Of a stretch of DNA of 64,000 nt, positions 1-64,000 are shown in pieces. Location: contig JBHLLT010000013.1 of NCBI GenBank assembly GCA_048938855.1, positions 21,150 to 85,149 of the forward strand, read 5' to 3'. The translations under genes and the position numbers were made by a program. Under the pieces are notes generated by a model that worked only from the letters and a program-made list of their open reading frames with translations, made no database searches and was not told the DNA's origin. Every line of letters starts with the position of its first letter. Positions within the stretch are counted from its first letter, which is position 1. The DNA is from Promethearchaeota archaeon. Its GTDB lineage: Archaea > Asgardarchaeota > Lokiarchaeia > Sigyniarchaeales > SOKP01.

Positions 1-71
1 GATCTTTAAAGAAAAAAATCCTTGAAAGTAATATTTTAATAGAATAACAGTTTTATTACACCTTGAAAGGT

Positions 72-350
72 ATGGACAGCTCAATTGATAAAGATATTGA
101 ATATTTATCCATCTTAATTGTTCAAAGTGGAGATATAATAAGAATTAAAACATCTACAGAAAATTTGAGAAAAGAATTTTATGACATATATAGTTCAATG
201 TTAAGGGATTTAAAGTTAAAACAAAAGTATGCATATCTTAGCAATGAAGAAGGTAAAATGATTGGTGATTTTGATCTTAACAAACCACTAGAAGAAATTT
301 TACAGGAATTTGGCTCAAGATTGAAATTATATTATGAAAAAGTGATTTAA
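72..350 (+). CDS. Small hypothetical protein, possibly beta-grasp (ubiquitin-like) fold without C-terminal GG
   Basis: ORF 63..350, first ATG at 72; pattern beta-beta-alpha-beta-beta-(helix)-beta (YLSILIV, IIRIKT, EFYDIYSSMLRDL, YAYLS, GKMI, LNKPLEEI, RLKLYY). Confidence 0.5.
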   Translation: MDSSIDKDIEYLSILIVQSGDIIRIKTSTENLRKEFYDIYSSMLRDLKLKQKYAYLSNEEGKMIGDFDLNKPLEEILQEFGSRLKLYYEKVI

Positions 351-361
351 TTAGGTTCAGT

Positions 362-2317
362 TTACAATGTATACTCAGAAACAGGGATTATTAGATGACT
401 TGGATATTCTTTAGTGTGATAGATCTTTTGTTCTGCAATAAGATAATCTCCGGGTTTACCCTCTCCCCCTAAATTAGAGTTAATATCGAATCTCGGAAAA
501 TTACTGGAAGTAATTTCTAATCTTATTCTATGTCTCTTCCTAAAATAGTTAGATGTATTCCCAAGCTCGATTTCATATTTGTATATTCTTCCTGGTTCAA
601 TAAGAGAAGGTTTATCATCACCATCTCTATATCTCGCACGAATTCCTGCATCTAAAACATTTAGTGCTTTACCTCGAGGATATACATCAACTAATTTAAC
701 CATAAAATCTGTATCTTTAACTGAAGAAGAAGCATATAGTACCATCTTTACTGGGCCCGTTAATTCCAATCCTTTCTTTAACGGTTTAGTTGTATATATT
801 AAAACATCTTTTCTTTTTTCCGCATTTTTCTGATCTTGAGCTCCTTTTAAAATTAGTAAATTCCTTCCTCCTTTCGTAATAACAGGATTCATTGGATTAA
901 ATATGTATTTATCCTCAGTTTCATGGTCAGACTCTATAAAATTTAAGATTCCATCTCCTTTTTTGCTATTTGCATTCCCACCGGAGTGGATATATAATTT
1001 TCGATAAATTATATTATTTGGTGGCCAATTTTCTGTATATCTCCACATATTTCTTCCTATTACCCAATATTTAATTGAAGGTTTACTTAAATCAGGGAAC
1101 ATATCTTTTTTATCCATTAACCAATATTTATTCCAATTAATATTTAGAAAATCTCTAAAGAAAGCAAGCATTCCACCGTTCATAATTTTACTTTCAGGGT
1201 GTCCCGATGCTGCATGCGCCCATGAACCAATTTTTAATTTTGAACACTCTCTAACCTCTGCCATTGCGTTTTCTTTAATTTCTAGAAAGTCTTTTAATTG
1301 CTTTTCAAGAAACATATCCTGCCATCCAGCTACCATAAATACAGGTTGCGATAATCTAGATACGTCCATCTCTAAAAATCCAGACATCTTGTATGTATCT
1401 TTGTCTAATCCTTGTGTAATTAAAAAATCATTTAAAAATTTGAAATAAACTGCATAACTTCGTTTAGAAGGATCGAAATTCTTAACATTATAATATGCAA
1501 CCAAAAGATCTTGAATTTCATTAATCGATTTACCTTTTAACTGTGATAGGCTAATCCGACTTTTCTTCTTAATTGGATCATTGAATAAGGCATAATTCGG
1601 GTTTAAAAATCTCTCATACATTAGCTCTGTAAGTGTTTGCATTTGGGGTATCTCTCGATGAGAAACGATATTTACCATTATTCTATATATGGACGTTGTA
1701 AGAGCATGAATTTGTAACCCTCCATTGTTTTTCCACAAATTCAAGCTTGATGTTACTACTGGCGTTATACATGTTAAATATTTGTTATCCCAAGATAATG
1801 CTAGTTGAGTTATACCAAAATAGCTTGCACCTACCATACCAATTTTACCATTATACCAATATTGTTTAGTAATCCATTCTAAAGTTTCTAATCCATCCTT
1901 CCTTTCAGTAAACAAATAATAATTAAAACCACTTGAATGACCTGTCCCTCTAATATCTTGTATTACTGTAACAAATCCATTAGCAGCATAACCATACCCT
2001 ATAAAACTGAACATATCTTTCCAATAAGGTAATCTTATTAAAATAGTTGGACATTTTCTCTTTCTCTCGAATATTTTTTTGGGGATATATATATCTGTAG
2101 CTAACTTAACTCCATCCTTTAGTTTAACAAAAGTTTCTGGATATCTTTTAACTCCATTTTTTCCAAATCCTATTCCTAATATCAACCCTATTATCTTAGC
2201 AAAAGGAAGAGATCCATATTTAACTAGTTTTGTGATTATCTTCCATACAAAATTAGGAAATCTTGGTCTTATTGGTACTTTCAAATAAGACAAGCTGGTA
2301 ACGTGGTGTTCTCTCAT
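362..2317 (-). CDS. CocE/NonD family serine hydrolase (peptidase S15-like)
   Basis: DGVKLATDIY, QDIRGTGHSSG, nucleophile GASYFG, GWQD, GSWAH, C-terminal jelly-roll with SSNFPRFDIN. Confidence 0.93.
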   Translation of the reverse strand: MREHHVTSLSYLKVPIRPRFPNFVWKIITKLVKYGSLPFAKIIGLILGIGFGKNGVKRYPETFVKLKDGVKLATDIYIPKKIFERKRKCPTILIRLPYWKDMFSFIGYGYAANGFVTVIQDIRGTGHSSGFNYYLFTERKDGLETLEWITKQYWYNGKIGMVGASYFGITQLALSWDNKYLTCITPVVTSSLNLWKNNGGLQIHALTTSIYRIMVNIVSHREIPQMQTLTELMYERFLNPNYALFNDPIKKKSRISLSQLKGKSINEIQDLLVAYYNVKNFDPSKRSYAVYFKFLNDFLITQGLDKDTYKMSGFLEMDVSRLSQPVFMVAGWQDMFLEKQLKDFLEIKENAMAEVRECSKLKIGSWAHAASGHPESKIMNGGMLAFFRDFLNINWNKYWLMDKKDMFPDLSKPSIKYWVIGRNMWRYTENWPPNNIIYRKLYIHSGGNANSKKGDGILNFIESDHETEDKYIFNPMNPVITKGGRNLLILKGAQDQKNAEKRKDVLIYTTKPLKKGLELTGPVKMVLYASSSVKDTDFMVKLVDVYPRGKALNVLDAGIRARYRDGDDKPSLIEPGRIYKYEIELGNTSNYFRKRHRIRLEITSSNFPRFDINSNLGGEGKPGDYLIAEQKIYHTKEYPSHLIIPVSEYTL

Positions 2318-2367
2318 TATTTTTAAAAAATTTTACTACCATATAAAGTTATTAAAACTAAAAATAG

Positions 2368-2470
2368 CAGGCCCGGGGGGATTTGAACCCCCGATCTTCG
2401 CCTTAGGAGGGCGCTGCAAAATATTGCTTGCAATATGCTAACAATCTTATCCAGTCTGGGCCACGGGCCT
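2368..2470 (-). tRNA. tRNA-Arg(CCT) with a 28-nt intron in the D-arm (position 23/24)
   Basis: Spliced sequence AGGCCCGTGGCCCAGACTGGATAAG^GCAGCGCCCTCCTAAGGCGAAGATCGGGGGTTCAAATCCCCCCGGGCCTG; acceptor AGGCCCG/CGGGCCT, T-arm GGGGG-TTCAAAT-CCCCC, anticodon loop CT-CCT-AA; no encoded CCA. Confidence 0.95.
2418..2445 (-). other. BHB intron in tRNA-Arg (non-canonical position 23/24)
   Basis: Exon helix CTG/CAG, central helix GATA/TATT, bulges AG^A and TT^G, intron helix TTGTT/AGCAA. Confidence 0.92.
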
Positions 2471-2696
2471 ACTTTCAAATTATTGCTATATAATCATATA
2501 AAAGCACTATATAATAAAAAGTTAAATGAATGAGTAATTTATACTTGCTCCTATAGATAATTTTATCATTGGGTTTTATGTGGGTATGTATGTATAAAAC
2601 TATAAAAAGTATAGAAAGGTTTTAATTAGCTGACTATTTAAATCTAATTATAAATAGTTTTTTATGAATAATTTTTTTTTAACGAGTTTTTGAAAT

Positions 2697-2960
2697 ATGG
2701 AAAGAAGAACTTCAAATCGTCCGATAGATTATTTAAAGTCATCAATTAATGAAATAATTCTTATTAAAGTGAAGCGTAACCGCCTTTTCAGAGGTCGTCT
2801 TGGCGGGTTTGACGAACACTTGAACCTATATCTTGAGGAAACGAGCCAAATTTTTGAATATCAAGATGATGAAGGTAACATTCGGGAAGAACATGAAAAC
2901 CTCGGTTCAATAGTAGTACGTGGGGACAACGTGATATTTGTGAACCTAGCCCATCTATAG
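2697..2960 (+). CDS. Sm/LSm family RNA-binding protein (SmAP)
   Basis: RPIDYL, Sm1 GRLGGFDEHLNLYLEE, Sm2 LGSIVVRGDNVIFV. Confidence 0.95.
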   Translation: MERRTSNRPIDYLKSSINEIILIKVKRNRLFRGRLGGFDEHLNLYLEETSQIFEYQDDEGNIREEHENLGSIVVRGDNVIFVNLAHL

Positions 2961-3122
2961 AGGATCTTAAGCAGAATTTTTTACTTTTTAAATCATCTCT
3001 AAGTTCAGAAGGATATATTTACTTGCAATTATCTTTTTAAATTACGAATATTTTGTAAGTAATAATTAATTTGTTTGAAATATATAAAATAATTAGTTTT
3101 AACATTTGAGTATTTTATAAAA

Positions 3123-5177
3123 TTGAATTCACAAAAAGAAGAAACTAAGGACAGATTAAATCTAATTCATCCAAATTTGGGTCAACCGTCTATTTTAAAA
3201 ATAGACCGTAAATTAAAAAAGAGAAAACTTCAAACGGATTTATATTTTATTAGTTCTGAATCGGATCCCCAAGTTTTAAGAGAATACCTTTCAAATCAAA
3301 TATCTATTGTGCCTTTATTTGACTACAAATGGTCATATAGATTAATTTTTAAAAGAAAAAAACGGGGGGTATTCTCAAAATTAAAGGAAAGATTATTTTT
3401 TAGAAAGAAGAAGAAAGTCCTCGAAGAAGAATTGAAGTCATCATTAGAAGGAGATCTTAATTTAGAACAATTGAAGAAATTAAAGGCTCGCTTACATAGA
3501 GGAGATCCAATTTACACCAAAATTATAGAGCTTGAAAATTATTCTGTATCTGGAATTCAAGATGCATTAAATGTTGAACAATTCTCACCTCAAGAAATTC
3601 TAAAAAAAAATCAAGTATATGGCATATTAGATAAATACTGGAAAGTTATTATTAAATTTACTCTTAATAAGGAAGTACTTAAGTTTCTAAAGAGACGAAA
3701 TTTTGTAATGTTTGATATAAACTACCTGGATAATCGAATAAATTATCATTCATTAGTAGTTTCAAAACAAAAATGGAGAGATTTTACATTTATTCACGCT
3801 ACTGATTTACACCTAGCAGAAAGAAATGATAGGCTTTATGAGCTTATTAAAAAATGGACAGAATCTTCAATAGTAGAAAATGTTGAAGGTTTTTTTGAAA
3901 CAGTAAAGAAAAAATTGAAACTTACGAAGGAAAAACCAAATCAAGAAAAAATATTATCTGAGATTAAAATACCGTTGAGAAAGCGCTTAATTAATTCAAA
4001 TAATCAATTTCGTATATTTATTAAATTAATGAATCGTAAAGTACTAAGGAATGAACTTGATTTCATTGTAATTACAGGAGATCTTGTAGATTATACTATA
4101 CTGAGTAAATTAGTTGCAAAAATTGATAAATTGAATGAATTCAATTATGAGGATAGTAATTGGATGATTTTTAAGAACATTGTTCTTAATACTCCTTTAA
4201 AAGAAAAGTATAAAGGAGTTTTGAGAGGTGAAGAATTAAATTGTCCAATTTTTACCACAATAGGAAACCATGATTTTCGACCATTCCCATATGATATCAC
4301 ATGGGGTGAAATGTACAGAAAGATTGGTTTGAATGCCTCTGAGGCAATTGCTCTAAATCAGTTATTTTCTGCTTCCCCTATTAGTGCTATAACAAAAAGT
4401 TCATTAGCCCTGAAAGGGTATATTTCTGAAATTAATTCGTCAACAGATTTTTCTATTAAACTGGGTAATAATTTGTTCATTATTTTAAATACCGGGTCAG
4501 ATTCTTTTAAAAATCTTAAGGATTTCATAACTGGACATCCTTCTGTTACGGGAGTTTCTGTTAAACAAATAAAATATTTAGAAAACCTCATTAACAATCA
4601 AATTGATGGAATTACTAATACTTATTTATTTTTACACGGTCCTCCATTGAATGCAGAGGGCAAAAAATATAGTATAAATTTATTCGAAAAAAAGGGAAGT
4701 CGATTCATAAAGAAGAAGATAAGTGAATTTCGGGAATCATTGATGATAAAAAAAGGAGAACCCTTATCCAATGCACGCATCGATGGAATATTTAATGTTA
4801 AATATGGGTGTGTTTCATCTAATTGGGAAAAACTTGTCGAATTTTGCAAGAATTACACGATTTTAACTTTATCCGGTCATACCCATGAAAACCGTGAATT
4901 TAGATTAGATGATCCAGGGCTTAAAAGATCAAGTGTTTATGATGCACCCCCATTTAAACTAAAAAAAATAGAAAATCCCGCAGCAATTTATTATGATAAA
5001 TATTCTGAGATGTATGATAATCCAGAAAGGATAAGTCAGAATGGTCCATTTGTAGTACAAACCCCTGCTTTAGGACTTGGAAGCTATAGGAACCCAAATA
5101 CAGCAGGAGGTTACAGGGAACTAGTTGTTAAAGATGGTAAACTATCTTCATTTAAAGTTAACTATATTGACCGTTAA
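3123..5177 (+). CDS. Calcineurin-like metallophosphoesterase with long N-terminal extension
   Basis: ATDLH, TGDLVD, GNHD, LHGPP, SGHTH motifs in order. Confidence 0.88.
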   Translation: MNSQKEETKDRLNLIHPNLGQPSILKIDRKLKKRKLQTDLYFISSESDPQVLREYLSNQISIVPLFDYKWSYRLIFKRKKRGVFSKLKERLFFRKKKKVLEEELKSSLEGDLNLEQLKKLKARLHRGDPIYTKIIELENYSVSGIQDALNVEQFSPQEILKKNQVYGILDKYWKVIIKFTLNKEVLKFLKRRNFVMFDINYLDNRINYHSLVVSKQKWRDFTFIHATDLHLAERNDRLYELIKKWTESSIVENVEGFFETVKKKLKLTKEKPNQEKILSEIKIPLRKRLINSNNQFRIFIKLMNRKVLRNELDFIVITGDLVDYTILSKLVAKIDKLNEFNYEDSNWMIFKNIVLNTPLKEKYKGVLRGEELNCPIFTTIGNHDFRPFPYDITWGEMYRKIGLNASEAIALNQLFSASPISAITKSSLALKGYISEINSSTDFSIKLGNNLFIILNTGSDSFKNLKDFITGHPSVTGVSVKQIKYLENLINNQIDGITNTYLFLHGPPLNAEGKKYSINLFEKKGSRFIKKKISEFRESLMIKKGEPLSNARIDGIFNVKYGCVSSNWEKLVEFCKNYTILTLSGHTHENREFRLDDPGLKRSSVYDAPPFKLKKIENPAAIYYDKYSEMYDNPERISQNGPFVVQTPALGLGSYRNPNTAGGYRELVVKDGKLSSFKVNYIDR

Positions 5178-5469
5178 TAGAATAAATCACTTATATTTTG
5201 GCTTATTCTAATACTTTTGAATAAAATTTTCGAATTGCACTTTGTACTTTAGATATAAAAATATCCATTTTATAGTATTTAGATCTTTGATTGATCAATA
5301 AAATCTAGGTTTTGAATATAAAACAATATTGAATAAAACAAGATATATTTAAATTTCATTAAAAACAAGGATTCTTTTACTTTGTATCAAACAAAACTCC
5401 ACACATAATTTATTAAACTGGAAAGGATTATATATCAGAAATTAGATAATCTTTAAGTAAACTTAGAGT

Positions 5470-6888
5470 GTGTTTTTCTTGTTTATCAAAAATGCTTCTG
5501 AAATCCTTAAAAAAAACATACCAGAGATTCATAAAAATTTCAGAAGAATAGGCCTCCAAGCAATTTCAAGAGCGATATCTGCAGTAACACCAAAAAATTT
5601 AATCGATAAATCGGTAAGACTCCTTGGAAATAATTTATATATATTTAATGATGAATATGATTTGCAAAAATACCAGAAGATTCACATCATCGGAGGAGGT
5701 AAAGCAGCTGCTGAAATGGCATTTACTTTTGAAAGGATTTTACAAAAAGCGAACTTTATTAAATATAATGGTATTATAAATGTACCGTTGGGTATTGAAA
5801 AGCAAAAAAGTAAAATTAAAATTAATTTTGCATCTCATCCAATTCCAAATGAAAATGGAATTAAGGGCACTTCCGCTATGATGAAAATTATAGAGGAATC
5901 AAATGCCAATGATCTTTTTATATGTTTAATTTCAGGGGGAGGATCTGCTTTACTACCATTACCGAAAATAGGGCTTTCCCTAAATGATTTGCAAGGAACA
6001 AATTCTTTACTTTTATCATCAGGAGCATCCATTCATGAGATCAACACTATAAGAAAGCATTTATCAGATTTTAAAGGAGGAAATCTAGTTAAAAAATTAT
6101 ATGATACAAGCGGTGCTCCTCTGATTTCTTTAATAATATCTGATGTTGTAGGAGATAATTTAGATTCAATAGCTTCTGGCCCTACTGTACCGGATGGAAC
6201 TTCCTTTAAAGATGCTATGGAAATTATTAAAAATTACAATCTCTTGGAAAAAGTCCCAAAATCAGTAAAACAACATTTAATAGAAGGACTTTCTGATCCC
6301 TCATTAGAAAACCCTAAGCCTAATAACTCATGTTTTACAAATGTTCGTAATTACCTAATTGGAAGTGTAAGATATGCCGTTGAAGAAATCGAATCTTTCT
6401 TAAGATATGAAGGATTTGAAGTTAATTATTTTTCTAATACTATAATTGGCGAAGCAAGGAAATTTGGAGTATCCCTATATGAAATTATTTCTAATGAAAT
6501 TAAAAAAAAAATTGACTCTGGGATCTATGAAAAAATCGCTTTAATTGGAACTGGTGAATTAACTGTTACAATCAGAGGAAATGGAATTGGGGGAAGAAAC
6601 CAAGAAATGCTATTAAGTTTTTTAAATTATATCAAAGAAAAAAAATTATACTATAACCTTTTAATTATTGGTGTAAATCTCGATGGGATTGAAGGGAATA
6701 GTAAAGCAATGGGGGCTTTAATTGATAATTATGTATTTGAACAAATGATTTTGAAGAAAATCAATCCAGAAGAATACCTTCAAGATAATGATTCAAATAG
6801 TTTTTTTAAGAAGCTAAAATCGGAAATAATAAGTGGGCCAACGGGCTGTAATGTGAATGATTTACTCTTAATTCTGATCTCAAGATAA
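5470..6888 (+). CDS. Glycerate 2-kinase (MOFRL/TtuD family)
   Basis: GGGKAA, ASHPIP, LISGGGSAL, SDVVGD, ASGPT, GGRNQE, GPTGCNVND. Confidence 0.93.
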   Translation: MFFLFIKNASEILKKNIPEIHKNFRRIGLQAISRAISAVTPKNLIDKSVRLLGNNLYIFNDEYDLQKYQKIHIIGGGKAAAEMAFTFERILQKANFIKYNGIINVPLGIEKQKSKIKINFASHPIPNENGIKGTSAMMKIIEESNANDLFICLISGGGSALLPLPKIGLSLNDLQGTNSLLLSSGASIHEINTIRKHLSDFKGGNLVKKLYDTSGAPLISLIISDVVGDNLDSIASGPTVPDGTSFKDAMEIIKNYNLLEKVPKSVKQHLIEGLSDPSLENPKPNNSCFTNVRNYLIGSVRYAVEEIESFLRYEGFEVNYFSNTIIGEARKFGVSLYEIISNEIKKKIDSGIYEKIALIGTGELTVTIRGNGIGGRNQEMLLSFLNYIKEKKLYYNLLIIGVNLDGIEGNSKAMGALIDNYVFEQMILKKINPEEYLQDNDSNSFFKKLKSEIISGPTGCNVNDLLLILISR

Positions 6889-6924
6889 ATTTAAATATAT
6901 AATTATATACTAAAATTATCGAAG

Positions 6925-7074
6925 ATGATTAATGTTATAGTCTGCCCCTTATGTGGTTTTAGTTTTAGATATCCAAATGCTAAAACCAACAAGAAAAAAA
7001 TTAAATGTCCTATGTGTGGATTTGAGTTTGAACATCCTCACATTTCTAATTTTACTCCACGGGAATTTAACTAG
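6925..7074 (+). CDS. 49-aa CPxCG zinc-finger microprotein (below ORF-track cutoff)
   Basis: MINVIVCPLCGFSFRYPNAKTNKKKIKCPMCGFEFEHPHISNFTPREFN*; two CPxCG knuckles. Confidence 0.8.
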   Translation: MINVIVCPLCGFSFRYPNAKTNKKKIKCPMCGFEFEHPHISNFTPREFN

Positions 7075-7272
7075 TGAATTATGCTATCAATAGTAGAATT
7101 GGAGTGAAGAAATTAGATTCATATATAATTCAATAAAACCCCTCCATGTAACCCTATTTCCTATATTGATAAATTTTTTAAAGATTGTCGTTGAAAATAG
7201 ATCACCGATTAATTTTTATTAATTGATAAATAATTTGCAATTTAATACAAAACAAAATCATGGTGTAATATA

Positions 7273-9465
7273 ATGGCTAAAGATAAGAAAAAGAAACCAA
7301 CAGCGCGAACACCACGAATGGGCTTTGATAAATCAGAAGCGGAAGAAGAACTCGTAGCTGAAGCTTTGAAACGAAAGGATATGGATACAGGAAGGGTGGA
7401 ATTAATAGACAGAGATACTTCCACGCCCATTATCGAAACATATGATAAAGATACTGGAAAACTTGAGGGTAGCATAGTTTTGAAGGATGGTAATAGAGAA
7501 GGATTACTTGCTTTAGTAAAGATAATCGAAACAGTAGAAGTAGAACAGGATCATGATGCTAACATCAATTCATTTAAACATAGTGGAAAATTCAATATTG
7601 AAAATCCTAGTACTGCTGATAGATTATGGGATATTGATGTTTCTCTTGAAAATATTGGAAGTACCGATTTGAAATCAAAAGATATTTCAATAAGAGAATT
7701 AGGAACCGGTTCTCCAGAAAACATTAACTCAAGAGATTTTAAAATAACGAAAGATATAAAAAATTTGTTAATTGTCAAGGAATTTATAAGTACACTTCCA
7801 AATGCTGATGATGTTCTAAACATCAATGATATTGAAAAAGAACTCTTAAAATTGAAAGATAAAACGGGAGAAGTCTCATCAAAACCACCATCAAGACCAT
7901 CATCAAAACCACCATCAAAACCAAATACAAAAGAGGAAGAAGAAGAAGAGGAGGAAGAAGAAGAAGAGGAGGAAGAAGAGGAAGAAGGTGAAACTTGGGG
8001 TGATGGAGGAACCCTTGTAGAAACAGGTTTAGAGTCTTTCGGAATTTCCATTGATCGAGATAATGTAGTTACTTTTGCTATAGCATTAAGAAGCATGTTT
8101 GATAAACCAGTCTCAAACATTAAAGTTGTTAAAAATATTCCTAATGATTATACAAATCCAATAATCAAAGATACTACCGAAGGAAGGGCTGAAATTGAGG
8201 GTGATAAAATAATCTGGACAATTGATAAATTAGCTCCAGAATATACCATAATGTGTAAATTCACATGCAATATTATGGTAACAGATATTACTAAAAGAAA
8301 AACAGGAACAATAGAAGTTACCTATCAAGCGACATCCTCCTATGCTGAAGGCCTAGCGATAGAAAAATTTGATGCTTACACAAGAAATAAGTTTTATGTA
8401 GATACCGTCGAAAGAGACGAGGAACCAGGTATTTTTGATTGTAAACTTGTTTTTGACAATTCATCCGAGTTTATTATACAACTCTTCAATGCAGATGTCT
8501 ATTCCCCGGAAGATGAGTCAAAAAAATTTGTAGATATCGATCCTAATGATGTTCCAATGTTACCTAGTGGTGCACAATGGCATTCGATAAAATGGCAATA
8601 TGAGAGTGATGAATATCCAACATTTAGAAAGAAGTTGGAGTTCAGAGTAATGCCAGATTTTCAAACAATTGTTAATGGAACCATGTCTCTCTCAGATGTT
8701 ATACTCGAGATTGGAAGTATTACAGGTGTAATGTCATATAATTTAACTGAAGTACCAACCTATCGAGCAAAAGATGTTATTGCCACTCTTAAAATGGTTA
8801 ATAATGGTTCAGCACCACTTGATGAGGTTACAGTAATTCAACAATATTTTACTGATGAATATGCACCGCCAAAAGCAGATGAGATTAAATTATTATGGGA
8901 TGGAGAAGAAGTTGAGGTTTCTGCTGGAGCTGTAAGTTTCGAAGATAAGGCTTTCAAAATTGATCTAAAAGATCTGAAGAACAGTAGTACTGGAATGTTT
9001 AAACCTGATTCTACTTTAACATTTGAATATCCTATTCATTGTGTAAATCCTGCACGTGAATCCACTTTTGAGTCTGAAATAATCTATTTAGCAAATACTT
9101 ATCCAGTAAGTCAAGAATTAGAATTTAAGCCAGAAGTTCCTGTAATCGAGGCAATGCATATCAGACGTAAATTCAGAATTGGAAAGGAAGTTCTTCCAAT
9201 TGGAGAACTAGGAAATTATAGAATCATTTTAACTCTTGAAAACATTGGGGAATCTAAATTGCACAATTTAATCTTATTAGACAAAGTCCCAGATCTTTTT
9301 GAATATGGTTCTTATTCTATGACTCCTGAGATAACAGATGAGGTTGGCGAGGATACATTGAAATGGGATATTGAGCTTTTAGACGTGGGAGAAAAGTTAG
9401 AAATCACTTATGAGATAACGGGAAAAGGAAAATTTTCTCCTTCAGATGCCCAGTTAGCGCTTTAA
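7273..9465 (+). CDS. Acidic all-beta cytoplasmic protein; putative mu-adaptin/delta-COP mu-homology domain followed by Ig-like domains
   Basis: No signal peptide; segments VKIIETVEVEQDHDANINSFKHSGKFNI and SNIKVVKNIP..NPII..TEGRAEIEGDKIIWTIDKL..IEVTYQATSSYAEGLAIEKF resemble MHD strands by eye; poly-E/SKPP loop insertion. Confidence 0.55.
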   Translation: MAKDKKKKPTARTPRMGFDKSEAEEELVAEALKRKDMDTGRVELIDRDTSTPIIETYDKDTGKLEGSIVLKDGNREGLLALVKIIETVEVEQDHDANINSFKHSGKFNIENPSTADRLWDIDVSLENIGSTDLKSKDISIRELGTGSPENINSRDFKITKDIKNLLIVKEFISTLPNADDVLNINDIEKELLKLKDKTGEVSSKPPSRPSSKPPSKPNTKEEEEEEEEEEEEEEEEEEGETWGDGGTLVETGLESFGISIDRDNVVTFAIALRSMFDKPVSNIKVVKNIPNDYTNPIIKDTTEGRAEIEGDKIIWTIDKLAPEYTIMCKFTCNIMVTDITKRKTGTIEVTYQATSSYAEGLAIEKFDAYTRNKFYVDTVERDEEPGIFDCKLVFDNSSEFIIQLFNADVYSPEDESKKFVDIDPNDVPMLPSGAQWHSIKWQYESDEYPTFRKKLEFRVMPDFQTIVNGTMSLSDVILEIGSITGVMSYNLTEVPTYRAKDVIATLKMVNNGSAPLDEVTVIQQYFTDEYAPPKADEIKLLWDGEEVEVSAGAVSFEDKAFKIDLKDLKNSSTGMFKPDSTLTFEYPIHCVNPARESTFESEIIYLANTYPVSQELEFKPEVPVIEAMHIRRKFRIGKEVLPIGELGNYRIILTLENIGESKLHNLILLDKVPDLFEYGSYSMTPEITDEVGEDTLKWDIELLDVGEKLEITYEITGKGKFSPSDAQLAL
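7876..7986 (+). repeat. Coding low-complexity repeat: 12-nt units (SKPP/SRPS) followed by a GAA/GAG poly-Glu run
   Basis: tcatcaaaaccaccatcaagaccatcatcaaaaccaccatcaaaacca then (gaa/gag)n. Confidence 0.85.
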
Positions 9466-9597
9466 TTTTAATAAAGTATTTTATTTTTTTTATTTTTTAT
9501 ATTTAAAATAATAGTTTAATAACGTTAGGAGTAATTATTAAATGAAGAAATAACGAAGTTTAATTTAATTACTACTTTTAATAAGTCTTGAGAAATA

Positions 9598-11253
9598 ATG
9601 TTAAGAAAACGTTATCAGCTGAATTGGATGTTTGAATGTCCTGATGCGGTATTAACATGTTCAGTATTGAAATGTAAGAATAATAATTTTTTAGTTTTTG
9701 GCGGACATGATAAAACTCTTTATTTAATGGATGAAAAGATGAATATCGTCGATGATAGAACTTTTGATGGCTGGTGTAGATGCAGTTATTCAATAGATCT
9801 TGACGGAGATGGATGCGATGAAGTATTAGTAGGTGCTGGTGATGGAAATTTCATGGTTTTAAAATTAAATGTTGACAAAAAGAAACTTGTGGGTATAATG
9901 CGATATAAATCTTCAAAGAGGATTAATTGTTGTACCGCTGGAGATTTTACAAGAGATCGGAATATTGAATTAATATTTGGAAGCAATGATAAAACTCTTA
10001 AAATTTTTAATGATATAAAGGCAAAAGAGCCTAAATTTGTGTTATATTACGATTCTTGGGTTACAGCTTGCACATTGGGTTTCTTAAAACTAGCAGATTA
10101 TGAAAATCCTATAAATGGATTATTAATTGGCACTAAAAATGGTATAGTTCAATTAGTTCAATTTCAAGATAATATGCTCGATATTGTATGGCAAAAAAAT
10201 TTTCATACACAGATAAATGATATTAAGGTTGGTGACGTTACGAATGATGGATTAAACGAAATCCTCCTAAGCACTGATGATTCATTTGTAAGAATTTTAA
10301 ATAGTGAAGGAGAATCCATTAAAGAAATTAGCACTGAAGAAGGGCGTCCAATTTCACTTTTAATAGAAGATATTGACGGTGATAATGCCAAGGAAATAGT
10401 AGCCGGATGCGCAGATGGCTCGTTAAAAGTGTTCCAGAATACATCTTTAGATTCACAAGAATTTGAGTTAAAATGGAAAACTAAAGTATCTACCTCTATT
10501 AAAAATGTATGTTATCTTACAGGAGATGATAAGAATATAAAGCAAATTGTATTTGGAGGATATGACCGTACAATTAGAAATATTACGGACTTTGAATGGG
10601 GTCAGAAACAATCACTAGAAATTCCTAGGAAAATTAAAGTTGATGAAATTAAAGAGAGCATAAAAAAAGATTTAGCTAGCGAAATTGCGAAAATAAAAGA
10701 AATTCCAACAAGTATGCGAGAGTATATTTTCAATTATTTTCAAGAACATGGATATTTAAAAGATATAATGGAAGAATTATTAAACCAAGGTTATTCTGAA
10801 GATGCAATCTTAGATGAATTCGCACTTCTAAAAACACAGAAATCAGTTGTTTACGAGAAAGTTACATATCCTGTATGGAGTTTACCTAGTGAAGAAATTG
10901 AGAAGGAAATGCCAAAAGAAGTTGAAGCCGAAGTCATCGTTGAAGAACAACTAAAACCCAAAGTACAACCACTAGTCATTGAAGAGACAGTCACCCCGAA
11001 AAAGGAAAAATTACGATCAGCTTTAGATAATGAACCTAAAGCAAAAGTTAGTACTGACGGTTCATTAGGAAATATTATTATTGAGTATTTAAAAGAAAAG
11101 AAATTAGTGGCAACTAAAACTCAGGTTATTGATGACATTAAAGAAAAAGGTTTTTCAAATACTGAAATCGATAAGGAAATAAATAATCTTAAGGAACAAG
11201 GCAAGATTCAATATTCTCGAGCAAAACCAAAAGGATGGAGTTTGGCTGAGTAA
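9598..11253 (+). CDS. WD40/FG-GAP-type beta-propeller with C-terminal winged helix
   Basis: Repeats DLDGDGCDEVLVGAGDG, GDFTRDRNIELIFGSNDKTLKIF, GDVTNDGLNEILLSTDD, EDIDGDNAKEIVAGCADGSLKVF; C-terminal IIEYLKEK..EIDKEINNLKEQGKIQY..GW. Confidence 0.8.
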   Translation: MLRKRYQLNWMFECPDAVLTCSVLKCKNNNFLVFGGHDKTLYLMDEKMNIVDDRTFDGWCRCSYSIDLDGDGCDEVLVGAGDGNFMVLKLNVDKKKLVGIMRYKSSKRINCCTAGDFTRDRNIELIFGSNDKTLKIFNDIKAKEPKFVLYYDSWVTACTLGFLKLADYENPINGLLIGTKNGIVQLVQFQDNMLDIVWQKNFHTQINDIKVGDVTNDGLNEILLSTDDSFVRILNSEGESIKEISTEEGRPISLLIEDIDGDNAKEIVAGCADGSLKVFQNTSLDSQEFELKWKTKVSTSIKNVCYLTGDDKNIKQIVFGGYDRTIRNITDFEWGQKQSLEIPRKIKVDEIKESIKKDLASEIAKIKEIPTSMREYIFNYFQEHGYLKDIMEELLNQGYSEDAILDEFALLKTQKSVVYEKVTYPVWSLPSEEIEKEMPKEVEAEVIVEEQLKPKVQPLVIEETVTPKKEKLRSALDNEPKAKVSTDGSLGNIIIEYLKEKKLVATKTQVIDDIKEKGFSNTEIDKEINNLKEQGKIQYSRAKPKGWSLAE

Positions 11254-11700
11254 TTATTCTTGAGGTTTTTTTATGAAAAACTCTTCTATTGTTTCCTGAA
11301 AAGGTTCAAATTGATTTAATTCCGTGAAATCAGCTTCATTGTATCTTTGAATAAATAGTTGTAAAACGGGATCTACTTTTTCAAAAAACTTTCTAACAAG
11401 TTTATCAGATTTCTTTTTTGATTTATCAACTAATCCATATAAAATAATTGGTTCTTTCATGCAATTATCTCCTGATTGGATATAAGCAATTTTAAAGATA
11501 AACAAGATATTTCCAGATTCTAAATATTCCATAGAATTGTTCTTAAATGCAGTATCTACAAATGTATTAATTGCTGATATAAATGCTCCCCTAAGATCCT
11601 TATTAATACCAGAATCTTTTTGAACTGGCATCTTTTTGAGTATATGGTTTACAAGGACAAATCCTCGGAATACAAAGCCTATCTCGTAAAGCTCCTTCAA
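11254..11700 (-). CDS. Stand-alone longin-domain protein
   Basis: Longin-like topology: LYEIGFVFRGFVLV, DLRGAFISAINTFV, YLESGNILFIF, C-terminal LFIQRY..QFEPFQETIEEF. Confidence 0.72.
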   Translation of the reverse strand: MKELYEIGFVFRGFVLVNHILKKMPVQKDSGINKDLRGAFISAINTFVDTAFKNNSMEYLESGNILFIFKIAYIQSGDNCMKEPIILYGLVDKSKKKSDKLVRKFFEKVDPVLQLFIQRYNEADFTELNQFEPFQETIEEFFIKKPQE

Positions 11701-11957
11701 CTTAGAATCAATTGATTTATGTAATAATTAATCATTGGTAATGTTTGTTAAAAAATTAATATTTATTTTCATATTTATTTTTAGAGTAAATGATTATTTT
11801 TCGTTATAAAGGCGGGTCTGAATAATATTTTGGATTATAATCTAAATACGAATTTTTTAATTTATTGAAATTATAAGTTTTTTATACTAATATTGGTTTA
11901 TTACAATTATTCAAAAAAAAAATATTGATGATTAAGGTTAGGGAGTAATTTTCAAAA

Positions 11958-12203
11958 ATGACTAATGAGTCAGAAAGTCGGTTTTGTCCATACTGTGGTA
12001 CTAAGTTAAAACACCCATATTGGGCTCATATTCAAGCGGAACACCCAGACAAATATACACAGAAAGAAACATGGGTAAAATTATATCAAGATTATACAGG
12101 TTTAGGGATGGACCAAAAAACTTCTTTACTGGTGATATCAGAACTATTCAATGCAACTCAAGAAGAAATTAAATCTTTCTTAAAAAATGCGAAAGTTCTG
12201 TAA
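11958..12203 (+). CDS. Small C2H2-like zinc-finger protein
   Basis: CPYCG..YWAHIQAEH followed by helices; GGGAG upstream of ATG. Confidence 0.7.
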   Translation: MTNESESRFCPYCGTKLKHPYWAHIQAEHPDKYTQKETWVKLYQDYTGLGMDQKTSLLVISELFNATQEEIKSFLKNAKVL

Positions 12204-12286
12204 TATTATTTTTAATAAAACTAATTTTAAAATTAAAATAAATAAAGAAATAGTTTTAATTTAAATTATTAAATGCCAAGTTTAAG

Positions 12287-12583
12287 TTAGAATTCTTCTT
12301 CTTCCTCGTCTTCTTTTAAAAGTCCCGCCTGTTTCAAAATATCTTCTATGCTATCGCGAGCTTTTATTACTTGTTCATTCTCTTTTAAGTTAAGTCTTTC
12401 AAGCGCATCATCACTGAATTCCATTATTTTTTTAATAGCTTCAGAAGAGAAATCTTTAACTTTCTCAGAAGTTTCTTCAATGAAGTCACGTCCACTTTCA
12501 CCAAAAATATTTCCAAAGAAGTCAGTAAAGGACTTGTTTAGTTTTTCTATGAAATTTTCTTTTTCTTCTCCTTCATCACTCAT
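12287..12583 (-). CDS. Small acidic amphipathic-helical hypothetical protein
   Basis: 98-aa ORF, helical periodicity, acidic tail. Confidence 0.65.
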   Translation of the reverse strand: MSDEGEEKENFIEKLNKSFTDFFGNIFGESGRDFIEETSEKVKDFSSEAIKKIMEFSDDALERLNLKENEQVIKARDSIEDILKQAGLLKEDEEEEEF

Positions 12584-12670
12584 TTTATTTCACTACTTTT
12601 AAGTTTTTATTATAGTAATTTTTTAAAATATTAAAATTCATACTTCTTTTTGTTAAGTAAACTTCCCGTT

Positions 12671-13927
12671 TCAGATTAATTTTTTTCTTTTCCACTGTTT
12701 TAATTCGTCATTACTGTACCCTAATAATTTACAATAAATTTCTTCATTATGACATCCAAATTCTGGTCCAAAATCCTCAACAGAACCCTTTGTGTCTGAG
12801 AAGTTTATCAAGCGATTGGGTACTGTTGCTTTTTCAACACCCCATTTAGAAAAATCAAAATGATCAATTAACATTCCTCTCTCTCTAAGGTTGGGATGAT
12901 TGTGGACTTCATCTATTCTTAAAGTTTTGCCACACGGAATTCTTTCTGCTTCTAATTGTTTGATAGCATCCTCTCTAGACAAGTTCCTGCTCCAATTTTC
13001 AATGTATTCATCTAAAATCTCAATATAATCAAATCTTTTTATTATATTAGTAAATCGAGGATCTTTAACTAACTCCGGCTTTTTTAATACAACCTCACAA
13101 AGACGAATCCACTGTTTTTCAGTCAAAGTAGTCAATACAATTAATCCGTCCTTGCAATGGTATTGATTGTAGATGGGTAAGAATTTTGAAACTACATCGA
13201 TATCTTGAGCTCTTGGAATAAATTCTTTTGCTTGAGCTCTAATATTTATAGCGAACATGATATCATGCATCGAAATATCAATAAATTGTCCATTACCTGT
13301 TCTTTCACGATGATATAAAGCTTGGCTTATTCCAATTGCTGCAATATGACCTGCAGTATAATCTGCTATGGGTAATCTAGGTGGTCCTTCTTTAAAGCCT
13401 AAAGCATCAAGAATACCTGATTGGGCTTGAATAATTATATCAAATGCAGTTTTTTGAGTATATTGCTCTAATCCTTCGTTGCCATAACCTGATATTTTTG
13501 CGTATACTAATCTAGGATTAATTTCTTTCAACACTTTATATCCTAATCCCCATTTCTCCATTGTTCCTTTTACGAAATTTTCTACAAGAATATCAGTTTT
13601 TTCTACTAGTCTTTTAAAAATTGTTTTAGCTTCTTCTTTTCTTAAATCAAGGGAAATTGATTTCTTTCCTCTGTTTAATATCGAAAATAATGGAAAAATA
13701 GTTTTATCATAAAGCACAAATAAACGGAATGCTTCTCCAAAAGGGGGTGGTTATAGTATAAAATGCGAACCGCATTCATATTTCTACCTTTATTACTTCT
13801 GCCCCTTGGTCTGCAAAAAATGTACTTGCCCATGGACCCGAGATGAATTTTGTACCTTTGAAGCGAAACGCTCTTTTTCAAAGTGTGAACAATCAAGGAT
13901 CCTTAAACCATCAAATATTTTAGTCAT
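12671..13927 (-). CDS. Family III CoA-transferase (CaiB/BaiF), split by two putative BHB introns; join(13927..13885,13849..13782,13750..12671), 396 aa
   Basis: Spliced N-terminus MTKIFDGLRILDCSQFISGPWASTFFADQGAEVIKVEPPPFGEAFR joins in frame to ORF 12671..13717 (NRGKKSISLDL, DILVENF, ISGYG, catalytic PIADYTAG, GQFIDISM). Confidence 0.9.
13751..13781 (-). other. Putative mRNA BHB intron 2 (31 nt)
   Basis: ATATGAATGCGGTTCGCATTTTATACTATAA; central helix GTAG/CTAT (4 of 4), bulges AA^A and AA^C, intron helix TATG/TATA plus AATGCG/CGCATT. Confidence 0.85.
13850..13884 (-). other. Putative mRNA BHB intron 1 (35 nt)
   Basis: ACTTTGAAAAAGAGCGTTTCGCTTCAAAGGTACAA; central helix GTTC/GTAC (3 of 4 pairs), bulges AC^A and AA^A, intron helix CTTTGA/TCAAAG plus AGCG/CGCT, exon helix TGATT/ATTCA (4 of 5). 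Confidence 0.82.
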
Positions 13928-14128
13928 ATATCATCAAATTAAAAATTTTTAAAATATTTTTTTGAAAGAATCAACAATTTCCTTTATACGAAATAGACCT
14001 ATAGTTAATAACAATTCACTTTTGAAAAAATAAAACAATTTGTTGTTTCTAGTTAAATTGGATTTTCTCTGAAAATGTCAAGAAATAATTTATTATAAAA
14101 AAAAAAAAAATTTAGTTTCGAGTTCACA

Positions 14129-17100
14129 TTATGAAATTTGATTTATTATAATAGAGGCTTTAGTAATTAACAAATCTCCTTCTTCTTGAGAGATTATTTC
14201 ATTTTCGATGAAATCAAACACTTGATTAATGAATGCTTTAAGAATATTACTAGCTACATTGATTTGCATAGTCTGTATTTTTAAACTCGCTAAATCCAAT
14301 TTAATTGTTAAAGATTTTGCTTGACCTTTTCTTAAAATTCCTTCATTAAGCATTTCGGTTATATCGTCTCTCAGATTGAGAACTCTCTGTATAGGGTTAT
14401 CACCTTCACTAGTTCGTGGATATGGATCTTCATTTAAAGCAAAACCATCAATAGAATATGGAAAATCAACAATACCTATTGGATCTTCTACATCGGGGCT
14501 AACCCAATCACTCCAGTAATTATATTCAAATACATTACTAAATCCATTATCAGAAGCTTGACAACTTCCTTGATTGTTTTCAATGATATCGTTCCATTTA
14601 ATCAAGTTTTCACTAGACATGTAACCAATATAAATCCCATACTCTCCACTATTAAGAATTTTATTGTGGATAATACTATTGTGATCCGATTCATCGTTTA
14701 GTCCTATTCCCTCAGCATAACTGTTATTAATCTCATTCCAAGTTAAATTATTATAATTTGAATGCTCATAAAGAATTATTCCAGAATCACAATCAAAAAT
14801 ATGGTTTTTTGAGACATTATTGTTGTCGGAGGAATGGAGACCAATCCCTTCCAATTGATTATTGTAAATAATATTGTCTACGATCTCATTATCAACAGAT
14901 CCATCCCAAAGTACAATACCATGAAAATTGTTAATGATGACATTATTTTCAATAATTCCGTTTTTGACATTTTCTAATTTAATACCTTCCCATTCCTGTG
15001 TGATACCATTTAGTTTACACTTGGATATGATGAAATATGCTGATGTATCTTTGATATGGATTAAATTCCCGTAATCAGCAGTAATGTAATAACTTTCAAT
15101 AAGATAAGGGTCACCTTCCTCTCCACTCCCCGGGAACTCATAATCTTCAAAATCATCATCATCATCAATATATATTGGTTCTTCCAGAGAACGAACAGAT
15201 ATGGTGGGCTCACCGGTTTCTGGGTCCTCTGATTCCTCTATAATTGTAACCATCTGATCTGTTTGACCTTCTTCTAAAGGAACGTCCTCAACAGACCGTT
15301 CAAATAATATTACCCCTTCTGCACTGGAGAAATAGTTCATAGAATAAGTTGTTTCTTCCGTTGCGGTTATTTCATAACTGTAAGTTCCAAATATAGGATC
15401 TTTAGGATTGATTGCTATAAGGATCATTACACTGTCTTCTCCCTCCTCCCAGTCTTCGTTTTCTATATAGAATGCATTTAAGCCAATTTGATTTTCGTGT
15501 ACGTTAATTATTCGCCCATAAGGATCCTCAGCCTGGAAAAGTATAGGAGAACCTCCACGCCCTGTCATCCACCAATCGGCGTACGGAAGTGGTCCATAAT
15601 TCTCTGGAATTGAAGGATCTAAAAGGGGTGCATCATCTACACCTTCATGTGGTAGATCAGTGTCACCAATATAATCTCCATCTAAATCTTCTCCCCAGTA
15701 ATTACTCCAGAAGTTCCCTACATCGTTAATCGGGTCCACCCATACATTTAAACCAGCCAAAATTTGATAATAATTATTGATCAAAAGATTTCGGTAAATA
15801 TAATTTGAACTACCATTAGCAAAAATACCCCACCACGTATTTCTAGCAACAATATTATTGGTTACTTCATTCAGTGTTGAGGAAAGTATAATACCTATTT
15901 TATTATCCGATATATAATTAACTGTAATATTATTATGGTCGCCATCATAAATTGAAATTCCTGTATGAAAATTTTGAATTGTAAGATTTTTTATTGTAAC
16001 TGAGTAATGATTAATGCTCAAAACTCCACTTCCATTGCCGCTACCTATAATTTTGTGTCCATTGCCATTAATCGTGATTCCATCTGCCCCTATTATAAGC
16101 CCATTTCCTTCCTCAAAATACATATCTGAAGTTAGTGTATAATCAGTGGTGATTAGTTGATTCTCATGTTCATAATAAACAGAATAAAACCATACTTTAT
16201 CCATAGGATTAGATTGAAAGCCATTGAATTCATTATTATAAGCATCATAATTTCGTGGTACACAGAGCCATACATAGGGCATTGAATCCTCAACAAGATA
16301 TTCTTGGATCTTATCATAAATTTTTTTTCTAGCAATATGATCAATAGTATTTAGCCCTTCTGTTATTAGTTGTTCAAGATAAGCATCGTCTACTTGACCA
16401 AAGTTAGAAAATGAATCTTTACCGAATAAATAATATAAATAATCGCTTGGATCGTTGTAATCCTGACCCCATCCTAAAAATGTAATGTCTATCTTTCTCC
16501 TTTCAATAAATAATCTCCTAGAATATTCTTCCCAATCTACGTCTTCAAGGATTATTTTTATTCCAATTTTTGTTAGATTATTCTGTAATGTGACCCCTAA
16601 CTCTTCTTTTCGTATACTTCCTATATTATAGGTATAATTATATGTTAGAAACGTTGCTGCTTCCCATTGTGCTTCATTTATACCGGGAAAAGTTGGATCT
16701 AATCCAAGACCATAACCTGCAGCTTGCATTGCTTTCCTGGCTTCGGTGTAATTTAGTTCTGGAAATTTCAATGTTGAATTTGCATATAAAATCCCATCAG
16801 GAACAGGTGATTTTAACCTTGAATAGTGGCCCTCTAATAGATCATTAATTATATAATTATAGTCAATTGCATATGATATAGCTCTTCTACTATATGGATC
16901 TGATATTTTTGTATTATTCATTGTAAAGAAATAAGTTATTGTAGTATTCCCACCATCTACAAATGTAATACCTGTATCTCCTTTAAGATCTTCAATCCGA
17001 GAAGTATCAATGTCATTAATAAAATCAACATTACCATCTAATAGTGATTGCGTAGCATCTGGAGTGATAGAAAACGTTAATTCATCTATATTAGCAGGAC

Positions 17101-17836
17101 CATCCCAATAATTTTCATATTTGTGAAAACTCACTTCATTACCCACATATAAGTCATAGATAAAAGGACCTGTTCCAACTAAATCTCCTGTCATCAGATC
17201 AATATAATCTTCTCCGGGAGTTGAGTCAGGAGACATAATTCCTGATCCGCTAAAACATAAGAGAGCTTCAAATGGAGCAAAAATTCTATTTAATTTAAAT
17301 TCTATTTCATATTCGTTGAGGATGTTTGTCGAGTTGATTACAGGTTTTCCATCAGGCCATTCGTACAATGTAGAAAATATACATCTCCGAGTTTCATGAG
17401 GTAAAGTACCAGATACATTCATGAAATAAGCTAATCTTTTAAAGTTCCACCAAACAGCTGATGCATTGAATTCAGATCCATCATGAAACTTGATGCCCTG
17501 TCTAAGTGAGATTGTGTATGTTAATCCCCCCGAAGACCATATACCGAAATCTTTAGCGAGCCTAGGGATAATTTTATTTTCAGAATCAGATAAATTGTAA
17601 GCAAAAAGCGTTTCAACAACCTGATCGATAACATCAATAGAAGCACTATCCCATGCATCATGAGGATCCAAAGTTACTGGACCATTCCTTGTACCATATT
17701 TTAGTGTTATAGGTGGCTCAGAAGTCTTAAGGAATTCAAGTTCTTCTATTTTATTATCCAGTCTTGTCGGATTATAAATAAATATACCAAAAATAATGAT
17801 AAAAAGAATACAAATTGAAATTCGTTTAGTTTTCAT
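14129..17836 (-). CDS. Family 5 ABC substrate-binding protein fused to two parallel beta-helix (NosD/CASH-like) modules and a FIMAH-like C-terminal bundle
   Basis: Probable start ATG 17836 (MKTKRISICILFIIIFGIF signal/anchor); TLDP..VETL, FHDGSEFNA, GTGPF, RRAISYAID; N/I-rich beta-helix repeats, GNFWSNY and YNYWSDW. Confidence 0.85.
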   Translation of the reverse strand: MKTKRISICILFIIIFGIFIYNPTRLDNKIEELEFLKTSEPPITLKYGTRNGPVTLDPHDAWDSASIDVIDQVVETLFAYNLSDSENKIIPRLAKDFGIWSSGGLTYTISLRQGIKFHDGSEFNASAVWWNFKRLAYFMNVSGTLPHETRRCIFSTLYEWPDGKPVINSTNILNEYEIEFKLNRIFAPFEALLCFSGSGIMSPDSTPGEDYIDLMTGDLVGTGPFIYDLYVGNEVSFHKYENYWDGPANIDELTFSITPDATQSLLDGNVDFINDIDTSRIEDLKGDTGITFVDGGNTTITYFFTMNNTKISDPYSRRAISYAIDYNYIINDLLEGHYSRLKSPVPDGILYANSTLKFPELNYTEARKAMQAAGYGLGLDPTFPGINEAQWEAATFLTYNYTYNIGSIRKEELGVTLQNNLTKIGIKIILEDVDWEEYSRRLFIERRKIDITFLGWGQDYNDPSDYLYYLFGKDSFSNFGQVDDAYLEQLITEGLNTIDHIARKKIYDKIQEYLVEDSMPYVWLCVPRNYDAYNNEFNGFQSNPMDKVWFYSVYYEHENQLITTDYTLTSDMYFEEGNGLIIGADGITINGNGHKIIGSGNGSGVLSINHYSVTIKNLTIQNFHTGISIYDGDHNNITVNYISDNKIGIILSSTLNEVTNNIVARNTWWGIFANGSSNYIYRNLLINNYYQILAGLNVWVDPINDVGNFWSNYWGEDLDGDYIGDTDLPHEGVDDAPLLDPSIPENYGPLPYADWWMTGRGGSPILFQAEDPYGRIINVHENQIGLNAFYIENEDWEEGEDSVMILIAINPKDPIFGTYSYEITATEETTYSMNYFSSAEGVILFERSVEDVPLEEGQTDQMVTIIEESEDPETGEPTISVRSLEEPIYIDDDDDFEDYEFPGSGEEGDPYLIESYYITADYGNLIHIKDTSAYFIISKCKLNGITQEWEGIKLENVKNGIIENNVIINNFHGIVLWDGSVDNEIVDNIIYNNQLEGIGLHSSDNNNVSKNHIFDCDSGIILYEHSNYNNLTWNEINNSYAEGIGLNDESDHNSIIHNKILNSGEYGIYIGYMSSENLIKWNDIIENNQGSCQASDNGFSNVFEYNYWSDWVSPDVEDPIGIVDFPYSIDGFALNEDPYPRTSEGDNPIQRVLNLRDDITEMLNEGILRKGQAKSLTIKLDLASLKIQTMQINVASNILKAFINQVFDFIENEIISQEEGDLLITKASIIINQIS

Positions 17837-18100
17837 TTGTCTAAACCCAATTTTCTTTTCTAATTTATTAGGATTTCCACCCAAAACTAAGGTTTTTGGA
17901 ACTAATTAATTAATTTTGGATTACCGAATGATTATGATATTTGGAATGTTAATAAAGTTATTGTTTTTTTTGACAAATCTGTTAAGTCAAAACTAAATTT
18001 CAAACAAAGTTCAATACCTGAATTTTGTTTTCTAAAAAAAATATTATAAGAAAATTATTCTTCTTTTTATTCAACATTAAATTATCTAGAATTTAATCCA

Positions 18101-20029
18101 ATGCCAAATTTAATTGAAAAGAAATTAGGTTATATGAACCAACTTTTTGTAGAAGGTTTATATTCTAACGTTCTTGATTCTATAGAAGAATTCGAGCAGA
18201 TAGAAGATCTTACTACAGAAGATCGAATCTCTTGCTGTCATCTTAAGAGTAATCTCTATTTTGAGATATGCAAATATACTGATGCTTTCAAATTCGCTGA
18301 ACAGGCCTGCAACATGAGTCGGGAACTAGGAAATAAATCACTCATACTCGATAGTTATATCTCTAAAGCTAGGGCTTCATTGATGTTAAGAGATTATGAT
18401 TTAGTCTCACAGCTGATATCTAATGGTGAAGAAATGCTCAGAGAGCTTACATTAAAACCACAATCAGAGATTGCAAAAAGAGAAGCTCTTTTGAACTTCA
18501 TTAAAAGTCAAATTTACTTTTCCAAAAATGGTGATATAGAAAAATCTTTAGAGTATGGAGAACTGGGTCTAAAAATATCAGAGGAACATGAAAATAAAGT
18601 GGAGATGGCGTTAGCGTTACAACTAAACGCTCGGTCATATCTTATGATTGGTAATTTAGATCGAGCTTTAGATTATTTAAAAAGATGCCTGAGTATTCAG
18701 AGAACATACCGAAAACGCGATGATTGGTGGACTCTTAACAATCTCGGGGTATTGAATGGGATGAGAGGTGAATTAGATCTTGCTTTAGATTATATTAAGC
18801 AGAGTTTAGCACTTGCTGAAGAATTAGGTAATAAAAAAATCATTGGACAATGCCTTAATAATGCTTCATTAATATATCGACAAAAGGGGGAATTAGATCG
18901 CGCTTTGGAGGCATTAGAGCGAAATCTTATGATCTGGGAAGAATTGGGTGATAAAATGAATAGGATGGGTGGTTTAGATTCTCTATTTATTGTTTCCTTA
19001 GATGCTAACTCTCTTGAAAAAGCACAAGATTATTTATTAGGTATGCAAGAAATCAACGAACAAGTCCAAGATCATACATGTGAAGTTGCGTGTCGAGTAA
19101 ATAAAGCGCTAATGCTAAAAATGAGTCCAGATTCTCACGATCAAGAAAAAGCTAAAGAAATACTTCAACAGATTGTTAATGATGATATAATAAATTGGGA
19201 ATTCACTGAACGTGGATTACTTCATTTGTGTGATATTTTCTTGAATGAACTACAAAGAGATGATAATGAGGAAGTCTTGGATGAAATAAATATTCTAATC
19301 AATAAATTGTTAGATTTTGCTAAATTTCAAAATTCCTATCGCTTGCTAGCGGAAACTAATCTTTTACAAGGTAAGTTAGCATTAATTCAAATGAATTTGG
19401 GAGACTCAAGAAAGTTATTCACAAAAGCTGAGCGTATAGCTGATGAACATGGACTTCATTTATTAGCTAGAACAATTTCGACAGAACATGATAATTTATT
19501 AGAAGAACTAGAAAAATGGGAAACTTTAAGAAAAGTTAAAGCTCCTGTCTCGGAGCGCTTAAAACATGCTGAAATCGATAAAACTTTAAATCATATGATG
19601 GGTAAGCAGATGATGGAACCACCAGATTTAGTTGAAGAAGATCCAATTTTACTTTTAATCATGGATGAGTCAGGGAACCCTTATTTTAACCATACATTTA
19701 TAAAGGATTGGGATTTCAGCGATCTATTTAGCTCTTTTATATCCGCTTTTAATACTTTTAGTTCTGAGATCTTCTCGAAAACTATTGATAGGATTAAAAT
19801 CGGGGAAAATATTATCTTTTTGCAACCAGTTGAACAATTTTTAACTTGTTATGTTAGTAAGGGTCAGTCATATCCAGCTATGAAGAAACTTACTAAATTC
19901 TCAGATTCTATCAAGACTAAATCAGAGATTTGGGAAAAGTTAAAGAAAGCAGCTGAAACTTGCCAAGTGTTAAAAGAAGAAAATTTACCTATACTTGGGT
20001 CCGTCGTTAACGAAATTTTTACTCATTAA
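18101..20029 (+). CDS. TPR-repeat protein with C-terminal longin-like domain
   Basis: TPR helices (GELDLALDYIKQSL, GELDRALEALERNL); C-terminal EDPILLLIMDESGNPYF..LFSSFISAFNTF..YVSKGQSY. Confidence 0.8.
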   Translation: MPNLIEKKLGYMNQLFVEGLYSNVLDSIEEFEQIEDLTTEDRISCCHLKSNLYFEICKYTDAFKFAEQACNMSRELGNKSLILDSYISKARASLMLRDYDLVSQLISNGEEMLRELTLKPQSEIAKREALLNFIKSQIYFSKNGDIEKSLEYGELGLKISEEHENKVEMALALQLNARSYLMIGNLDRALDYLKRCLSIQRTYRKRDDWWTLNNLGVLNGMRGELDLALDYIKQSLALAEELGNKKIIGQCLNNASLIYRQKGELDRALEALERNLMIWEELGDKMNRMGGLDSLFIVSLDANSLEKAQDYLLGMQEINEQVQDHTCEVACRVNKALMLKMSPDSHDQEKAKEILQQIVNDDIINWEFTERGLLHLCDIFLNELQRDDNEEVLDEINILINKLLDFAKFQNSYRLLAETNLLQGKLALIQMNLGDSRKLFTKAERIADEHGLHLLARTISTEHDNLLEELEKWETLRKVKAPVSERLKHAEIDKTLNHMMGKQMMEPPDLVEEDPILLLIMDESGNPYFNHTFIKDWDFSDLFSSFISAFNTFSSEIFSKTIDRIKIGENIIFLQPVEQFLTCYVSKGQSYPAMKKLTKFSDSIKTKSEIWEKLKKAAETCQVLKEENLPILGSVVNEIFTH

Positions 20030-20577
20030 TAATAATCTTGGATTCTTAAAATCATTGATTTGATGATTTATTCACCAAAACTGAAAAAAGGTAAGGGCAG
20101 AAAGAAAAAAATATAGGATTTCGCCCTTTAAATATATTCTCCCTTTTTTTAAAAAAATATTCTCTTTCTGCCATTATAGGCTAGACTATTTTGCAGAATT
20201 TTTAGGCAATATTTAAAGCCATCTATAAAAAATGTGAGTAATAATTTTTTCAATATTTATTTTTTATCAAATCCAAAAATAGCTTTGAAAATCTAACTTC
20301 AGCAATAGATTGCAGTTTCTATTCGCCTTTATCTACTTAATGGAAATCCATCTATCTTTTTTTTTCCAAAAGATTCTTGCTGTAATTTCTTTAATTATAC
20401 AATTAATTAAAGCAAACAGTTATTAATTTCTAACTTCTTAATTAATATTAACATTAAAACAATCATCATCTGCCTATTTGGGTTTTAAAATCATGAAATA
20501 TTTTTTGAATTAAGGTAAATTCATTTTCCAAAACCATTCTCCTTCTATGAGCAAAAATTTCAATTTATTATTATTTT

Positions 20578-22329
20578 TTAATAGAAATTTGGTGGAAGTA
20601 ATTCTAATGGATCAATAATTACATCTACTAAATTGAAGCCTTCTGATTTTATTGATTCCCTAATTACAGAATCTAATTCAGATAATCTTTCTACTCTAAT
20701 ACCACTTCCACCAAAAGCTTCAACTAATTTAGCAAAATTAGTATTAGGGCGGTCCGTATCGTAAAACCTTTTTTTATAAAGCATAGCTTGGCCGAATTTG
20801 ACAAATCCTAATGAAGAATTATTAATTACTATAATTGTGCAATCTAGATCCAATTTTTTAATTGTTTCAAATTCATTGATACCTCCATTCATTAGACCAC
20901 CATCTCCAGTAAATAAAATTATTTTAGAATTTTTCTTGTCTAATTCATTCGAATTAACAGCTATACATGTGCCGATGAGAGCTCCCACCCCGAATCCTGT
21001 AGGTCCAACACCTCGGGGCACAATAATTTTTCTACCAATGCTTTTAACAGGAAAATAAGCACCAATCCATCGCGCACTTGTACTTGCATCGGTAACAAGA
21101 TAATCATTATGGGTCATATTATCCGATATAGCTTTTAATACTCTCTGAGGCTTGATTGGCTCACTAAACATCCAATTTACGTTATCTAATTCACGATATT
21201 TACTATGATCAATTCTAAGTTTTTCAGTATTTCTTAACCGTTCTTTAATAATTTCACCTTCATTATCAAATGCGGTTGTACCTCTCTCGATAAGTAAATT
21301 TAAAATCTCTGTAAGAGCCGCTTTTGGATCTCCTATTACACCCCATGGATGATAGTTAAGACCAATCTCAGCCGAATCGATATCAATTTGAATCATTTCC
21401 ATTCTTTGAGTCGGTACCTTAAAATTCGCAGTGTCATCTTCAGTTAATCTATTACCTATGACTATCAATAAGTCTGCTTTTGTTCTAACAAATTTATGAT
21501 TAGGTTTTTCTCCAAAAAGCCCAATAGTACCAAAATATAAATTATTAGGATCTTTGTTTTCTTGAACCATTATTCCTTTACCTGAGATTGTTGAAAATAC
21601 AGGCGCATTTAAAATTTTACTTAACTCTTTTACTTCTTGAAATGCTCCAGATAAAACAGCGCCTCCACCAGTATATAAAGCAGGTTGCTTAGCATTTCGA
21701 ATCATTTCAACAGCTTGTTCTATTTCAGAACTAGGGGGAGCTATACGACAACTATTTATTGAGCATGATCCTTTAACAATTGGAACAAAATCTTTAAGCT
21801 TCAATTCTGATGACGATATAACATCTTCAGAAATAACTAGTGCTACTGGTCCAGGTCTTCCATTTACAGCTTGTTTGATTGCATAAGTCATAAATCTTGG
21901 CAAATATTCTGTTCTTAAAACTTTCCCTGTCCATTTTGTAACGGGATTTAAAGTTTCAGATACGTTAATATCATGTGGGATATTCCTTAATTCATCATAT
22001 GATTTTATTACTCCAACTATTGCTAAAATTGAAGAGGCAGAACCTTTGGCTTCAGCAAGGGCTACCGGAAAATTCATGGATCCTGCTGCTCCAGCATCAC
22101 AGACCCCAAGTGAACCTGTAACGCGAGAATATGCATCAGCTGCGAAACAAGCACTGCGTTCATCGTTGAAAAGAACATGTTCTATTCCGTCTGTAGCCAA
22201 AATTCCATCATAAAATCCTAGAGTATGACCATCAGGTATCCCAAAAACAAATTCAACACCATGCTCTTTTAAAAACCTTGCCATACCATGTCCCGTATGA
22301 ACAATCTGCTTAAGATTCTCAGATTCCAT
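20578..22329 (-). CDS. Thiamine diphosphate-dependent enzyme, acetolactate synthase large-subunit-like
   Basis: FVFGIPDG, DERSACFAADAYSR, GRPGPV, TPP motif GDGG..NNSSLG. Confidence 0.9.
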   Translation of the reverse strand: MESENLKQIVHTGHGMARFLKEHGVEFVFGIPDGHTLGFYDGILATDGIEHVLFNDERSACFAADAYSRVTGSLGVCDAGAAGSMNFPVALAEAKGSASSILAIVGVIKSYDELRNIPHDINVSETLNPVTKWTGKVLRTEYLPRFMTYAIKQAVNGRPGPVALVISEDVISSSELKLKDFVPIVKGSCSINSCRIAPPSSEIEQAVEMIRNAKQPALYTGGGAVLSGAFQEVKELSKILNAPVFSTISGKGIMVQENKDPNNLYFGTIGLFGEKPNHKFVRTKADLLIVIGNRLTEDDTANFKVPTQRMEMIQIDIDSAEIGLNYHPWGVIGDPKAALTEILNLLIERGTTAFDNEGEIIKERLRNTEKLRIDHSKYRELDNVNWMFSEPIKPQRVLKAISDNMTHNDYLVTDASTSARWIGAYFPVKSIGRKIIVPRGVGPTGFGVGALIGTCIAVNSNELDKKNSKIILFTGDGGLMNGGINEFETIKKLDLDCTIIVINNSSLGFVKFGQAMLYKKRFYDTDRPNTNFAKLVEAFGGSGIRVERLSELDSVIRESIKSEGFNLVDVIIDPLELLPPNFY

Positions 22330-22441
22330 TTTTTCTCAAAGACCTTAAATTTAACATTGAAATTAAGGAATAGAATTTATTAAAACTTCATTTCTAGAAA
22401 ATATAAATTCTTATATCAATTCAAATCTTAATATAAGGAAC

Positions 22442-23533
22442 TTAAGAATTAGTTTTGGGAAATATAATTTTAAACTTTTTAAATCTTAATATAATAAAGT
22501 ATATACATATTCCGATCAACATAAAACTCAAAATTAATGATAATGAATATCCATTAATACTTCTATTTGATAATTTAATAATCTCAAGACCATCTTGATG
22601 AATAGTCAGATATATTATACTTCCAATAACTTGAATATCAAAAATTGGACGATTAGGAATATATTGACCAACCCTTTCTGGATTTGAGGGATTACTAATA
22701 TTTAGAATTTCTAATCCATTTTCACCAGTAATATAGGCATATTTTTCATCAACAAATACATTGTGTACATATCCTCCATTATAGTATGAGCCAATTTCTG
22801 TTATATTGTTGTAATCAGAAATATTCAAGATCTCCAAACCTTCAACATAATCAGCGATAAAGGCAAGGTCATCATATATATACAAATTTCTAGTGTTTCC
22901 ACCATCAGTATATTGAGTAATACCTTTAGGATGATATGGATCACTAACATTGATTATATTAAAACCTTGATTCCAATCAACTGCATACACTATGTTTTCA
23001 ATTACATGTAAATCAGCAAGATTTCCATACGAATTAAATTGACCTAATAATGATGGTATGGCAGGAGAACTCACATTTAATATTTTTAGCCCATGGTATA
23101 CCATATACGCAAGATTGTCCACTACAAAAACACTATCAGCGTCGTCAGTATCTTTATAATTTCCAATTTCATATGGATTAGAAGGATCTTTAATATTAAT
23201 TATCTCTAATCCATCATTCCAATCCCCAATAAAGGCTAAATTTCCCTCGATAAATAAATTATGAGCAATTCCACCATCAAAATAATTACCTAATTCATAA
23301 GGACTAGAAGGGAAACTAATATCAACAATCCTTAAACCTCCCTCTGCATCAGCCACATACGCAGCTCCATTACTTACAACAAGACCCATTGCGTCCGTAC
23401 ATCCTGAAAAACGCCCTAATCTGACAAGAAATAATTGATCTTGGTTTCCAGAAGTATTAACACTAAATATATTTAGGACTATTATCAAAATTAAAAAAAA
23501 ATGCTTAAAATTCCAATTATGATTATGACTCAC
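22442..23533 (-). CDS. Secreted LVIVD-repeat beta-propeller with C-terminal membrane anchor
   Basis: Signal peptide; AYVADAEGGLRIVDIS and GLEIINI repeats; C-terminal INGY + TM helix + basic tail. Confidence 0.88.
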   Translation of the reverse strand: MSHNHNWNFKHFFLILIIVLNIFSVNTSGNQDQLFLVRLGRFSGCTDAMGLVVSNGAAYVADAEGGLRIVDISFPSSPYELGNYFDGGIAHNLFIEGNLAFIGDWNDGLEIINIKDPSNPYEIGNYKDTDDADSVFVVDNLAYMVYHGLKILNVSSPAIPSLLGQFNSYGNLADLHVIENIVYAVDWNQGFNIINVSDPYHPKGITQYTDGGNTRNLYIYDDLAFIADYVEGLEILNISDYNNITEIGSYYNGGYVHNVFVDEKYAYITGENGLEILNISNPSNPERVGQYIPNRPIFDIQVIGSIIYLTIHQDGLEIIKLSNRSINGYSLSLILSFMLIGICIYFIILRFKKFKIIFPKTNS

Positions 23534-23833
23534 GATGTATCACAGATTTTCAATAATATATACTGAATTTTCTTTTTGATTTATAAAATTGTTCTGGCTC
23601 GTTTAATGTGTTGTAATATTAAGAATAATCTGACTATAATTGAATAATTAAATGATTATAATTTATTCACAAGTTAATCTTACACTTACTCTAACCACTT
23701 TTTTATTGGAATCATTAAAACAAATTTATCCTTAGACGTTTAATTCTTATTTTACTGATTATTATCTAATAACAATATTATAAAAATAGTTTAAATCAAT
23801 TATCAAATAATACATATAATAAAGATATTAATT

Positions 23834-25831
23834 GTGAAAAATATGACTGATGACCGAAAAAAATTATGGGAACCTTCAAAAAAATGGATTGAAAACGCAA
23901 AAACCACTCATTTTATCGAATTTGTTAATAAGAAATACGATCAAAAAATAAAAGGGGGTAAAGAGCTATACAGATGGTCCGTTGAGGAAATTCCTGATTT
24001 TTGGGATGCTATGTGGAAATTTTCTGGCATTATATCTTCCCAACCTTATGATAAAGTTGTAGAAGATTTAAGTGTATTTCCTGGTACTAAATGGTTCCCT
24101 GGGGCTAAATTAAATTTTGCTGAAAATCTACTTAAGTATAAGGACAAACAACTAGCATTTATATTTCAAGGTGAAACTAAAGTTTCAAAAAAAATGACGT
24201 ATGAGGAATTAAATAAAACAGTAGCTCACTTAGCAAAATCTCTTAAAGGAATTGGAATTAAAATGGGAGATCGAGTAGTATCTTATATTCCAAACTTGAT
24301 TGAGACTCCAATTGCTATGTTAGCAACAACTGCAATAGGAGCGATTTGGGCTTCATGTGGTGCTGAACTTCAATCAAGCGCAGTAATAGATAGATTTAGT
24401 CAAATTGAACCGAAAATACTTTTCACAGTTGATGGTTACTTTTATAGAGATAAGATCTTTGATATCAAAGATAATATAATAGCAGTTGTAGATGCAATCC
24501 CTTCAATTCAAAAAGTTGTTGTTGTTTCTTATATCTCTGAGGGCAAAGCTGATATTAGTAGTATTCCAAAAGCGATAAATTGGGAGGATTTCATAACTAA
24601 GGATGAGGATGTTAAATTAGAATTTGAGCAAGTGCCATTTGATCATCCTATCTATATAATGTTCTCTTCGGGAACTACAGGTAAACCAAAATGTATGGTT
24701 CAGAGTGGAGGAGGAGTTCTTATAAATCATTTGAAAGAACTTATTCTCTCTACAGATTGTAAACGTAGTGATGTTATTAATTATATTACAGCACCCTCTT
24801 GGATGATGTGGAATTGGCTAATCAGTGCGTTAGCTGTTGGTGCAACTATTTTCCTATATGATGGAAACCCCCTTTATCCAGACCCCCTTAGATTTTTTGA
24901 GCTAATTGAAAAACATAAAATAACCATCTTTGGAACCAGTGCTGCTTATATTCATTATTTAATGGGTCTTAACGTTAAACCTACTGAAAAATATGATCTC
25001 TCTTCGTTAAGAGAAATTTCACAGACAGCATCGACTCTTTCACCCGAAGGATTTGAATATGTATATAGAGAAATTAAGAAAGATCTGTTTTTTAATTCAA
25101 TAAGTGGGGGAACAGACATAAATGGATGCTTTGCTGGAGCAATACCAATTCTTCCAGTATATTCCGGAGAATTACAAGGTCGTGCTTTAGCCATGAAAGT
25201 GGAGGCATATAATGATAATACAGAACCTGTTGAAGATGAACAAGCAGAACTTGTATGTGAAGCACCAGCTCCTTCTATGCCCGTGTATTTCTGGGGAGAC
25301 GATGATAATATGACAAAATACAAAGCAGCTTATTTTGATCACTTTAAAGATACAGGAAAGAATGTATGGAGGCACGGAGATTATATAGTAATTCATAGTG
25401 ACACAGGCGGAATTACTTTTTGGGGACGCTCTGATGCTGTTTTAAAGCCCTCAGGAGTAAGAATTGGTACTGCTGAAATATATAATGTAGTCGAACAACT
25501 TCCTGAAGTTTCAGACTCATTGGTAATTGGTCAACAATGGGAAGGTGATATTCGCATTGTTATGTTCGTTCTATTAAATGAGGGCTATGAATTAACAGAT
25601 GAATTAAAAATAAAAATACAACAAATAATTCGAGAGAAAACTAGTCCAAGACATGTGCCAAAGTTAATTTTTGCTGCGCCTGAAGATGGTATTCCTTATA
25701 CTTTTAGCAACAAGAAAGTTGAGATTGCAGTTACTAAAATTATACATGGTATGGAAGTGGCTAATCGTGGTGCTCTAAGAAACCCAGAATCGCTGGACTT
25801 CTACATGGAAATGAAGGATAAGCTTCAATAA
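23834..25831 (+). CDS. Acetoacetyl-CoA synthetase (acetoacetate-CoA ligase)
   Basis: WFPGAKLNFAENLL, FSSGTTGKPK, WMMWNW, SISGGTD, WRHGD, GRSDAVLKPSGVRIGTAEIY. Confidence 0.92.
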   Translation: MKNMTDDRKKLWEPSKKWIENAKTTHFIEFVNKKYDQKIKGGKELYRWSVEEIPDFWDAMWKFSGIISSQPYDKVVEDLSVFPGTKWFPGAKLNFAENLLKYKDKQLAFIFQGETKVSKKMTYEELNKTVAHLAKSLKGIGIKMGDRVVSYIPNLIETPIAMLATTAIGAIWASCGAELQSSAVIDRFSQIEPKILFTVDGYFYRDKIFDIKDNIIAVVDAIPSIQKVVVVSYISEGKADISSIPKAINWEDFITKDEDVKLEFEQVPFDHPIYIMFSSGTTGKPKCMVQSGGGVLINHLKELILSTDCKRSDVINYITAPSWMMWNWLISALAVGATIFLYDGNPLYPDPLRFFELIEKHKITIFGTSAAYIHYLMGLNVKPTEKYDLSSLREISQTASTLSPEGFEYVYREIKKDLFFNSISGGTDINGCFAGAIPILPVYSGELQGRALAMKVEAYNDNTEPVEDEQAELVCEAPAPSMPVYFWGDDDNMTKYKAAYFDHFKDTGKNVWRHGDYIVIHSDTGGITFWGRSDAVLKPSGVRIGTAEIYNVVEQLPEVSDSLVIGQQWEGDIRIVMFVLLNEGYELTDELKIKIQQIIREKTSPRHVPKLIFAAPEDGIPYTFSNKKVEIAVTKIIHGMEVANRGALRNPESLDFYMEMKDKLQ

Positions 25832-25920
25832 TATTATTTTTTTATTTTCAATTTTTTTTGAAATAAAGTCTTACTTTTGAATTATTCTTCATAAAAAAAA
25901 AAGAAGAGAAATAAATATCT

Positions 25921-26136
25921 TTATATCGTAATAAGGAGTGGTACTATCATTATTACAAGCATAAAATTAGCTATCATATGAGCAAAAATTGATAATCTTA
26001 CATCCTGCTTTTTCAATACCAGATAAGTTATTGGAATAAATATAATAATATTTGCAATGATAGTCCATGGTGCCCATAAATGGTATAAAGCCCATAGAGA
26101 TACATTTAAAATAGCAGCTTTTCTACCAAATTTTAT
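25921..26136 (-). pseudogene. 5'-truncated remnant of a CPBP (Abi/CAAX protease) family membrane protein
   Basis: 71 open codons IKFGRKAAILNVSLWALYHLWAPW..SIFAHMIANF with an in-frame stop just upstream; C-terminal His motifs present, EExxR half missing. Confidence 0.65.
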
Positions 26137-26166
26137 TTAGAATATTATTTTTTATTATTGTAAGGA

Positions 26167-26820
26167 TTAAGACTTTTTAAGCCGAGGACAAGATAAAATA
26201 CATACCAGACATCCATTATCTCCTAAACAAGTCTTAATATTTAAAACATCCTCTCTACATGAGGGATGATCGTCAAAAGCAACAAACGTAAGTGCGTTCT
26301 TAGGACACGCTTCTATACATTTTCGACAATCACCACATTCATTTTTTATTACTTGATTAGTTTGAAGTGGCAGGTCTGTCAAAATTGCGATTAAGCGATG
26401 TAAGGGACCATATTCTGGAGAAATAATTAATAGTGACCTTCCTTGCCAACCAAGTCCTGCTTTTTTAGCTAAGAGTTTAAGAGACATAAATCCTAACCGA
26501 TTAATAGGATCAAATTCATCTTCAGTATGAATAATAAGTTGCCTATAGCCCTTATCTTCTAAGTATTCCATTATAGAAAACGCAGCCTCTTCTAAAAATA
26601 GTGCGGTCTTACCGCTAGAGGCTTTTTTCCCTAACTTTCCATATTGAGCTCCTAATACAATGGCATATGGAAACATATTTAGGAATTTTTCCAAATTTAT
26701 TGGAATTCCCGTTTCCATTTCCTTTAACAAATTCATGTTAGCAATACCATAGACATCAATTTCTAGCTTATTAATATATTTCCTAAGATTTTCTGTATCT
26801 ATTTTCTTTTCCTCATCCAT
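26167..26820 (-). CDS. Epoxyqueuosine reductase (QueG)/reductive dehalogenase-like Fe-S protein
   Basis: KLLAKKAGLGWQGR..PEYGP..AILTD; CGDCRKCIEACP and C..GCLVCILSCP. Confidence 0.85.
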   Translation of the reverse strand: MDEEKKIDTENLRKYINKLEIDVYGIANMNLLKEMETGIPINLEKFLNMFPYAIVLGAQYGKLGKKASSGKTALFLEEAAFSIMEYLEDKGYRQLIIHTEDEFDPINRLGFMSLKLLAKKAGLGWQGRSLLIISPEYGPLHRLIAILTDLPLQTNQVIKNECGDCRKCIEACPKNALTFVAFDDHPSCREDVLNIKTCLGDNGCLVCILSCPRLKKS

Positions 26821-27138
26821 TTTCTACAACTTAATTATTTCTTTTTTATAATTTTATTCTTATTTTCATTATTAATTCAATTATTTCATTCTCCAAATAA
26901 TTTCTTTTAAAAATTTAAAGATATTTTTAATTTTTTTTTTCATATTATTTAAAACTTAATTTTTATCGTATCAGATTCGTCTTTTTTATTATTATGTCTA
27001 ATATCGGCTATAACTAATAAAAAATTAAAAAAAAAAGAATTCTTCAATAATTAGTCTTTCCAATTAAAAAATCTACTACCGACTAAAGCAGAAATTGTAA
27101 TGTATATAACTAATCCTAAGATCATAAATCTTAATCGC

Positions 27139-27567
27139 CTAGGTTTTAAACTCTAGCTCACAAGCGCAATTTTTTGAATTAATTATATCATCTCCGCAAG
27201 GACATTTTTTTGGATGCCCATACTTTTCGCATATCTTATTTATCGTATCACATGATAATAAAAGATTAAGTTTTGTGCTTTCTTCATGAGCTTCTTCAGC
27301 TGTCATTCCTAATTCATTAAAGAAAAGTAATTCAAGCAATCGTTCGTGTCTTAACAATTCTCTTGCAACGTCGATTCCTTTGTTAATTAAATTTACTTCG
27401 CAAAAAGGTTCATAATTGATATATCCATTCGCTTTTAACCTTTTTACACAGCTACCTAGCGTAGAATGTTTTATATTTAGCTTAAGAGCCATATGGCTTA
27501 TTTTTATGGGCATTTTGTGGTTATACAAAAACTTTAATACTTTATAGTCTAAATCTATCATTATCAT
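27139..27567 (-). CDS. DtxR/MntR family metal-dependent regulator
   Basis: wHTH followed by RHERLLELLF, AHEES, GHPKKCPCG. Confidence 0.88.
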   Translation of the reverse strand: MIMIDLDYKVLKFLYNHKMPIKISHMALKLNIKHSTLGSCVKRLKANGYINYEPFCEVNLINKGIDVARELLRHERLLELLFFNELGMTAEEAHEESTKLNLLLSCDTINKICEKYGHPKKCPCGDDIINSKNCACELEFKT

Positions 27568-27586
27568 AACCCCTGTTATATTTAAT

Positions 27587-28300
27587 TTAAAAGATAAAAA
27601 TTTGTTTAATTATTTCATCTATTTCATTATCATCCGGCTTTCCATCATATATTATAGTTCCATCCATAAGTAAAAGTCTATTACAATATGGTTGTAATAA
27701 ATCAAGGTGATGATTAATTGCGATAATGGTGATATTTAATTTATTATTTAGTTCAACCAATAAATTCATCAAATCTTTAACCATCATAAAATCTAAGGCA
27801 CTAGTTGGTTCATCAAGGAGTAAAATTTTAGGTTTTGAGGCGAGGGCTCTAGCAACCATTACTTTCTGAAGTTCTCCTCCAGATAAATGTCCAATTGGAC
27901 GATTCTTATACGCTTCCAGATGGACTGTATGAAGTGCTTCTTCAGCTTGCTTTTTGTCTTCTTGTTTTAGGGGTTTCAAAAATCCAATTTTACCGAATAA
28001 CCCCATTTCTACTACTTCTAACACTGTTGCTGGAAAAGATTTTTTAACTGAAATATTTTGAGGAACATAACCAACATTTGATCGGACTTTTTTGATATTT
28101 TCAGAACCTAGTACTCTTACCCTCCCAATGTCAGGTTCAATAAGACCTATAATTGTCTTCAGAAAAGTAGTCTTTCCTGAACCATTTGGACCGAAAATAC
28201 CAATATAATCTCCTTGATAAATACTTACATCTACATTCTGTAAAGCAGTTACATTCTGGTACTTGACGGTAACATTTTCAAACATTACAACTGGTTCCAT
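27587..28300 (-). CDS. Zn/Mn ABC transporter ATP-binding protein (ZnuC-like)
   Basis: GPNGSGKTT, GYVPQ, FPATV, LSGGE, LLLDEP. Confidence 0.93.
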   Translation of the reverse strand: MEPVVMFENVTVKYQNVTALQNVDVSIYQGDYIGIFGPNGSGKTTFLKTIIGLIEPDIGRVRVLGSENIKKVRSNVGYVPQNISVKKSFPATVLEVVEMGLFGKIGFLKPLKQEDKKQAEEALHTVHLEAYKNRPIGHLSGGELQKVMVARALASKPKILLLDEPTSALDFMMVKDLMNLLVELNNKLNITIIAINHHLDLLQPYCNRLLLMDGTIIYDGKPDDNEIDEIIKQIFIF

Positions 28301-28336
28301 TTACAAGCCTCCTATATTTTTTATAAAAGTTCAATT

Positions 28337-29380
28337 TCAAGATGATTCTCTCCTTCTTATGTAAAGAAATGAAATTAAGAGAGCAATTAAAATTATACCA
28401 GAAGGAATGATAATCCATATTATACTAAATAAACTGGGTGGATTGATTGGATTACCTAATGCCCATATATTATATTCAATCATCTGTGTATAATTTGAAA
28501 TTAATACTTGTTCTCCGTTCCAATCAACTTTTACATCTAAAAGGGGGGTAAGTAAGGCAATTTTTGATTTGGTTTCCCTTGCTATTTCATATACATTCTC
28601 AGTTCTATGTTGGGGATCTGTAACGATTAGATGACATCCTTCTTCCCTCATTATTCTTATAACATATGCAATCTCTTTAGCAGATGGTTCTTGAGCTTCC
28701 CCTTTTTCGATGGTTGCCAATCGAGTTAAATTTAAAAGGTTTTCTTGAAATAAATAGAAATAAGCAGGATGATTAACAACGAGTTTTGTTGCATTATAAA
28801 TGGCTCTGGCATTCTGAATAGTATCTAATAATTCATCAAGAATTGTTAAATAATTCAAAGTGTTATTTGAAAAAATCCACTTATTAGAAATTAAAGGTTC
28901 TTTAGTCCAAAGAGTTTGATTAATTTCTTGTGTAAAATTTTTCATGTTATTAGGATCCATCCAGATATGGGGATTTACAAATCCAAGTAAAGGGTCAATT
29001 TTAAGCATGTTTGGATCAATTAATTTAACAATATAGGCATCCTCCCATTCATTTCGCCACCATGGCTCTAGATCCTCAATTCCCATCCGAAAGATGATAT
29101 CAGCATTTTCAAGAGCTAAAATTTCATCAGATGTTGGTTCGTAGGAATGTGGATCAGCTGATCCAGGAACAACTACGGGGACATCTTGTCCAATAACATG
29201 TTTGACTGCATCCTCTATTATAGTTATTGTTGCAACAATATTCAGAGAAGTATTTGCTTCTTTTAACGAAATTAATGAATATGTAATTCTTTTATTTACT
29301 TGACCTATATTTAATCCAAAACTCCCCATTAAAAGGAAGAGAATAAAAATAACAGGTAGATTCTTTTTAATTTCTTCCAT
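28337..29380 (-). CDS. Zn/Mn ABC transporter substrate-binding protein (ZnuA/TroA-like), C-terminally anchored
   Basis: DPHSYEP, NPHIWMDP, HPAYFY, EPSAKE; N- and C-terminal TM helices. Confidence 0.92.
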   Translation of the reverse strand: MEEIKKNLPVIFILFLLMGSFGLNIGQVNKRITYSLISLKEANTSLNIVATITIIEDAVKHVIGQDVPVVVPGSADPHSYEPTSDEILALENADIIFRMGIEDLEPWWRNEWEDAYIVKLIDPNMLKIDPLLGFVNPHIWMDPNNMKNFTQEINQTLWTKEPLISNKWIFSNNTLNYLTILDELLDTIQNARAIYNATKLVVNHPAYFYLFQENLLNLTRLATIEKGEAQEPSAKEIAYVIRIMREEGCHLIVTDPQHRTENVYEIARETKSKIALLTPLLDVKVDWNGEQVLISNYTQMIEYNIWALGNPINPPSLFSIIWIIIPSGIILIALLISFLYIRRRESS

Positions 29381-29410
29381 TTTTTCATTCTAAGAAGGGT
29401 TCTTAAATTT

Positions 29411-29440
29411 ATGATTGTTCGTATCTACGATCATTCGTAT
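29411..29440. promoter_or_regulatory. Candidate operator in the divergent metal-ABC promoter region
   Basis: Palindrome TCGTA-TC-TACGA (29419..29430) and TTCGTAT direct repeat between the divergent genes. Confidence 0.4.
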
Positions 29441-29544
29441 TTTATTTTATTTAAACATTATGACAAAAAAATCGATAAAAAAAAATTTAAATGAGTTTTC
29501 CATAATTTTACTCAAAATACTTTTGGAAATGAATTAGATTTATC

Positions 29545-30510
29545 ATGTTATTTGAAAACTTTTTTGAAGCTTTACTAAAATATGGGTTTCTCCAACGTGC
29601 GTTGATCACATCTATAATTGTAGGTGTAATTTGTGGTCTTGTAGGAGTTTTTATAATACTACGAGGTTTAATTTTTATGGGAGCCGGAATCGCACATTCT
29701 TCTTTTGCAGGTGGGGCGTTGGGGATCCTCCTAGGAATTAATCCGTTTGTTACAATATTCTTTTTCAGTACAGGGGCAGCATTAATGATTGGTTTCATTA
29801 ATGAGAAAGGTTATATAGAAGATAATAATGTTGCAGTGGGAATTATTTTTTCTCTCACAATGGCCCTTGCTATATTATTTATAAGTTTAATTAATACGTA
29901 TAATGCTGCTGTTAATGCTATCCTATTTGGAAATGTTTTGATTGTTACAACCGAAGATATGATTTTACTAATTGCTATTAGTGCTATAATCATCATGATC
30001 GTTTTCTTTATGAAGAAAGAATTATTTTTCATAACTTTTGATGATGAAATGGCAAGTGCAACTGGGATTCCAGTAAGGTTTATTTCTTACATATTTCTTA
30101 TATTAATTTCATTAGCTATTGTTGTCTCTTTGAAGGCAATAGGTGCAATATTGGTTTTTGCGATGATTACAACTCCTGCGGCTGCTGCATACCAATGGAG
30201 CTATAAATTGAATCGGATTTTATTACTTTCAATTCTATTTGGAGCTGCTTCATCATTTATAGGATTATTTTTATCTTATATTCTTAATTTACCTTCTGGT
30301 TCTACAATCACCATAACCATAAGCGTTATTTTCGTAATTTCAATTATTTTTTCACCAAAAAGAAGAGCAGGTAAGGATATAGGGTATAAACACACGTGCA
30401 AAGTGTGTGATAAAGCTAGCGTTGAAGAATGTGAGTTTTGTTTAGCAGAAGAAAGAAATACCCATCAATATATAATCCCAAAAAAGAAGAGTGAAAAAAA
30501 AGCAGAATAG
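29545..30510 (+). CDS. Zn/Mn ABC transporter permease (ZnuB-like) with Cys/His-rich tail
   Basis: FLQRAL, GIAHSSFAGGALG, ILFGNVL, TFDDEMA, GAILV; tail HTCKVC..ECEFC. Confidence 0.92.
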   Translation: MLFENFFEALLKYGFLQRALITSIIVGVICGLVGVFIILRGLIFMGAGIAHSSFAGGALGILLGINPFVTIFFFSTGAALMIGFINEKGYIEDNNVAVGIIFSLTMALAILFISLINTYNAAVNAILFGNVLIVTTEDMILLIAISAIIIMIVFFMKKELFFITFDDEMASATGIPVRFISYIFLILISLAIVVSLKAIGAILVFAMITTPAAAAYQWSYKLNRILLLSILFGAASSFIGLFLSYILNLPSGSTITITISVIFVISIIFSPKRRAGKDIGYKHTCKVCDKASVEECEFCLAEERNTHQYIIPKKKSEKKAE

Positions 30511-30712
30511 AAAATATAATGACTATTCATAATAACTTATGGATTTTTTAATGTATTGGATATATAATTACTTATTCCACTCAAGTGTAGGCAAATAAAA
30601 AACGTATTTTGGTGAAGAATTGGTTATATTGGAAAGGGGATAAATATAAAAAAACTTAGCCTATTATAACCTAGGAACTCTATATTAAAATTACATGATT
30701 TATCAAGGTTAA

Positions 30713-32161
30713 ATGTTATTCTGTCCTAAATGTGGAGCTAGGAATAAAACCACATATAACTACTGTTATAGATGTGGAACTAAAATTAAATACTCAGTCG
30801 AAGACAATAAACAAATAAAAAAGGAAGTAGCTAAGTATAAAATAAATGATTTTATTACATTAAAACTTGAGAAAGATAACACCGTAATCTATGTTAATGA
30901 CGAGAAATTCTTACAGTGTAAATATCTGTTAATTGAAATTCCAAAAGATAAAATCAATGAATTCTACGATTTTATGTCAATCGATGAAGTGAGTGAAAAA
31001 CTTGATCATTCATTAGAAAAAAATGTAAAATCTACTCAAATATTACCTGAAATTGAATTCTGGGGGCATTGTTCCAATTTACAAGCTTGGGCAGAAAACA
31101 ATTATGATACAAATCTACTTCATAGTAATTTAGCTTTTCCTCTTCTAAAAAAATTGACTGATGTAGGCGACCCTATAGCTAAACGTATTTTCAAAGAAGA
31201 AATAGCCGAGAGACTCACTAATATTTTTACCAATGTTGCTCAATATTTAATACAAGAGAATTATCTTGAATATTTTAGCCCAGAAGAGAATGAAATAATG
31301 ATGGAAATACTCTTTTCACAAATAGAACAGCAATTTAGAAACAAACAGAGTTCTTTGCTCGAAGAAAAAGAAATTAATGCATTATTAGACATTATTGAAA
31401 CTAATTTAATTCACTCTAAAATATTTTTAACCAATCGATTGAAAAGTACTGAAAAGATTAACAGAGAGACCCATTTAGGTTTTTTAAACGATAATAAAAG
31501 AGTTATCACTTTAGGATTGAATCGATGTGGAATTGAAGTACTACCCTCTTCAATAGAGAATTTGGAAAATTTAGAGGAATTATACTTAACTGAAAATAGA
31601 TTGAATTATCTCCCTTCTTCTCTTGGAAATCTAACTAAATTGAAGAAAGTTGATCTTAGTGATAACCACTTAATTGAACTACCAATTGAAATTGGAAATT
31701 TAATAGCACTGAAGGAATTACATTTAAATCATAATGTTATTCAGAATTTGCCTGATACTATATCTAATTTAAAAATTTTAGAAATTCTGTCAGTATGGGG
31801 TAATCAATTAAAAGAATTTCCTAAAAATGTAAATGAAATGGAATCATTACGAGTTTTAGGATTAAGTTTTAATCAATTAGAAGAACTTCCTAAGATTTCT
31901 CATGAGATTCCTAATCTTGAAGTTTTAGACTTAAGTAATAATAAAATTCACTTCTTACCAGATAATATGGATTATTGGAAATCTTTAAAAACATTATGGT
32001 TGAATAATAATCCTTTAACTGCAATTCCTATGTCATTATTAGACCTTCAAAATCTCACAGATATATATACTATAAATACTAAAATTTTCACTAATCAAGA
32101 TTCTGAAACTATTAAAGTTCTAAAAAAATTGAAAATGAAAGGAGTTAATATTTGGAAGTGA
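30713..32161 (+). CDS. Zinc-ribbon plus leucine-rich-repeat protein
   Basis: CPKCG..CYRCG; middle domain FWGHCSNLQAW; LRRs LxxLxLxxNxLxxLP. Confidence 0.88.
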   Translation: MLFCPKCGARNKTTYNYCYRCGTKIKYSVEDNKQIKKEVAKYKINDFITLKLEKDNTVIYVNDEKFLQCKYLLIEIPKDKINEFYDFMSIDEVSEKLDHSLEKNVKSTQILPEIEFWGHCSNLQAWAENNYDTNLLHSNLAFPLLKKLTDVGDPIAKRIFKEEIAERLTNIFTNVAQYLIQENYLEYFSPEENEIMMEILFSQIEQQFRNKQSSLLEEKEINALLDIIETNLIHSKIFLTNRLKSTEKINRETHLGFLNDNKRVITLGLNRCGIEVLPSSIENLENLEELYLTENRLNYLPSSLGNLTKLKKVDLSDNHLIELPIEIGNLIALKELHLNHNVIQNLPDTISNLKILEILSVWGNQLKEFPKNVNEMESLRVLGLSFNQLEELPKISHEIPNLEVLDLSNNKIHFLPDNMDYWKSLKTLWLNNNPLTAIPMSLLDLQNLTDIYTINTKIFTNQDSETIKVLKKLKMKGVNIWK

Positions 32162-32459
32162 ACTAATCTGGTAGTTATCTAATTTTCATATATTAACAGC
32201 ACTAAAAAAGAGTAATTTAATTTGAATAATATAAGAAAAAACATAAATTACATAAGGGATTATATTCTATCTTATTGGATTGTAAATAAAAATATAAGAT
32301 AGTATATTATTTTAAAAATATTAATTCGCTTTCTGCGAAGTTCTATACAATATTTATTTCCGGTTTTCATCCAACAGAATTAAATAATTATTATTCTAAT
32401 TTTGGAAATTTAAGAAAATTGGATTTACAATTTTGCATCAAAACATGAGTTTGTGATCT

Positions 32460-32849
32460 ATGCCAAAAATGAAAAAAAAACAGGTTAAAAAAGGAAGGAG
32501 AACCTATGGACCAAATCCAACTCCTGAAGTAAAGCGTGTTAAAATGCCATATAGGAGAAATGGAGAAATGTTTGCTCGTGTAACAGATATATATGGCCAA
32601 GATAGGATGGGTGTCTATTGTGAAGATGGTAAACATCGCTTAGGACGGATACGTGGAAAAATTAAGAAAAGAGTGTGGATAAGAAAAGGTGATTTAGTAG
32701 TCATTAATCCTTGGGGATTTGAAACAGAAGTTCAAGGACAAAAAGAAAAATGTGAAATTTCTTGGAGATATTTAAGACATGAAATCTCTTGGTTAGAACG
32801 AAAAGGTTTAGTACCAGAAAATCTGGACCTAAACAATATTCTCCTCTAA
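32460..32849 (+). CDS. eif1a: Translation initiation factor aIF-1A
   Basis: CEDGKHRLGRIRGKIKKRVWIRKGDLVVINPW..ISWRY. Confidence 0.93.
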   Translation: MPKMKKKQVKKGRRTYGPNPTPEVKRVKMPYRRNGEMFARVTDIYGQDRMGVYCEDGKHRLGRIRGKIKKRVWIRKGDLVVINPWGFETEVQGQKEKCEISWRYLRHEISWLERKGLVPENLDLNNILL

Positions 32850-33010
32850 AATTATTTTTTTATTTTAATCAAATTTAAGAAATTTAAAAAATTAAAAAGA
32901 AAAAAAAGAATAAGATTCGATAACAATCGCAAAACAGATTTTTACTAATTATTATTCATTTCTTATATTGTTTTTTATTACTTTTTGTAGATTTATAATT
33001 ACTCAAATAT

Positions 33011-33283
33011 TTAAAAGCGGAAATCTCCTCTTCTACCTCTATTATAGGGATTAGGAGGAGCTTTCTCGGTTATTACAACATTGCTAGCTTGTGGTCCTTT
33101 TTGACCATCAACTACTTCAAATTCTACTTTGTCGTTTTCATTTAATGTCTTGTATTCATCATCTCTACCTGCTAATGCAGTGTAATGAACAAAAACATCG
33201 GTCCCTTCTTCAGAATTTATAAATCCGTAGCCTTTACGGCTATTAAACCATTTTACTGTTCCTTTTACCAATTTTAAAACCAA
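33011..33283 (-). CDS. Cold-shock domain protein with RG-rich tail
   Basis: [27 protein letters not shown]; start codon uncertain. Confidence 0.93.
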
Positions 33284-33505
33284 TTTTTAAATTTTCTGTT
33301 AAAATTCTTTATTTCTAAAGAACTGATAAAAAAAAAGAATTCCAAGATAATAAATTTTGACTTTTTTGGGATAGCTGTGGAATTTTTATGAAAAAATTTT
33401 CCTGTTTTTTTGAAAGGATTTTCAGATGATTCTAATATTGAAGCTGTAAGCGAAATTGACCGTAATTTTAATAAATGGTCATAACTTTGATATCTCTAGA
33501 AAATA

Positions 33506-33934
33506 ATGATGGCTAAAAATCAATATAATTTATTTTTTATTGGATTTTTGTCTCTTATAATAGTGCTTCTTGCGCCATATGGGTTCCATATAGACTTAGG
33601 ACCAGGACCAAATAACTTAATGGCAATCCTTTGGGAATATTGGACTTTATCAATTATAAGATGGTTTACTGTTTTGGAGTATGTTCCATATTATTTTTTT
33701 AGGTTTATCACAATTTATTATTTGATACGATATATCTTAGATAAAGCATCGTTGAAGAAAACGATAATAATGGGAATTATAAATGAGTTAATTCCATTGA
33801 TAATTTCAATTCCCGCTGTGCTTATACTTAATCAAGATGGAGAAAACTATATCCCCATTGTGATTCCGATTCCAACTTTACTTGTATTCCATCTGTCTGT
33901 GGTTTATACATTTTACTACTTAAAAAAGAGATAA
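33506..33934 (+). CDS. Hypothetical membrane protein
   Basis: About four hydrophobic segments. Confidence 0.7.
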   Translation: MMAKNQYNLFFIGFLSLIIVLLAPYGFHIDLGPGPNNLMAILWEYWTLSIIRWFTVLEYVPYYFFRFITIYYLIRYILDKASLKKTIIMGIINELIPLIISIPAVLILNQDGENYIPIVIPIPTLLVFHLSVVYTFYYLKKR

Positions 33935-33979
33935 ACAATATTTATTGGAGAAAAAAAGAAATTTCATGAGTAATCTTTC

Positions 33980-36736
33980 CTAAACTAATGGCAAAGACAA
34001 ATAAAAAGTTGAGCCTTTATTTCTACCTTCAGACTCAACCCAAATATCTCCACCATGTAATTCAATTATCTTTTTAGAGATAAATAAACCAAAACCAGAT
34101 CCCTCTGCAATAATATCTAACCCCTGACCGTATCTCTCAATCTTACCAAATTGTTTGAATATCATACCTTTTTCCTCTTCTGTAAAACCAATTCCATTGT
34201 CTTTTATCGAAACGATAATAAGATTGTCTTTAATTTCAGAACTTATCTCTATTAAACCACCTGGGGGTGTATACTTTACTGCGTTGTTTAGAAGATTACT
34301 AATTACTTGATGGATTTGCTCTTTTTCAATTAAGGTCATTAAATTATCTGGCAATTCTAAATTTATACTATGATTTCTCAATTTCGAAAATCCTTTAATC
34401 TCATTTACACACACTCTAACCAAAAAAGATAGATCTTCTTTCGATGTTTTTAGTTTGATGGTACCAGATTCTAGTTCAGCAGTTTTCAAAATATCACCAA
34501 TAAGATTTTCTAGACGAATACACCCTTGCATAATCTCGTTTAGAGTCGATATAACTACATAATCTATTTTGTCCCTGTGAACTTTTAATAGGAGTTCAGT
34601 AAATCCTTTAATAGAAACTAGGGGTGTTTTTAACTCATGAGAAGTTCTTCTAAGTAATTCAGATTTTAACTGGTTAAGTTTGATTAATTCTTGTTGCGCT
34701 TTCACTCTTTCAGTGATATCAATTTGAGTCACGAGATTTGCTGGTCTTCCCTCATACATCATAGTTTTAGAGAGATTATCAACCCAAAATAATTCTCCAT
34801 TCTTCCTTTCAATTTGAATAGGATAGTTAATTATGACATCTGGATCACCAACTTGTTTTTTTCTTAATTGTTCTTTAACTATTTCTAATGAATCAGGTGT
34901 AACAGTTTTTAATAATTCCCCTGGCACCCAATTATACATTTCCTCTTCCGTATACCCATATAAGGTTGCCATTTCGTGATTAACATATTTTATGACATTA
35001 TCTTGAATAATACATATCGCTAATAAAGATTCTTCTGTAATTTTCCGAAATTTCTCTTCTGATTCTATTAATTTCTGTTCAGATATTTTTTTATTAGTTA
35101 TATCATGTATTGCAACGAAATCCGCCAGCTCCCCTTTGTAATTAATAGTTTTTGAGAAAAGCTCAAGCCAAATCATATCTCCATTTTTTTTTATTCCTCT
35201 AAATTCATATTGATTAATAACATCTGATTCACCTAATTGTTTTTTCCTTGCTTGTTCACTAACGAACTGTCTATCTTCAGGAAGAATAACATTAATAAAA
35301 CCTCCTTGACTCCAATTCATAATTTCTTCTATAGTATATCCAAATATGTCAGCAAGTTGCTCATTGACATATTTAACAATATTATTTTGAAGAATGGTAA
35401 TACCTAAAAAAGATTGTTCTGTAAGTGTTCTAAATTTTTCTTCCGATTCTTTTAATTTTTGTTCTGCTTCTCGCTTTTCAGTGGTGTCAATAAGGGTCAC
35501 CAAATCTGCCGGACGCCCATTATACATTATGGTTGTAGAGATATTATCAACCCAAAATTTTTCTCCAGAACTATTGACGCAATGTATCGGATATGCGGCA
35601 GTTATGTCAGGATCTCCAATTTGCTTCTTACGTGCTTGTTCCATTACAAATTCTAAAGATTCTTCTGCCACAGTCTTTGCATACTCTTTTGGTGTCCATG
35701 TTAGCATCTCCTCTCTATTATATCCAAACATATCAGCCATTTTTTGGTTTGTATACACCACTAAATCATCTTGTAAGATTGTTATTGCAAGATGAGAATC
35801 CTCTGCGATAGTTCGAAAATTTTCTTCTGATTCTTTTATTTTCTGTTCAGTATTTTTCCTGTCAGTAATATCAGTAAATGTTACCGCAAAATAACCTTTC
35901 TTAGGAGAATATCCTGAAACTTTAAACCATTTTTGTATGGCTTTTGAATAATCTTCTACTGTTAAAGGTACTCCTGTTAGCCCGACCTGACCAAATCTAC
36001 CAATCCAATCAGCAGGATCATTTTCTGTGCCAGGAATTGCTTCAGTGACCCTTTTTCCAATTAAATCCTCCTTCTTTAGACCCGTTAATTCTTCAAATTT
36101 AGGATTTACTTCAATATATTTGTAGTCAATTGGTTTGTTTTTATTATCAACTATGACTTCATGATAAGCAAACGCTGCATTCATATTCTCAAACAAAGAG
36201 CGATATTTTTCTTCTGACTCTTTTAATTTTTGCTCAGCTTCAAATTGATCAGTTATATCTGTTAGGAATGCGTATGTTCCTTCATACTGATCACCATCAT
36301 TAAAAATAGGTGTAGCTTTTATTCTTAAATGTATGTTTTTACCAGTTTTGTGAAGTAGTACGGCATCATGTTCCTCAGAGATTCCTTTCTTTCGTCGTTC
36401 TAGATGATATCGAGTAATATCAAAAGAATCCTCATCCATGAATGCAAATATAGATTGTCCAACCATTTCTTCGATTTCATAACCCAACATACTCGCCATA
36501 CTTGGATTCACTAAAATAGTATCTGCATTTTCATCTATTACCCAGACCCCTTCTATAGAATTCTCAATAAAATAGCGATATTTTATATCTAACTCTTTTC
36601 TTTGTATAGAATTTTCTCTAGCTTTTTGTTCTAATATAGAAGCAATCTTTTCAAAATCCTCATCGGGATTTTTTAATAGACTCTTTATAAGGATAGTTTC
36701 AGATGGAGAAAAAACATTTAGTTCCAAACTGGTCAT
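33980..36736 (-). CDS. Cytoplasmic multi-PAS histidine kinase
   Basis: About 5 PAS modules with ESEEKFR linkers; SHELKTPL, NLLNNAVKYT, DNGIG, GSGFGL, GSTF. Confidence 0.93.
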   Translation of the reverse strand: MTSLELNVFSPSETILIKSLLKNPDEDFEKIASILEQKARENSIQRKELDIKYRYFIENSIEGVWVIDENADTILVNPSMASMLGYEIEEMVGQSIFAFMDEDSFDITRYHLERRKKGISEEHDAVLLHKTGKNIHLRIKATPIFNDGDQYEGTYAFLTDITDQFEAEQKLKESEEKYRSLFENMNAAFAYHEVIVDNKNKPIDYKYIEVNPKFEELTGLKKEDLIGKRVTEAIPGTENDPADWIGRFGQVGLTGVPLTVEDYSKAIQKWFKVSGYSPKKGYFAVTFTDITDRKNTEQKIKESEENFRTIAEDSHLAITILQDDLVVYTNQKMADMFGYNREEMLTWTPKEYAKTVAEESLEFVMEQARKKQIGDPDITAAYPIHCVNSSGEKFWVDNISTTIMYNGRPADLVTLIDTTEKREAEQKLKESEEKFRTLTEQSFLGITILQNNIVKYVNEQLADIFGYTIEEIMNWSQGGFINVILPEDRQFVSEQARKKQLGESDVINQYEFRGIKKNGDMIWLELFSKTINYKGELADFVAIHDITNKKISEQKLIESEEKFRKITEESLLAICIIQDNVIKYVNHEMATLYGYTEEEMYNWVPGELLKTVTPDSLEIVKEQLRKKQVGDPDVIINYPIQIERKNGELFWVDNLSKTMMYEGRPANLVTQIDITERVKAQQELIKLNQLKSELLRRTSHELKTPLVSIKGFTELLLKVHRDKIDYVVISTLNEIMQGCIRLENLIGDILKTAELESGTIKLKTSKEDLSFLVRVCVNEIKGFSKLRNHSINLELPDNLMTLIEKEQIHQVISNLLNNAVKYTPPGGLIEISSEIKDNLIIVSIKDNGIGFTEEEKGMIFKQFGKIERYGQGLDIIAEGSGFGLFISKKIIELHGGDIWVESEGRNKGSTFYLSLPLV

Positions 36737-36819
36737 ATAATCTCATCTAAATAAGTTTAAAATTCAGAATTACAAATTTAATTGTACTTTGATAATAATG
36801 TTAAATATTTTTAAAAACT

Positions 36820-37848
36820 ATGATTTCAAAAAATAAATCTATTTATGAAAAATATTTTTTTAAGGATAAATTAATTACAGATAGATCTCTAATGTCTAAA
36901 TCTGTACTTTTTGACATTATTAAAATGGACAACCTTTGCGTATCAATTCCAGAAACTAGCCATTTTAGTTTAGGAACATCACCCTACTATGCTCATCAAC
37001 ATGGACTTGCAATTGACGTATATCATCATCTCACTTTAGAAGATTATGATATGTTGAGTCCCATCTCAGGAAAAGTTTTAAAGATAAAGACTTTAGCAGC
37101 TCCTAAACCAAGGTTCGTTGAGGGAATCGATGTTGATTATTTAATATTGATTCAGAATTACAATTCTCCTAAGTTAGTCTGGAAGATTATGCATATTAAA
37201 CCTGCAGTGAGTGTCGGAGAGTATGTTAAAATAGGAGATATATTAGGGAGAACAATTCGAAATGGGTATTTTGCTTACTGGTCAAGTCCACATCTTCATC
37301 TTGAATTAAGGCCATCCAACGATGCAATTCGTGCTAGAGGAGGAATAGATTTTTCTTTAGCTATAGATAACAGAAATATAATTCATCAGATTTCCGAAGA
37401 AGAGAATGTAAACGAAATTCCAATCGAGATAAAATCTGTTTACCCAGAAATAATTTTAGCAGAACTTCCCAAACATTTTTACCATAATCTCCATCCATTA
37501 TATGGGATTAAAGTTAAGGTAAACAGTGGAGAATGTATTTTAGATGGAGGAATTCCTCACTATAAAATAGGTACAGTAATAAATAGGCAAAAAAATTCAT
37601 TTATTGAAGCTGAACCCGTATATTTCGGAGTTCATAAAATAGGGATACTCCATGAGATTAATGGACAATTTGGATTTTTAAAATTTGCTGCTATAAAGTT
37701 TTTCCTTAATGATATCGAAATTAGAGGGATTTCTCTTTATTTAGCTAATTTTTGCCCGCAAATAAAGATAATTCCTTCTAAAAAGAATCAATTCTCATTC
37801 AAACCAAAGTCAATTCAATATTTAAAGCTTATCCCAACTGAGATCTGA
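36820..37848 (+). CDS. Peptidase M23-like (rudiment hybrid motif) hypothetical protein
   Basis: YYAHQHGLAID, SPISGKV, MHIKP..GDILG, SSPHLHLE; true start may be downstream. Confidence 0.65.
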   Translation: MISKNKSIYEKYFFKDKLITDRSLMSKSVLFDIIKMDNLCVSIPETSHFSLGTSPYYAHQHGLAIDVYHHLTLEDYDMLSPISGKVLKIKTLAAPKPRFVEGIDVDYLILIQNYNSPKLVWKIMHIKPAVSVGEYVKIGDILGRTIRNGYFAYWSSPHLHLELRPSNDAIRARGGIDFSLAIDNRNIIHQISEEENVNEIPIEIKSVYPEIILAELPKHFYHNLHPLYGIKVKVNSGECILDGGIPHYKIGTVINRQKNSFIEAEPVYFGVHKIGILHEINGQFGFLKFAAIKFFLNDIEIRGISLYLANFCPQIKIIPSKKNQFSFKPKSIQYLKLIPTEI

Positions 37849-37856
37849 TCGAAAAG

Positions 37857-39311
37857 TTATTTTAAACTATTAATTGATGTCTTTAATACACTTTCAAATT
37901 TATCACAGATAAACTCGCCATTATCTTCAGAGATGTTAAGTGGAGGTTTTATTTTAATTAAATTTCGTTTTAATAATTTACCTGTTCCACTTAAATAAGG
38001 CATGCTAGGTCCGAAATAAATATCTTGTCTTACACCCTCATGTAGCATTTCTTCCATGAGCTCTGTAAAAGGTTCTCTAGTTTTCTGATCTTTTACTAGT
38101 TCGACCCCTATAAATAGCCCAGGCCCACGAATATCTCCTATCACCTCAAATTTTTCTTGGAGCTCTTTTAACCTATTAGTGATTTGTTTGCCTCTTTCTT
38201 CGCAATTTTCGCCAATTTTTGCTCTTTCAATTACCATTATTGAAGCAAGTCCAGCTGTACAACCTATAGGTGCATTACAAAATGTTGTATGATCTTCGGA
38301 TGGGCCAAATCTCTTTTTGATTTTAGTTGATACAATCATTGCTCCTAAAGGAAATCCTCCACCAATGGCTTTTGTGAAGCACATCATATCAGGAGAGACA
38401 TCAATTCCTAGTTCCTTTTCATATTTCTCTGTGAGAGTAAAATATTTACCCGTCCTCCATACACCTGTTTGAGATTCATCATAAATTATCAAAATCTTCT
38501 CTTCTTCGCATACTTCTCTTAATTTAACGAGAAAATCTGGTGGAAAAGGTACATGACCTCCTGCTGCTTGCCAGGGCTCTAAAATAACACCTGCTAATTG
38601 TCTTGAGGTTAAACCCATTAGATATTCTTTAACCAAATTGAAACATTCGAGGTTACATTCAGGATCTTTCTTACCATATAATCCATTTTTATAATTCCAT
38701 AAACAGCGATAACAATATGGTTGTGGAACTCGTGTAAAAAAATCTACTCCAAATGGTCGGAATCTTGTTATTGTATGGAAGGGTTGAGATGCAGTAATTG
38801 TAGCCAACGTGTTTCCATGATACCCACCTCGAAATGTAAGGAAATGATCGCCTGTTCTTGATGCGATTAGTGCGAATTTTATAGCAGCTTCAATGGCCAT
38901 ACTACCACCTTCATTATTAATGGCCACTCTTCCTCCTTTCAATCGGCCAGGACATAATTCAGCAAGCTTATTTATAAACTTAGCGCGAGAAGGAAATACA
39001 CCTTCTGATTTGATATGAGTAATTCTTTTCATTTGTTCTGCCACAGCATAATTTACATCTGGATGTGCAAATCCCAAAGCTAAAGACCAATACTGAGCTG
39101 TGCAATCAAACTTTTCTGATATTTTTCCTGTCTTAAAATCCTTTACAATAACCCAAGGAGAACCTGGTTCTTTAGCTTCAATAAAAACATTTGAATCATA
39201 ATAATTTTCTAATAAATGTTTATCAAATAATAATAATTCTTCTTCATTCACACCCGACGAAATTGCACTTAATTCCTCCTTACTTAAAACTTTTGGATTA
39301 AACTCGATCAT
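37857..39311 (-). CDS. Class III PLP aminotransferase
   Basis: LGFAHP, GSMAIEAAIK, GYHG, LEPWQAAGG, DESQTGVWRTG, TKAIGGG, RGPGLFIGVELV. Confidence 0.93.
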   Translation of the reverse strand: MIEFNPKVLSKEELSAISSGVNEEELLLFDKHLLENYYDSNVFIEAKEPGSPWVIVKDFKTGKISEKFDCTAQYWSLALGFAHPDVNYAVAEQMKRITHIKSEGVFPSRAKFINKLAELCPGRLKGGRVAINNEGGSMAIEAAIKFALIASRTGDHFLTFRGGYHGNTLATITASQPFHTITRFRPFGVDFFTRVPQPYCYRCLWNYKNGLYGKKDPECNLECFNLVKEYLMGLTSRQLAGVILEPWQAAGGHVPFPPDFLVKLREVCEEEKILIIYDESQTGVWRTGKYFTLTEKYEKELGIDVSPDMMCFTKAIGGGFPLGAMIVSTKIKKRFGPSEDHTTFCNAPIGCTAGLASIMVIERAKIGENCEERGKQITNRLKELQEKFEVIGDIRGPGLFIGVELVKDQKTREPFTELMEEMLHEGVRQDIYFGPSMPYLSGTGKLLKRNLIKIKPPLNISEDNGEFICDKFESVLKTSINSLK

Positions 39312-39411
39312 AAATAATCACTATTATAAAACATTATATTAATTATAGATAATAAAAGTAAAAATTAAAAGTTTTAAAAGTATTTAACAAAAGTGTTAAG
39401 AAATATCATGG

Positions 39412-40038
39412 TTAAGATGGTATCTCCAACTTTGAAAGGAACTCTTTAGCTTTCATTACTGTACTTGGACTACTACTATCTAGCTGATTCTTTACAAATT
39501 GCAAAATTTTAGCTTTATCCTTAATATTTTCAAAAATTTCACTCAAACTTACTATAATATCTCCTTTTATCAAATCTTTACGGCTTTCACTATGCTGGGT
39601 ATCATCAATGCTTAATAAAACTGTGGCTATCCTAGAACCTAATGATGGTTTAGCTTTGCCAATTCTCCCAGAATAAATTGATAACTTCCTAGACACTATA
39701 ACACTTCCATCATCAATGAGTTTGAAGAAATCCTCAAAAATCTCTTCAAATTTCTTTTCTTTATCAATTTGTGTCAGATTTGAAATTACAGAGATTCCAA
39801 TCGATTTGTGATAAGCATTTTTACTTTTTAATAAATTAACAAAGGCATTCCATTGAGGATAAACAATCTCAGGGTTTTTTTCACTTAAAATTTCTAAAGC
39901 TAATGTATTTGGATATCTTATTGAATCCTTTTTAGATACTACGCCTTTTAATAATTCAGAGAGTAAATTATTATGTTTTACGACATTATTAACTATTTTT
40001 TTTGCTTGGATTTCAGCATCTTTTTTTGAAATTGACAT
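39412..40038 (-). CDS. HEAT/ARM-repeat hypothetical protein
   Basis: Repeating amphipathic helix pairs. Confidence 0.65.
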   Translation of the reverse strand: MSISKKDAEIQAKKIVNNVVKHNNLLSELLKGVVSKKDSIRYPNTLALEILSEKNPEIVYPQWNAFVNLLKSKNAYHKSIGISVISNLTQIDKEKKFEEIFEDFFKLIDDGSVIVSRKLSIYSGRIGKAKPSLGSRIATVLLSIDDTQHSESRKDLIKGDIIVSLSEIFENIKDKAKILQFVKNQLDSSSPSTVMKAKEFLSKLEIPS

Positions 40039-40133
40039 AGATAACAGAATTTGAATAATATTAAAAAAGATCAGATAGTGATGATTTTTAGTTCTTTAAT
40101 ATAATGTTGGAAATAGGATATTTAAAAAAATTT

Positions 40134-43100
40134 CTACTTAATAATCGGAATGGTAAAGTAAAAAGTGGATCCTTTGTTCCTCCCTTTTGACTTAACCCTT
40201 ATTGTTCCTCCGTGTAATTCAATAATTTTTTTAGTTATAAATAATCCTAATCCAGAGCCTTCAGAAATGATGTCAAGGCCTTGTCCATACCTTTCGATTT
40301 TTCCAAATTGAGTGAAAAGCCTTTTTTTTTCTTCGCTAGTGATTCCTATACCATTATCTTCAATTGAAATTAGAATATAGTCATCAGTCTTAGCCGATTT
40401 AACTTCAATTTTTCCATTCGGGGGCGTATATTTAATGGCATTATTGATTAAATTACTCAAAACAAGATGAATTTGATCTGGTTCAAACTTAGTTATCAGT
40501 TTATCATGTATATTTAATTTTATCTCATGATTTCTCAATCTTATTAACCCTTGTAATTCTCTAACACACAACTTTATTAGAAATGACAAATCTTCCTCAG
40601 TCTTCTTCAAATCAACTGATTCAGAATCCAATTCAGCCGTTTTTAATATATCTTGAATTAGATTTTCTAATCTCTCGCATCCTAATTTTATTTCACGAAT
40701 CGTTGCTAAAACATAATCATCTAATTTTTCTTTATGTACAGTTAATAAGAGATCAGAGAATCCTTTTATTGAAACAAGTGGGGTTTTTAATTCATGAGAG
40801 GTTCTTCTGAGAAGTTCCGATTTTAAGCTGTTAAGTTTTATTAATTCTTCTTCAGCTTTTTTCTTTTCAGTAATATCCATGATTGTAACTAATTCAGCTG
40901 GTTTCCCTCGATATATAATAGGTCTTGAGAACTGATCAATCCATTTAATTTTACCATATTTAGTAAATACCCTATAAGAATAATATTGTTTTAAGTCTGA
41001 TTCACCTGATCTTAGTTTCTCGCGATATTCTCTTAAATATTGCAGATCTTCAGGATAAATTAATTTCCTTAGATCCTCTATAGTCCAATTATCAATTTCT
41101 TCGTAAGAATAGTCAAAAATTTGGAGTACAGCCTTATTTACATATACAACATTATCCGTTTGTATTATTAAAATTCCAATGAAAGCTTGCTCTGCTATAG
41201 TTCTGAAGTTCTCTTCTGATTCTCTTATTTTCTGCTCAGCTAATTTTTTTTCATTGATATTCCTTGATACGCATAAAATTTTAGTATTCCCGTGAGTATC
41301 TACGAATTTTTTACCAGTCACTTCAAACCAAAGATAATTTCCATTTTCTTTTTTTAATCGAAATTGATATTGAAAATTCCCTTTTACTAAACCTTCTTTT
41401 CCAGATTGATCCGCTAGTTGTTTATCATCCTTATGAACTAATTTGTCTCTAAAAGACTTTTCAAAAAATTGTTCTGTTTTATAGCCTAAAACTCTTGAAT
41501 GAGTCTCCGCATTAAGATATTCTACATTCTCGTCTTCATTATATACAACAATTAAATCATCTGTGTTCTCTGAAATTAACCTATATTTTTCTTCAGATTC
41601 TTTTAAACTTTCGTCTGTTTTAATTTTATCACTAATATCTATAGTCATTACAAAATCAGCGGGTCTTGCTTCAAAGCTTATTGTTTTTGAAAAGTTTTCA
41701 ACCCATATCACTTCTCCATCTTTTTTTATTACTCTATATTTATAATGAGTAACTACATCAGGATCACCTATTTGTTTCTTTCTTGCTTGATTTATCACAA
41801 ATTCTCTATCATCTGGGTGTATAAGCTTTTGAAATTCATAAGGTTCCCAATTTTGTATTTCTTCCATCGAATAACCATTTATATTGGCAGCTTGTTCATT
41901 AAAATACTTAAAAATTCCATCTTGTAATACGATTATTCCCATAAACGATTGCTCTGCGATAGTCCTGAATTTTTCTTCAGATTCTTTTAATTTTTGTTCT
42001 GCTATTTTACTTTGAGTTATATCTGCTAAAAACGCATATGTTCCTTCATAATTACCTTCCGTGTCGAAAATAGGAGTTGCTCTTATTCTTAGATAAACCT
42101 CACCACCATTTTTATGAATAAAAATTCCATCTCTCTCTCCTGATATCCCTTGCTTTCTTTTTTCTAAGTGAAATTCTGTAATACTTTTTTGTTCTTTATC
42201 CATAAATGAGAATAGTGATTTTCCAATCATTTCTTCCATTGAGTATCCTAGCATATTTGCTAAACTAGGATTAACTAAAGTTGAAATAGCATTAGAATCT
42301 ATTACCCAGACTCCTTCTATCGCATTTTCAATTAAATATCTGTATTTTTCCTCAGAAATTTCTAACTTTTTCTCATATTCTTTCCTTTTTGATATGTCTC
42401 GCGAAACAACTAATACTTTCTGTTCAGCTTTTTGATCCAAGATTTTTTTACCTCGGATATCTAACCAATGATACTTTCCATTTATATCTATGAATCTTGC
42501 TTGAATGTTTGATTCTCCATCTTCCCAACCTTGTTTAAAAGCATTTATACATCTATTCTTATCTTCAGGATGAACCCATCGTAATGCACTGTTACCAATT
42601 AACTGTTCTTTGTTTCTGCCCATAACATTTTGGAACGAGGCTTCATTTATGTATTCATATTCTATTTTATTATTAAGAATGGCAATCATATCATTGATAT
42701 TTTCAGTGATGAGACGATACTGTTCTTCAGATGCTTTTAAATTTACTTCAGCTTCCTTCTGTTCAGTAATATCCCTTAAGATGGTAATAATCTGGCTTAC
42801 TGATCCTTCTCTAATAATAGGAATTTTTAAAGTCTGAGTATATATAAGTCGATTTGATAATTCTGTTGTTTCAACACTTATTACCGACTTCTTAGTCTTG
42901 AAGACTTTACTATATTCATTAAAGATCTTATCTTCATCTAAGAAAGGAAACGCCTCAAAAACTTTTTTACCGATATTATAAGACTTTATGTTTAATGAAT
43001 CTAACCACTGATTCATAGCAGGATTTTGAAATATGATTCTCAAATCTTTATCTACAACATGCATAGCATCATTTAAAGAATTTAAAATCATGAGATATTG

Positions 43101-43523
43101 TTGCTCTGAATCTCGTAGAGCTTGTTCTCCTTTTTTAATGTCATTAATATCAGTAATAATATGAATAGCCCCACTTATTTCTCCATTGTTATTATAAATA
43201 GGGTCTGCAGAAATTTCAACCCATTTTCCATTTAGTAATTGAATATCAGACTCTCTACGCCCTGTTTCCCACATTTTTCTCACAGGGCACCAATCTACTG
43301 GTGCGTTATCCCCATGAACTATATCCCCGCAAGTATGACCTATAACTTCATCACAATTAGATTTTCCTAAAAAAATTAAGGTTGCTTTATTGCATAAAAG
43401 AATTTTATGATCCAAATTAATTAGAAACACAGCCTCCTTCATTGCATCAAGAGTGATCTGCCATAATTTATCGTTATTCATGGTTTCAGTATCAATCTCA
43501 TTTAGACTATAAGACTTTTTCAT
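40134..43523 (-). CDS. Cytoplasmic multi-PAS histidine kinase
   Basis: About 7 PAS modules; SHELKTPL, NLINNAIKYT, DNGIG, GSGLGL. Confidence 0.93.
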   Translation of the reverse strand: MKKSYSLNEIDTETMNNDKLWQITLDAMKEAVFLINLDHKILLCNKATLIFLGKSNCDEVIGHTCGDIVHGDNAPVDWCPVRKMWETGRRESDIQLLNGKWVEISADPIYNNNGEISGAIHIITDINDIKKGEQALRDSEQQYLMILNSLNDAMHVVDKDLRIIFQNPAMNQWLDSLNIKSYNIGKKVFEAFPFLDEDKIFNEYSKVFKTKKSVISVETTELSNRLIYTQTLKIPIIREGSVSQIITILRDITEQKEAEVNLKASEEQYRLITENINDMIAILNNKIEYEYINEASFQNVMGRNKEQLIGNSALRWVHPEDKNRCINAFKQGWEDGESNIQARFIDINGKYHWLDIRGKKILDQKAEQKVLVVSRDISKRKEYEKKLEISEEKYRYLIENAIEGVWVIDSNAISTLVNPSLANMLGYSMEEMIGKSLFSFMDKEQKSITEFHLEKRKQGISGERDGIFIHKNGGEVYLRIRATPIFDTEGNYEGTYAFLADITQSKIAEQKLKESEEKFRTIAEQSFMGIIVLQDGIFKYFNEQAANINGYSMEEIQNWEPYEFQKLIHPDDREFVINQARKKQIGDPDVVTHYKYRVIKKDGEVIWVENFSKTISFEARPADFVMTIDISDKIKTDESLKESEEKYRLISENTDDLIVVYNEDENVEYLNAETHSRVLGYKTEQFFEKSFRDKLVHKDDKQLADQSGKEGLVKGNFQYQFRLKKENGNYLWFEVTGKKFVDTHGNTKILCVSRNINEKKLAEQKIRESEENFRTIAEQAFIGILIIQTDNVVYVNKAVLQIFDYSYEEIDNWTIEDLRKLIYPEDLQYLREYREKLRSGESDLKQYYSYRVFTKYGKIKWIDQFSRPIIYRGKPAELVTIMDITEKKKAEEELIKLNSLKSELLRRTSHELKTPLVSIKGFSDLLLTVHKEKLDDYVLATIREIKLGCERLENLIQDILKTAELDSESVDLKKTEEDLSFLIKLCVRELQGLIRLRNHEIKLNIHDKLITKFEPDQIHLVLSNLINNAIKYTPPNGKIEVKSAKTDDYILISIEDNGIGITSEEKKRLFTQFGKIERYGQGLDIISEGSGLGLFITKKIIELHGGTIRVKSKGRNKGSTFYFTIPIIK

Positions 43524-43743
43524 GAAAAACTATCTCTAATTCTTTCAGATATTTTATATTATTTCAAATAATATCTAAAAAATGAAATAAGAAGATATAT
43601 TTAACAATTTGCAATATTTTCTAAAAAATTGTATCTAATCAGAATTGACTTTAAATTGATACGGCAATTAAGATACAATCATAAACGATAATTCAGCTAC
43701 TTAGAAATATTTTAATATAAGAAAGAATATATTTTAAATAAGT

Positions 43744-43830
43744 ATGATTTCAAATAAGACTGCGTTAAAGATGAATTTAGTTATAAAATTGATATTAGAT
43801 GATTTACTCGCAGTTTTATTATTATATTAA
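43744..43830 (+). CDS. Putative Leu-rich leader peptide (uORF) of leuS
   Basis: MISNKTALKMNLVIKLILDDLLAVLLLY*; 9 of 28 codons are Leu, ending TTA TTA TTA TAT TAA; second in-frame ATG at 43771; TATA-like TTTAATATAA at 43711..43720. Confidence 0.65.
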   Translation: MISNKTALKMNLVIKLILDDLLAVLLLY

Positions 43831-43980
43831 GCGAAACAGATCCTTTAACGCTCTTTCTTTTGTTTTTCCATGGATTTGTTCGCTTCGCTGGTGAAATCAA
43901 TTGAAAGAGATAATAGGAGACTGTTCAATTAAAAAAGGTTCAAATTGACATAAAACAAAACAAGCAAAGAGGATCAAACA
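43762..43980 (+). promoter_or_regulatory. Putative attenuator with alternative RNA pairings in the leuS leader
   Basis: GCGTTAAAG/CTTTAACGC; AAGCGAA(A)CAGATCC/GGATTTGTTCGCTT; GATCCT..TTTTGTTTT/AAAACAAAA..AGGATC covering the SD. Confidence 0.6.
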
Positions 43981-46866
43981 ATGTATAATCCACGAGAAAT
44001 TGAAAAAAAGTGGCAAGATAGATGGGAACAAGCAAAAATATTTGAAGCAAATCCAGATAAGAAAAGAGAAAAAATATTTATTACTTCTCCCTATCCTTAT
44101 GCCTCAGGACCTACTCATATTGGGCACGGGCGGAGTTTTGTGAATGGAGATATTTTTGCTAGATTTTATAGGGCTAAAGGCTATAATGTTTTATATCCGA
44201 TGGCATTTCACATTACAGGTACTCCTGTTTTAGCCATATCTTCTTCATTAGAGAGAGGTGATTATATACAAAAAGCTAGAATGAAAGAATATGTGTCATT
44301 ACATACTAAAGATGAGACAGATGTTAATGAAATTGTAAAAAGTTTTGTGGATCCTTGGAAGATTGTTAAATATTTTTCTAATACTATCAAATTAGATTTT
44401 AAATCAATTGGAATGAGTTTAGATTGGCGTAGAGAATTCACAACCGGAGACATAATTTATAATAAATTCATTGAGTGGCAGTACTTTCATTTAAAAGAAA
44501 ACTCATATATAGAAAAAGGGGAATATCCTATTTTATATTGCCCTAGAGACAAAAATGCTGTTGGAGAGGATGATATTGCTAGTGGAGATGAATTAGATCT
44601 TAATATTAATGAATTTATTTGTATTAAGTTTCCATTTGAGGACGGATTTCTAGTTGCTTCAACTTTAAGGCCAGAAACAATATATGGAGTTACAAATATT
44701 TGGATAAACCCAGACGGAGATTATGTCCAAGCTAATGTTGAAGGGGAAATCTGGATTATTTCTTATGAAGCAACCCACCTATTTAAAAATCAAAATAAAG
44801 AGATTCAAATTTTAAAAAATTTTAAGGGAAATAAAATAATTGGCAAAAAAGCTCGAGATGTGTATGGTATCAAAGAAATTCTGATTCTACCTGGAGATTT
44901 TGTTGATACTTCCACCGCAAGTGGAGTAGTTTATTCCGTTCCTGCTCATGCACCTTATGACTATATAGCTTTAGTTGATTTGCAAAACGATTTAGATCTA
45001 ATTAGGCAATTTAATTTAGACCAAAGAGAAATCGAGTTAATTTATCCTATTCAAATTATAGAATTAAAGGGATTCCATGGTTTTCCGGCAAAACTCTACT
45101 GTGAGAGATTTAATGCTAAATCTCAAAATGATAAAGAGGAACTAGATAAAGCAACAAATGAGAATTATAAGTATGAATTCTATAATGGTGTGCTTAATGA
45201 TAAATGTGGTAAATATCAAGGAATGACCGTTAGTGATGCCGCTAGACAGGTTTCAGAAGATTTAATTAAAGAAAATAAAGCTGATCGACTATATATTCCA
45301 GTAACTAAAAATCTTAAATGCAAGTGTGGAACCGAAGTCGTAGTTTCTATCCTAAAAGATCAATGGTTTCTAAATTTTAATGCAGGAAATTGGAAAGAGA
45401 AAGCATTTGAATGCCTTCATAACTTAAAAATAGTACCTGAAAAGTATCGATTAAATTTTGAAAATGTTTTTAATTGGCTTGAAAAAAGACCCTGCGCTAG
45501 AAAAAGAGGGCTAGGAACAAAACTACCTTTTAATAAGGATTGGATAATAGAATCTTTAAGTGATTCGACGATTTACATGGCATTTTATACAATTGTACAT
45601 AAAATAAAAGGGTATAAAATAAAACCAGAACAATTATCCCCTGATTTCTTTGATTTTGTATTCTTAGAACATGGGGATATAAAGAAAGTTTCAAAAATGA
45701 CAAATATAGATGAAAATATACTTAGAGAACTCCAAGAGGAATTCCTCTACTGGTATCCTGTTGACCACCGCCATACGGCGATAATGCATATCTCTAATCA
45801 TTTGAGTTTCTATATATTCCATCATGTTGCTATATTTCCAAAGAAACATTGGCCAAAAGTCATTACTTTAATCGAACCAGTTAATGTAGAAGGTCAAAAA
45901 ATGGGAAAATCAAAAGGAAATTTAATTCCTCTGGCAGAGATCCAAAAAGAGTATTCTGCTGATTTATTTAGATTTTATATCTCCCACGCTGATTTTGGAG
46001 TTTACATGGATTTTAGAGAAAAAGAAATACGTACAGTTAGAAATCACATCACGAAATTTTTTATATTTATTTCGGAAAGAATTCATGAATCACAAGATAT
46101 CGAAGCTAAGTTTGAAAATATTAATTCTAAATATTCAAAAGTAATGTTATCGAAAATCATCAAGAAATTTTGTGAAGCTCAGACAGCTTTAGAAGAATTC
46201 AACTTGAGGAGATATCTACAGACAGCATTTTATGAGATCTTTAATCTAATTCAAGATTTTTATAGAGATACAGACAATCCAATAGATTTTCTAACAATTT
46301 TCAGTATTATCTATAAAGATTGGTTAACAATTCTATCTATAACGCTACCACATTTATGCGAAGAATTATGGGAGATGAGTGGAAATGGAGGATTTATATC
46401 AAAGGTTATTTGGGGAGACTTTAATAAGCATTATATTAATGAAAACCTTGAAACTGAATTTAATTATATCTCAAATGTTATAGAAGATGTTTTTAACATA
46501 AAAAAAATAGTGAAATCAGAGAAAATAGATAATATTTATCTTTATACTGCTCTTGAATGGAAGTATAATGCTTTGAATTTGATTAGATCAAAAAAGGGTA
46601 ATTTTAAAGATATAATGTTTGAACTGAAAAAGGAAAAGGAAGTTTTAAGTAATAAAAACCTTGTTCCATTCATAAAAGACCAAATAAAAGACAGAATTTG
46701 GGATAAAGAGATACCAAAAATAAATGAAATCAAGCTACTTGAGCAATATAAATCTTATATTGAAAATCGAGTAAATTCTAAGATTGTTATTAATTCTGAT
46801 TTTGATCCAAAACAAAGATCTATTAGAGCAAAACCCTTCAAACCAGCTCTATTTATAGATATATAA
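43981..46866 (+). CDS. leuS: Leucyl-tRNA synthetase, archaeal/eukaryal type
   Basis: PYPY..HIGH, DWRREFTT, CP1 editing STLRPET and SVPAHAPYDY, IESLSDSTIYMA, KMGKS. Confidence 0.96.
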   Translation: MYNPREIEKKWQDRWEQAKIFEANPDKKREKIFITSPYPYASGPTHIGHGRSFVNGDIFARFYRAKGYNVLYPMAFHITGTPVLAISSSLERGDYIQKARMKEYVSLHTKDETDVNEIVKSFVDPWKIVKYFSNTIKLDFKSIGMSLDWRREFTTGDIIYNKFIEWQYFHLKENSYIEKGEYPILYCPRDKNAVGEDDIASGDELDLNINEFICIKFPFEDGFLVASTLRPETIYGVTNIWINPDGDYVQANVEGEIWIISYEATHLFKNQNKEIQILKNFKGNKIIGKKARDVYGIKEILILPGDFVDTSTASGVVYSVPAHAPYDYIALVDLQNDLDLIRQFNLDQREIELIYPIQIIELKGFHGFPAKLYCERFNAKSQNDKEELDKATNENYKYEFYNGVLNDKCGKYQGMTVSDAARQVSEDLIKENKADRLYIPVTKNLKCKCGTEVVVSILKDQWFLNFNAGNWKEKAFECLHNLKIVPEKYRLNFENVFNWLEKRPCARKRGLGTKLPFNKDWIIESLSDSTIYMAFYTIVHKIKGYKIKPEQLSPDFFDFVFLEHGDIKKVSKMTNIDENILRELQEEFLYWYPVDHRHTAIMHISNHLSFYIFHHVAIFPKKHWPKVITLIEPVNVEGQKMGKSKGNLIPLAEIQKEYSADLFRFYISHADFGVYMDFREKEIRTVRNHITKFFIFISERIHESQDIEAKFENINSKYSKVMLSKIIKKFCEAQTALEEFNLRRYLQTAFYEIFNLIQDFYRDTDNPIDFLTIFSIIYKDWLTILSITLPHLCEELWEMSGNGGFISKVIWGDFNKHYINENLETEFNYISNVIEDVFNIKKIVKSEKIDNIYLYTALEWKYNALNLIRSKKGNFKDIMFELKKEKEVLSNKNLVPFIKDQIKDRIWDKEIPKINEIKLLEQYKSYIENRVNSKIVINSDFDPKQRSIRAKPFKPALFIDI

Positions 46867-46881
46867 TCTTTTTTTAGTTTT

Positions 46882-48075
46882 TTATAGCTTATTTTTTTCT
46901 ATTGCTTTTAATATATCTAAATATTTTATAATCTCCTTAGTATCGTTTTTTCCTATACAATAATCCAAGTTTTTCATGAAGTATTGATTTAATATTTTCA
47001 ATTGGGGGCTAGAAATTATAAATTTTAATCCCTCATCCATTTTTTTGTCAAATAACGTATCTTTTACTTCATCAATTTTCATATTAATAATTTGAAGCGC
47101 AATCCATTCAAATACATCATAGATATTCTCATTTGTTTTTGCCGAAGTTTCCATGTAATAAATTCCCCATTTTTTAGCTAATTCCAAACCTTCTTCACTT
47201 GAAACAACTCTGGAACTATTTAGATCAACTTTATTTCCTACCAGAATTAAAACTATATGAGGTAATGCGACTCTTGTGATAATATCATACCATTTCTTAA
47301 CATGCTCAAATGATTCTCTACTTGTAATGTCATAAACAATAATTCCTGCTCGAGAATCTGTTAAATAATCTGGCCATAAACGTTCAAATTGACTTTGTCC
47401 TGCTAAATCCCATATCATAAATCTTACAGAAGTTCCCAATTCTTTAAACTCGCATTCTTTCTTAGAGATATAAGTTCCAATTGTTGCTTTATAATCTGCT
47501 TTGAATATTCCATGGACATACATTTGAGACATACTTGTTTTTCCAACACCGTTATCTCCGATTAATGAGAGTTTGTAGACATAACTAGATGAATGAGGTT
47601 TACTATGGTAATATTCCATCTTCCGTTTTACTTTTTCTATTTCAGTATCTCTCTTTATTTGTGGAATTACTGGACTAACAGGTAATTCGCCATCAATAAT
47701 CCTTGCTACTTTATCAGCTGCTAGATATGTGTAAGGAAATACATCATCTACTAAAGCTGTATGACTAAGGATAGACACTAAAACATAATCCTTTCCAGAC
47801 TCACAAAAGATGAATCTATATTTATCTGTATCAAAGGTTCCGGCTCCAAATGTTCCAAGATCAAAGTCTTGAGTTAATTTTTTTAGCACTAATTCGACTA
47901 AAGAGCTGAATGCACCGATAAACTTTTTTTCTTCCGTTTTTTCAAAATCTCTAGTTAATATATCAACAATCAGTCCATCTCGCCCCACAACAAGTACAGA
48001 AATTAAATTATCCCCTGCTTCTTGCATATACCACTTAAATAAAGCCCGTAATTTCTCTCTATCTATATATGTAAT
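46882..48075 (-). CDS. Roadblock domain fused to a Rab-like small GTPase
   Basis: N-terminal VLVVGRDGLIV roadblock; G1 GDNGVGKTS, YKATIG, WDLAGQ, NKVD, ETSAK; frame open 16 codons upstream of ATG 48027 to ATT 48075. Confidence 0.88.
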   Translation of the reverse strand: MTYIDREKLRALFKWYMQEAGDNLISVLVVGRDGLIVDILTRDFEKTEEKKFIGAFSSLVELVLKKLTQDFDLGTFGAGTFDTDKYRFIFCESGKDYVLVSILSHTALVDDVFPYTYLAADKVARIIDGELPVSPVIPQIKRDTEIEKVKRKMEYYHSKPHSSSYVYKLSLIGDNGVGKTSMSQMYVHGIFKADYKATIGTYISKKECEFKELGTSVRFMIWDLAGQSQFERLWPDYLTDSRAGIIVYDITSRESFEHVKKWYDIITRVALPHIVLILVGNKVDLNSSRVVSSEEGLELAKKWGIYYMETSAKTNENIYDVFEWIALQIINMKIDEVKDTLFDKKMDEGLKFIISSPQLKILNQYFMKNLDYCIGKNDTKEIIKYLDILKAIEKNKL

Positions 48076-48339
48076 TGCTTACACCATTAAAACAGAATTT
48101 TTCTAAATCTTAAATTTATATCATAATAATAGGGTTTGAATATTTTAATCCTTACATAATCATTATAAATCTTTCATCTAAAAACGAGTAAATTCTTTGA
48201 TTATAATAAATCCTGATTTCGCTCTAAAACAAAGATCTAAAAGAGTGAAACCGTTCAAAACTTGCTCTATATATAAATAAATAAAATCTACAACTTATTT
48301 TTTTCATGCATTTAAGTTGTCTAAGTATTTTAGTTTATT

Positions 48340-49242
48340 CTAATCTAATCCATATACCTGTTTAGGCCCAAGAAATTGGGGAAATTTATCTAAAAGATGT
48401 AGTCTAGTGAGAAAACAAAGATGGCATTCATCGACGTATTCATCTTCATGCTCAACGTGGTATTCTCTTACCAATTGAGCAGGACCACCCTGAATTAAAG
48501 GTCCACAGATAGGGTGACTATTTACATCATATTTCTTAATCAATTCTGAGAGAGGGATCTCCCAATAATTTCCAATACTTAACCCTTGGCAAATCTGAGC
48601 ATTTCCAAAAGGATCGATATGAATTCTTCCAAGTTCTTCTAAATCTTCATATGGACATTTCTTCATTTCTTCCCAGGGTCTTCGAGGTAAGCCTTCAATT
48701 AAGGTTTCAACAGCTCTACCTCTGAACATCGCCCCTCCCTTTATCACGGGCTCACCTTTTTCATGATCCTTCTCTATACCCATTTCTATTGTAGGTTCAT
48801 CAATACTAATCGAAAATAATGGAAGCTTTAGATTCTTTGCTGCCTTTTCAGCTCTTTTAGATAAATTTAATTGCTCATCTTCATAATGAAACAAATCACT
48901 ACTTATACTTAAATCTGTAATTCCAATTTCAGAAATAGGTTTCAGCCAAAATTCAGCATCTTCCACGTTAGTTGCCCAATAAGAATTAGTCACGAGTCCT
49001 GTTTTAAATCCTAATTCTTTTGATAATCTAAGGCTTTCAACCATTATAGGATAAAAGAGAAAAGGCTCGCCTCCTTCAAAATAAATCCATTCTACTGTGC
49101 CAATCTTTTTCGCCTCATCAAGAACCTTTCTAATTTGAGCCAATGTAAATGTTCCTTTTGAATTAGGGCTACAATATAAAAAACAATGATCGCACGTATA
49201 ATTACAAGTATAGGTTAAAAGAAAATGTATTCCTTTTAGCAA
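48340..49242 (-). CDS. Radical SAM protein
   Basis: CNYTCDHC, GGEP, VTN; C-terminal Cys residues. Confidence 0.9.
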   Translation of the reverse strand: MLKGIHFLLTYTCNYTCDHCFLYCSPNSKGTFTLAQIRKVLDEAKKIGTVEWIYFEGGEPFLFYPIMVESLRLSKELGFKTGLVTNSYWATNVEDAEFWLKPISEIGITDLSISSDLFHYEDEQLNLSKRAEKAAKNLKLPLFSISIDEPTIEMGIEKDHEKGEPVIKGGAMFRGRAVETLIEGLPRRPWEEMKKCPYEDLEELGRIHIDPFGNAQICQGLSIGNYWEIPLSELIKKYDVNSHPICGPLIQGGPAQLVREYHVEHEDEYVDECHLCFLTRLHLLDKFPQFLGPKQVYGLD

Positions 49243-49361
49243 GATATTTTACCTCCATTAATTACTCATTTCAATGGATATGTGAAAATTATAAATATAT
49301 ACTAATTAGAATTATAAATAAAATTAATTAATAAGATTGCATTGGTTGTATAAAATATATA

Positions 49362-50585
49362 ATGAATAAAGTAGCTATAGTTGGAATTGGGCATACTAAA
49401 TTCGGGAAATTAATAGATAAGAACTTAATGGATTTATTATGTGAAGCATCTTTAGAAGCAATCAAAGATTCCAACACATGTAATAAAGATTTTGATTCTG
49501 TGTATGTGGGAGCAATGAGCCCTGGAGCGTTTAATCAGCTTTCAGGTATTGCTAGTGCTCTTGTTGATAAAATTAGCTTAATTCCTGCAGCAGCGGATCA
49601 TATAAAAAATGGACCAGCGTCAGGTGGATCAGCAATTAAAGCGGGTTTTCAATCTGTCGCCTCTGGATTAAGTGATCTTGTACTTGTAGTAGGGGGTGAA
49701 AAAATGACTCATATTACTACTCCTGGCTATATTACTTCAAATGTAGCTACATTAACTCATCCAGAAGCAGAAAGACAACATGGAGTTTCTCTTCCATCCT
49801 TTGCTGGAATGTTAACACGCACTTATCTTGAAAAATACAATGCTCAGCTTGATTGGATTTCAGATATAGCGATTAAAAACCATAATAACGGAGCCTTAAA
49901 TCCGAATGCACATTTTCAAAAAACTATTGAAGATTTTATGAAGAGTGCTATTCAAAAAGGAAAGGGAAATTGGGATAACACTCATGATTTTCTAAATGAT
50001 GATAATGCAAATCCAATAATAGCAGATCCATTAAGGCTTTTTCATATTTGCCCTATATCAGATGGAGCAGCTGCTTTAGTTTTATGTAACGCTGATAACG
50101 CGAACCAATATTGCGATACTCCTATTGTTATTTCTGGAATAGGCCAAGCAACAGACACTCATATAATATTTGAACGTGAAGATATCACATCTCTTAAAGC
50201 TTTAAAAATAGCTTCAAACCAAGCATATAAAATGGCTAAAAAAGCCCCGAAAGATATTGATGTGGCTGAATTACACGATGCTTTTGAGATTCTTGAGGCC
50301 ATTCAATCAGAAGATATTGGTTTTTTTGATAAAGGAGAAGGTGCTAAAGCCGCACATGAGGGTTTAACTGAAATAGGTGGGAAGATTCCTATAAATCCTT
50401 CAGGAGGGCTGAAAGCACGCGGGCACCCATTAGGAGCTACTGGAGTTGCTCAGGTAGTAGAGCTAGTTTGGCAATTAAGAGGGGAAGCCGGTAAAAGACA
50501 AATTGATGGTGTGGAAACTGGAATAACATGCAATTTTGGGGGATTTGGGAATAATATAATTTCAATATTAGTAGAAAGGCTATAG
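49362..50585 (+). CDS. Thiolase-fold protein (archaeal/SCP-x type) lacking the canonical nucleophilic Cys
   Basis: GHTKFG, GGEKMT, NPNAHF, CPISDGAAA, ELHDAF, NPSGGL..GHPLGATG; NGPASG in place of xxCASG. Confidence 0.9.
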   Translation: MNKVAIVGIGHTKFGKLIDKNLMDLLCEASLEAIKDSNTCNKDFDSVYVGAMSPGAFNQLSGIASALVDKISLIPAAADHIKNGPASGGSAIKAGFQSVASGLSDLVLVVGGEKMTHITTPGYITSNVATLTHPEAERQHGVSLPSFAGMLTRTYLEKYNAQLDWISDIAIKNHNNGALNPNAHFQKTIEDFMKSAIQKGKGNWDNTHDFLNDDNANPIIADPLRLFHICPISDGAAALVLCNADNANQYCDTPIVISGIGQATDTHIIFEREDITSLKALKIASNQAYKMAKKAPKDIDVAELHDAFEILEAIQSEDIGFFDKGEGAKAAHEGLTEIGGKIPINPSGGLKARGHPLGATGVAQVVELVWQLRGEAGKRQIDGVETGITCNFGGFGNNIISILVERL

Positions 50586-50663
50586 ATTTATAATTCAGAA
50601 TATTATTATTAATACTAATTTATCAAAATTAATTGACTTTTAGAGAGATAAAATTGAGGAATT

Positions 50664-51833
50664 ATGAGAAATTTTAATTATTATAATCCAACTCGTATTC
50701 AATTTGGGTGTGGTCGCATAAATGAGATTGGAAAAATAGTAAAAAGAAATGGTGCAAGATGTTTATTAGTTACTGTTAAGCCAATTACTACGATGGAAAA
50801 ATTATTTGTAAATGTAAGGAAGTTATGTCAAGAAGAAGGTGTAAAAATAATTCACTATGATGGTGCTATTCCTGAACCCACAGATGAATGCGTAGATATA
50901 GGTTCAGAGATTGCAAAAGAAAATAAAGTAGAAGTAATCCTAGGAGTAGGAGGAGGTTCAAGTATTGACACAGCAAAAGCTATTGCTGTAGGCATTTCGC
51001 ATGAAGGGGGCGTTTGGAATTATAGGATAGGCCAAAAGCGCATTAATAGTACAAAAATTCTTCCAATCATTGCCGTACCAACTACAGGTGGTACAGGAGC
51101 AGAAGTAACTAATATGGCAGTAATAAAAAGTTCTAAAGACAAAACTAAATCTGCATTAGCTGATTGGAATCTTACCCCTAAAGTCGCACTTGTTGATCCC
51201 GAACTTACATTGACTGTTCCACCACAAATTACTGCTACTACTGGTTTTGATGCTTTTACTCATTCATTTGAAACTTTTATAAATAGAAATTCTTCAGATT
51301 TTATAGATCTATATGCTCTCCAAGCATTAAAAAATGTAATAAAATATTTACCTGTTGCTATTAAAGATGGTACAAATAAGGAAGCAAGGGAAGCTCTTTC
51401 ATTCTCTGCCACACTCGGTGGTCTTTGCATTTCGAATATAGGAACTACACTCCCTCACGGAATTGCAATGGCTCTAGGAGGACACGCTTCTGGAATCAGT
51501 CATGGTGAGGGACTAGCAATACTATATCCTGAAATCAATCGTTGGAGTTGGAAATATGCAATTGAGAAATATGCAGCTATTGGACGTTTATTTAATCCTA
51601 CTTTGGAAAAAAGTTCTGATGAGACAGCTGCTGAAAAATGCTGTGATGAAATTGAATCTTTCTTAAAGGAAATTGGATTATGGATTAGTTTAGAAGATAA
51701 AGGAGTATCTAAAAATGATATTGAAGCAATAGCTGCTGATACACTTAAACTTCGTAATTATTCACTTCATCCAAAAATAGCAAATTTTGAAGAAATCTCT
51801 AATTTAATTAAACAAAGTTTTAGAAGAAATTAA
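50664..51833 (+). CDS. Iron-containing alcohol dehydrogenase
   Basis: GGGSSIDTAK, PTTGGTGAE, DAFTHSFE, PHG..HG. Confidence 0.93.
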   Translation: MRNFNYYNPTRIQFGCGRINEIGKIVKRNGARCLLVTVKPITTMEKLFVNVRKLCQEEGVKIIHYDGAIPEPTDECVDIGSEIAKENKVEVILGVGGGSSIDTAKAIAVGISHEGGVWNYRIGQKRINSTKILPIIAVPTTGGTGAEVTNMAVIKSSKDKTKSALADWNLTPKVALVDPELTLTVPPQITATTGFDAFTHSFETFINRNSSDFIDLYALQALKNVIKYLPVAIKDGTNKEAREALSFSATLGGLCISNIGTTLPHGIAMALGGHASGISHGEGLAILYPEINRWSWKYAIEKYAAIGRLFNPTLEKSSDETAAEKCCDEIESFLKEIGLWISLEDKGVSKNDIEAIAADTLKLRNYSLHPKIANFEEISNLIKQSFRRN

Positions 51834-51855
51834 TAAATCCTAATTTTTTTCCGGA

Positions 51856-52521
51856 TCAATTAATAATTTTAAATTGAAGTTCTGTGCCGTTCTTATCAAA
51901 ACATTTAATATGATTTAAAGTATACGGAAATCCTACTATAAAGTGATATTTATTGCCTTTAAAAACACTATTCAAATCTTGAAGAGAAGGTATAACATAT
52001 CCAGATGGATGTGAATGAATCGTTCCTTGATAATCGCGATTTATTGGGATTCTACCTGGAAAAAATACGCTTGTAGTTCTTGAAGTAACCGCACCTGGTG
52101 GTAGTATAAATTCTGTAAATACATTTTTTTCCATTTTAAGGATTCCTACAAATTCTTTTGGATGATGCTGCCGACATAAAGCTAAAAAACCAATTAGTAA
52201 ATCCTTCTTTATTTTAACTATATTTGATTGCAGATCCTTTAAAATCGAATAAATTTCATTAATAACATCTAAAACGGACTTATGCTTATCAATTTTCCAA
52301 TTTTTTAAAGAAGTAATGTCATTATTTAAGTTTTTATATACCTTTCCAGATTGGTTAATAAGTCTAACTTTTGGTTTTTTAGGATATTTAGAATAATTAA
52401 TTTCTAAAATAATTCCCTTAATTATTTCAATTTTAATATGTGAAATTTCATTTTCAATAACTACAGTATTAGGAAAATTACTTATAATATTTTGAAATTG
52501 TTTTTCAATTTCTTTAGTCAT
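51856..52521 (-). CDS. UBC/UEV-like domain fused to a JAB/MPN+ isopeptidase domain
   Basis: N-terminal INYSKYPKKPKVRL..SLKNWK..SVLDVINEI; C-terminal HPKEFVGIL..GTIHSHPSG..PSLQDL (intact JAMM). Confidence 0.75.
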   Translation of the reverse strand: MTKEIEKQFQNIISNFPNTVVIENEISHIKIEIIKGIILEINYSKYPKKPKVRLINQSGKVYKNLNNDITSLKNWKIDKHKSVLDVINEIYSILKDLQSNIVKIKKDLLIGFLALCRQHHPKEFVGILKMEKNVFTEFILPPGAVTSRTTSVFFPGRIPINRDYQGTIHSHPSGYVIPSLQDLNSVFKGNKYHFIVGFPYTLNHIKCFDKNGTELQFKIIN

Positions 52522-52727
52522 TATGCAAATATGAATTCGATTTTAAATGAATTTTTTGTATTTAAAAATTAATTGGTGCTCTTCTTTCCTTTCTCAGGGG
52601 AAAATCAAGCTCAATTTTACAATAAAATTCTCTAATTAGTTTAAATTTTTACTTATTCTTACATTATATTTAAAACAATAATTTGCTTAATGTATTCATA
52701 AGGTTATCGTCCAAATTAATTCTAATA

Positions 52728-54683
52728 ATGTCTTTTTCAAAACAAAGTCAACTCACCCAGGCTGAAGAACTATTTGATGCGGGTAAGCCTCAAGAAGCAA
52801 GTTATTTATTAGATGAGTTGATTCAACTTGAAGAGCTTAACCTTGAACAAAAAGGATATTACCAATATCTGAAAGGTTTTATACTTAATAGTCAGGGAAA
52901 ATATAAAGAACTTTTAGAATTCGGGGAAAAAATGTTTGAAGAAAACCAATCGACTAAACAATATCTCCGAGCAGTTGACGGGTTAATATTTATGTTCTTT
53001 AGCTCAATAGAACTTGAAAGAATTGAAGAATTTGGAATGATAATAGAAAAATCTGAAGAACTTTTAAAAAGGGCTTCTAACACATCTCAAATTGAGTTAT
53101 TACATAGAAAAGCTTGGATAAATAATGTAAAAGGATTTAACTATATGAAGAAAGGTGATTCTAAGCTCGCAAGAAGTTGTTATAGTTGGGTTATAAGCTT
53201 ACATAATGAACTTGGTAATTCACATGAAGTCGCTTATGCTCATCTTCTTATAGCTGCATGTATATTTAATAGTACAGGGGAAATAGATGAATCTCTTGCA
53301 TATATAAATAAAGCAATGTCAATAGCAACGGTGATGAGATTTAATCATTTTTGGATTGCAGGTTGCCATTTAATGTATGGTGTATTATATTCACATAAGG
53401 GTGAATTTGAACTTGGTTTAGAGCATTATATGAAAGGTTTAAAAATATTTGAACAAATTAAAAATAAATGGTACTATTCTGGATTACTCAATAACATAGG
53501 ATATACTCATGCGATAATAGGAAATTATGGTCTTGCCTTGGAATATCTGGAAGAGAGTCTAAGACTATGGGAAAGGAGTCCTATACAACTAGTTAATCTA
53601 CTAAGTAATTTAACATCTATTGCTCTTATAGAAGCTGATTTTGAACGTGCTCAAAAATACTTTAAACGCTTAGAAAATCTGGTAAGTCAAAACGAGTCAA
53701 AAAGATATTTTGTTGCTATGTTTAACTACACTAAAGCGTTGATGCTGAAACGGAGTTCTCGAATACGAGATAAAGCTGAAGTTGAGGAATTATTGAAAGA
53801 AATCGTTGATAAGTCAAATCTAGGTGACGCTTTTATTTTAGATGCTTTAGTAAATCTCTGCGACGTACTACTTTCTGAATTTCGTATGACTAATAATATT
53901 GAAGTTCTTGATGAAGTAGATCAATATATCTCTCATTTATTAAAATTAGCTGAAAAATCACATTCATATCTATATTTTTGTGAAACCTTTCTATTACAAG
54001 CTAAATTATCTTTAATAAAGTTAGATATGAAGGCAGCTCGACGTTCCTTATCTCAAGCACAGAGAATAGCAGAATCACATGGTATTAAACGATTAGCAAT
54101 AAAAATTTCAGATGAACATGATGAATTACTTAAGCAATTAGATATGTGGGAGAATTTGAAAGAATCAAAAATCTCTTATGCTGAACGCATGAAATTGGCA
54201 CGATTGAATGAGCAAATGGAACATATGATAACAAAACGAGAAACAAAGATTCCACAACTTTCAGATGAGGAACCCGTTCTCCTATTAATTGTTTCAGAAG
54301 GCGGTATACCATTTTTCTCTCAATCCTTCATGGAGGATAAATCATTTGAAGACCACCTTTTTGGAGGATTTTTTACAGCTATAAATGCTTTCATACATGA
54401 AACATTTTCTGAAGGACTTGAACGTGCTTCTTTTGGTGAACATACGCTACTTATGAACTCTGTTTCACCATTTCTTATGTGCTATGTATATAAAGGTCAA
54501 TCTTATACTGCTCAAAATCGTATAAAGTCGTTTATAAATGAAATAAAAAGCAATAAAGAATTATGGAAAACTTTTGAAAAATATTATCAAATGAACAAGA
54601 AAATAGACATGAGAGATATTCCTTCTCTTGAACCATTAATAACAAAAATCTTCATAAATAAAAGTGAATCTATAAAGGTCTAG
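52728..54683 (+). CDS. TPR-repeat protein with C-terminal longin-like domain
   Basis: Paralog of 59753/61778; start moved to ATG 52728 by conserved leader spacing; EEPVLLLIVSEGG..DHLFGGFFTAIN..YKGQSY. Confidence 0.85.
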   Translation: MSFSKQSQLTQAEELFDAGKPQEASYLLDELIQLEELNLEQKGYYQYLKGFILNSQGKYKELLEFGEKMFEENQSTKQYLRAVDGLIFMFFSSIELERIEEFGMIIEKSEELLKRASNTSQIELLHRKAWINNVKGFNYMKKGDSKLARSCYSWVISLHNELGNSHEVAYAHLLIAACIFNSTGEIDESLAYINKAMSIATVMRFNHFWIAGCHLMYGVLYSHKGEFELGLEHYMKGLKIFEQIKNKWYYSGLLNNIGYTHAIIGNYGLALEYLEESLRLWERSPIQLVNLLSNLTSIALIEADFERAQKYFKRLENLVSQNESKRYFVAMFNYTKALMLKRSSRIRDKAEVEELLKEIVDKSNLGDAFILDALVNLCDVLLSEFRMTNNIEVLDEVDQYISHLLKLAEKSHSYLYFCETFLLQAKLSLIKLDMKAARRSLSQAQRIAESHGIKRLAIKISDEHDELLKQLDMWENLKESKISYAERMKLARLNEQMEHMITKRETKIPQLSDEEPVLLLIVSEGGIPFFSQSFMEDKSFEDHLFGGFFTAINAFIHETFSEGLERASFGEHTLLMNSVSPFLMCYVYKGQSYTAQNRIKSFINEIKSNKELWKTFEKYYQMNKKIDMRDIPSLEPLITKIFINKSESIKV

Positions 54684-54714
54684 ATTAGCTTTTATGTTGA
54701 TCTTTTTAATTTAT

Positions 54715-56643
54715 TTAAAGTGGATTTACTTCTAATGGTTTAATTTCTGAAAGAAAAAGATTAGCAATAGTAAGCCATTTTTGTTTTGTTTCGGGATCTT
54801 TTACATTTTTCTTAGTTAATTCTATCCCTTTCTTAAGATTATCGACAGCTAAATCAAGCTTTCCAGTTGTCTTATAACAAATACCTAATTTTATGTAAGT
54901 TTGGAAGATATACCATTCACGAGAACCTAAAACCATTGATTTGACAAACCTTTTAGCTGCTTCTTCATATTCTTCAAAATACATTAATATTTCTCCATAA
55001 GTATCATGATAAATGCCCATATCAGGCTCTTTCTTTATTAGTTGTTGCATTATTTCTAGTGCTTCTTCTTTCCTATCTAAAAATTGAAGCCAATAGGCTT
55101 TATAACTTAGAAGATCATTATCTTCAGGGTATTTTTCAATTAACGATTCAATGATTTCTAATCCAGTATGAACATTTTGCATCCGTCTAAGAATGGCAGC
55201 TTTTAAAATTTTAATATCTTTTTCACTTTCAGCAAAAATCTCTAACATTTCATCTAATAATTTTAATGCTTTCTTATACTGGTTAAAATATATTAAAGCC
55301 TTTATCTTCAAATAATATAAATCAAGATTATCAGGATTTAACTCAATTTCCTTATCAATCTCTTCAAGTTTCTCTTGAGATTGTTCTGTTAAGCTTTTAT
55401 ATATTTGTGACTGAAATATATCTGTAATGTTTTGCCAGATTAATCCTTCTAGTTTATCAAAAGTTTCTTTTAATTCTTTTTTAGTCTCAATTTTATATGC
55501 CAAATATTTAATATACTCCGGCAAAAACTGTCTGATTGATTCTTTCAAATTCTCATGAAATAAAAATTTGCAACTCTCATCGATGATGTCGTTTATAATA
55601 GATTCCATATCTAATAGGGGAACCTTTAATTTTTGGTTAGAAAATAATTTACTTAAATATGAAGCTTTAGTGATTTTATTCTCGGTAATTACTCGCAGCA
55701 TTTTTTCTAATGCCCCATCTGATGGAAAGTAATATTGTTCACCTGAAGGTTGTTTTAACTTGAAAAATCTTATTGGATATATTTTCCCCTCCGAAATTTC
55801 ATCAATATAATAATCCAGGGTAGTTTTTTTAATATTATAAATTCTGGAAAAATCCTCAGTTGTAATAAATTCTGGAAATTGATCTGGATGATTGATTGAA
55901 AGAAAAAGCAAAATTTTGTGAAAAGTAAGCTCATCTTTTAATATTGGTTTTACTTTTTCATAGTTGAGTTTTAAAATATAATTGAGAAATCTGAATTGAA
56001 TCTCTCTATCTACAATTTTAAATTTTTCAAAAAATCCAATCGTTTTATTGGTCATCTCCTCAATTCGTTTGCTTTCTTCATCTAAAATAGTCTGTCTATC
56101 TAGATCATAGTTCTCCAGCATCCTTGAATACTCTGATTTCCCCGATTGAGTGATAATATACCTTCCATCCTCTTTTACTACAAATCCTTTTTCCAATAAT
56201 AGATTTAAATTCTTTGATAAGGAAGATTGATTTATAAATAATGGGGCTTCAAGGAATTCAGACCTTTTACAGTAATTATTATTATATACCATCCATAAAA
56301 TCCAATGAGAGTAATTTCTTCCACTTTTTAAGATTACTTCAGGAGGAAAATTTAACTTACGCGCCTTTTTTTTTACGCTTGAAAGTTCATGGAACTTCTT
56401 TTTTCCTTCTGAGGTAATCTTGTAATACCCTCTGGAAAAATTTTCTACAAAATCCTTACGTTTTAATTTTTCCAAATGTCTTGATAAAGTACCAGTCGGG
56501 ATTTCTAATGGTTCTTGACGAAAATCTGACCATTTACATTCTTCATTGTTATATAACATCCAAAGAATAATATGGTCATAATTTGGTTTTTTTAACTTAG
56601 AAGGTCTGTAGATTTTTTCCGGAGGATAATTTATACTTCCCAT
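54715..56643 (-). CDS. Tandem winged-helix (MarR-like) plus TPR transcriptional regulator
   Basis: Two repeats ILWMLYNN..TLSRHLEKL..YKITSEGK and ILWMVYNN..SLSKNLNLL..YIITQSGK; C-terminal TPRs. Confidence 0.8.
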   Translation of the reverse strand: MGSINYPPEKIYRPSKLKKPNYDHIILWMLYNNEECKWSDFRQEPLEIPTGTLSRHLEKLKRKDFVENFSRGYYKITSEGKKKFHELSSVKKKARKLNFPPEVILKSGRNYSHWILWMVYNNNYCKRSEFLEAPLFINQSSLSKNLNLLLEKGFVVKEDGRYIITQSGKSEYSRMLENYDLDRQTILDEESKRIEEMTNKTIGFFEKFKIVDREIQFRFLNYILKLNYEKVKPILKDELTFHKILLFLSINHPDQFPEFITTEDFSRIYNIKKTTLDYYIDEISEGKIYPIRFFKLKQPSGEQYYFPSDGALEKMLRVITENKITKASYLSKLFSNQKLKVPLLDMESIINDIIDESCKFLFHENLKESIRQFLPEYIKYLAYKIETKKELKETFDKLEGLIWQNITDIFQSQIYKSLTEQSQEKLEEIDKEIELNPDNLDLYYLKIKALIYFNQYKKALKLLDEMLEIFAESEKDIKILKAAILRRMQNVHTGLEIIESLIEKYPEDNDLLSYKAYWLQFLDRKEEALEIMQQLIKKEPDMGIYHDTYGEILMYFEEYEEAAKRFVKSMVLGSREWYIFQTYIKLGICYKTTGKLDLAVDNLKKGIELTKKNVKDPETKQKWLTIANLFLSEIKPLEVNPL

Positions 56644-56712
56644 ATTTTATGAAGACAAAATTTTATAATCTAAAATCTAGATCGGTATTTTTTCTATTTA
56701 TATCTATTTCTT

Positions 56713-56767
56713 GGAACTTCCACAATAATCCGGAACTATTATGGAACCATCGGAACTACAATTATAA
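56713..56767 (+). promoter_or_regulatory. Operator array (four GGAAC) plus TATA box
   Basis: GGAAC at 56713, 56732, 56743, 56752 followed by TTATAAA. Confidence 0.65.
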
Positions 56768-56840
56768 AGGCAAAACTTTCTTCAATTTTTATTGGTCATC
56801 TGTAATGTGATGATAATTAAGTACAAAAAAGTGATAAAAA

Positions 56841-57362
56841 ATGGAGCAAAAAATAGAGCAAGATATTATTTCTAAATTTGATAAAGCTATTGAGAAACTT
56901 GAAGAGGAATTACCAAATGAAATGCCCAGTGGATGTGCAGAAGCAACAATGAGGCAAATTTTAAATATATTAGGAATGGAGGAAACATTGATAAATAACA
57001 TTATGATCCCCTTATCAGGGGGATTAGGGGGCTATAAATCCGAAGAGGGGTGGTTTGGACCTTGTGGAGCAGTAGTTGGAGGTTGTGGGGCCATTGGTGC
57101 AATTTTAGCGGGTAAAGAAAAGATGGATCAAAGTAAAGTGCTTCCTGCTTATTTAAAATCGGCACAATTCGCAAAAGAATTCGAGAAGGAGTTCGGTTCA
57201 GTAGTTTGCCCAAATTTATCAGGATATGATTTTAGTGATCCTAATAATATTATGAAATACTTAGAAGAAGGAGTCTGGGGGAAAAAATGCTATAAATATG
57301 TTTTATGGGCAATTGATAACGTAAGAAAACTTATGAAAAAAGAATTAAAGAAGAATTGGTAA
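56841..57362 (+). CDS. C-GCAxxG-C-C family putative redox protein
   Basis: GCAEA, GPCGAVVG, FGSVVC, KCYKYV. Confidence 0.85.
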   Translation: MEQKIEQDIISKFDKAIEKLEEELPNEMPSGCAEATMRQILNILGMEETLINNIMIPLSGGLGGYKSEEGWFGPCGAVVGGCGAIGAILAGKEKMDQSKVLPAYLKSAQFAKEFEKEFGSVVCPNLSGYDFSDPNNIMKYLEEGVWGKKCYKYVLWAIDNVRKLMKKELKKNW

Positions 57363-57428
57363 GACTATTATAGTAATTTCAAATAATTTATTTTTTTATT
57401 TTACTTTAAATTTCATTCTTAATTGGAT

Positions 57429-57461
57429 GTTCCATGGATTTATCGGAACGTCAATTATAAA
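57429..57461 (+). promoter_or_regulatory. Operator GTTCC-N11-GGAAC plus TATA box
   Basis: GTTCCATGGATTTATCGGAAC..TTATAAA. Confidence 0.7.
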
Positions 57462-57542
57462 GATAACAATAACTCAATCCTTACTTAATCATCGTAACGA
57501 TGATGGAACTAAAATTTAAGAAAAATGAGTTGATCAAAAGAA

Positions 57543-57938
57543 ATGACCGAAATTAAAAAACTTACAAAAATCACACTTTTAGTAGATACTATTATGTGGT
57601 TTCTATTTGGGATACTTCTTACATTTCTATATGATATTGCTATGAATCCTGAGGGTTGGACAAATCCGTATCTCCCTAGAATGTTTGGGGGTGTTAATTT
57701 AGTTTCTGCTATTATGGCAATTTTATCGCTTCGCAAAAAGGAATGGGAAGAAATAAAATTGACATTTGTGTATTTCATACTGTTACTTCTATCGACATTA
57801 ATCATTGAAGTTTCTGTTATATCTACATTCGGCTCCACTTTTGGAGCTACAACAGTTATGATGGGTTCATTTACTATAACTGTAGAGGCTGTACTTTTAG
57901 CTCTAGCAATTGTAACTTACATCAAACAGAGAATATAG
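57543..57938 (+). CDS. 4-TM membrane protein (paralog 1)
   Basis: MTEIKKLTKI..W.NP..PRMFG..YIKQR. Confidence 0.85.
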   Translation: MTEIKKLTKITLLVDTIMWFLFGILLTFLYDIAMNPEGWTNPYLPRMFGGVNLVSAIMAILSLRKKEWEEIKLTFVYFILLLLSTLIIEVSVISTFGSTFGATTVMMGSFTITVEAVLLALAIVTYIKQRI

Positions 57939-58090
57939 AGATAAAAACTAATATTAAATTTTTTTTTTTTTTTAAAATTAAGAAATTGAAAACTAGGCTG
58001 TAAGTATTAATTATTCTTCTCTATAAAAGGAATTATTGAAAAATCTTCATGAAAGCTTCAAATTTATAGTTATTCTATTAGAAATAGGAT

Positions 58091-58123
58091 GTTCCATAGA
58101 AACTCCGGAAGCTGAACTATTAA
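58091..58123 (+). promoter_or_regulatory. Operator GTTCC-N11-GGAAG plus TATA-like box
   Basis: GTTCCATAGAAACTCCGGAAG..CTATTAA. Confidence 0.65.
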
Positions 58124-58204
58124 TGTAACTACATCTCAACCTTTAATTAATCATCATTAGGATGATAAACAGGAAATTAAAAAAAAAAGAGTTGATCAAA
58201 TAAA

Positions 58205-58615
58205 ATGACCGAGATAAAAAAACTTACCAAAATTGCGATTTTAGCGTATGGGGCAGTTTCCTTAATTTTTGGGATCCTCCTCTTCTTTTTTACTGAAATG
58301 TTCATTGCTAGTCTAAATATGCCAACTTGGCAAAACCCTGCTCATCCAAGAATGTTTGGTGCCGCATTGTTTATCGTAGTAATTTATGCATTATTAATAC
58401 TTCTCAAAAAGGACTTAGAATGGGAGAATATCCATGTGGCATTTATTGTTATGTTCTCTTGGTTACCACTTAATATACTTGCCGAAGTTGTAACACTTAC
58501 TATATATGGGCCAACACTCTCATTTCAAGTTATTTCTCAAGGCATTCTGGACATAATTATAATGAGCGCACTTTTTGTTCTTAATCTCATCGCATATATC
58601 AAACAGAGAGCATAA
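58205..58615 (+). CDS. 4-TM membrane protein (paralog 2, tandem duplicate)
   Basis: MTEIKKLTKI..WQNPAHPRMFG..YIKQR. Confidence 0.85.
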   Translation: MTEIKKLTKIAILAYGAVSLIFGILLFFFTEMFIASLNMPTWQNPAHPRMFGAALFIVVIYALLILLKKDLEWENIHVAFIVMFSWLPLNILAEVVTLTIYGPTLSFQVISQGILDIIIMSALFVLNLIAYIKQRA

Positions 58616-58738
58616 AATCAATACATATATTAATTATTAATTAATCTTTTTTTTCTTTTTAGAAACAAAGAATCAGGGTATAGGCAGGAATCATATTATT
58701 TTTTTTCATCTATTCCATCGCTTCATTAAAAATCGAAT

Positions 58739-58771
58739 GTTCCATGGAATTATCGGAAGCTTAATTATAAA
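58739..58771 (+). promoter_or_regulatory. Operator GTTCC-N11-GGAAG plus TATA box
   Basis: GTTCCATGGAATTATCGGAAG..TTATAAA. Confidence 0.7.
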
Positions 58772-58832
58772 TGTGAAAATGCATCAAAATTTTTTAGATC
58801 ACTAGTTTGGTGATACAACCTAAAGAAAAGAG

Positions 58833-59504
58833 GTGCTCAAAATTAACCGAAAAAAATTAATAACAAGTTTAGGGACAGTTTCAACTTTCGGACTTTTACT
58901 TATTTTATTTTCAACATCAGTTTTAGCAATCTCGACAGTAAGGCCAATTTCAGATTTTACAGCTACAAACGATAATATAGCAGCCTGGGCAGACACTGAC
59001 TCTGGATTAATAATGTTTCCTCATGGATGGTTTATCTATGGGTTTCCATCGGGACCACAAAGCATTGCAGAATGCATGCCCTCTGGTTCTGTTCTGGAAC
59101 AAGAATTGAAAGACGGGCAAATGATGTATAAAGTGAATTTACATGTAGAAGGAGCATTGATGGTTATCGCTAATATTAGCAGTGGTATTGTTTTAGTGGA
59201 AGGAGTAATGAATTATTTCTTCCAGGGAAACATGCTCATATATGACGGAGAGCTTGGTGATCCAGTGCCAAATCTTCTTCAAGTCTGGTTCCCCGGGGTT
59301 TTCCTTCCTCCTGGAACTCCTCCAATAGGTGAAGGTACATTTTCACATCTTACGGGGACTGGTACTGGAATAATGCAAGTTGATGCGCTAGGGTTTAATG
59401 CTGGAGATACTGTACATGTAAAAATAAACCAAGTTGGTCTCTATAAACCAGAGGGACACCCACATTATCCTCAAATGTGGACAGAAATCCTGGTTTTTAA
59501 CTAA
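58833..59504 (+). CDS. Secreted beta-rich hypothetical protein
   Basis: Signal peptide (RKK + hydrophobic stretch + VLA); beta-strand-rich mature part. Confidence 0.75.
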   Translation: MLKINRKKLITSLGTVSTFGLLLILFSTSVLAISTVRPISDFTATNDNIAAWADTDSGLIMFPHGWFIYGFPSGPQSIAECMPSGSVLEQELKDGQMMYKVNLHVEGALMVIANISSGIVLVEGVMNYFFQGNMLIYDGELGDPVPNLLQVWFPGVFLPPGTPPIGEGTFSHLTGTGTGIMQVDALGFNAGDTVHVKINQVGLYKPEGHPHYPQMWTEILVFN

Positions 59505-59752
59505 AAGAACAAATAAGAAAAATTAATTTTAAATCTAAATATAGAAAATAGAGGAGTTGGGTCAGATAAAACACTTCCAGATGAAGCTGCTACTAAACCA
59601 ATATTCCTCCATTCTATACTTCTTTTTTTTTTCTATATAAACATTAATAATTATTCCAAAGAACTTGTCTTTTTTATGGATTTCAACACTATATTTAAAA
59701 TGATAATTAACTTACTTTTTTCATAAGGTTAGAGTCCAACTCAAGTAATTTT

Positions 59753-61717
59753 ATGTATCAACCAGAACTAAAGAATTTAACAAGAGTGGAAGAGTTAGTT
59801 GAGGAGGCTAAGTTTAATGAAGCTCTTGAAATATTAAATGATCAAAGGCAATATGAGGGGCTTAATCTTCATCAAAAAAGTCATTTTCAGTTTCTTAAGG
59901 GATTATGTTTCTTTTATCTTACTAAAGCCGAAGATCTCATTAATTTAGGTGAGGAAATATATGAAGAAGGTCAAAAACATGATAATAAGCTCCAATCTTT
60001 TGATGGATTATTTTTTATTATTACAGGGTTAGCTATAGCTGGTAGATATGAGGAAGTGTTCAAACTTTTTGAAAAAGCTGATTCAGCATTAAAGTATATT
60101 TCGAATGTATCTAAAGAAATTTTAACTCAAAGAAAAGTTCGTTTAGGTACGGTAAAAGCATTTGCTGGATTGTATAGTGATAGAATTGATTTTTTTGAGA
60201 AGTCTATACAATGGATCTTAGACTCTCAAGACGATCTTGAAAACTCATTTGAAATTGTCTGGGTTAATCTTTTAATGGCGGATTACTTACTTCGAGTAAA
60301 GTCTAATTTTGATCTTTCTATGGAGCACATTAAAAAAGCACTATCTATCGCAAAGAAAATTCAATTTAATCATCACTGGATTGCTCTGTGTGATGCCCAT
60401 TTTGGCATAAACTATGGAGCTATTGGAGAGTTGGATAAAAGTTTACAACACTATATGAAGTGTTTAGAATTACTTAAAAAGAGTAATGAAAATTTTTACA
60501 TTGCGATTATATCAAATAATATTGGAAATCTATATGGTGAAAAAGGTGAGTATGATCTGGCCGTGAAATTTTTAGAAGAGAGTATAATTCTTTTAGAGCA
60601 GATTCCTCAAAGTTTTTTTAATCTTGAAACCCCTATTGATAGTCTGATAACATTAGCTTTTCAACATGAAGATTTTGAGCGTGCTCAAAAATATTACCAT
60701 TATTTGGAAAATATCTATAAAAAGAAAAAAGATGAAGATGATAGAATTGAATTTTTTTACAAATACAATAATGCCTTAATGTTAAAAAAGAGTCCTCGAA
60801 TCCGAGATAAAGCTAAAGCTGAAGAATTATTCAAAGAAATCCTAGAAACTAAAACTATGTTTTTTGATCTTGTTATCAATGCTCATATCCATCTTTGTGA
60901 TATACTTCTCACAGAATATCGTATGGATAATAATAGTGAAATTTTTGCCGAATTGAATCATTACATTGCTAAATTATTAACTATCGCGGAGAAACAACAT
61001 TCGTATCTTGTTTTTTGTGAAACGTTTATACTTCAGGCTAAATTAGCTTTATTAAATTTTGATATAAAATCGGCTCGACTGTTTTTGACTCAAGCACAGA
61101 AGATAGCAGAATCCTATAGCATGAAACGCTTAGCAATGAAAATTTCTTTTGAACATGATGAATTACTTAAAAGATTAACATTATGGGAGAAGTTAAAAGA
61201 GTCAGAAGCACTCTTTTCTGAACGTTGGAAACTTGCCAGATTGGATCAGCAAATAAAAAATATGGTAAAAAAACGAAAAGCCGATGTTCCAAAGCTTTCT
61301 GATGAAGAACCGGTTTTGTTATTAATAGCTTCGGAAGGCGGTATACCCTTTTTCTCTCAGTCTTTTACCCAAGATAAAACATTTGAAGATCACCTTTTTG
61401 GCGGGTTTTTTACTGCTATTAATACCTTTATTAACGAAATTTTTTCCGAAGGGCTTGATCGTGTTTCTTTCGGGGAATATACACTTCTAATGAACTCTAT
61501 TTCACCTTTTTTAATGTGTTATGTTTACAAGGGTCAATCATATTCTGCCCAAAACCGAATTAAGTCATTTATAAAAGAAATAGAGAGTAATAAAGAATTA
61601 TGGGATGACTTTAATAAATTTTATCATATGAATAGGAAAATTCATATGCGAGACATTCCTTCATTAGAATCTCTCATACAGGAGATCTTTATCCAAAAAA
61701 ACCTCTACAAACACTAG
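59753..61717 (+). CDS. TPR-repeat protein with C-terminal longin-like domain
   Basis: TPRs plus conserved C-terminal module. Confidence 0.85.
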   Translation: MYQPELKNLTRVEELVEEAKFNEALEILNDQRQYEGLNLHQKSHFQFLKGLCFFYLTKAEDLINLGEEIYEEGQKHDNKLQSFDGLFFIITGLAIAGRYEEVFKLFEKADSALKYISNVSKEILTQRKVRLGTVKAFAGLYSDRIDFFEKSIQWILDSQDDLENSFEIVWVNLLMADYLLRVKSNFDLSMEHIKKALSIAKKIQFNHHWIALCDAHFGINYGAIGELDKSLQHYMKCLELLKKSNENFYIAIISNNIGNLYGEKGEYDLAVKFLEESIILLEQIPQSFFNLETPIDSLITLAFQHEDFERAQKYYHYLENIYKKKKDEDDRIEFFYKYNNALMLKKSPRIRDKAKAEELFKEILETKTMFFDLVINAHIHLCDILLTEYRMDNNSEIFAELNHYIAKLLTIAEKQHSYLVFCETFILQAKLALLNFDIKSARLFLTQAQKIAESYSMKRLAMKISFEHDELLKRLTLWEKLKESEALFSERWKLARLDQQIKNMVKKRKADVPKLSDEEPVLLLIASEGGIPFFSQSFTQDKTFEDHLFGGFFTAINTFINEIFSEGLDRVSFGEYTLLMNSISPFLMCYVYKGQSYSAQNRIKSFIKEIESNKELWDDFNKFYHMNRKIHMRDIPSLESLIQEIFIQKNLYKH

Positions 61718-61777
61718 ATTTATAATGATAATTAGCTTACTTTTTTCATAAGCTTAGAGTCCAAATCAGATGGTTTT

Positions 61778-63724
61778 ATGTACCAACCAGAGCTAAAGAA
61801 ATTAACACGAGCGGAAGAGTTATTTGATGAGGGAAAGTTAAATGAAGCTCTTGAAATATTAAACGATCCAAGTCAATATGAGAGGCTTAATCTTCAGCAA
61901 AAAAGTCATTTTCAATTTCTTAAAGGCTTAATTCTGGCATACCAGAACAAACATGAAGAAGATATTAAGTTGGGTAAGGAAATATTTAAAGAAGGGCAAA
62001 AACTCGACAATAATCTCCTGATGTTTGATGGATACTATTTTATTATCATTGGTTTAGGTTTAGCTTCCAAATTTGAAGAAGCATTTAAAATAATCGAAAA
62101 GGCTGAAGCTTTATTGGGAAGTATGTCTAAAATATCCAAAAAGGAATTTATCTATAGAGAAGTTCGCTTAAGGATCTTAAAAGCTTGGATGAATTTGGGT
62201 AGTAATAAGGTAGAATTAGCGGAAAAGTATCTACTATTAGTTTTGGATTCAAAAAAAGAACCTCTTTATACATTTGATTATGTTTGGGCTAATTTATTGA
62301 TGGCACAAATCATGTTTCGGGTAAAAAGTAAATTTGATCTTGGTATGAACTACACTAATAAAGCATTATCATTAGCTAAAGATATAAAGTTCAATCATTT
62401 CTGGATTGCTAATTGTCACCTCCATTTAGGGGTGATATATGGATATATTGGAGAAACTGATATGTGCTTGAAACATTCAATGAAGAGTTTAGAACTATTT
62501 AGAGAAATCAAAAATATTTGGTTTGTAGCAAATTTGCTTAGTAACGTTGCCAGTACATATAAGGACTTAGGTGAATATGATCTTTCATTGAAATTTTTTG
62601 AGGAAAGTTTATTGCTTTGGGAGCAGGATCCTGTTCATATAGAAGACATTCTTCTTAATTTGATAGGAGTTGTTCTCGAAATGGGAGATATTGAACGTGT
62701 ACAAAAATATTTTCATCGCTTAGAAAATCTTTATAATAAAAAGCAACAAAATTCTCATACTGAAATAATTTATCAATTTGCTAAAGCAATAATTTTAAAA
62801 ACAAGTTCTCGAATTAGAGATAGAGCTAAAGCTGAAGAATTATTAAAAAGTTTAATCAAGAAAGAGACTTTATTTTTTGATCTTTCTATTGATGAATATA
62901 TCCATCTTTGTGACCTGCTCCTTTCGGAATTTCAATTCAATAATAATATTGAGGTTCTTGATGAATTAAATCACTATATAAATAAATTACTGACTATAGC
63001 TGAAAAATCACATTCATATATAGTTTTTTGTGAAACTTTCATTTTACAAGCTAAACTAGCTTTAATAAATTTTAATATAAAGGCAGCTCGACGCTTTTTA
63101 ACTCAAGCTCAGAAAGTAGCCGAAAAGTATGGAATTAAACGTTTAGCAATGAAAATTTCGTATGAACATGATGAATTACTCACACAATTAAAAATGTGGG
63201 AGAAGTTAAGAGATTCAGGAGCCTCTTTATTTGAACGCTGGAAACTTGCTGGTTTAAACAAACAAATGGAGAATATAGTAAAAAAGCAAAAAATCGATGT
63301 ACCTGAGCTGTCAGATGAAGAACCAGTTCTGCTTTTAATTGTTTCAGAAGGTGGTGTCCCATTCTTCTCTCTATCATTTATGGAGGATAAATCTTTTGAA
63401 GATCACCTGTTTGGTGGATTTTTTACTGCTATCAATTCTTTTATTAATGAAATATTCTCTGAAGGGCTTGATCGTGCTTCTTTTGGTAAATACACACTCC
63501 TTATGAACTCTATTCCGCCTTTTTTAATGTGCTACATATATAAAGGTCAATCTTATTCCGCTCAAAAACGGATAAAATCTTTTATTAATGAACTAAGGAG
63601 TAAAAAGGAATTGTGGAATGTATTTGAAAAATTTTATCAAATGAACAAGAAAATTCGTATGGAAGATATTCCTTCATTAAAGTCTCTTATAAATAAGAAT
63701 TTTCGTTCGATAGCAATTCATTAA
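61778..63724 (+). CDS. TPR-repeat protein with C-terminal longin-like domain
   Basis: TPRs plus conserved C-terminal module. Confidence 0.85.
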   Translation: MYQPELKKLTRAEELFDEGKLNEALEILNDPSQYERLNLQQKSHFQFLKGLILAYQNKHEEDIKLGKEIFKEGQKLDNNLLMFDGYYFIIIGLGLASKFEEAFKIIEKAEALLGSMSKISKKEFIYREVRLRILKAWMNLGSNKVELAEKYLLLVLDSKKEPLYTFDYVWANLLMAQIMFRVKSKFDLGMNYTNKALSLAKDIKFNHFWIANCHLHLGVIYGYIGETDMCLKHSMKSLELFREIKNIWFVANLLSNVASTYKDLGEYDLSLKFFEESLLLWEQDPVHIEDILLNLIGVVLEMGDIERVQKYFHRLENLYNKKQQNSHTEIIYQFAKAIILKTSSRIRDRAKAEELLKSLIKKETLFFDLSIDEYIHLCDLLLSEFQFNNNIEVLDELNHYINKLLTIAEKSHSYIVFCETFILQAKLALINFNIKAARRFLTQAQKVAEKYGIKRLAMKISYEHDELLTQLKMWEKLRDSGASLFERWKLAGLNKQMENIVKKQKIDVPELSDEEPVLLLIVSEGGVPFFSLSFMEDKSFEDHLFGGFFTAINSFINEIFSEGLDRASFGKYTLLMNSIPPFLMCYIYKGQSYSAQKRIKSFINELRSKKELWNVFEKFYQMNKKIRMEDIPSLKSLINKNFRSIAIH

Positions 63725-63790
63725 ACATTAGATTTAAAACAACAAGAATCTTAGTATATTCATAAGGTTATAATCCAAACATATGAGTAT

Positions 63791-64000
63791 ATGTCTCGTC
63801 CCGCGTTGAATCAATTAACAAGAGCAGAAGAACTTTTTGATAATGGTAACCTTGATGAAGCTCTTGAACTATTAAACGATCCAAGTCAATATGAGAGGTT
63901 TAATCTTCAGCAAAAAAGTTATCTTCAGTTTCTTAAGGGATTAATTCTCTGGTATCTTAATAAATGGGACGATCTCATTGGTTTTGGCGAGACAATTTAT
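63791..64000 (+). CDS. TPR-longin family paralog, partial (runs off the window)
   Basis: MSRPALNQLTRAEELFDNGNLDEALELLNDPSQYE..QFLKGL, closely matching the N-terminus of 61778. Confidence 0.85.
   Translation, partial: MSRPALNQLTRAEELFDNGNLDEALELLNDPSQYERFNLQQKSYLQFLKGLILWYLNKWDDLIGFGETIY

What the first reader, a model, noticed from the sequence alone, without database searches (positions are those of the whole stretch)
12671..13927. Protein-coding gene interrupted by two tRNA-type (bulge-helix-bulge) introns: candidate mRNA splicing in an Asgard archaeon
Seen: the CoA-transferase III ORF in the track lacks its N-terminus. The missing part lies upstream, broken by a 35-nt (13884..13850) and a 31-nt (13781..13751) insertion. 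Both fold as BHB motifs: a 4-nt central helix between two 3-nt bulges, closed by an intron hairpin. Cutting after the second nucleotide of each bulge (the EndA rule) gives TCA C^AA TTC and GTA GAA^CCA, producing LDCSQFISGPWAS..ADQGAEVIKVEPP, the CaiB/BaiF consensus, in one 396-aa frame with the catalytic Asp intact. The unspliced RNA stops after 44 codons, and removing only intron 1 runs into a TGA inside intron 2, so both must be removed. Established: archaeal EndA/RtcB splice BHB introns in tRNA and rRNA; the classic mRNA example is crenarchaeal cbf5. Inference: this is a multi-intron metabolic mRNA in the lineage closest to eukaryotes, which pipelines would mis-call as a pseudogene; splicing could be regulatory.
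Basis: partly seen in the sequence, partly recalled or inferred. Interest (0 to 1): 0.95.

Follow-up and report, generated by a model that had tools for sequence, protein, structure and literature searches.

The report
Two tRNA-type introns in Asgard mRNA
A metabolic enzyme gene of an uncultured Asgard (Lokiarchaeia) archaeon is broken by two inserts of about 30 bases that have the shape, position and evolutionary signature of introns cut out by the tRNA-splicing enzymes, a kind of splicing that the papers I could search document for only one archaeal coding gene, although no spliced transcript has yet been seen here.

Summary
Observation confirmed. Removing 13884-13850 (35 nt) and 13781-13751 (31 nt) gives a 396-aa family III CoA-transferase, the same length as intron-less orthologs. 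An independent assembly carries both inserts. Of 50 parsed orthologs, 12 have both inserts, 19 only the second, 2 only the first and 17 neither, always at the same two sites. Insert sequences diverge, yet the central helix pairs 3.8-3.9 of 4 only in the EndA cutting register, with compensatory exon/intron changes. Carriers show dN/dS 0.05-0.10, so they are not pseudogenes. The genome encodes a two-subunit EndA and RtcB. Caveats: the motifs are relaxed and mostly not the minimum-energy fold, no RNA evidence exists, and a regulatory role is unsupported. Additions here: a C-NNNUC-G loop is shared by seven mRNA inserts in five genes of this genome and predicted a new one (LOR gene, confirmed in relatives), and the intron-bearing 5' block appears to be exchanged between lineages by recombination. 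This scan already reported the same class of intron on other Lokiarchaeia DNA, including intron 2 in other genomes. Verdict: new variant of archaeal BHB mRNA introns, about 88% real.

The parts
13947..13954 (-). TATA-like box (TTTTAAAA) about 20-27 nt upstream of the ATG; suggests a leaderless transcript (inference)
   Evidence: sequence; same element upstream of several orthologs such as L002, L004, L009, L017, L022
13885..13927 (-). Exon 1 (43 nt, codons 1-14 plus first base of Gln15)
13897..13902 (-). 5' strand (GGATCC) of a distal exon-exon helix that pairs with 13834-13839
   Evidence: consensus fold; exon duplex -11.7 kcal/mol in carriers against -5.7 in non-carriers
13887..13890 (-). 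Exonic strand of central helix 1 (GTTC), pairs with intronic GTAC at 13852-13855
   Evidence: GTTC/GTAC here against GCTC/GRGY in other carriers
13850..13884 (-). Intron 1 (35 nt, phase 1 inside Gln15), relaxed BHB, inner hairpin
   Evidence: 14 carriers, 32-56 nt, central helix 3.86 of 4 in register
13864..13870 (-). C-GUUUC-G loop of intron 1 (shared C-NNNUC-G motif)
13782..13849 (-). Exon 2 (68 nt, QFISGPW...GAEVIKVE)
13784..13787 (-). Exonic strand of central helix 2 (GTAG), pairs with intronic CTAT at 13753-13756
   Evidence: GTAG in 29 of 31 carriers against 5 of 19 non-carriers; GTGG/CCAT compensatory pair in L064
13751..13781 (-). Intron 2 (31 nt, phase 0 between Glu37 and Pro38), BHB/BHL-like, contains TGA
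   Evidence: 31 carriers, 30-31 nt, 7 inner pairs with changes on both sides
13766..13772 (-). C-GGUUC-G loop of intron 2 (shared C-NNNUC-G motif)
12671..13750 (-). Exon 3 (1080 nt with stop); contains the mis-called 348-aa ORF from 13717
13361..13363 (-). Codon of the conserved Asp167 (PIADY), the catalytic Asp position of family III CoA-transferases
   Evidence: invariant in 27 orthologs; aligns with an Asp in solved formyl-CoA transferase relatives

Best explanation
The gene is a functional family III CoA-transferase whose pre-mRNA carries two short archaeal-type introns. The 5' end of the probably leaderless transcript folds into two relaxed bulge-helix-bulge motifs, each built half from exon and half from intron and supported by distal exon-exon helices. 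The two-subunit tRNA splicing endonuclease cuts after the second base of each bulge, RtcB joins the exons, and the 396-aa enzyme is translated. Shown: anatomy, exact boundaries, covariation, purifying selection, presence of the enzymes. Inferred from established archaeal splicing chemistry: cleavage and ligation in vivo. The introns are tolerated passengers rather than required regulators, belong to a small genome-wide set sharing a C-NNNUC-G loop, and move in and out of lineages when the 5' block of about 120-150 nt is exchanged by homologous recombination (inferred, about 65%).
For: Inserts at the same two nucleotide positions in 33 of 50 orthologs, removal restoring 391-397-aa frames in full-length carriers except L022. 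Central helix 3.86 and 3.84 of 4 pairs in the EndA register against at most 2.21 and 2.65 in shifted registers. Among equivalent junction placements only the EndA one pairs well. Intron 2 structure: 88.9% of cells paired against 30.7-49.9% for slid controls, covariation 0.268 against at most 0.093, 7 pairs changed on both sides. Compensatory exon/intron changes GTTC/GTAC and GTGG/CCAT. dN/dS median 0.079 between carriers, 0.081 between intron-less genes. All 45 inserts break the frame or hold a stop. Two EndA paralogues, one with the catalytic Tyr/His/Lys and one lacking the His, plus RtcB. Same architecture in the essential gene rpl11 and in rnhB, AMP phosphorylase and a LOR gene of this genome. 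5' block mosaicism.
Against: No transcript or peptide evidence, and no 396-aa product among the 4 members of this protein's cluster. The BHB is the dominant predicted fold in only a few carriers. Intron 1 here has a central mismatch, and 5 intron-2 carriers have 3 of 4 pairs. One carrier (L022) has a further 1-nt frameshift. A motif-free genome scan could not tell BHB geometry from decoys. Orthologs are related, so counts overstate independence.
Confidence: 0.88

Rival explanations
1. Ribosomal bypassing or recoding: the ribosome hops over the hairpins in an unspliced mRNA, as in T4 gene 60.
For: For insert 1, a TTT/TTC (Phe) take-off and landing pair exists in this genome, and a synonymous pair in 10 of 14 carriers; it would give LDCSHFISGPW. 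His at this position occurs in a solved relative. Both inserts hold hairpins and most hold stops.
Against: Insert 2 has no identical take-off/landing codon in any of 31 carriers (synonymous in 8), and both gaps must be passed. Bypassing does not explain the exon-intron central helix conserved in the EndA register with compensatory changes.
Confidence: 0.04
2. The inserts inactivate the gene (pseudogene), or only the truncated 348-aa ORF is made.
For: Annotation calls a 348-aa protein. L022 carries an additional frameshift.
Against: dN/dS 0.05-0.10, including exons 1-2 (dN 0.02-0.16 at dS 0.3-2.5). Asp167 invariant. The truncated ORF lacks Pfam positions 1-53, part of the N-terminal fold aligned with solved enzymes. 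The inserts themselves are structurally conserved over saturated synonymous distances.
Confidence: 0.03
3. The inserts are removed by a mechanism other than EndA/RtcB: DNA-level excision of a mini mobile element, or an unknown RNA enzyme that recognises the C-NNNUC-G loop.
For: Relaxed BHBs that are rarely the minimum-energy fold. The shared loop is not part of the known BHB definition and was not found in the tRNA regions scanned. Patchy distribution.
Against: No target-site duplication: junction repeats are 0-2 nt. Boundaries obey the EndA rule in all carriers. Independent assemblies give only the insert-containing DNA. Relaxed motifs are normal for cbf5 introns and two-subunit EndA (PMC2738675).
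Confidence: 0.04
4. Assembly artefact.
For: The genome is a metagenome-assembled draft with 7% contamination.
Against: Identical sequence in a Logan assembly and an NCBI record. Homologous but different inserts at the same sites in more than 30 records from different projects.
Confidence: 0.01

Closest known systems
cbf5 pre-mRNA intron of Crenarchaeota (Watanabe 2002; Yoshinari 2006; Yokobori 2009, PMC2738675)
   Same: Short intron inside a conserved coding motif, relaxed BHB, cut after the second bulge base, host with hetero-oligomeric EndA, gain and loss among relatives.
   Different: Here two introns in one mRNA, a metabolic gene unrelated to RNA modification, an Asgard lineage, independent presence/absence within one genus, a shared loop across several genes. 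cbf5 splicing has cDNA support, this has none.
BHB intron in the 5' UTR of Haloferax volcanii HVO_1309 (Schwarz 2020, PMC7714728)
   Same: EndA substrate in an mRNA.
   Different: That intron is outside the coding sequence; here removal is needed to build the reading frame. That paper names cbf5 as the only other case.
Non-canonical BHB introns of Asgard tRNA genes (bioRxiv 10.64898/2026.10.13.758758; PMC11291895)
   Same: Short inserts at BHB boundaries, frequent gain and loss, two-subunit EndA, none yet shown spliced in an Asgard cell per the preprint.
   Different: Those are in tRNAs, mainly of Jordiarchaeia and Atabeyarchaeia; the preprint has no mention of mRNA and finds almost no shared intron families, whereas these mRNA introns share a loop motif across genes.
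Family III CoA-transferases (CaiB/BaiF, PF02515)
   Same: Full Pfam match and conserved Asp after splicing; best solved relatives are formyl-CoA transferase and YfdE.
   Different: Substrate unknown; the best structural relatives are distant (E about 1e-50).

Membership tests
Archaeal BHB (EndA-spliced) intron | 4-bp central helix formed by exon end and intron end, two bases from each cut | tested here: met
   3.86 and 3.84 of 4 pairs in register against at most 2.65 shifted. This genome: 3 of 4 and 4 of 4.
Archaeal BHB (EndA-spliced) intron | Inner (intron) helix closing the 5' bulge | tested here: met
   3 of 3 closing pairs for both introns here. Inner hairpin more stable than shuffled in 31 of 31 and 10 of 14 carriers; covariation.
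Archaeal BHB (EndA-spliced) intron | Outer (exon-exon) helix closing the 3' bulge, giving the canonical symmetric BHB | tested here: inconclusive
   Intron 1: 4 of 5 pairs. Intron 2: one invariant G-C pair, then a loop and a distal helix. Fits the relaxed BHL class, not the canonical form.
Archaeal BHB (EndA-spliced) intron | Motif is a favoured fold of the precursor | tested here: inconclusive
   Central pair probabilities mostly below 0.3; above 0.8 only in L020 (intron 1) and L017 (intron 2). The consensus fold recovers central helix 1 only roughly.
Archaeal BHB (EndA-spliced) intron | Removal at the predicted sites restores the functional RNA or reading frame | tested here: met
   396 aa, collinear with intron-less orthologs.
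Archaeal BHB (EndA-spliced) intron | Host encodes EndA able to take relaxed motifs, and an RNA ligase | tested here: met
   [quoted passage not shown] Substrate range itself not measured.
Archaeal BHB (EndA-spliced) intron | Spliced RNA and circular intron detected; EndA cleavage shown | not testable with these tools
   No read-level RNA data or biochemistry available.
Mobile element (IS/MITE) insertion | Target-site duplication and multiple copies | tested here: not met
   Junction repeats 0-2 nt; no second copy within 7 substitutions in the genome.
Translational bypassing element | Matched take-off and landing codons at each gap | tested here: not met
   0 of 31 identical for insert 2; 2 of 14 identical and 10 of 14 synonymous for insert 1.
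Group I / group II self-splicing intron | Ribozyme core of hundreds of bases | tested here: not met
   Inserts are 30-56 nt.
Family III CoA-transferase | PF02515 over full length with the catalytic Asp | tested here: met

The most novel reading that the evidence does not exclude
This Lokiarchaeia genus has a dispersed, actively turning-over family of spliced mRNA mini-introns, several per genome and up to two per gene, marked by a C-NNNUC-G loop and passed between lineages by recombination of short gene blocks without any homing endonuclease: a protein-spliced mRNA intron system in Asgard archaea.
Probability: 0.55. Interest if true: 0.92.

Novelty: new variant of a known kind. Interest (0 to 1): 0.82.

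Why it matters
In the papers I could search, archaeal splicing inside a coding sequence is documented only for cbf5. A two-intron metabolic mRNA in an Asgard genus, with more such introns in rpl11, rnhB, AMP phosphorylase and a LOR gene of the same genome, would show that routine mRNA splicing by protein enzymes exists in the archaeal group from which eukaryotes arose. It is chemically unrelated to spliceosomal splicing, so it is a parallel, not an ancestor. It also means Lokiarchaeia gene catalogues hold systematically truncated proteins. Close relatives that differ in single introns make intron gain, loss and lateral spread directly testable, which the recent Asgard tRNA-intron preprint names as the open problem.

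Tried and rejected
Motif-free genome-wide BHB scan: real geometry gave 237 loci against 191-216 for decoy geometries, so it is uninformative (a first version timed out). A first motif scan missed the two known introns because of its ORF filters. A narrow loop motif returned only the two introns of this gene. The wider C-NNNUC-G scan ranks true introns at the top, but its tail is no better than decoy motifs, so I cannot give a genome-wide count. Single-sequence folding does not favour the BHB. Bypassing, target-site duplication, pseudogene and artefact were tested and rejected. The apparent inserts in L026 (62 nt) and L060 (1 nt) are parsing errors. No third intron site was found in the orthologs aligned. 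The sigma-70 promoter scan is not suited to archaea and was not used. A pair count on alignment A3 failed on a mistyped structure and was not repeated. PMC3064391 was not held. Nine literature searches found no report of Asgard mRNA BHB introns; most subscription papers are not searched.

Full report
Observation. The minus strand from 13927 to 12671 is 1257 nt. Removing 13884-13850 (35 nt) and 13781-13751 (31 nt) leaves exons of 43, 68 and 1080 nt that read as 396 codons plus stop, beginning MTKIFDGLRILDCSQFISGPW. Unspliced, the frame stops after 44 codons; with only insert 1 removed it stops at a TGA in insert 2. The called 348-aa ORF matches PF02515 only from model position 54, while an intron-less ortholog matches from position 2. 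Public collections hold the truncated protein and a 22-aa fragment. A Logan assembly and an NCBI record agree with the window over 1290 nt with no mismatch, so the inserts are not an artefact. Related records are titled mostly Promethearchaeota or Promethearchaeia archaeon.

Comparative anatomy. Orthologs from the same genus, GTDB genomes and metagenomes gave 50 parsed distinct genes: 12 with both inserts, 19 with only the second, 2 with only the first and 17 with none. Seven further genes were intron-less by alignment, and no third site appeared. Eight more distant orthologs outside the genus have none. Inserts are 32-56 nt at site 1 and 30-31 nt at site 2, and all 45 break the frame or contain a stop. 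Placing the cuts by the EndA rule gives a central helix of 3.86 and 3.84 pairs of 4, against at most 2.21 and 2.65 in any shifted register. Exon and intron change together: GTTC/GTAC here against GCTC/GRGY elsewhere, and GTGG/CCAT in L064 against GTAG/CTAT. The exonic 4-mer at site 2 is GTAG in 29 of 31 carriers but 5 of 19 non-carriers. For intron 2, 88.9% of cells pair against 30.7-49.9% in slid controls, with 7 pairs changed on both sides; relatedness inflates such counts. A distal exon-exon duplex is stronger in carriers (site 1: -11.7 against -5.7 kcal/mol; site 2: -11.9 against -9.5) and appears in the consensus fold.

Limits of the structural case. The motifs are relaxed. Intron 1 has a U-U mismatch, intron 2 has a single adjacent outer pair, and the BHB is rarely the minimum-energy fold. 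BHB geometry alone is no more frequent than decoys in the genome. The evidence is therefore comparative, not thermodynamic. Relaxed motifs are typical of cbf5 introns and are cut by hetero-oligomeric EndA (PMC2738675).

The gene is alive. dN/dS to this gene is 0.05-0.10 in all pairs where it could be computed; the median is 0.079 among carriers and 0.081 among intron-less genes, and Asp167 is invariant. One carrier, L022, has a 1-nt deletion in an A-run that may be an error or a real lesion. The genome encodes two EndA paralogues and RtcB. One paralogue has the Tyr, His and Lys of the catalytic site and the other lacks the His, consistent with the two-subunit type reported for most Asgard genomes (bioRxiv 10.64898/2026.10.13.758758).

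A wider family. Earlier notes of this scan pointed to inserts in rpl11, rnhB and AMP phosphorylase of the same genome. I found them in the sequence; the second rpl11 insert has a weaker BHB. All four, and both introns here, carry a C-NNNUC-G loop. A scan on that loop ranked first a new 30-nt insert in a LOR-family gene. Relatives confirm it: 6 parsed carriers and 13 intron-less genes at the exact site, though only 3 of the 6 keep the exact loop. The loop is thus common but not obligatory (12 of 14 and 24 of 31 carriers here match the narrower form). It was not found in the tRNA regions scanned. Its role is unexplained. I could not confirm the count of ten to twenty-five introns per genome given in another note.

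History. On a tree of the 3' part of the gene, intron 1 needs 11 changes and intron 2 needs 15 among 48 genes. The 5' block follows intron status rather than the rest of the gene: the nearest neighbour shares status in 39 of 48 cases for the first 135 nt but 23 of 48 for the 3' part. L056 (none) and L087 (both) differ at 26 of 135 sites in the 5' block but 60 of 1053 elsewhere (p 6e-7). This gene shares 16 against 2 informative 5' sites with a distant carrier rather than its intron-less sister, and the ratio reverses in the 3' part. Structural constraint on exons explains part of this, and chimeric assembly is not fully excluded, but lateral exchange of the block is the simplest reading.

Mechanism. 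Most likely the pre-mRNA folds two relaxed BHB motifs, EndA cuts each bulge after its second base, and RtcB ligates, yielding the full enzyme. Anatomy, selection and enzyme presence are shown; cleavage and ligation are inferred. Bypassing fails for intron 2 (0 of 31 matched codons) though a Phe pair makes it formally possible for intron 1; DNA excision lacks target duplications. A regulatory role is possible but unsupported, since close relatives do without the introns.

Comparison and novelty. The closest known case is the cbf5 intron; a 2020 study names it as the only other mRNA case besides a Haloferax 5' UTR intron (PMC7714728), and the 2009 paper notes that introns in other protein genes had only been predicted. 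Papers on Asgard introns treat tRNAs only. This works like, and by the testable features belongs to, the relaxed BHB intron class; the defining experiment is missing. The scan has reported this class before on other Lokiarchaeia DNA, including intron 2 in other genomes; those notes are not independent support. Verdict: new variant of a known kind, 0.88 real, interest 0.82.

Noticed in passing
G000:C6:135329-135358 (minus; L103, L106-L129): New 30-nt BHB insert in a zinc-ribbon/LOR-family gene (KEKYWD^WGSG), found by the loop motif; present in 6 and absent in 13 parsed relatives at the exact site, central helix TGGG/CYCR.
   Followed up: yes
G000:C49 about 57350-57460 (minus; L104): rpl11 has a 37-nt insert with a perfect TGGG/CCCA central helix and a 36-nt insert with a weaker motif; the second has a hairpin core nearly identical to CoA-transferase intron 1 of L020.
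   Followed up: partly
G000:C81:88136-88165 (plus; L105) and G000:C74:52176-52205 (minus): 30-nt stop-containing inserts in the RNase HII DEAGRG motif and the AMP phosphorylase HSTGG motif, both with the C-NNNUC-G loop; rnhB and rpl11 are uninterrupted in the other-family genomes where they were found.
   Followed up: partly
window 2368-2470 (minus): tRNA gene with a D-arm intron whose hairpin loop (C-AUAUU-G) resembles the mRNA intron loop; ARAGORN missed it in the window scan and mis-typed it in the genome scan.
   Followed up: partly
L101:1311-1366: A 56-nt version of intron 1 with perfect central and inner helices, showing that intron length can grow.
   Followed up: no
L022 (G030:C102), about codon 111: Two-intron ortholog with a 1-nt deletion in an A-run causing a frameshift; error or pseudogenisation not resolved.
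   Followed up: partly
L047, L055 against L051, L053, L059: Two distant 3' lineages share a T-rich subtype of intron 2 and similar 5' exons, another sign of block exchange.
   Followed up: partly
window 9598-11253 (plus): 551-aa beta-propeller protein with BBS7/BBS2-like and FG-GAP Pfam hits and a C-terminal winged-helix-like hit; a possible eukaryote-like protein.
   Followed up: no
window 14129-17884 (minus): 1251-aa fusion of a family 5 solute-binding domain with NosD/beta-helix repeats directly upstream of the gene; upstream neighbours differ among orthologs.
   Followed up: no

Follow-up and report, generated by a model that had tools for sequence, protein, structure and literature searches.

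A leucine-rich mini-ORF and two alternative RNA helices upstream of leuS in one family of Asgard archaea: a candidate ribosome-read leader

In the window (the whole stretch of 64,000 nucleotides of Promethearchaeota DNA that was analysed), the leucyl-tRNA synthetase gene leuS is preceded by a short open reading frame (ORF) rich in Leu codons and by RNA segments that can pair in more than one way. The question raised by this locus is whether an archaeon senses leucine through the ribosome that reads such a leader. Ribosome-mediated attenuation is textbook regulation in bacteria and needs coupled transcription and translation as well as hairpin terminators; archaeal RNA polymerase terminates differently. 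A full-text literature search of incomplete coverage returned no report of such control in archaea, and no paper describing this leader family was found. The leader was compared across about 90 related loci, and 69 leaders were analysed in detail. The features are listed in Table 1.

Table 1. Features of the leuS leader and downstream gene (positions in the window).
Feature	Position	Strand	Evidence
BRE/TATA-like promoter, AGAAATATTTTAATATAA	43704..43720	+	TTTTAAT invariant in 19 genus orthologs
Leader mini-ORF, 28 codons, 9 Leu, tail DDLLAVLLLY then stop	43744..43830	+	Invariant ATG; frame open for 24-30 codons in 69/69 leaders
P1 (43753-43764 with 43809-43820) enclosing P2 (about 43775-43783 with 43792-43800), hairpin within the mini-ORF	43753..43820	+	P2 covaries
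Proposed sensor codons, TTA CTC (43804-43809) and TTA TTA TTA (43816-43824)	43804..43824	+	Leu-rich tails
P3 (hairpin B of the first-pass annotation), 5' arm 43828-43843 starting with the stop codon, 3' arm 43872-43886	43828..43886	+	Covariation
P4/P4L long-range helix, core 43851-43857 with 43903-43909; 43841-43844 with 43915-43918; 43835-43839 with 43921-43925	43835..43925	+	Core covariation
U-rich tract, consensus CUCUUUUUCUUUU, lying in the loop of P3, with its 5' part serving as P4 arm	43852..43867	+	Conserved in all three tail classes
leuS, archaeal-type leucyl-tRNA synthetase, 961 aa	43981..46866	+	TIGR00395 (920 bits), NF008957 (1075 bits), Pfam tRNA-synt_1

The leucine-rich mini-ORF and its promoter

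The TATA box (TTTAATATAA, 43711-43720), the ATG and the 28-codon ORF with nine Leu codons were all found where the first-pass annotation had placed them. The ORF runs from ATG 43744 to TAA 43828-43830 (MISNKTALKMNLVIKLILDDLLAVLLLY); it had been described as ending in three TTA codons, and these are present, with one TAT codon intervening before the stop. The distance from the start of the TATA-like element to the ATG was 34 nt in 43/69 leaders and 31-35 nt in 65/69, and was constant across all tail classes. This spacing predicts a transcription start site 2-4 nt before the AUG, and the mini-ORF would thus be nearly leaderless. Farther upstream, a conserved block at 43580-43635 was genus-specific and missing from the other leader classes.

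Loss of the Leu-rich ORF from relatives had been named in advance as evidence against attenuation. The ORF was retained in 19/19 leuS loci of the same genus, in all 69 leaders analysed in detail and in 20 more. The ATG is invariant, whereas the second codon of the mini-ORF varies. In the other two frames, the median open stretch was 0 and 3 codons (69 leaders). The peptide N-terminus, MISN(K/N)T(A), was conserved in all tail classes; the middle of the peptide varies freely, and RNA pairing is retained there.

The composition of the tail was distinctive. The last 10 codons of leaders before archaeal-type leuS were 56% Leu, 0% Ile and 16% Val (n = 44 leaders), in a proteome with 9.8% Leu and 10.3% Ile. 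Across 46 leuS-linked leaders the last 10 codons were 56-65% Leu (9 of the 28 codons in the window's own leader are Leu), and tails dominated by Leu with essentially no Ile were seen in all 61 leuS-linked leaders, a single Ile occurring among the 15 beyond those 46. Between the tail Leu codons stand polar residues (Q, S, K and D among them), a pattern that speaks against hydrophobicity alone as the selected property. Of the Leu codons here, TTA is the most frequent (49%). The last five tail codons double as the P1 3' arm, so some of the Leu run is also under constraint from RNA pairing. Equally Leu-rich ATG-initiated sORFs of 20-40 codons numbered 56 of 13,486 in this genome. From these sequence comparisons, a Leu-rich sORF by itself is weak evidence and its conservation is decisive; the mini-ORF is a putative translated ORF.

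Alternative helices around the stop codon

Within the mini-ORF, P2 covaried at one pair (GC 9 / UA 7), and the two arms of P1 shifted in concert between tail classes (ACUACUAC/GUAGUAGU versus AAUAAUA/UAUUAUU). The internal loop that separates P1 from P2 contains Leu codons.

The first-pass annotation had proposed three pairings, named A, B and C, with a switch between B and C in which C occludes the Shine-Dalgarno (SD) sequence of leuS. All three can form in the window (A, 9 bp, -10.3 kcal/mol; B, -16.7; C, -15.2), and B does begin at the ORF stop and is conserved and covarying. The proposed switch was not borne out, as the sequence that forms A and C is not conserved and relatives lack both pairings. 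They exceeded shuffled sequences in the window only (z of -3.7 for A and -3.3 for C); in 18 relatives, pairing C gave z from -2.0 to +1.4, and pairing A fell below -2 in only two. The GAGGA SD is specific to the window, the SD region is not conserved and most leuS orthologs have no SD, an absence that carries no weight because only ~26% of genes in the genome show an SD-like motif. Judged from pairing and its conservation, the P4/P4L helix, and not C, is the real competitor of B.

In P3, about 87-90% of cells were paired over the 69 sequences, and changes on both sides were found in 12/15 pairs. The stop codon fell between -6 and +1 nt of the first paired base of P3 in 38/39 leaders, the register relative to P3 shifting by 1-3 nt. 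The P4 core covaried at three pairs (GC 24 / AU 14 / GU 9 / UA 4; UA 37 / CG 13 / UG 11; UA 28 / UG 26 / CG 10). P4L is 25-30 bp long with the mini-ORF stop exactly at its base, and it excludes P3 by sharing the strand 43835-43844. The P4L duplex was the stabler of the two in 53/69 leaders, the minimum free energy fold chose it in 63/69, and both duplexes stood at z of about -3.5 to -5.4 against shuffles. Paired cells reached 91% versus 38-51% in slid controls, and 85.8% versus 35-54% in controls when the 69 sequences were aligned without structure. Changes on both sides were found in 20/27 pairs (69 sequences), a count reached by 0/500 shuffles, although for this and the other conservation and covariation counts the related sequences are not independent samples. 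In window folds, the structure passed from P3 to P4L with growing transcript length, and P3 disappeared when the footprint of a ribosome at the stop codon was blocked.

The annotated U-rich tract is present and conserved, ~25 nt after the mini-ORF stop, and its conservation exceeds what P4 pairing requires; it may act as an archaeal pause or termination signal. No U-run follows the 3' arm of P3 or of P4L in any tail class, and no classical terminator was found; the sole conserved U-tract precedes both 3' arms and has already been transcribed by the time P3 or P4L is able to form. At least 49 nt separate the conserved helices from the downstream leuS AUG. Many members carry a UGGU motif after P4. 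The Val class and several members of the genus do not conserve it, and a T-box-like contact through this motif was rejected on that ground. An Rfam cmscan of 43300-44300 with E up to 10 gave only noise, with no family including T-box. Read-through or frameshift fusion of the mini-ORF to leuS was also rejected: the distance between the two start codons varies modulo 3, just 9 codons are open upstream of leuS, and the sequence holds no in-frame slippery heptamer for a classical -1 frameshift cassette.

Distribution of the leader and its tail classes

Covariance-model matches (E 1e-9 to 1e-37) were obtained in 91/151 genomes of the order, and the leader was restricted to one family of the phylum sample. 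Within the genus sample it was present in 19/19 genomes having archaeal-type leuS and in 0/5 lacking it. By nhmmer the leader is single copy in its genome, the only weak match sitting within a coding gene. A second LeuRS, of bacterial type, was located by profile match at G000:C28. An ARAGORN census listed only 13 tRNAs.

Leu-rich tails were found before both archaeal-type and bacterial-type leuS, Ile-rich tails before an FrhB-HTH gene, and Val-rich tails before a 45-codon ORF. Pfam and NCBIfam searches of the Ile- and Val-class targets identified FrhB-like, ferredoxin and HTH matches and returned nothing for the 45-aa ORF; these targets have no evident link to Ile or Val. Before the two unrelated leuS types, the leader invariably shared the strand of the gene and lay 40-100 nt from it.

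The leaders of the bacterial-type leuS genes of G080 and G098 end in LLLLL(L). In a tree built only on the P3-P4 region they nested with the Val-tailed leaders from their own genomes (support 100/98), which indicates that tail identity changed together with the downstream gene. A single clade of all Leu-tailed leaders was rejected by the AU test (p = 0.004), with groups that were named after the tree had been inspected. Bacterial-type leuS was without any leader in 3/5 g16 genomes. No Leu-rich ORF and no model match was found before the bacterial-type leuS of G000, G121, G064 and G062, nor before the archaeal-type leuS of two other families (L019, L020).

A proposed leucine gauge, its alternatives and related systems

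On balance, and with some reserve, we favour a ribosome-sensed leucine gauge, reading charged tRNA-Leu, that sets a kinetic P3/P4L switch on the leuS mRNA. Transcription would begin a few bases before AUG 43744, and the mini-ORF would be read in leaderless mode up to its terminal cluster of Leu codons and a stop codon that opens the 5' arm of P3. The segment 43828-43843, with the next ~15 nt, would have a local partner at 43872-43886, giving P3 first during transcription, and an alternative distal partner at 43903-43925, giving P4L as the stabler state. A ribosome reaching the stop would mask the shared arm as the P3 partner emerges, so that P3 is blocked and P4L can nucleate; with a ribosome stalled on the Leu codons, or absent, the arm would be free and P3 would form. 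The helix formed would determine the yield of full-length, translatable leuS mRNA. We infer the ribosome dependence of helix choice from the geometry; stalling on the Leu codons would follow from the same model, as would the direction of the response. Candidate outputs are termination or cleavage at the U-tract, mRNA stability, and re-initiation at leuS.

The leader might instead report translation or ribosome supply in general and not leucine, either through arrest by the hydrophobic nascent tail or through a short ORF whose end, at the foot of a long helix, favours shunting or re-initiation at leuS, the L/I/V difference being a by-product of lineage and P1 pairing. We regard this as unlikely. 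It would agree with Ile- and Val-tailed leaders before genes without an evident cognate link, with a tail that also serves as P1 3' arm, with the placement of the stop at the base of P4L and with the lack of an SD before most leuS orthologs (a point weakened by how few genes of the genome have one). Against it stand tails that are pure by class, the 44 before archaeal-type leuS being free of Ile in the last 10 codons (with one Ile in the 15 further leuS-linked tails) though the proteome holds about as much Ile as Leu, together with the polar residues that break them up and the change from Val to Leu when the leader came to precede leuS. Chance has a negligible share: 56 similarly Leu-rich sORFs do occur in the genome and pairings A and C are specific to the window, but the idea of an AT-rich spacer happening to hold a Leu-rich ORF and hairpins is refuted by the model matches across the order, the covariation and the conservation of the ORF.

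Two further explanations each appear improbable. An independent small gene for a peptide of 24-30 aa, with a structured 3' UTR and merely syntenic with leuS without regulating it, would suit a leader that has its own promoter, an N-terminus conserved in all classes and a U-rich tract past the stop that could terminate a short transcript. The N-terminal conservation, however, overlaps the 5' arm of P1, the middle of the peptide is variable, and its hydrophobic stretch has too little length and too much charge to form a membrane helix; moreover, two unrelated leuS types are preceded by the leader in the same orientation and within the same short distance, and covarying conserved structure extends beyond the U-tract. 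The other explanation holds that the ORF is incidental and that a protein or tRNA binds the structured leader without ribosome sensing, by LeuRS autoregulation through a tRNA-like fold or by contacting uncharged tRNA in the manner of a T-box. This view fits the four conserved, covarying helices, the Leu codons in the P1-P2 internal loop and the UGGU after P4 in many members. It does not fit the invariant ATG at a fixed distance from the TATA element, a frame open in 69/69 leaders despite a highly variable middle, or a stop tied to the base of P3 even where the register shifts; nor does it fit the non-conservation of UGGU in the Val class and several genus members, the lack of a T-box or other Rfam match, and the same scaffold before non-synthetase genes.

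Leader-peptide transcription attenuators of bacteria include E. coli leuL, ilvL/ivbL, trpL and pheM-pheST. The leader described here shares with them a short ORF rich in codons cognate to the controlled gene and alternative helices next to the ORF end; its separate Leu, Ile and Val versions recall leuL, ilvL and ivbL, and its target is a synthetase gene, as in pheST and in Streptomyces leuS. In Streptomyces, attenuators have been predicted before leuS and trpS (PMC1262725). Unlike the bacterial attenuators, the present leader has an archaeal host and an apparently leaderless ORF, which is itself folded into a covarying hairpin. It has no hairpin-plus-U-run terminator, the U-tract lying in the P3 loop and the 5' arm of P4, and in place of the bacterial 1:2 / 2:3 / 3:4 chain a local hairpin and a long-range helix compete for one 5' strand.

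In mycobacteria, leaderless polycysteine sORFs act as attenuators in which a duplex sequesters the ribosome-binding site (RBS) of the next gene (Canestrari et al., bioRxiv 10.1101/834739). Common to both are a leaderless short ORF as first cistron with a run of one codon type, remodelling of a downstream duplex by stalled ribosomes (proposed here) and several loci of common design, as in the mycobacterial 'ribulon'. In contrast to mycobacteria, the helices here end well short of the leuS AUG, and conservation does not extend to the RBS region. T-box riboswitches, which PMC1262725 also mentions, control synthetase genes in Firmicutes. They resemble the leader as cis-acting elements, here before leuS, that report tRNA charging (proposed here for tRNA-Leu) with two competing helices, and differ in that no Rfam match and no conserved specifier/UGGN geometry was found here, the signals being those of a translated ORF. 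Plant pararetrovirus leaders direct a short-ORF-dependent ribosome shunt that is eukaryotic and cap-dependent; the resemblance, a short ORF that stops right where a long stable helix begins, is geometric only.

A broader reading, which we offer as possible though tentative, is that one Asgard family has three paralogous ribosome-read leaders, with Leu, Ile and Val tails, that constitute archaeal amino-acid attenuation without a hairpin terminator. The output may be a kinetic hairpin/long-helix switch coupled to termination at the U-tract or by a cleavage factor, or re-initiation, and the family would reveal an FrhB-HTH regulator and a 45-aa protein responsive to branched-chain amino acids. If the leucine gauge is true, amino-acid sensing by the translating ribosome extends to archaea. 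It would also give a handle on how two LeuRS types are deployed within one organism, and the FrhB-HTH gene and the 45-aa ORF would be possible members of an Ile/Val response.

Conservation of the leader upstream of leuS

The TATA-like box, 28-codon Leu-rich ORF, run of three TTA codons and three alternative pairings (A, B and C) described in the first-pass annotation were all found in the window, in the 457 bp spacer between leuS and a divergent kinase gene. The genomic G+C content is ~30%. In this genome, 56 of 13,486 ATG-initiated sORFs of 20-40 codons were comparably Leu-rich (at least 8 Leu in total and at least 5 among the last 8 codons), and a Leu-rich sORF by itself is no rarity. A Ras-family GTPase gene in the leuS neighbourhood fits an Asgard host.

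Features of the leuS locus, in window coordinates
Feature	Position	Description
Histidine kinase gene	40134-43523, minus	PAS-rich; divergent from leuS
TATA-like box	43711-43720	TTTAATATAA
Mini-ORF	ATG 43744	MISNKTALKMNLVIKLILDDLLAVLLLY and stop; 28 codons, 9 Leu
TTA TTA TTA run	43816-43824	followed by TAT and stop
P1	43753-43764 with 43809-43820	inside ORF
P2	about 43775-43783 with 43792-43800	inside ORF; covariation
P3 (pairing B)	43828-43843 with 43872-43886	first base is T of stop codon
P4	P3 loop with 43903-43909	CUCUUUUUC tract with GAAAGAG
P4L	43841-43844 with 43915-43918; 43835-43839 with 43921-43925	P4 extension in the window
leuS	43981-46866	archaeal-type LeuRS; TIGR00395, 920 bits

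Orthologous leuS genes (67-82% protein identity) were present in 19 genomes of the same genus, all with a spacer of 310-570 nt 5' of the gene. Conservation was strong from the TATA box to ~43925 and absent in the final ~55 nt before leuS. All 19 orthologs kept an ORF of 27-29 codons, so the proposed uORF survived comparison with relatives. Its ATG lies 31-34 nt 3' of TTTTAAT and was invariant while codon 2 changed (I, L, F, S, N, V), and the tail, its last ~10 codons, reads (D)LLAVLLL. A further conserved block (containing ATATTTAACAATTTGCAC and TAAAAA) at 43580-43635, ~110 nt 5' of the leader promoter, was limited to leuS loci of the genus and occurred once in the genome; a role as divergent promoter or operator is possible.

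A covariance model built from the genus leaders was run on the genome, the order and a phylum sample. The genome of the window had one copy. Matches were obtained in 91 of 151 genomes of the order, all in family f1 (90/131), with none in 19 genomes of the other three families of the order or in 125 genomes of 26 other families of the phylum sample. Within the genus sample, the leader occurred in 19/19 genomes with archaeal-type leuS and in 0/5 without that gene. Each of the 69 leaders analysed in detail retained the ATG, which opened a frame of 24-30 codons; in the two alternative frames the median open length was 0 and 3 codons. A TATA-like sequence started 34 nt 5' of the ATG in 43 of the 69, and the stop codon lay -6 to +1 nt from the first P3 pair in 38/39 leaders, despite differing register to P3.

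Helices of the leader RNA

Four helices (P1 to P4) were supported, among them the hairpin B of the first-pass annotation, which is P3 and opens at the uORF stop codon. Paired cells reached 91% in the 19 genus sequences versus 38-51% in slid controls, and 85.8% versus 35-54% in the 69 leaders, the latter in a structure-blind MAFFT alignment of the 3' half. Changes on both sides were found at 20 of 27 pairs in the 69 leaders, which none of 500 shuffles equalled. Compensatory changes were clear in P4 (one pair being GC 24, AU 14, GU 9 and UA 4), and P2 covaried alongside freely changing encoded residues. Pairing is also possible between the AUG region (43741-43748) and the final part of the Leu tail (43821-43828), which would lengthen P1; AUGAU and AUUAU are complementary in the genus consensus too. 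Such pairing could limit initiation to nascent transcripts.

P4L includes the 3' portion of the 5' arm of P3, and P3 and full P4L are therefore mutually exclusive; other tail classes have near-complete complementarity over a 30-nt P4L strand. Both duplexes were below shuffles (z -3.5 to -5.4). P4L was the more stable in 53/69 leaders and was present in the MFE structure of 63/69. When the window sequence was folded, a 3' end at 43892 gave P3 and one at 43940 gave P4L; a footprint blocked at the stop codon removed P3 and retained the P4 core, and one on the first TTA of the run left P3 unaffected. As predicted by folding, the arrangement is that of a kinetic switch, in which a local hairpin would form early and a stabler long-range helix later.

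The first-pass annotation had instead placed the choice between B and C, with C occluding the GAGGA SD of leuS. Pairings A (z -3.7) and C (z -3.3) were better than shuffles in the window alone; among 18 relatives C ranged from z -2.0 to +1.4 and A fell below -2 in just two, and GAGGA was not conserved. The SD-occlusion choice is therefore not the conserved mechanism. An SD-like motif preceded the start in only 2-3 of 19 leuS orthologs (window 43955-43980 and its orthologs); genome-wide, it preceded ~26% of well-defined starts versus 7% of control windows.

Tail classes and downstream genes

From the downstream context of second and divergent copies, the leader family was divided into Leu, Ile and Val tail types.

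Tail types, with locus counts from the 69 leaders plus 20 further ones and residue fractions over the last 10 codons of the 69 (44, 2, 12 and 11 leaders per row)
Tail	Downstream gene	Loci	Examples	L/I/V
Leu	archaeal-type leuS	59	DLLAVLLLLL	0.56/0.00/0.16
Leu	bacterial-type leuS, genus g16 (G080, G098)	2	KVLLLLLL	0.65/0.00/0.10
Ile	477-499 aa FrhB-like + ferredoxin + HTH protein	14	IIIIIVVVIII, SIIIVAVLIR	0.17/0.46/0.20
Val	conserved 45-codon ORF ending IAW, two stops	11	GVVVLVVVL, EDVVVVLL	0.35/0.03/0.44

Proteome composition is L 0.098, I 0.103 and V 0.051. The archaeal-type LeuRS of the Leu class were as low as 31% identical to the window's enzyme. Two g16 leaders (G064, G091), with the mixed L/V/I tail MISNNTTLNASLLKVLILVL and no downstream gene identified, were left unclassified.

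A tail could match its gene or simply be inherited. In a tree of the P3-P4 region, with the uORF left out, the two bacterial-type leuS leaders nest in the Val class beside the Val-tailed leaders of the same genomes (support 100/98), and an AU test rejected the grouping of all Leu-tailed leaders in one clade (p = 0.004; groups named after seeing the tree). In the alignment both P1 arms were rewritten together, ACUACUAC/GUAGUAGU to AAUAAUA/UAUUAUU, a change that preserves the helix and replaces (GUA)n by (UUA)n in the tail. The bacterial type is the sole LeuRS in g16 genomes, and its gene lacked the leader in 3 of 5 examined; the leader looks like a recent recruit to leuS there, with a change to Leu codons. 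This Val-to-Leu case is the strongest argument that codon identity is selected and not merely hydrophobicity or ancestry. The Q, S, K and D residues within Leu tails, together with just two Ile in 61 leuS-linked tails (one in the 44 counted, one among the 20 added leaders), point in the same direction.

Neither the Ile nor the Val class has an evident cognate target, which either weakens an amino-acid-specific reading or hints at unknown biology. Ile-tailed leaders were without exception 5' of a ferredoxin + FrhB/FdhB-like fusion with a C-terminal TrmB/Lrs14-type HTH (L063:647-2095, L077:630-2063, L096:599-2068 and 11 more loci), for which we know of no isoleucine link. The Val-class ORF (L081, oriented 632-769; L086, L088, L093 and others; F.IPAE..I.E..IAW, double stop) had no family match, and is followed by a second ORF of ~60 codons and a convergent LL-DAP-aminotransferase-like gene.

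A second LeuRS, of bacterial type, is encoded in the genome (G000:C28:22342-25131, minus; locus L031:543-3332; TIGR00396, 953 bits). The model for archaeal LeuRS matches its C-terminal ~320 residues, and LeuRS of this bacterial type occurred in 41/41 relatives searched. The genome has an extra, MupB/type-2-like IleRS (G000:C1:2783-5647, minus; locus L032; TIGR00392, 826 bits), besides which relatives carry an IleRS-like gene of ~1090 aa. Class I synthetase paralogy seems frequent in this lineage. ARAGORN found just 13 tRNA genes in 3.95 Mb; many may be interrupted, atypical or in unassembled parts.

Possible outputs and related systems

No U-run was found 3' of P3 or P4L; the sole conserved U-tract (43852-43867) is transcribed ahead of either 3' arm, and conserved structure stops at least 49 nt 5' of the leuS AUG. 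A ribosome at the stop codon might come up against a polymerase pausing at the U-tract and influence termination there. The tract, exposed in the P3 loop or sequestered in P4L, may instead control factor-dependent cleavage or termination, and output through mRNA stability or re-initiation from the P4L base is also conceivable.

A full-text literature search found no archaeal case of such control. The closest known systems, by analogy, are bacterial leader-peptide attenuators, including those predicted before Streptomyces leuS (PMC1262725), and mycobacterial leaderless poly-Cys sORFs (10.1101/834739). Because the leuS leader showed neither the terminator of the former nor the RBS-sequestering duplex of the latter, we file it as a member of neither, one that would nonetheless work like them.
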